Part shown: positions 1 through 14,058 of the stretch, one piece after another | Numbering within the stretch: the stretch's first letter is position 1 | Layout: the number at the start of each line of letters is the position of its first letter | Assembly (NCBI GenBank): GCA_029856365.1 | Contig: JAHQWW010000097.1 | Coordinates: 1 to 14,058, forward strand | Origin: Candidatus Hodarchaeota archaeon | GTDB lineage: Archaea; Asgardarchaeota; Heimdallarchaeia; Hodarchaeales; Hodarchaeaceae | Length of the DNA: 14,058 nt | Reading direction: 5' to 3' | Translations under genes and position numbers: made by a program | Notes under the pieces: model-generated | Told to the model about the DNA's origin: nothing | The model's input: the letters and a program-made list of their open reading frames with translations, nothing else | Databases searched by the model: none

Positions 1-408
1 ATTTTGACTATAACCAGCTTTTTCTAAGTTTCTATCAGTAAATGTGTCTTGATTTACTATCAGGATTCCTTTTGGTTTTAAATCTGACAGATTAACTTTT
101 AATGCAGCAGGATTCATTACTACAAGAGCATCTAAATCATCACCAGGAGTAGAGATAGTCTCAGAAGAAAAATGAATCTGAAACCCCGAAACACCGGCAA
201 GTGTACCTGCAGGCGCTCGGATCTCTCCTGGAAAATCAGGGAAAGTAGAAATATCATTACCATAAATAACTGATGCAGTGGTGAATTTTAACCCAGCTAA
301 TTGCATTCCATCTCCACTATCCCCTGCGAGTCGAATCACAACATGATCAAGAGTTGAAATTTCTTTTTCCTGATCTGTTTTTCTCTCCTCTGAGATTATT
401 TCTTCCAT
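1..408 (-). CDS. korA: 2-oxoacid:ferredoxin oxidoreductase alpha subunit (gamma-alpha fusion, KorA type), N-terminal 136 aa, truncated by the window edge
   Basis: Not in the ORF track. Hand translation from ATG at 408: [39 protein letters not shown]...[26 protein letters not shown]...[20 protein letters not shown]. These match the KorA signatures [16 protein letters not shown] and MNPAALK. GGTGA lies just upstream. Substrate specificity cannot be established here. Confidence 0.93.
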
Positions 409-431
409 AAAATTTCACCGAAATGTGCTGT

Positions 432-911
432 TCAAGCTCCTTCTCTCTCTTTCTGGTCTGGTTGATCTGGTATTAGAGTATAAATGCTCTCAGCAAAATA
501 ATCTACTAAATAAGATACAAAATCTCGAACTGAAACAACACCTTTCACTTTTCCTTGGTCGATGATAGGCATATGCATGAAATTATTCCTTTCCATTGTC
601 ATAACAAGTTGGGAGATCGGTTCACTCCTCTCCATACAGCACTCTAATTCAGTTGACATTATAGTACTTATCGGAGCTTCCTCATTCAGAGTACTATCTC
701 TCACCCAACGCACAATGCGCTGTTCTGTTACGATGCCCTTAAATCTCCCTTGATCGTCCAATATACAGACATAATCTATTTCCTTATCTAGCATTGATTT
801 AATGGCTTCTCTAATACTTGCTGTTTCAGGTAATGTGTTAATCTGTTTGCGAATCAAACGTTCGCATGGATCCTTTCGGAATAAATTAAGAATATAGTCT
901 CCATATTCCAT
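432..911 (-). CDS. CBS-pair (Bateman) domain protein, 159 aa
   Basis: Two CBS repeats: ASIREAIKSM...VCILDDQGRFKGIVTEQRI and ISQLVMTM...HMPIIDQGKVKGVVSVRDF. Co-oriented between acnA and korA. Confidence 0.9.
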   Translation of the reverse strand: MEYGDYILNLFRKDPCERLIRKQINTLPETASIREAIKSMLDKEIDYVCILDDQGRFKGIVTEQRIVRWVRDSTLNEEAPISTIMSTELECCMERSEPISQLVMTMERNNFMHMPIIDQGKVKGVVSVRDFVSYLVDYFAESIYTLIPDQPDQKEREGA

Positions 912-973
912 TATTTAACCACATCTTTTTCAGTTCTTTCTAAAATACATGTAATTATGCGGTTGACACTCCA

Positions 974-3667
974 TTAACTAATGGTTGAAACTAGATATTG
1001 CAGAATTCCTCCACGCTTATAGTATTCAATTTCAATAGCCGCATCCAAACGCACTGTGACAGAAAATTCGAGTGTAGAACCATCTGATTTACGTGCAATC
1101 ACCTTGAGCTTCTTTTTTGGAGTTAAACCTTCGCTTAATCCTACAATATCGAATTTCTCTGTCCCGTTTAAACCGAGTTCCTGCCATCCTTGATTAGTTT
1201 CAAATTCCAATGGCAGTACCCCCATTCCAATAAGGTTACTTCTATGAATTCGTTCAAAAGATTTGGCAATTACTGCTTTAGTTCCTAATAAAGCAGGGCC
1301 TTTTGCAGCCCAATCTCTAGAACTTCCTACGCCATATAGATCTGAACCTAAAATGATTGTTGGAGCGTTTTCTTTATCGTATCTCATTGCTGCATCATAT
1401 ACACTCATGACTTCCCCAGTAGGATGATATTTAGTCCACCATCCTTCTTTTTCTGGTGTTAGCCGGTTTCTAACCCGAATATTGGCGAAAGTACCCCGCA
1501 TCATCACTTCATGATTCCCTCTTCGACTACCATATGTATTAAACTCTGTTTTAGGGATCCCCTTATCTATTAGATATTTCCCTGCGGGGCTTTCTGTGGC
1601 AATAGCTCCTGCGGGAGAAATATGGTCTGTAGACACTTTATCTTCCAGCAAAATTAGTACGTTAGCATCCTTGATATCCTCGGGTTCCTTAGATTGAGGG
1701 GAAAAGAATTTTTTACTGAAAAATGGAGGTTTTTTAATATATGTCGAAGAGGGATCCCATTCAAAGAGAATTGTCGTTGGAGCTTCTAATTTTTGCCAAT
1801 TAGGATCACCTATTGTTATCTTCGCATATTCTTTTTTATATATTTCAGCTGAAATACAACGATTAATAGCTTCTCGTATTTCAGCCTGACTAGGCCAAAC
1901 ATCTTTCAGAAATACAGGTTTACCATTTGGAGTGTAACCGATGGGCTCAGTTGTGATATTAATGTCAATGGTTCCAGCCAAAGCATATGCTACAACTAGT
2001 ATTGGAGATGCAAGAAAGTTTCCACGAGTTAATTGGTGAATTCGTCCCCCATAATTCCGATTTCCACTTAGAATGGAAGTAACATACAGATCATTCTCTT
2101 TTAGAGTTTCTTCAATTTCTGTTCTTAATGGACCACTATTTCCGATACAAGTGGTACAGCCATATCCAACAAGGTGGAAACCCAAAGCTTCTAAATATGG
2201 AAGGAGGCCAAGATCATCAAGATAATCTGTCACAACTTTAGAGCCTGGAGCTAAACTAGTTTTAATAAAAGGTTTTATTCGTAACCCTAATTCGACAGCT
2301 TTCTTTGCTAATATACCTGCACCAACCATAACTGAGGGATTCGAGGTGTTTGTACAAGAAGTTATTGCAGCAATAACCAGATCTCCCTCTTTGATGAGCC
2401 AAGACATCCCATCCAAATCAACATTGGTTACCAACCGTTCTCTTCCCCGAGCTCTTGTATGCTCATCTAAAAACTTGTTTAACCTAGCTTTAGCTTCTGA
2501 AATGACAACCTGTTCTTCAGGATTTAATGGCCCAGATATGGATGATCTAATATTACTCAAGTCTACCTCAATAACCTCTGTAAATGTCGGATCAGGCGTA
2601 TCAGGATATCGAAAGAGTTTATTCTTCTTTGCATAATTTTCCACGAATTTAATATGCTCAGGATCTCTACCACTTAATTTCAAATATGAAATGGTCTGAT
2701 CATCAATCGGAAAAAATCCAATCGTAATAGCTTGTTCTGGAGACATGTTTGAGAGAGTTGCACGATCAGGAACAGTCAAACTAGTAACTCCTGGCCCAAA
2801 ATATTCAACAAATCGCCCCACTAAATTTTGCTTTCGGAGAATTTCAGTTATTGTCAAAACGAGATCGGTCGCGGTGGTTCCTTCTAGAAGAGTTCCTGTT
2901 AGCTTAATTCCTATGACTTCAGGAAGCGGCATATAATATGGTTGTCCTAGCATCACTGCTTCTGCTTCTATCCCTCCAACTCCCCAGCCAATTACTGCAA
3001 CACCATTTACCATTGGAGTATGCGAATCCGTTCCTACACAGGTATCTGGAACAGCAGTCAATTCTCCTTTAAAGTCTCGCATATCAACAACTGAAGCTAA
3101 ATATTCCAAGTTTACTTGGTGGCAAATACCAGAACCAGTAGGGACAATTCTCGTATTATCAAAAGAATTTTGAGCCCATTTTATTAACTTATAACGCTCA
3201 CTATTCCTTTCATATTCTTTCTCTAAATTTAATGGATAAGCATCATGAACTCCAAAGAAATCTACTTGAACACTATGATCAATTACTAAATCTGTCGGGA
3301 TCAAGGGATTTATTTTAGTAGGATCTCCACCCAATTCATGGACAGCATCTCGAATAGCTGCCATATCCACAATCAATGGTACACCTGTTAAATCTTGTAA
3401 AAGGACACGAAAAGGCATATATGGAATTGTTTGCCCAGCAAAGTGTGGCCAATTCAGAATAGTATTCACATGTTCAAGAGTGACAAGTTTACCATCATAA
3501 TTACGGATACTATTTTCAAGAAGCACACGAATCGAAAAAGGAAGTTTATCAAGATTAATACCAGTAAGCTTACTCAGTATTGGTAAGCTATAAAATGTAC
3601 ATTCACCTAAACCAAAATCTTGTTTCAGTTTAGTTTGAGTTATTATTTCTTCATCTAATTCATTCAT
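974..3667 (-). CDS. acnA: Aconitate hydratase, AcnA/IRP family, ~897 aa (likely start MNELDEE at 3667)
   Basis: Motifs LPFSIRVLLEN, DLVIDHSVQVD, GICHQVNLEYL, GTDSHT, AAITSCTNTSNP, GYGCTTCIGNSG (three Fe-S cysteines in total), TDHISPAG, YGSRRGNHEVMMRGTF and GSSRDWAAKG. The 37 codons from 3778 to 3668 are AT-rich and repeat-containing and look like promoter DNA. Confidence 0.96.
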   Translation of the reverse strand: MNELDEEIITQTKLKQDFGLGECTFYSLPILSKLTGINLDKLPFSIRVLLENSIRNYDGKLVTLEHVNTILNWPHFAGQTIPYMPFRVLLQDLTGVPLIVDMAAIRDAVHELGGDPTKINPLIPTDLVIDHSVQVDFFGVHDAYPLNLEKEYERNSERYKLIKWAQNSFDNTRIVPTGSGICHQVNLEYLASVVDMRDFKGELTAVPDTCVGTDSHTPMVNGVAVIGWGVGGIEAEAVMLGQPYYMPLPEVIGIKLTGTLLEGTTATDLVLTITEILRKQNLVGRFVEYFGPGVTSLTVPDRATLSNMSPEQAITIGFFPIDDQTISYLKLSGRDPEHIKFVENYAKKNKLFRYPDTPDPTFTEVIEVDLSNIRSSISGPLNPEEQVVISEAKARLNKFLDEHTRARGRERLVTNVDLDGMSWLIKEGDLVIAAITSCTNTSNPSVMVGAGILAKKAVELGLRIKPFIKTSLAPGSKVVTDYLDDLGLLPYLEALGFHLVGYGCTTCIGNSGPLRTEIEETLKENDLYVTSILSGNRNYGGRIHQLTRGNFLASPILVVAYALAGTIDINITTEPIGYTPNGKPVFLKDVWPSQAEIREAINRCISAEIYKKEYAKITIGDPNWQKLEAPTTILFEWDPSSTYIKKPPFFSKKFFSPQSKEPEDIKDANVLILLEDKVSTDHISPAGAIATESPAGKYLIDKGIPKTEFNTYGSRRGNHEVMMRGTFANIRVRNRLTPEKEGWWTKYHPTGEVMSVYDAAMRYDKENAPTIILGSDLYGVGSSRDWAAKGPALLGTKAVIAKSFERIHRSNLIGMGVLPLEFETNQGWQELGLNGTEKFDIVGLSEGLTPKKKLKVIARKSDGSTLEFSVTVRLDAAIEIEYYKRGGILQYLVSTIS

Positions 3668-3709
3668 AATATAAAGATTGAAATACACGAATTTAAGATT
3701 TAGGTTTGG

Positions 3710-3737
3710 TTTTTTCGTAATTTTTTCGTAATTTTTT
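3710..3737. repeat. Tandem 11-bp direct repeat TTTTTTCGTAA x2 plus a partial T-run, upstream of acnA
   Basis: 3710-3720 and 3721-3731 are identical, followed by TTTTTT. Confidence 0.7.
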
Positions 3738-3890
3738 ATTTTATCTATAAGAGAAAAGTAAAGTAATTTAATCTCCAAAATTTAGGTTTTAGGTTGTCAG
3801 CTGCCAATTGTTTGAGGGGTTTCTTATCGGTCCTAATACTCTGAGGGATTTGTAAGGATCACAAAACTAGTTTAGAAATTATAGAAATTT

Positions 3891-3945
3891 TTGAGAGGAG
3901 GAAAGGTTCCCACCATAGTCCTGGAACTTTACTTTCAATTTTTTT
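3891..3945 (+). terminator. Stem-loop followed by a T tract (terminator-like or RNA structural element)
   Basis: 3897-3910 GGAGGAAAGGTTCC pairs with 3923-3936 GGAACTTTACTTTC at 13/14 positions, 3 of them G-U, which favours the + strand. It is followed by AATTTTTTT. No + strand gene lies immediately upstream. Confidence 0.35.
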
Positions 3946-4125
3946 ATTAGCCTCTGATATTCATTACACATTGGGTATGTTAAAGTTTTTATATAAAAAT
4001 TGCAGCTAGCGTTGGTTATTTCACATCTGGTATATAACCTCCTTGTATCCCAAGAATTTAGATTAAATGAATAGCCAATTTAAGATCATTTTAATATCAA
4101 TAGAATATGAGTTGTCCAATCATGA

Positions 4126-4182
4126 ATACGAGCATTCGGTTTGCTCCAACAAGTCGTTGGTATTACCCACGACCCTCTGTAT
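4126..4182 (-). ncRNA. Putative structured RNA element (three-way junction), unassigned
   Basis: The minus strand folds as AUAC-AGA-[GGGUCGU/ACGACUU]-GUUG-[GAGCA/UGCUC]-GUAU. It is 27/57 GC inside an AT-rich spacer. No family recognised. Confidence 0.3.
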
Positions 4183-4362
4183 ATTGAAATAAAAGAGTTA
4201 CAATAATAATTAATATTGATACTTCTTCACCTTTAGATTCTGGATAGATGGTAATTCCTTTTCTGTTGTATGAAGAACAAGTCTTTCATTTAATGCATAT
4301 AGTTTTCAAGCTTTACTAAAAGAAGTTTTTACTTGATTGTTTTCTGTAGCTTTTTTGATCAT

Positions 4363-4500
4363 TCAATCTATTTCTGAAAAATCTTCCTTACCTGCTCCAC
4401 AATCAGGGCATGTCCAGTCATCTGGAAGTTCTGCAAATGGTATTCCTTCAACTTCTTCATCGTAAACATAACCACATATGTCACATTCCCATTTAGCCAT
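4363..4500 (-). CDS. Rubredoxin, short 45-aa type
   Basis: Below the ORF-track cutoff. [45 protein letters not shown] has CxxCGY, LPDDWxCPxCG and KxxF motifs. AGGTGA lies 5 nt before the ATG. Confidence 0.97.
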
Positions 4501-4798
4501 TATAATCACCTTTTTTCAATTAGTTTCCCATTTTTCAGAGGCTGTGAATTTTGTATGTTAACCAGGAGGATTTAGAATAACCTCGCTAGGAGAACTCATT
4601 CTTCAAGTTCTTTTAATAATGATTTCGGTTTAATGTCAGAGAGATATAATTATTTCCCAAAACATCATTTTTTTAACATTTTTTTGATCTAAAATTTTCA
4701 AAATGTGGAAATTATAACGTAACAGTTTTTTACTTGTAGAGAATTTCATTAAAATGCTGAAATTCGCTTGTATTAACATTCTTTACACGAAAAATGGT

Positions 4799-5128
4799 AT
4801 GAGTAGTTCGATTATGTCTTTAGATTCGATTAAAATCCCTGGGGACGTTGAAACTGTTGAAGGTACGAAAAAACAATATAGTGATATTTTTCTTTTTGCA
4901 ATCTCAACATGTATGTGGTGTAAAAAAGGTAAAAGATGGCTTAACGAGCACGGATATAGTTATTCGTACCTTGATATAGATAAAATTATAGTGGAGAAAA
5001 AGAACCAGTTGAAAAACGACATTGAAAAAGTCTTTGGAATTAGACCAAGATTTCCGTTTCTTGTTGTCAATAAGATGCAATATGATTCGGGATTTAACCC
5101 AGAAATTTGGGAGGAAATAATCCAATGA
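4799..5128 (+). CDS. Glutaredoxin-like (NrdH/Grx) protein with a CMWC active site
   Basis: LFAISTCMWCKKGKRWL...YSYLDID...RFPFLVV...SGFNPE gives a thioredoxin fold with CxxC, cis-Pro (FP) and GF motifs. Start uncertain (4754, 4799 or 4814). The stop overlaps the next ATG (ATGA at 5125-5128). Confidence 0.88.
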   Translation: MSSSIMSLDSIKIPGDVETVEGTKKQYSDIFLFAISTCMWCKKGKRWLNEHGYSYSYLDIDKIIVEKKNQLKNDIEKVFGIRPRFPFLVVNKMQYDSGFNPEIWEEIIQ

Positions 5129-5454
5129 CAAAAAAATCATATGATGATGTTCAGGAATACATAAAGAAAATCTCAAATCGAAAAGGGTGGAAGCTGAATT
5201 CTGACCCTGAAACCCTGAATGATTTGATCAAAGGATTATTAGATAACTTTAACCGATTAGGATACTATAATTGCCCTTGTCGTGATAGTCAAGAAGACCG
5301 TCAACTTGACAGAGATATTATCTGCCCTTGTCGGTATGCAGAACCAGATATAGCAGAATATGGTTATTGTTATTGCACTCTTTATTTAAACACCGATTAT
5401 GATCAAAACCAACTCATGAAAATGATTCCTGAAAGACGTCCCCCAATAATATAA
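5125..5454 (+). CDS. Ferredoxin:thioredoxin (glutaredoxin) reductase catalytic (beta) subunit
   Basis: GYYNCPCR...DIICPC...GYCYCTLY gives the CPC/CPC/CxC pattern of the FTR catalytic chain, with a C-terminal IPERRP. The ATG at 5125 has GGGAGG upstream and overlaps the Grx stop, so it is preferred over the TTG at 5107. Confidence 0.92.
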   Translation: MTKKSYDDVQEYIKKISNRKGWKLNSDPETLNDLIKGLLDNFNRLGYYNCPCRDSQEDRQLDRDIICPCRYAEPDIAEYGYCYCTLYLNTDYDQNQLMKMIPERRPPII

Positions 5455-5521
5455 CGTTGTTAATAGGTTAAAAAGAAAATTAAAAATATGTGAATCCTTC
5501 ATTATATCTAATGAGCTTAAT

Positions 5522-6718
5522 TCAACTTACATCTGGTAGAACTTTTCTTATTTTAGTTTCATTGTCTGAAATGGATTTCTCTTCTGTAAATATATTTCTA
5601 ATTAGAGGGATAGCTTTTTTGAAACCTAGAATGATTGCCGCTTTAATTTTATCATTGTGAACATATAATTTAACATATTCATTCTCATTAACAAATTTTC
5701 TTACGCTATAACCTAATTCAGGTTCTTTTCCAGTGTAACCAAAAGAACTCAAAAATAAATCAGTTACTTTGAGAGTTGAAGATATCTTCGAACCCTTATA
5801 CTTTGTTTCCATATTAATCATATTATGAGCTGCGATTCTTGCTTGTTGAATACTAGGAGGAATAAGCCCATATACCATTCCATTATGTTCTGCACAATCT
5901 CCTGACGCAAAAATGTTTTTTTGTGATGTTTCTAAGTAATCATTAACAACAATACCACGATTAATTGCCAAGAAATCCTTTACCAGTTCTACTCTAGGCT
6001 TAATACCTGTGCAAGCCAGTACCAAATCTGTTGAGATTTCTAAACCATCTTTAGTAATGACTTGTTCCACTTCATTTTCTCCAGTAACTTTCTGTACTTC
6101 TTTTTTTACATAGATTTTAATTCCACGTTCTTCTAGTATTTTTCTGAGGATGTTTCCTCCTTCTAAATCCAATTGTCTTGGTAATAGATAAGGAAAGAAT
6201 TCAATAACGGTTGTTTCTTGGCCTTGTTTGGCAGCTGCGCTAGCAATTTCAAGACCAAGAACCCCACCTCCAATAATCACAGCCTTTTTACTTACTTTAA
6301 ATCGATCACGAATTTTTAATGCATCGCTAAGACTTCTTACCTCATAAAAATGATTTAATTGTCTTCCCTCGATAGGAGGGCACCAACAATCTGCCCCAGT
6401 AGCAACTAACAACCGATCGAATGGATAAGCTGTTTTGTGAGTTATAATTTCATTTGTTTTGATATTAATTTTCTCTACTTTTTCTTGAATATGTAAATCT
6501 ACTTCCAATTTTCTGTACCAGTTAATATTATAAGCAATGGTGTCTTCCACAGTCATCTTATTATTTCCAATGAAAGCTGGGATTTTTGGGCGGTTATAAT
6601 AACCTGGAAAAGGTTCATCTGTGAATTGGAGTATTGTCGAATTAGATGATTTTTCCTTCGCCAAGACTTGAATAGCAGAAACACCAGCTACTCCATTGCC
6701 TATAACAACGTATTTCAT
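5522..6718 (-). CDS. FAD-dependent pyridine nucleotide oxidoreductase, probable NAD(P)H:rubredoxin oxidoreductase
   Basis: FAD motif VVIGNGVAG, YNRP, LLVATG, NAD motif VIIGGGVLGLE, GIVVNDYLETS...IFASGDCAE. No Nox/CoADR redox cysteine near position 42. The specific role is inferred from the neighbouring SOR and rubredoxin. Confidence 0.85.
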   Translation of the reverse strand: MKYVVIGNGVAGVSAIQVLAKEKSSNSTILQFTDEPFPGYYNRPKIPAFIGNNKMTVEDTIAYNINWYRKLEVDLHIQEKVEKINIKTNEIITHKTAYPFDRLLVATGADCWCPPIEGRQLNHFYEVRSLSDALKIRDRFKVSKKAVIIGGGVLGLEIASAAAKQGQETTVIEFFPYLLPRQLDLEGGNILRKILEERGIKIYVKKEVQKVTGENEVEQVITKDGLEISTDLVLACTGIKPRVELVKDFLAINRGIVVNDYLETSQKNIFASGDCAEHNGMVYGLIPPSIQQARIAAHNMINMETKYKGSKISSTLKVTDLFLSSFGYTGKEPELGYSVRKFVNENEYVKLYVHNDKIKAAIILGFKKAIPLIRNIFTEEKSISDNETKIRKVLPDVS

Positions 6719-6729
6719 TATAATCGTGA

Positions 6730-6764
6730 TTTATTGGCAATAAAATTCCCCTTAATAAGTATAT
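6730..6764 (-). promoter_or_regulatory. Putative TATA-type promoter (ATATACTTATTAAG) plus a perfect 7-1-7 palindrome before the oxidoreductase
   Basis: The palindrome TTTATTG-G-CAATAAA (6730-6744) lies between the TATA-like element (6751-6764) and the ATG (6718). The gene has no obvious Shine-Dalgarno site. Confidence 0.5.
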
Positions 6765-6782
6765 AGCCAGATAAGCTGGTTG

Positions 6783-6800
6783 AAAAAATATAAAAAAAAA
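6783..6800 (-). terminator. Oligo-T tract downstream of sor (archaeal-type terminator candidate)
   Basis: The minus strand has a T-rich run (T9-ATA-T6) starting about 33 nt after the sor stop. Confidence 0.45.
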
Positions 6801-6832
6801 GGATTACTCTAATAATGACATAAAAATCATTA

Positions 6833-7189
6833 TTAGAGAGTAAGGGGTTGCTCATTTCTCCAAAAGCCGTGGATATTGCAGAAAGAGAACGCAATTAACG
6901 TTCCAGGTTTATTGGTCTTAATAGAAAAGAATCCTTTGGGTTCCGTCCGGCCGGCTTCCCCGTGCGAATTAAATTCAATCTTCCCAATTTCAACTGGAAA
7001 TTTCTCTCCTTCGGGGTGGAACAGGAGTTGAATCCATCGAATGTGATGTTCGACCGTATTTGGATGCTCAATTTCCTTTCCCACACTGACCTCAACCAAT
7101 ACTGGGTCTTTACTCTTTACTTCAATAACTGGAGCGTGTTTCTCCTTCTTCCAATCCGCTGACTGGAAAAATTCGTTATAATCTACCAT
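6833..7189 (-). CDS. sor: Superoxide reductase, 1Fe (neelaredoxin / class II SOR)
   Basis: EKHAP, HPNTVEHHIRWI and CNIHG supply the Glu, four His and Cys ligands. There is no desulforedoxin domain. AGGTG precedes the start. Confidence 0.96.
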   Translation of the reverse strand: MVDYNEFFQSADWKKEKHAPVIEVKSKDPVLVEVSVGKEIEHPNTVEHHIRWIQLLFHPEGEKFPVEIGKIEFNSHGEAGRTEPKGFFSIKTNKPGTLIAFSFCNIHGFWRNEQPLTL

Positions 7190-7246
7190 ATTTCACACCT
7201 TTATAACTATTAGTCTTGTTTTGTATCTATTTGTTTTCTGAGGAAC

Positions 7247-7732
7247 CTAATCTTCGCCTCTTACAGTATGTTGATCGAAGAGTATGTCATTTTTAAACGC
7301 AGCCTGCCTTTCCACCATTTCAGAGGCGTTAGCTTCTTCCTCGATCTGTTCGGTAACAAACCACTGTAGTAATTCTCTTGGGTTGTAATCTTTTAACTCT
7401 TCAGCTAGAGTCACCAGCTCATGAATTTTCCCTGTTATATATTGTTCGTGTGCATAACCTGTTTCTACAATTTCTTTCACAGAGGCCCAATCAGATTTGG
7501 GTTCAGGGATTGTTGGGATTTTAGCTGTTCCGCCGACATCAATGATATAATTGATAAACTTGTAAGCATGAGCTAGTTCTTCGTTGTATTGTGCCCAGTA
7601 CCAACTGGACAGTTTATTAAATGAATGTTCTTTCAACCAAATGCTCATACTCAAGTAAATGTACGCAGAATTAAGTTCTTCTCCAACTTGTATATTTAGC
7701 GCTTCATTGAATTTTTCACTAATTAGAACCAT
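7247..7732 (-). CDS. ftnA: Non-haem prokaryotic ferritin, 161 aa (start MVLISEKF)
   Basis: ALNIQVGEELNSAYIYLSM, EELAHA, HEQYITGKI and LQWFVTEQIEEE contain all the ferroxidase-centre residues. The ATG at 7732 has GAGG upstream. The track's TTG start at 7792 falls inside a hairpin. Confidence 0.95.
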   Translation of the reverse strand: MVLISEKFNEALNIQVGEELNSAYIYLSMSIWLKEHSFNKLSSWYWAQYNEELAHAYKFINYIIDVGGTAKIPTIPEPKSDWASVKEIVETGYAHEQYITGKIHELVTLAEELKDYNPRELLQWFVTEQIEEEANASEMVERQAAFKNDILFDQHTVRGED

Positions 7733-7767
7733 TTTTTTTTCCTCTTGACTCGTTATTAGACGTTTTT

Positions 7768-7806
7768 TTCTATAAAAACTTAACTCGCTCAAGACTTTTT
7801 ATAGAA
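7768..7806 (-). promoter_or_regulatory. Inverted repeat / bulged hairpin between prx and ferritin
   Basis: Minus strand reads TTCTATAAAAA-GT-CTTGA-GCGAG-TTAAG-TTTTTATAGAA: perfect 11-bp arms plus a 5-bp inner stem with one G-U pair. Confidence 0.6.
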
Positions 7807-7834
7807 TTAGTTGATGAAATCGAATCTAAAGATA

Positions 7835-8503
7835 TTAGAGCTTTTTATGGCATAACCACCAATCGAAACACTCAAACTCGCCTGCTTTAGCTTTTACAAG
7901 GCGTTCTTCTGCAGATTTAACATCAGAAGCAGGTGGGACGATGACTCGGTCTTTGAGGTCGAGACTTGTATTATTGGGCCAATCAGCAGGCATAGCAACC
8001 TTGTGCTTATCAGATACCTGGATGGCTTTCACCATTCGGAGTAGTTCATCAAAATTTCTGCCCAATTCTGGAGGATAATAGATGATTGTCCTAACAATCC
8101 CTTTGGGATCAATAAGAAAAACAGCTCGGACTGTACTACTTCCTTTTGATGGGTGCACCATTCCATACAAAGCACCAATCTCACCGTGATCAGCAATGAT
8201 TGGAAATTTAATCTCAACATTTAATTTCTCTTTTATCCATTCAACCCATTTAATATGACTAAACACTTGATCAATGGAAAGTCCGATCAATTCCGTGTTC
8301 AAAGCTTTGAATTCATCAAATTTCTTTTGAAATGCTACAAATTCAGTAGTACAAACAGGTGTAAAATCTGCTGGATGGGAAAATAAAATCACCCATTTTC
8401 CCTCATAATCCTTTGGGAAATTTACCGTACCATGTGTTGTTTTTGCCTCAAATTCAGGTGCAGGATCACCAATTAAGGGCAAAAAATATTCTTCTTCACT
8501 CAT
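7835..8503 (-). CDS. Peroxiredoxin, Prx6/archaeal type with a C-terminal CxDWWxC motif
   Basis: [15 protein letters not shown] peroxidatic motif, [29 protein letters not shown] and [15 protein letters not shown] precedes the start. Confidence 0.96.
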
Positions 8504-8805
8504 TTGTTTTCACTCCACTTGTGAATTTCACTAGTTTGGAAATTATTTTTCCAATATCAGAGTATTCTAAAATTATATTTTGCTTTTAGGTTCGAAAAAA
8601 TCACCATTGAATATAAAAACAGTTATTCAAAGGAAAAATTAATCTCTACTTTTCTTCTATTCAATAAATATTGTAACTTTGATTGTAATTGTATTATCCA
8701 ATGGTCTTTATGTTTTAAATGTATAGGTTTTAATAAAAACAAAGAATTACTTAAGAATATACCAAGGAAATATGCCCATAACCTTCATGTAGAGGTGAAT
8801 TAAAT

Positions 8806-9282
8806 ATGAACACACAAGAACGAGTTGAATTTTATAAAAGGCAGATTATATTAGAGGAGAAAATTGTAGACTCCGCAAATACCTCAGTGAAAGATGTTCC
8901 AAATATTATGGTTAAAGAACTGATTTTAGGTATTGCAATGGATTCTAAGAAACATGCTTCTTTGTTAAATGCACTTATTGCTTTAAATACAGGAAGTACT
9001 CCCTTAATCCCAGAAGAGACTACAGATCAATTAAAAGAAAACATTTCAAAGCACATTGAGTTGGAACAACAAGCTATCAATACTTATAAAGCATTTTGGA
9101 AGGAATTAGAGGACGAGAAAGAAAAAGTTGTTGTTAAGGCGATTTTAAATGATGAAATTCGTCATCATCAACTACTAAAACGTCTTCATGAAATGATAGT
9201 AGAAAAAGAAAAACTTACTGAACAAGATATCTGGGAATGGACTTGGAAAGATTCACTCTTTCACGGATCACCCGGAGGATAG
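8806..9282 (+). CDS. Ferritin-like / rubrerythrin-like four-helix-bundle protein, 158 aa
   Basis: Two internally similar helix pairs: LEEKIV...IAMDSKKH and LEQQAINTY...ILNDEIRH. No rubredoxin domain. C-terminal tail WEWTWKDSLFHGSPGG. GAGGTGA precedes the start. Confidence 0.8.
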   Translation: MNTQERVEFYKRQIILEEKIVDSANTSVKDVPNIMVKELILGIAMDSKKHASLLNALIALNTGSTPLIPEETTDQLKENISKHIELEQQAINTYKAFWKELEDEKEKVVVKAILNDEIRHHQLLKRLHEMIVEKEKLTEQDIWEWTWKDSLFHGSPGG

Positions 9283-9352
9283 AGTAATAACACTAATAGC
9301 AAGAAAATTTAAGACTTAGTAAAATTCAGTTCAAGTTAAGAGGTGAGGTTTT

Positions 9353-10525
9353 ATGATCGATTTTAGTTTATCACACGACCAGAAAAAACTCCAATTAAAG
9401 GCTCGAGAATTCGCTATTAATGAGATCATTCCAGTATCGAGAAAATATGATCAAACAGGGGAGTTTCCTCAAGAAGTTCTCCAAAAAGCTTTCGATCAAG
9501 GATTAATGAATACAATTTTTCCCCAAAAAATAGGAGGACCTGGTTTAGGGATACTAGACACTTGTTTGATAGTAGAGGAAATAGCTGCCGCAGATCCAGG
9601 AATTACCACAAGTCTTTTTGATAATTGTCTAGGAGCTGAACCCATTTTGATTGGAGGAACTGAGGAGCAGATTGATCGTTTTCTTAAGCCGTTAACTGAA
9701 GAATTAAAATTCATTGCTTTTGCAACTAGTGAACCAGGGATGGGATCGGATGTTGCGGGTTTAACTGCGACCGCTCGTTTGGAAAACGATGAGATTATAT
9801 TAAATGGTCGGAAAATGTGGGTTACAAACGGAGGAGTGGCTTCTCTACTCAGCATATTTTGTCGTTTGGAAGGAACAAAGAGACATGAAGGCATTACTGG
9901 CGTTGTTGTACCTATGGACACCGAGGGAGTGAAAATTGGTAAACCTATTCCGAAAATGGGCCATAAAGCTTCAAATACTGTGATGGTTCGGTTTGATGAA
10001 GTACATATTCCTCTAGAAAACATCCTTGGAGAGCTAGGGAAAGGATTCTCAATAGCTATGCAAACTTTCGCGCGTACTCGTCCAACAATTGGAGCATTTG
10101 CGTGTGGAATGTCCAGAGCAAGTATGGAATATGCAATTGCATATGCAAAACGTAGAAAAGCCTTTGAAACGGAAATTGCCAACTTTCAAGCTATTCAATT
10201 CATGATTGCAGAGATGAAAATGAATGTAGACGCAGCTCGTTTACTGACATGGAAAGCTGCTTGGGAAGCAGATCAAAATCGTGATAATACTATTTCAGCA
10301 AGTATCGCTAAAGCTTTTGCCACAGATTATGGGATGAAAACAGTATCAGATGCCCTCCAAATCTTCGGAGGATATGGTTACACAACAAACTACCTCATTG
10401 AGAAATTGTTCAGAGATGCAAAGCTTTACCAGATATACGAAGGAACTTCTCAAATCCAAAGGATGGTTATCGGGCGCTACTTACTTACAAAATATAATCC
10501 GATTTTTAATAAAACTTTCACCTAG
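9353..10525 (+). CDS. Acyl-CoA dehydrogenase (short/medium-chain-like)
   Basis: FATSEPGMGSDV, LNGRKMWVTNG, KMGHKASNT, FQAIQFMIAEM, ALQIFGGYGY and IYEGTSQIQ (catalytic Glu in the MCAD position). GAGGTGAGG precedes the start. Confidence 0.95.
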   Translation: MIDFSLSHDQKKLQLKAREFAINEIIPVSRKYDQTGEFPQEVLQKAFDQGLMNTIFPQKIGGPGLGILDTCLIVEEIAAADPGITTSLFDNCLGAEPILIGGTEEQIDRFLKPLTEELKFIAFATSEPGMGSDVAGLTATARLENDEIILNGRKMWVTNGGVASLLSIFCRLEGTKRHEGITGVVVPMDTEGVKIGKPIPKMGHKASNTVMVRFDEVHIPLENILGELGKGFSIAMQTFARTRPTIGAFACGMSRASMEYAIAYAKRRKAFETEIANFQAIQFMIAEMKMNVDAARLLTWKAAWEADQNRDNTISASIAKAFATDYGMKTVSDALQIFGGYGYTTNYLIEKLFRDAKLYQIYEGTSQIQRMVIGRYLLTKYNPIFNKTFT

Positions 10526-10536
10526 GAGATAATTTA

Positions 10537-11622
10537 ATGACATTAAGTTTTGAACAATTAAATCCACACGCGTGCTTGTCATATTTAGTAAAAAAGGAAG
10601 GATCAGAAGAGTCTGTCCTAATTGATCCCGTCTTAGACCATGTCGAAGACTATCTCAAGACGTTAAAAGATAAAAATTTAAGATTAACACATATCATTGA
10701 GACACATACTCATGCAGATCATATCTCGGGTGCAGCAGCAATCAAAGATCGTATGGATAGTAAGATTATTATGCATAAAAACGCACCTGCTAGGTGTGTA
10801 GATATTCGTGTCAAAGAAGGAGATGAACTAGATCTCCTAGGAAGTCCAATTAAAGTTATTCATACCCCTGGACATACTCAAGATTCGATATCATTAGTTT
10901 TTGAAGAATCTAATAGAGTTTTCACTGGTGATGCACTATTTTTAGATGAAGGTGGAGCAGGGAGAGATGATTTACCAGGAGGAGATCCTGCTAAACATTA
11001 CGACAGTATTCAGAAGTTTTTGAGTCTTCCCGAGCATTTTGTTGTATTTCCTGCTCATGAATATCGTGGTCGTCAACCATCCACGCTTGCTAACCAAAAA
11101 ACTAGCAATCCGCACCTCGAACCACGAACCCGAGAGGAATTTGTTCATTATCTCGAAGATCTGAAACTTGGTCCTGCAGATTGGATGCGTGATGTTCTTA
11201 AATCAAATTATGCATGTGCTCGTGATCCAGGAGGCATTTGGATACCTGTTGACTCACCTGCGTGTGAAGTAAAAGGTACTCTAGAAATAGGTGTTAATGA
11301 ACAGGTTGTTTCTTCAATATCAGTCCAAGAACTAAAGAATCGCTTAGATGGTCAACAGATACCTTTGATGATTGATGTACGAGAAGAAGATGAATTAAAA
11401 GGACCACTTGGCCAATTACGGGATATTAAACACATCCCATTGGCTCATCTAATTTCCAATCTTGAGGAATTATCCAATCTAAAGGATCAAGAAATTATTG
11501 TAGTATGTCGGAGTGGAGCCAGAGCTCATACAGCTGCGCAAATTATGCAGAAAAAGGATTTCTCTAAAGTATTTGTTTTGGAAGGTGGTATGAAAGCTTG
11601 GAGAAATTTTGCAGCTAGTTAA
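10537..11622 (+). CDS. ETHE1-like persulfide dioxygenase (MBL fold) fused to a C-terminal rhodanese domain
   Basis: LIDPV, ETHTHADHISG, TPGHT, FTGDAL, GAGRDD, PAHEY and NPHL in the MBL domain. IDVREEDE...HIPL...VCRSGARA...LEGGMKAW in the rhodanese domain, with the active cysteine present. It starts 11 nt after the ACAD stop. Confidence 0.9.
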   Translation: MTLSFEQLNPHACLSYLVKKEGSEESVLIDPVLDHVEDYLKTLKDKNLRLTHIIETHTHADHISGAAAIKDRMDSKIIMHKNAPARCVDIRVKEGDELDLLGSPIKVIHTPGHTQDSISLVFEESNRVFTGDALFLDEGGAGRDDLPGGDPAKHYDSIQKFLSLPEHFVVFPAHEYRGRQPSTLANQKTSNPHLEPRTREEFVHYLEDLKLGPADWMRDVLKSNYACARDPGGIWIPVDSPACEVKGTLEIGVNEQVVSSISVQELKNRLDGQQIPLMIDVREEDELKGPLGQLRDIKHIPLAHLISNLEELSNLKDQEIIVVCRSGARAHTAAQIMQKKDFSKVFVLEGGMKAWRNFAAS

Positions 11623-11646
11623 TTCCACCTAAAGAGTGAATATCTT

Positions 11647-12606
11647 ATGAATGATAGAAAAAAATACCCCACTGAAGAGGTTGAACCAGAGAATTTCTTA
11701 GGTAATGACGAGGTTATGAGGCTTTTAGAAACTCGTGAAAGTTATAAATTCAAACAAGAAGATTATCTAAAATTATTGAATTGTGTTCATTGTAATGCTT
11801 GTGGAACTTCAGAGGAGAGATGTCAGCTAAATCAAAAATTTTTAGAAGATGGAAATGAAATTGAGAGCCTTGCTGAAATGATTATAAGTTTTGAAAAGTA
11901 TGGTACTCCATATTCAACTGATAAAATGCGAATCAGAAAACCTGAAGGCATTCCTGAAGAAAGTAAGACCCTTTATTACATGGGTTGTTTATCAACCATT
12001 AGAGTTCCTCGCTATACTGAAAATTCTTTGAAATATCTCCTAAGACACAATATTGACTTTACTATTTTAGATAAGGAAATTTGCTGTGGTTATCCGTTAT
12101 ATGTATCTGGTGCCTTTGAAGATTATGAGAAATGTAAAAGAGAGAATATAGAAATATTCAAACACTATGAAAAAATCATTTGCGCTTGTCCTGCATGCTA
12201 CTATGTGTTTAAAACTCACTATCGGGAGGAACTTGATGCAGAAATCCTATTTGTGGTTGATTATTTAAAACCAACAAACAAAAAAAAAACAGGCCAAGTT
12301 GCTGTTCAACACCTCTGCCAATTAATGAATCGTGGACGTCCTGAAGTTACGAAGATTGTCAATGATGTCCTTCATGAATCGGGGTATAAGGTTCTTGATG
12401 TTCCTCATTGGTGTTGTGGAGGTGGGATTGGATATATGCATAGGCTAGATATTATCGACAAAATAGCAATAAAAAGAATGAGTGATTTTAAGGAAGGAGA
12501 TTATAGCACCACATATTGTGTTTCGTGTTGGTGGATCCTCTCCCGGTTTGGTAGAAAGTATAAAATCACACCAAAACCCAAAGATATTTTTGAATTATTA
12601 ATGTAA
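11647..12606 (+). CDS. Fe-S protein with two CCG domains (HdrB/HdrD/GlpC-like), no membrane segment
   Basis: N-terminal CVHCNAC...C. First CCG domain YYMGC...EICCG...CACPAC. Second CCG domain QHLC...WCCGGG...TYCVSC. It starts 24 nt after the previous stop. Confidence 0.85.
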   Translation: MNDRKKYPTEEVEPENFLGNDEVMRLLETRESYKFKQEDYLKLLNCVHCNACGTSEERCQLNQKFLEDGNEIESLAEMIISFEKYGTPYSTDKMRIRKPEGIPEESKTLYYMGCLSTIRVPRYTENSLKYLLRHNIDFTILDKEICCGYPLYVSGAFEDYEKCKRENIEIFKHYEKIICACPACYYVFKTHYREELDAEILFVVDYLKPTNKKKTGQVAVQHLCQLMNRGRPEVTKIVNDVLHESGYKVLDVPHWCCGGGIGYMHRLDIIDKIAIKRMSDFKEGDYSTTYCVSCWWILSRFGRKYKITPKPKDIFELLM

Positions 12607-12638
12607 CTTTTTTCCAATTCAGCCTTCAAAGGGGAGCC

Positions 12639-12677
12639 ATATACTTTATAAGTAGAACTAGATATCAATTTTTGATA
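12639..12677 (+). promoter_or_regulatory. Putative TATA-type promoter (ATATACTTTATAAG) plus palindrome TATCAA-TTT-TTGATA before the EncFtn gene
   Basis: TTTATA at 12645-12650, palindrome at 12663-12677 and AAGGAGGT at 12688-12695. Confidence 0.5.
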
Positions 12678-12702
12678 CATATTAGTAAAGGAGGTAAAAA
12701 TT

Positions 12703-12984
12703 ATGTTTGGTCAGGTACCTATTAATCTTGAAAAACTTAGTAAAGAACATATAAATATGGAAATACTACGGATAGCCCTAATTGCTGAATTGGATGCCAT
12801 AAACCTTTATGAACAAATGGCAGCTTATACTAACGATAGTGATACAAAGAAGGTTCTTTTAGAAGTAGCTAAGGAAGAGAAAGAACATGTTGGAGAATTC
12901 CAAACTCTACTACTAAGACTAGACAAGGAACAGGTAGAAGAGATGGAAGAAGGGAAAAAAGAAGTTGAAGAATTAACTGGGTAA
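12703..12984 (+). CDS. Encapsulated-ferritin (EncFtn/Flp)-type half-ferritin, stand-alone, 93 aa
   Basis: EILRIALIAELDAINLYEQMA...LLEVAKEEKEHVGEFQTLL...LDKEQ...EVEELTG closely follows, from memory, the N-terminal EncFtn domain of the Pyrococcus furiosus encapsulin fusion. Strong Shine-Dalgarno site. Confidence 0.88.
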   Translation: MFGQVPINLEKLSKEHINMEILRIALIAELDAINLYEQMAAYTNDSDTKKVLLEVAKEEKEHVGEFQTLLLRLDKEQVEEMEEGKKEVEELTG

Positions 12985-13040
12985 TTAAAAGGATCATCCT
13001 TATGAATTCCTTATTTGAATTATTGAAGTCAAGGCACCAT

Positions 13041-13709
13041 TTAATTTTTACGTCGATTAACACATAAAAAAAACCCCAAATCTTTCAGAAATTTATATTC
13101 TTTAAGAATTAAAAACCCAGCATTATTAAGACCTTGATTGAACTCATCCCATGTGAAATAGGCTTTCTTAGGATGAAACACCTTTAGATACCTTTCGAAC
13201 CAGCTTAAGGACCTACTATTAATTTCATTTATCAATAATAATCCTTTTGGTTTTAGAACCCTGTTGATTTCTTTTAATCCATCTCGCCAACCTTCAACAT
13301 GGTGAAGTACAGTAAAAACAAAGACTATGTCAAATTTTTTCGAGGGTAGTTTGATTTCTTTAACATCCCCTAAAAAAACATTAACGGGGATTTTTTTCTT
13401 TTTTGCTTTAGCAGCTGATAATAATACCATTTTTAGACTTATATCGAACGCAAAGTACTCTTTAGGCTTAAAACTTCTATAAATAGGTTCTATTCCGTAC
13501 CCAGCTCCGCATCCTACTTCCAAGATATTCTTCCCAGTCAAATTAGAATTACAAGACTTTATAAAAGATTTGAAAACTTTTAATTCAAGAAAGGAGAGCA
13601 TAAACTTCTTAATTGGGCTAACCATTAATTTTTCTTCTATATAATGCAAATTAAATCTTTTTCTATGGATTTTATTGAAATCTTCGTCAAAATTACTTTC
13701 AAAATTCAA
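13041..13709 (-). CDS. Class I SAM-dependent methyltransferase (Methyltransf_11/UbiE-like fold)
   Basis: ILEVGCGAGYG, AFDISLKMV, GDVKEIKLPSKKFDIVF, LHHV and EINRVLKPKG. Start uncertain: TTG 13709 with AGGAG upstream, TTG 13649 or ATG 13625. Confidence 0.9.
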   Translation of the reverse strand: MNFESNFDEDFNKIHRKRFNLHYIEEKLMVSPIKKFMLSFLELKVFKSFIKSCNSNLTGKNILEVGCGAGYGIEPIYRSFKPKEYFAFDISLKMVLLSAAKAKKKKIPVNVFLGDVKEIKLPSKKFDIVFVFTVLHHVEGWRDGLKEINRVLKPKGLLLINEINSRSLSWFERYLKVFHPKKAYFTWDEFNQGLNNAGFLILKEYKFLKDLGFFLCVNRRKN

Positions 13710-13926
13710 TTTATATTATTCTCCTGATAGAGAATAAAATCCTAGTCAAATAGATGCTGTTTGAGTTTCATTTTAATTCTTAATTGAGCGAAACCATGAG
13801 ATTACGATAAAATGATCGAAATAATGTAAAGATTAAAAACATTCCAAGAATCATGAATTTTCCTAGGAATAATAAGGATGAAAGGCTTTTTTTTAATTTA
13901 AAATCATTTCTTAAGGGTGAAATTAG

Positions 13927-14058
13927 TTGGTTACTAACCTAGAGAGCGTTGTTACGAAAAAAGAGGGATCAATTAACCAAAAAATATTCGGTTTAATTAG
14001 GTTAGCAAGACCCCAGTTTCTAATTGCTTATCTGATTGTCGGCATTGGTGGATTGGTT
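13927..14058 (+). CDS. Probable UbiA-superfamily (MenA-like) prenyltransferase, N-terminal 44 aa, truncated by the window edge
   Basis: Not in the ORF track. GGTGA at 13916-13920, then TTG at 13927: MVTNLESVVTKKEGSINQKIFGLIRLARPQFLIAYLIVGIGGLV. LxRLARP followed by a hydrophobic helix is a typical UbiA/MenA N-terminus. The frame stays open to the window end. Confidence 0.65.
   Translation, partial: MVTNLESVVTKKEGSINQKIFGLIRLARPQFLIAYLIVGIGGLV

Follow-up and report, generated by a model that had tools for sequence, protein, structure and literature searches.

A gene trio for an acyl-CoA dehydrogenase, a persulfide dioxygenase-rhodanese and a soluble CCG protein within a proposed oxygen-defence island in a Hodarchaeales-like archaeon

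Gene content of the locus

[quoted passage not shown] As the ORFs were called, the gaps measure 11 nt (ACAD/PRF) and 24 nt (PRF/CCG), the putative RBS AGGAGA overlaps the ACAD stop codon, and the trio is probably co-transcribed. Contigs from independent public runs bridge both the ACAD/PRF junction (X3 and X4) and the PRF/CCG junction (X3 to X6), and the same order was found again in related genomes; thus, the gene order represents real DNA. The initial annotation had described this layout, with ferritin-like genes on either side, and the ORF and Pfam calls agree with it; they also bear out that ETF and other beta-oxidation families are missing from the window, as none was detected by Pfam and NCBIfam searches among its ORFs of at least 60 aa. 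None of the three proteins reached an NCBIfam equivalog cut-off.

The ACAD contains all three domains of its family (Acyl-CoA_dh_N, 93 bits; Acyl-CoA_dh_M, 81 bits; Acyl-CoA_dh_1, 160 bits) and matches pig MCAD (1UDY) over its full length with 369 bits. The catalytic Glu lies in the motif YEGT, where YQIYEGTSQIQR aligns with YQIYEGTAQIQR of the pig enzyme. Judged by its sequence, the window ACAD is thus an ordinary MCAD-type enzyme that keeps its catalytic Glu. In common with the ETF-dependent MCADs of pig and human (1UDY, 1T9G) and of Thermus (1UKW), it has this Glu and the MWxTNGG segment, and ETF is encoded in the same genome: EtfB-EtfA lie on contig C160, directly 3' of another of the six ACAD paralogues, hence the lack of ETF beside the window ACAD is normal. 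It differs from these enzymes in that no beta-oxidation genes accompany it and that its orthologues are fused to rubredoxin (Rd) or encoded in Rd-FDP operons.

The PRF matches Lactamase_B (81 bits) and Rhodanese (58 bits), its closest PDB entries are persulfide dioxygenases (PDOs; 4YSB, E 1.6e-46) rather than GloB, and it aligns with BpPRF (5VE3) over residues 12-356, including the rhodanese domain. The HxHxDH and distal metal ligands (H57, H59, D61, H62, H113, D132, and H174) are invariant in 20 sequences, as is the rhodanese C324 in the CRSGxR loop (here CRSGARA); both the MBL-fold and the rhodanese domain therefore have the residues expected of a candidate persulfide dioxygenase-rhodanese fusion. 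BpPRF from Burkholderia phytofirmans (PDB 5VE3-5) and CstB from Staphylococcus aureus share the two-domain architecture; BpPRF aligns with the window protein over its full length, and the latter retains every MBL metal ligand as well as the catalytic Cys of the rhodanese domain. The commonest neighbour of the PRF family is the TauE sulfite exporter (21 of 73 loci), another parallel with BpPRF and CstB; in Asgard family f19, DUF302 is a neighbour. Unlike these proteins, the window PRF comes from an archaeon in which glutathione may be missing, has two more invariant Cys in its linker (C227 and C243), and is encoded in an O2/ROS island rather than in a CstR/BigR-type sulfide operon.

The CCG protein (two Pfam CCG domains, 71 bits) has invariant cysteines at C46/49/52, C114/146/147/181/184, and C224/256/257/291/294, the latter two sets forming complete CX31-39CCX35-36CXXC motifs (C114-C146C147-C181xxC184 and C224-C256C257-C291xxC294). 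Its maximum hydropathy of 0.76 argues against a membrane helix; in the structural model (pLDDT 85.8) the longest helix has 15 residues. The fold most resembles EtfD (9OJN, TMq 0.70), followed by LutA and HdrB. With HdrB/HdrD and EtfD/FadF it shares this fold, two CCG domains and the full HdrB Cys pattern; however, it has a single truncated CxxCxxC Fe-S motif, no membrane helices and no HdrA, HdrC or HdrE partner, and its conserved neighbours are glutaredoxin (Grx), FTR, thioredoxin (Trx)-like proteins and TrxR. Three assignments were rejected: the thiol:fumarate reductase subunit TfrB, the best NCBIfam match, reached 64 bits vs. a cut-off of 385; an EtfD/FadF ETF:quinone oxidoreductase, which would have TM helices, two [4Fe-4S] ferredoxin motifs and a 4-Cys linear cluster site, does not fit the absence of a TM helix, the one CxxCxxC and the 5-Cys CCG sites; and membership in an HdrABC/HdrDE complex is contradicted by the lack of HdrA, HdrC and HdrE in the window and at every orthologue's locus.

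The trio shares the same 8 kb with a set of O2/ROS-related genes. Its rubredoxin (about 47 aa, CxxCG...CPxCG; 4363..4515, minus strand), too short for the 60-aa ORF threshold, was located by motif scan, and its orthologue at locus L001 is assigned to PF00301. On the plus strand follow genes for a glutaredoxin-like protein (4754..5128, Pfam Glutaredoxin) and a ferredoxin:thioredoxin-reductase catalytic-subunit-like protein (FTR-B; 5107..5454, FeThRed_B, 71.9 bits), and on the minus strand those for an NAD(P)H:rubredoxin-oxidoreductase (NROR)-like flavoprotein (5522..6718, Pyr_redox_2 and Rubredoxin_C), superoxide reductase (SOR; 6833..7189, Desulfoferrodox, 106 bits), a ferritin/Dps-type protein (7247..7792, Pfam, 127 bits), and peroxiredoxin (Prx; 7835..8503, AhpC-TSA and 1-cysPrx_C). 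The trio is flanked on its 5' side by a gene for a Cys-free, 158-aa protein resembling ferritin-like and rubrerythrin di-iron domains (8806..9282, plus strand; Pfam Rubrerythrin, 29 bits), which directly precedes the ACAD gene in every sampled close relative with that side covered (L001, L024-L027), and on its 3' side by a gene for a small, EncFtn-like ferritin-like protein that is preceded by a TATA-like element of its own (12703..12984, plus strand; Pfam, 36 bits; NCBIfam EncB_fam, 71 bits, under the cut-off). The island is variable among close relatives, where Prx, EncFtn, the rubrerythrin Rbr194, DOMON, YeeE, and methyltransferase genes come and go. The AT-rich intergenic regions of the island yield many chance k-mers. 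One 10-mer, GAATTTYACT, is found both close to the start of Prx (8523) and 5' of ACAD (9318); the two matches compare with 0.2 expected, and 3 of 200 shuffles also reach two. We consider it too weak to be called a shared island operator.

Distribution of the three genes and their neighbours

The complete trio is confined to six species, all from a single Hodarchaeales-like genus (G000, G074, G075, G067, G071, and G076); genomes so related do not count as independent samples. In three of them (G067, G071, and G076) a rubrerythrin gene, with or without a DOMON gene, separates ACAD from PRF; the same insert is found in G065, where PRF has no adjoining CCG gene. Among 76 bacterial and archaeal PRF loci outside the clade, none has an ACAD gene within 8 kb and one has a CCG domain. 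In family f20 the CCG protein is present in 106 of 135 genomes and the PRF family in none, and in a set of 89 genomes that all lack both PRF and CCG the ACAD orthologue occurs in 77. The three genes are thus distributed independently of one another across the phylogeny, each with conserved neighbours of its own elsewhere, and they came to lie side by side only within a single subclade of the genus. The initial annotation had proposed a new ACAD-PRF-CCG module and had suggested conservation of the neighbourhood across archaea and bacteria as a check; linkage was found in no unrelated lineage, and the proposal is not supported. Indeed, the genes are unlinked elsewhere, the ACAD is of ordinary MCAD type and ETF is encoded in the genome, which is largely the outcome that the annotation itself had named as speaking against such a module. 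The informative context is the ferritin-like flanks and the ROS island rather than the trio.

The ACAD orthogroup is Asgard-wide and single-copy (clade support 100/99); orthologues score 467-874 bits vs. 179-188 for the genome's own paralogues, and 243 of the 399 Asgard genomes have one, most of them lacking PRF. At all 10 checked f20 loci, from five genera, the orthologue carries a fused C-terminal rubredoxin, whose nearest relatives are the rubredoxin domains of FDP and Hrb-like flavin reductases, whereas unfused orthologues occur in Rd-FDP-ACAD operons with gaps of 2-17 nt. In the sister subclade of the same genus, ACAD belongs to a Grx-Pyr_redox_2-ACAD operon that has Rd-FDP close by. The context is not uniform, since the orthologue lies 3' of an HdrC-HdrB-HdrA/MvhD-like operon in all seven sampled Thorarchaeota genomes and is surrounded by non-redox genes in f12 (Hermodarchaeota) and in f14. 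The window ACAD itself has no rubredoxin fusion; on account of the fusions in its relatives, it may supply electrons to the defence functions of the island. ETF genes are also present in genomes carrying the ACAD-rubredoxin fusion, and ETF is therefore a possible or additional acceptor. Outside the orthogroup, ACADs are also found fused to a rubrerythrin-type Rd-like domain; the ferritin-like neighbour of one such bacterial-type fusion shows marginal similarity (E 0.001) to the 158-aa protein of the window. No description of ACAD-rubredoxin fusions, or of Asgard ACAD/Hdr or FDP links, was found in the literature searched.

CCG orthologues with 57-65% identity are encoded in four other lineages within a Grx-FTRB-CCG-CCG2-Trx-like x2-TrxR cluster, in which Grx and FTR-B directly adjoin the CCG gene; a 52-aa ORF located 5' of CCG in these lineages was considered as a rubredoxin and proved not to be one. 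The window CCG protein is the orthologue of the first CCG protein of this cassette, and the window encodes Grx and FTR-B as well. The cassette is, however, split here, with the CCG gene 6 kb from Grx-FTR and 3' of PRF, and the paralogous second CCG gene is missing. This Asgard-wide soluble protein represents a highly conserved, uncharacterized candidate for an Fe-S disulfide reductase.

Alternative explanations for the trio

The initial annotation offered three interpretations of the trio. Protection from reactive sulfur or O2 is the sole one that fits, with rubredoxin, NROR-like protein, SOR, ferritin, Prx, Grx, and FTR encoded in the same 8 kb; this part of the earlier reading is supported, whereas the three-enzyme module and the other two interpretations are not. 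The coupling of acyl-CoA oxidation to disulfide or persulfide reduction has no conserved linkage behind it and would be thermodynamically uphill, the enoyl-/acyl-CoA couple lying at about -10 mV vs. -140 to -260 mV for thiol/disulfide couples. A modified form, in which electrons pass from ACAD via ETF to a soluble EtfD/FadF-like CCG protein, or in which the CCG clusters oxidize a thiol or persulfide and thereby power the reduction of enoyl-CoA (cf. thiol:fumarate reductase TfrAB), would avoid this in its second version, which runs in the thermodynamically feasible direction. The best fold and NCBIfam matches of the CCG protein (EtfD and TfrB), the Hdr-like operon preceding ACAD in Thorarchaeota, and the presence, in at least 25 f20 genomes, of ACAD and CCG orthologues on one contig at a distance of 7-27 kb would agree with such a path, as would the fact that EtfD, FadF, and DgcB take electrons from ETF (PMC13083937). 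We nevertheless regard it as quite improbable: outside the six species ACAD never lies next to a member of this CCG family, in f20 they occupy opposite block ends in different transcription units, and the Thorarchaeota HdrB-like protein is only 22% identical to the window CCG protein. The EtfD match is itself generic, as EtfD is the only solved single-chain Fe-S protein with two CCG domains among the fold-search matches. The CCG protein has the HdrB 5+5 Cys pattern instead of the EtfD 4-Cys linear cluster (PMC13083937) and lacks a membrane anchor. It is very unlikely that the trio breaks down an acyl-CoA that contains sulfur (thia-acyl-, mercapto-, or sulfino-propionyl-CoA) and that PRF clears the sulfur set free in this way. 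A 3-sulfinopropanoyl-CoA desulfinase does appear among the NCBIfam matches of ACAD, but its 242 bits are far under the cut-off of 600, the catalytic Glu is kept as in true dehydrogenases, the orthologue is widespread without PRF, and profile searches found no CoA ligase, CoA transferase or thiol dioxygenase in the window.

A further possibility, to which we give a limited but appreciable chance, is that PRF and CCG form a two-gene sulfur unit with ACAD as a bystander: a persulfide on the rhodanese Cys or on a small thiol would be the CCG substrate, reduced to H2S without O2 as a back-up to the dioxygenase, or the pair would serve thiosulfate assimilation. PRF and CCG are adjacent in all six genomes with this CCG subtype, the gap being 24 nt wherever ORFs were called, and the pair stays intact where rubrerythrin/DOMON genes part it from ACAD. 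Moreover, sHdr systems obtain sulfur from rhodanese/TusA relays, and a role in sulfur assimilation has reportedly been proposed for BpPRF. A gene for a YeeE/Sulf_transp sulfur transporter lies 24 nt 3' of CCG in G067, but YeeE was not found in the source genome, which is 83.6% complete. The absence of PRF from f20 and the near-absence of CCG domains at other PRF loci show the two to be otherwise uncoupled, and the conserved partners of CCG orthologues are Grx, FTR, and Trx. A predicted PRF-CCG complex, with both entered as alignments, scored 0.03 (mark 0.32), which speaks neither for nor against binding. Finally, rearrangement in a plastic island may have lined up three unrelated genes without shared regulation or function, as the variable island content and the independent distribution of all three genes would allow. 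We consider such neutral juxtaposition unlikely, since gaps of 11 and 24 nt are too short for separate promoters, the neighbours on both sides are all redox- or stress-related, and a different class likewise has its ACAD and CCG orthologues in one redox block.

Proposed role and implications

The explanation that we favour, with a probability of roughly one half, is that the trio constitutes the lineage-specific, co-transcribed tail of a rubredoxin-centred island for defence against O2, ROS, and reactive sulfur, and not a dedicated three-enzyme pathway. The setting would be the entry of O2 into a sulfidic habitat. The MCAD-type ACAD would oxidize acyl-CoA and pass electrons to rubredoxin, and thence to SOR, rubrerythrin-like proteins and flavodiiron reductases, a step suggested by orthologues that are fused to rubredoxin or encoded in Rd-FDP-ACAD operons. 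PRF would use O2 to convert low-molecular-weight persulfides to sulfite or thiosulfate; one candidate substrate is CoA persulfide, a known ACAD poison. Persulfides are removed by PRF/CstB and CoAPR (PMC12934615), and ACADs are inhibited by CoA persulfide (PMC12661444). The CCG protein, Asgard-wide a partner of Grx, FTR, Trx, and TrxR, would use its HdrB-type clusters to reduce a disulfide or persulfide. We propose that the three genes share a transcript because their products serve the same condition, rather than because a substrate is handed between the enzymes; the short spacing, the RBS over the ACAD stop codon and the invariable PRF-CCG adjacency could nevertheless reflect a coupling tighter than co-regulation.

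The island resembles the Rd-dependent oxidative-stress systems of anaerobes (NROR-Rd-SOR/FDP/rubrerythrin) in its Rd, NROR-like, SOR, Prx, and ferritin-like genes, and in relatives Rd-FDP is coupled directly to ACAD; a flavoprotein with a fused Rd domain, encoded beside FDP, parallels Hrb of the Moorella Hrb-FDP system. The difference lies in the presumed electron source, which would be acyl-CoA via ACAD and not NAD(P)H, and the full-text literature searched yielded no description of ACAD feeding such systems. Extending this to the whole orthogroup is tentative and rather doubtful: the Asgard MCAD-like proteins, including the window gene product, may be acyl-CoA:rubredoxin oxidoreductases that channel electrons from fatty or branched acyl-CoA to flavodiiron O2 reductase, SOR, and rubrerythrin-type peroxidases, and in Hodarchaeales their gene may be co-transcribed with those for a persulfide dioxygenase and an HdrB-like disulfide reductase as an acyl-CoA-powered O2/reactive-sulfur defence operon. 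A three-enzyme module would have meant a new sulfur/CoA pathway, which the evidence does not support. What recurs in these archaea, the nearest that eukaryotes have as relatives, is a mitochondrial-MCAD-like dehydrogenase within O2-detoxifying rubredoxin gene sets; one large family has it as a fusion with rubredoxin. If the extended proposal is true, acyl-CoA would be burned against O2 and ROS by a soluble system independent of a respiratory chain; such use of acyl-CoA would bear on the oxygen tolerance of Asgard archaea and would provide a new electron donor for the oxidative-stress systems of anaerobes.

Gene content of the trio and its redox island

The window, a complete 14-kb contig (C121) from an Asgard MAG that is 83.6% complete, encodes proteins whose best matches belong to Hodarchaeota/Promethearchaeota MAGs. 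[quoted passage not shown] The Pfam assignments (three-domain ACAD, MBL-rhodanese fusion, two CCG domains) agree with the initial annotation, and both junctions are spanned by contigs of independent sequencing runs, which confirms the arrangement described there. The trio is flanked by a Cys-free rubrerythrin/ferritin-like gene (8806-9282) on the ACAD side and an EncFtn-like gene (12703-12984) on the CCG side. The 5 kb upstream contain genes for rubredoxin (Rd; 4363-4515 (-)), glutaredoxin-like (Grx) and ferredoxin:thioredoxin-reductase catalytic-subunit-like (FTR-B) proteins, an NAD(P)H:rubredoxin oxidoreductase (NROR)-like flavoprotein, superoxide reductase (SOR), ferritin, and peroxiredoxin (Prx); thus, the trio closes an oxidative-stress and thiol-redox island at its downstream side. 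The motif GAATTTYACT occurs at 8523-8532 (+), near the Prx start, and at 9318-9327 (-), in the 70-nt spacer upstream of ACAD; two matches compare with 0.2 expected, and 3 of 200 shuffles reach two, which makes the motif a weak candidate for a shared regulatory site.

Among solved structures, the ACAD is closest to mammalian MCAD (369 bits) and a Thermus ACAD, with its catalytic YEGT glutamate aligned. It reaches no NCBIfam equivalog; the sulfinopropanoyl-CoA desulfinase model gives 242 vs. 600 bits. Its orthogroup is sharply bounded, with orthologs scoring 467-874 bits vs. 179-188 bits for paralogs from the same genome, and the clade has support of 100/99. Several tandem double-ACAD proteins of ~770 aa (including P0317, P0318, and P0320) are among its best-scoring relatives. 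No ETF genes are present in the window; EtfB-EtfA are encoded on contig C160, directly after another of the six ACAD paralogs of the genome.

The PRF can be aligned over its full length with the solved fusion BpPRF, its best match being the Myxococcus persulfide dioxygenase 4YSB, and its metal ligands and rhodanese cysteine are all invariant across a widespread family (3268 matches) that also occurs in Nitrospira, anammox bacteria, spirochaetes, and Sporomusa. Persulfides are removed by PRFs such as CstB and by CoA-persulfide reductases (PMC12934615). Two further cysteines in the interdomain linker, C227 (NYACARDP) and C243 (PACEVKG), are invariant in 20 PRF homologs from archaea and bacteria, and by analogy might act like the shuttle cysteine described for CstB. 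In the CCG protein, an N-terminal CxxCxxC is accompanied by two complete HdrB-type CCG motifs of five cysteines each, and none of these varies among the Asgard orthologs. For its AlphaFold model (pLDDT 85.8), the top fold match is mycobacterial EtfD (TMq 0.70), followed by LutA and HdrB, which indicates a predicted fold of the generic soluble HdrD/GlpC/EtfD architecture.

Distribution of the trio and its components

Among 399 Asgard species genomes, whose relatedness means that counts overstate independence, the ACAD ortholog was found in 243, in one copy each (104 of 135 genomes in family f20, 77 of 89 in the last three families, f31 and two others). The CCG protein has matches in 132 genomes (106/135 in f20, 0/89 in the last three families) and PRF in 30 (none in either group, 0/135 and 0/89, respectively). 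Members of f20 carry varied Asgard labels at NCBI, for example "Lokiarchaeota" for TXT64600.1. All three genes are clustered only in six species, all from the genus of the window. ACAD directly adjoins PRF in three of them (G000, G074, and G075), and a rubrerythrin gene (Rbr) separates the two in the others (G067, G071, and G076), together with a DOMON gene in G067. In G065, the order ACAD-Rbr-PRF stands without CCG; in other species of the genus PRF and CCG are on separate contigs (G072) or one of them is missing. Scanning prokaryotes with one genome for each species yielded 80 PRF loci, four of them from close relatives; among the other 76, none has an ACAD within 8 kb, and one has any CCG domain, at the locus edge. 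Thus, the trio, which the initial annotation put forward as a candidate new module, is not a conserved pathway.

The co-oriented array of G067 (L025:4764-11162) comprises genes for a ferritin-like protein (ferritin-like158), ACAD, DOMON (245 aa), rubrerythrin (194 aa), PRF, CCG, and a 355-aa YeeE/Sulf_transp protein, followed by glycosyltransferases. Elsewhere, the commonest PRF neighbor is the TauE sulfite exporter (21 of 73 loci, mostly Nitrospira and hence non-independent). In the Asgard family f19, to which Ca. Lokiarchaeum ossiferum belongs, the recurrent immediate neighbor of PRF is a DUF302 protein of ~131 aa (L014-L018, L020), and in L014-L017 this pair lies among RNase P Rpr2, EMG1, and CRS1_YhbY genes.

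The CCG gene has its own context in MAGs labeled Loki-, Thor-, Odin-, and Heimdallarchaeota, where the order is Grx, FTR-B, a 52-aa ORF, CCG, a paralogous CCG, two thioredoxin (Trx)-like genes, and thioredoxin reductase (TrxR). The Grx and FTR-B genes are kept in the window, 6 kb from the CCG gene. The 52-aa ORF, seen in two lineages (L005:6738-6896; L006:4939-5097), is conserved and acidic, has a single cysteine (DHCGT), and is not a rubredoxin.

Links of the acyl-CoA dehydrogenase to rubredoxin and flavodiiron proteins

In f20, the ACAD ortholog lies in operons with Rd and flavodiiron protein (FDP) genes, with gaps of 2-17 nt (L028-L034, L135-L143); for example, L029 carries Rd (11364-11549), FDP (11706-12905), and ACAD (12908-14089). 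This operon sits at the edge of a redox block of 7-27 kb that contains an NROR-Rd fusion, Fer4/AF_0155, HTH_10, FMN_red, Grx, FTR-B, and two CCG genes; the Grx-FTR-CCG cassette forms the opposite edge, with Trx-like genes and, where the fetched DNA extends far enough, TrxR beyond. Moreover, at 10 of 10 loci checked from five f20 genera (g43, g45, g51, g53, and g55), ACAD has an in-frame C-terminal rubredoxin (466-472 aa, CxxCG...CPxCG; L042:8001-9398, L145-L153), and database copies carry PF00301. This tail is most closely related to rubredoxin domains found in flavodiiron proteins and in Hrb-like flavin reductases; the latter donate electrons to FDP. No description of such fusions was found in the searchable literature. 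Other contigs encode ACADs, outside the Asgard orthogroup, that share 41-57% identity with the f20 fusion and are joined to a short rubrerythrin-type Rd-like domain (RUBY_RBDX; L155:6001-7356 and L157:4550-7416). One such fusion is on an archaeal-looking contig; two others form a tandem pair on a contig that also carries c-type cytochrome genes, the upstream member being 48% identical to the window ACAD, and a 155-aa ferritin/rubrerythrin-like gene lies two genes downstream of this pair.

Domain fusion is good evidence for electron exchange between this ACAD lineage and a Fe(Cys)4 center, which would explain why the window has an MCAD-like gene among its Rd, SOR, NROR, and ferritin/rubrerythrin-like genes. 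Rubredoxin use by the unfused window ACAD is not thereby proven, because ETF is present both in this genome and in the fusion-carrying ones.

Other lineages place the ortholog differently. A sister subclade of the genus, which includes Heimdallarchaeota B3_Heim, has a 415-aa Grx-Pyr_redox_2 fusion adjoining it with a 12-nt gap (L046:6735-9167), and rubredoxin, FDP, and aldo-keto reductase genes ~3 kb away. In 7 of 7 genomes sampled from Thorarchaeota (f31), an HdrC-HdrB-FAD-HdrA/MvhD-Fer4 operon precedes it. These loci (L035, L036, L037, L049, L051, L052, and L054) show HdrC-like, HdrB-like, FAD (417), and HdrA-MvhD (753) genes ahead of ACAD; in five, a homolog of the large 761-aa Fer4 protein of L051 intervenes, and in L035 and L052 its place is taken by an unmatched ORF of ~970 aa. 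A hemerythrin-PAS protein is encoded downstream in L051. The neighbors are unrelated in f12 (Hermodarchaeota) and f14.

Origin and function of the trio

The most economical account of the trio is compaction of an old redox block with insertion of PRF. An ancestral Asgard block would have been bounded by the Grx-FTR-CCG thiol cassette and, on the opposite side, by Rd-(FDP)-ACAD. Its compaction within a single Hodarchaeales subclade would have brought the ACAD and CCG genes together, and the PRF gene would have been inserted between them. A purely neutral juxtaposition of the three genes appears unlikely. A plausible, though less than probable, reading is that PRF and CCG constitute a two-gene persulfide/thiosulfate unit, since the two genes are neighbors wherever this CCG subtype is found and a YeeE-type sulfur transporter gene follows the pair after 24 nt in G067.

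An electron path from ACAD, perhaps via ETF, to the CCG protein has a precedent in EtfD/FadF and some loose synteny support; however, the two genes are nowhere else adjacent, and we consider such a path quite improbable. The enoyl-/acyl-CoA couple lies near -10 mV and thiol/disulfide couples at -140 mV or lower; thus, acyl-CoA oxidation coupled to disulfide or persulfide reduction, as the initial annotation proposed, would run uphill, and only the reverse, TfrAB-like direction would be feasible. Its second proposal, catabolism of a sulfur-containing acyl-CoA, conflicts with the intact active site of the dehydrogenase and with the wide occurrence of the ortholog independently of PRF, which make it very improbable. 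Judging from the gaps and the ribosome binding site, the trio is probably co-transcribed, which may be because its genes serve one condition, the entry of O2 into a sulfidic habitat, where reactive oxygen species, disulfides, and persulfides would arise at once. Known chemistry supports such a looser functional logic, to which the third proposal of the initial annotation, protection of CoA metabolism from reactive sulfur or O2, corresponds.

Thus, the arrangement is real, probably polycistronic, and lineage-specific. It does not amount to a new conserved pathway; the system that contains it, a rubredoxin-based oxidative-stress island that includes a thiol-redox cassette, is of a known kind. 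Its unusual and testable element is the tie of the ACAD to rubredoxin and FDP.
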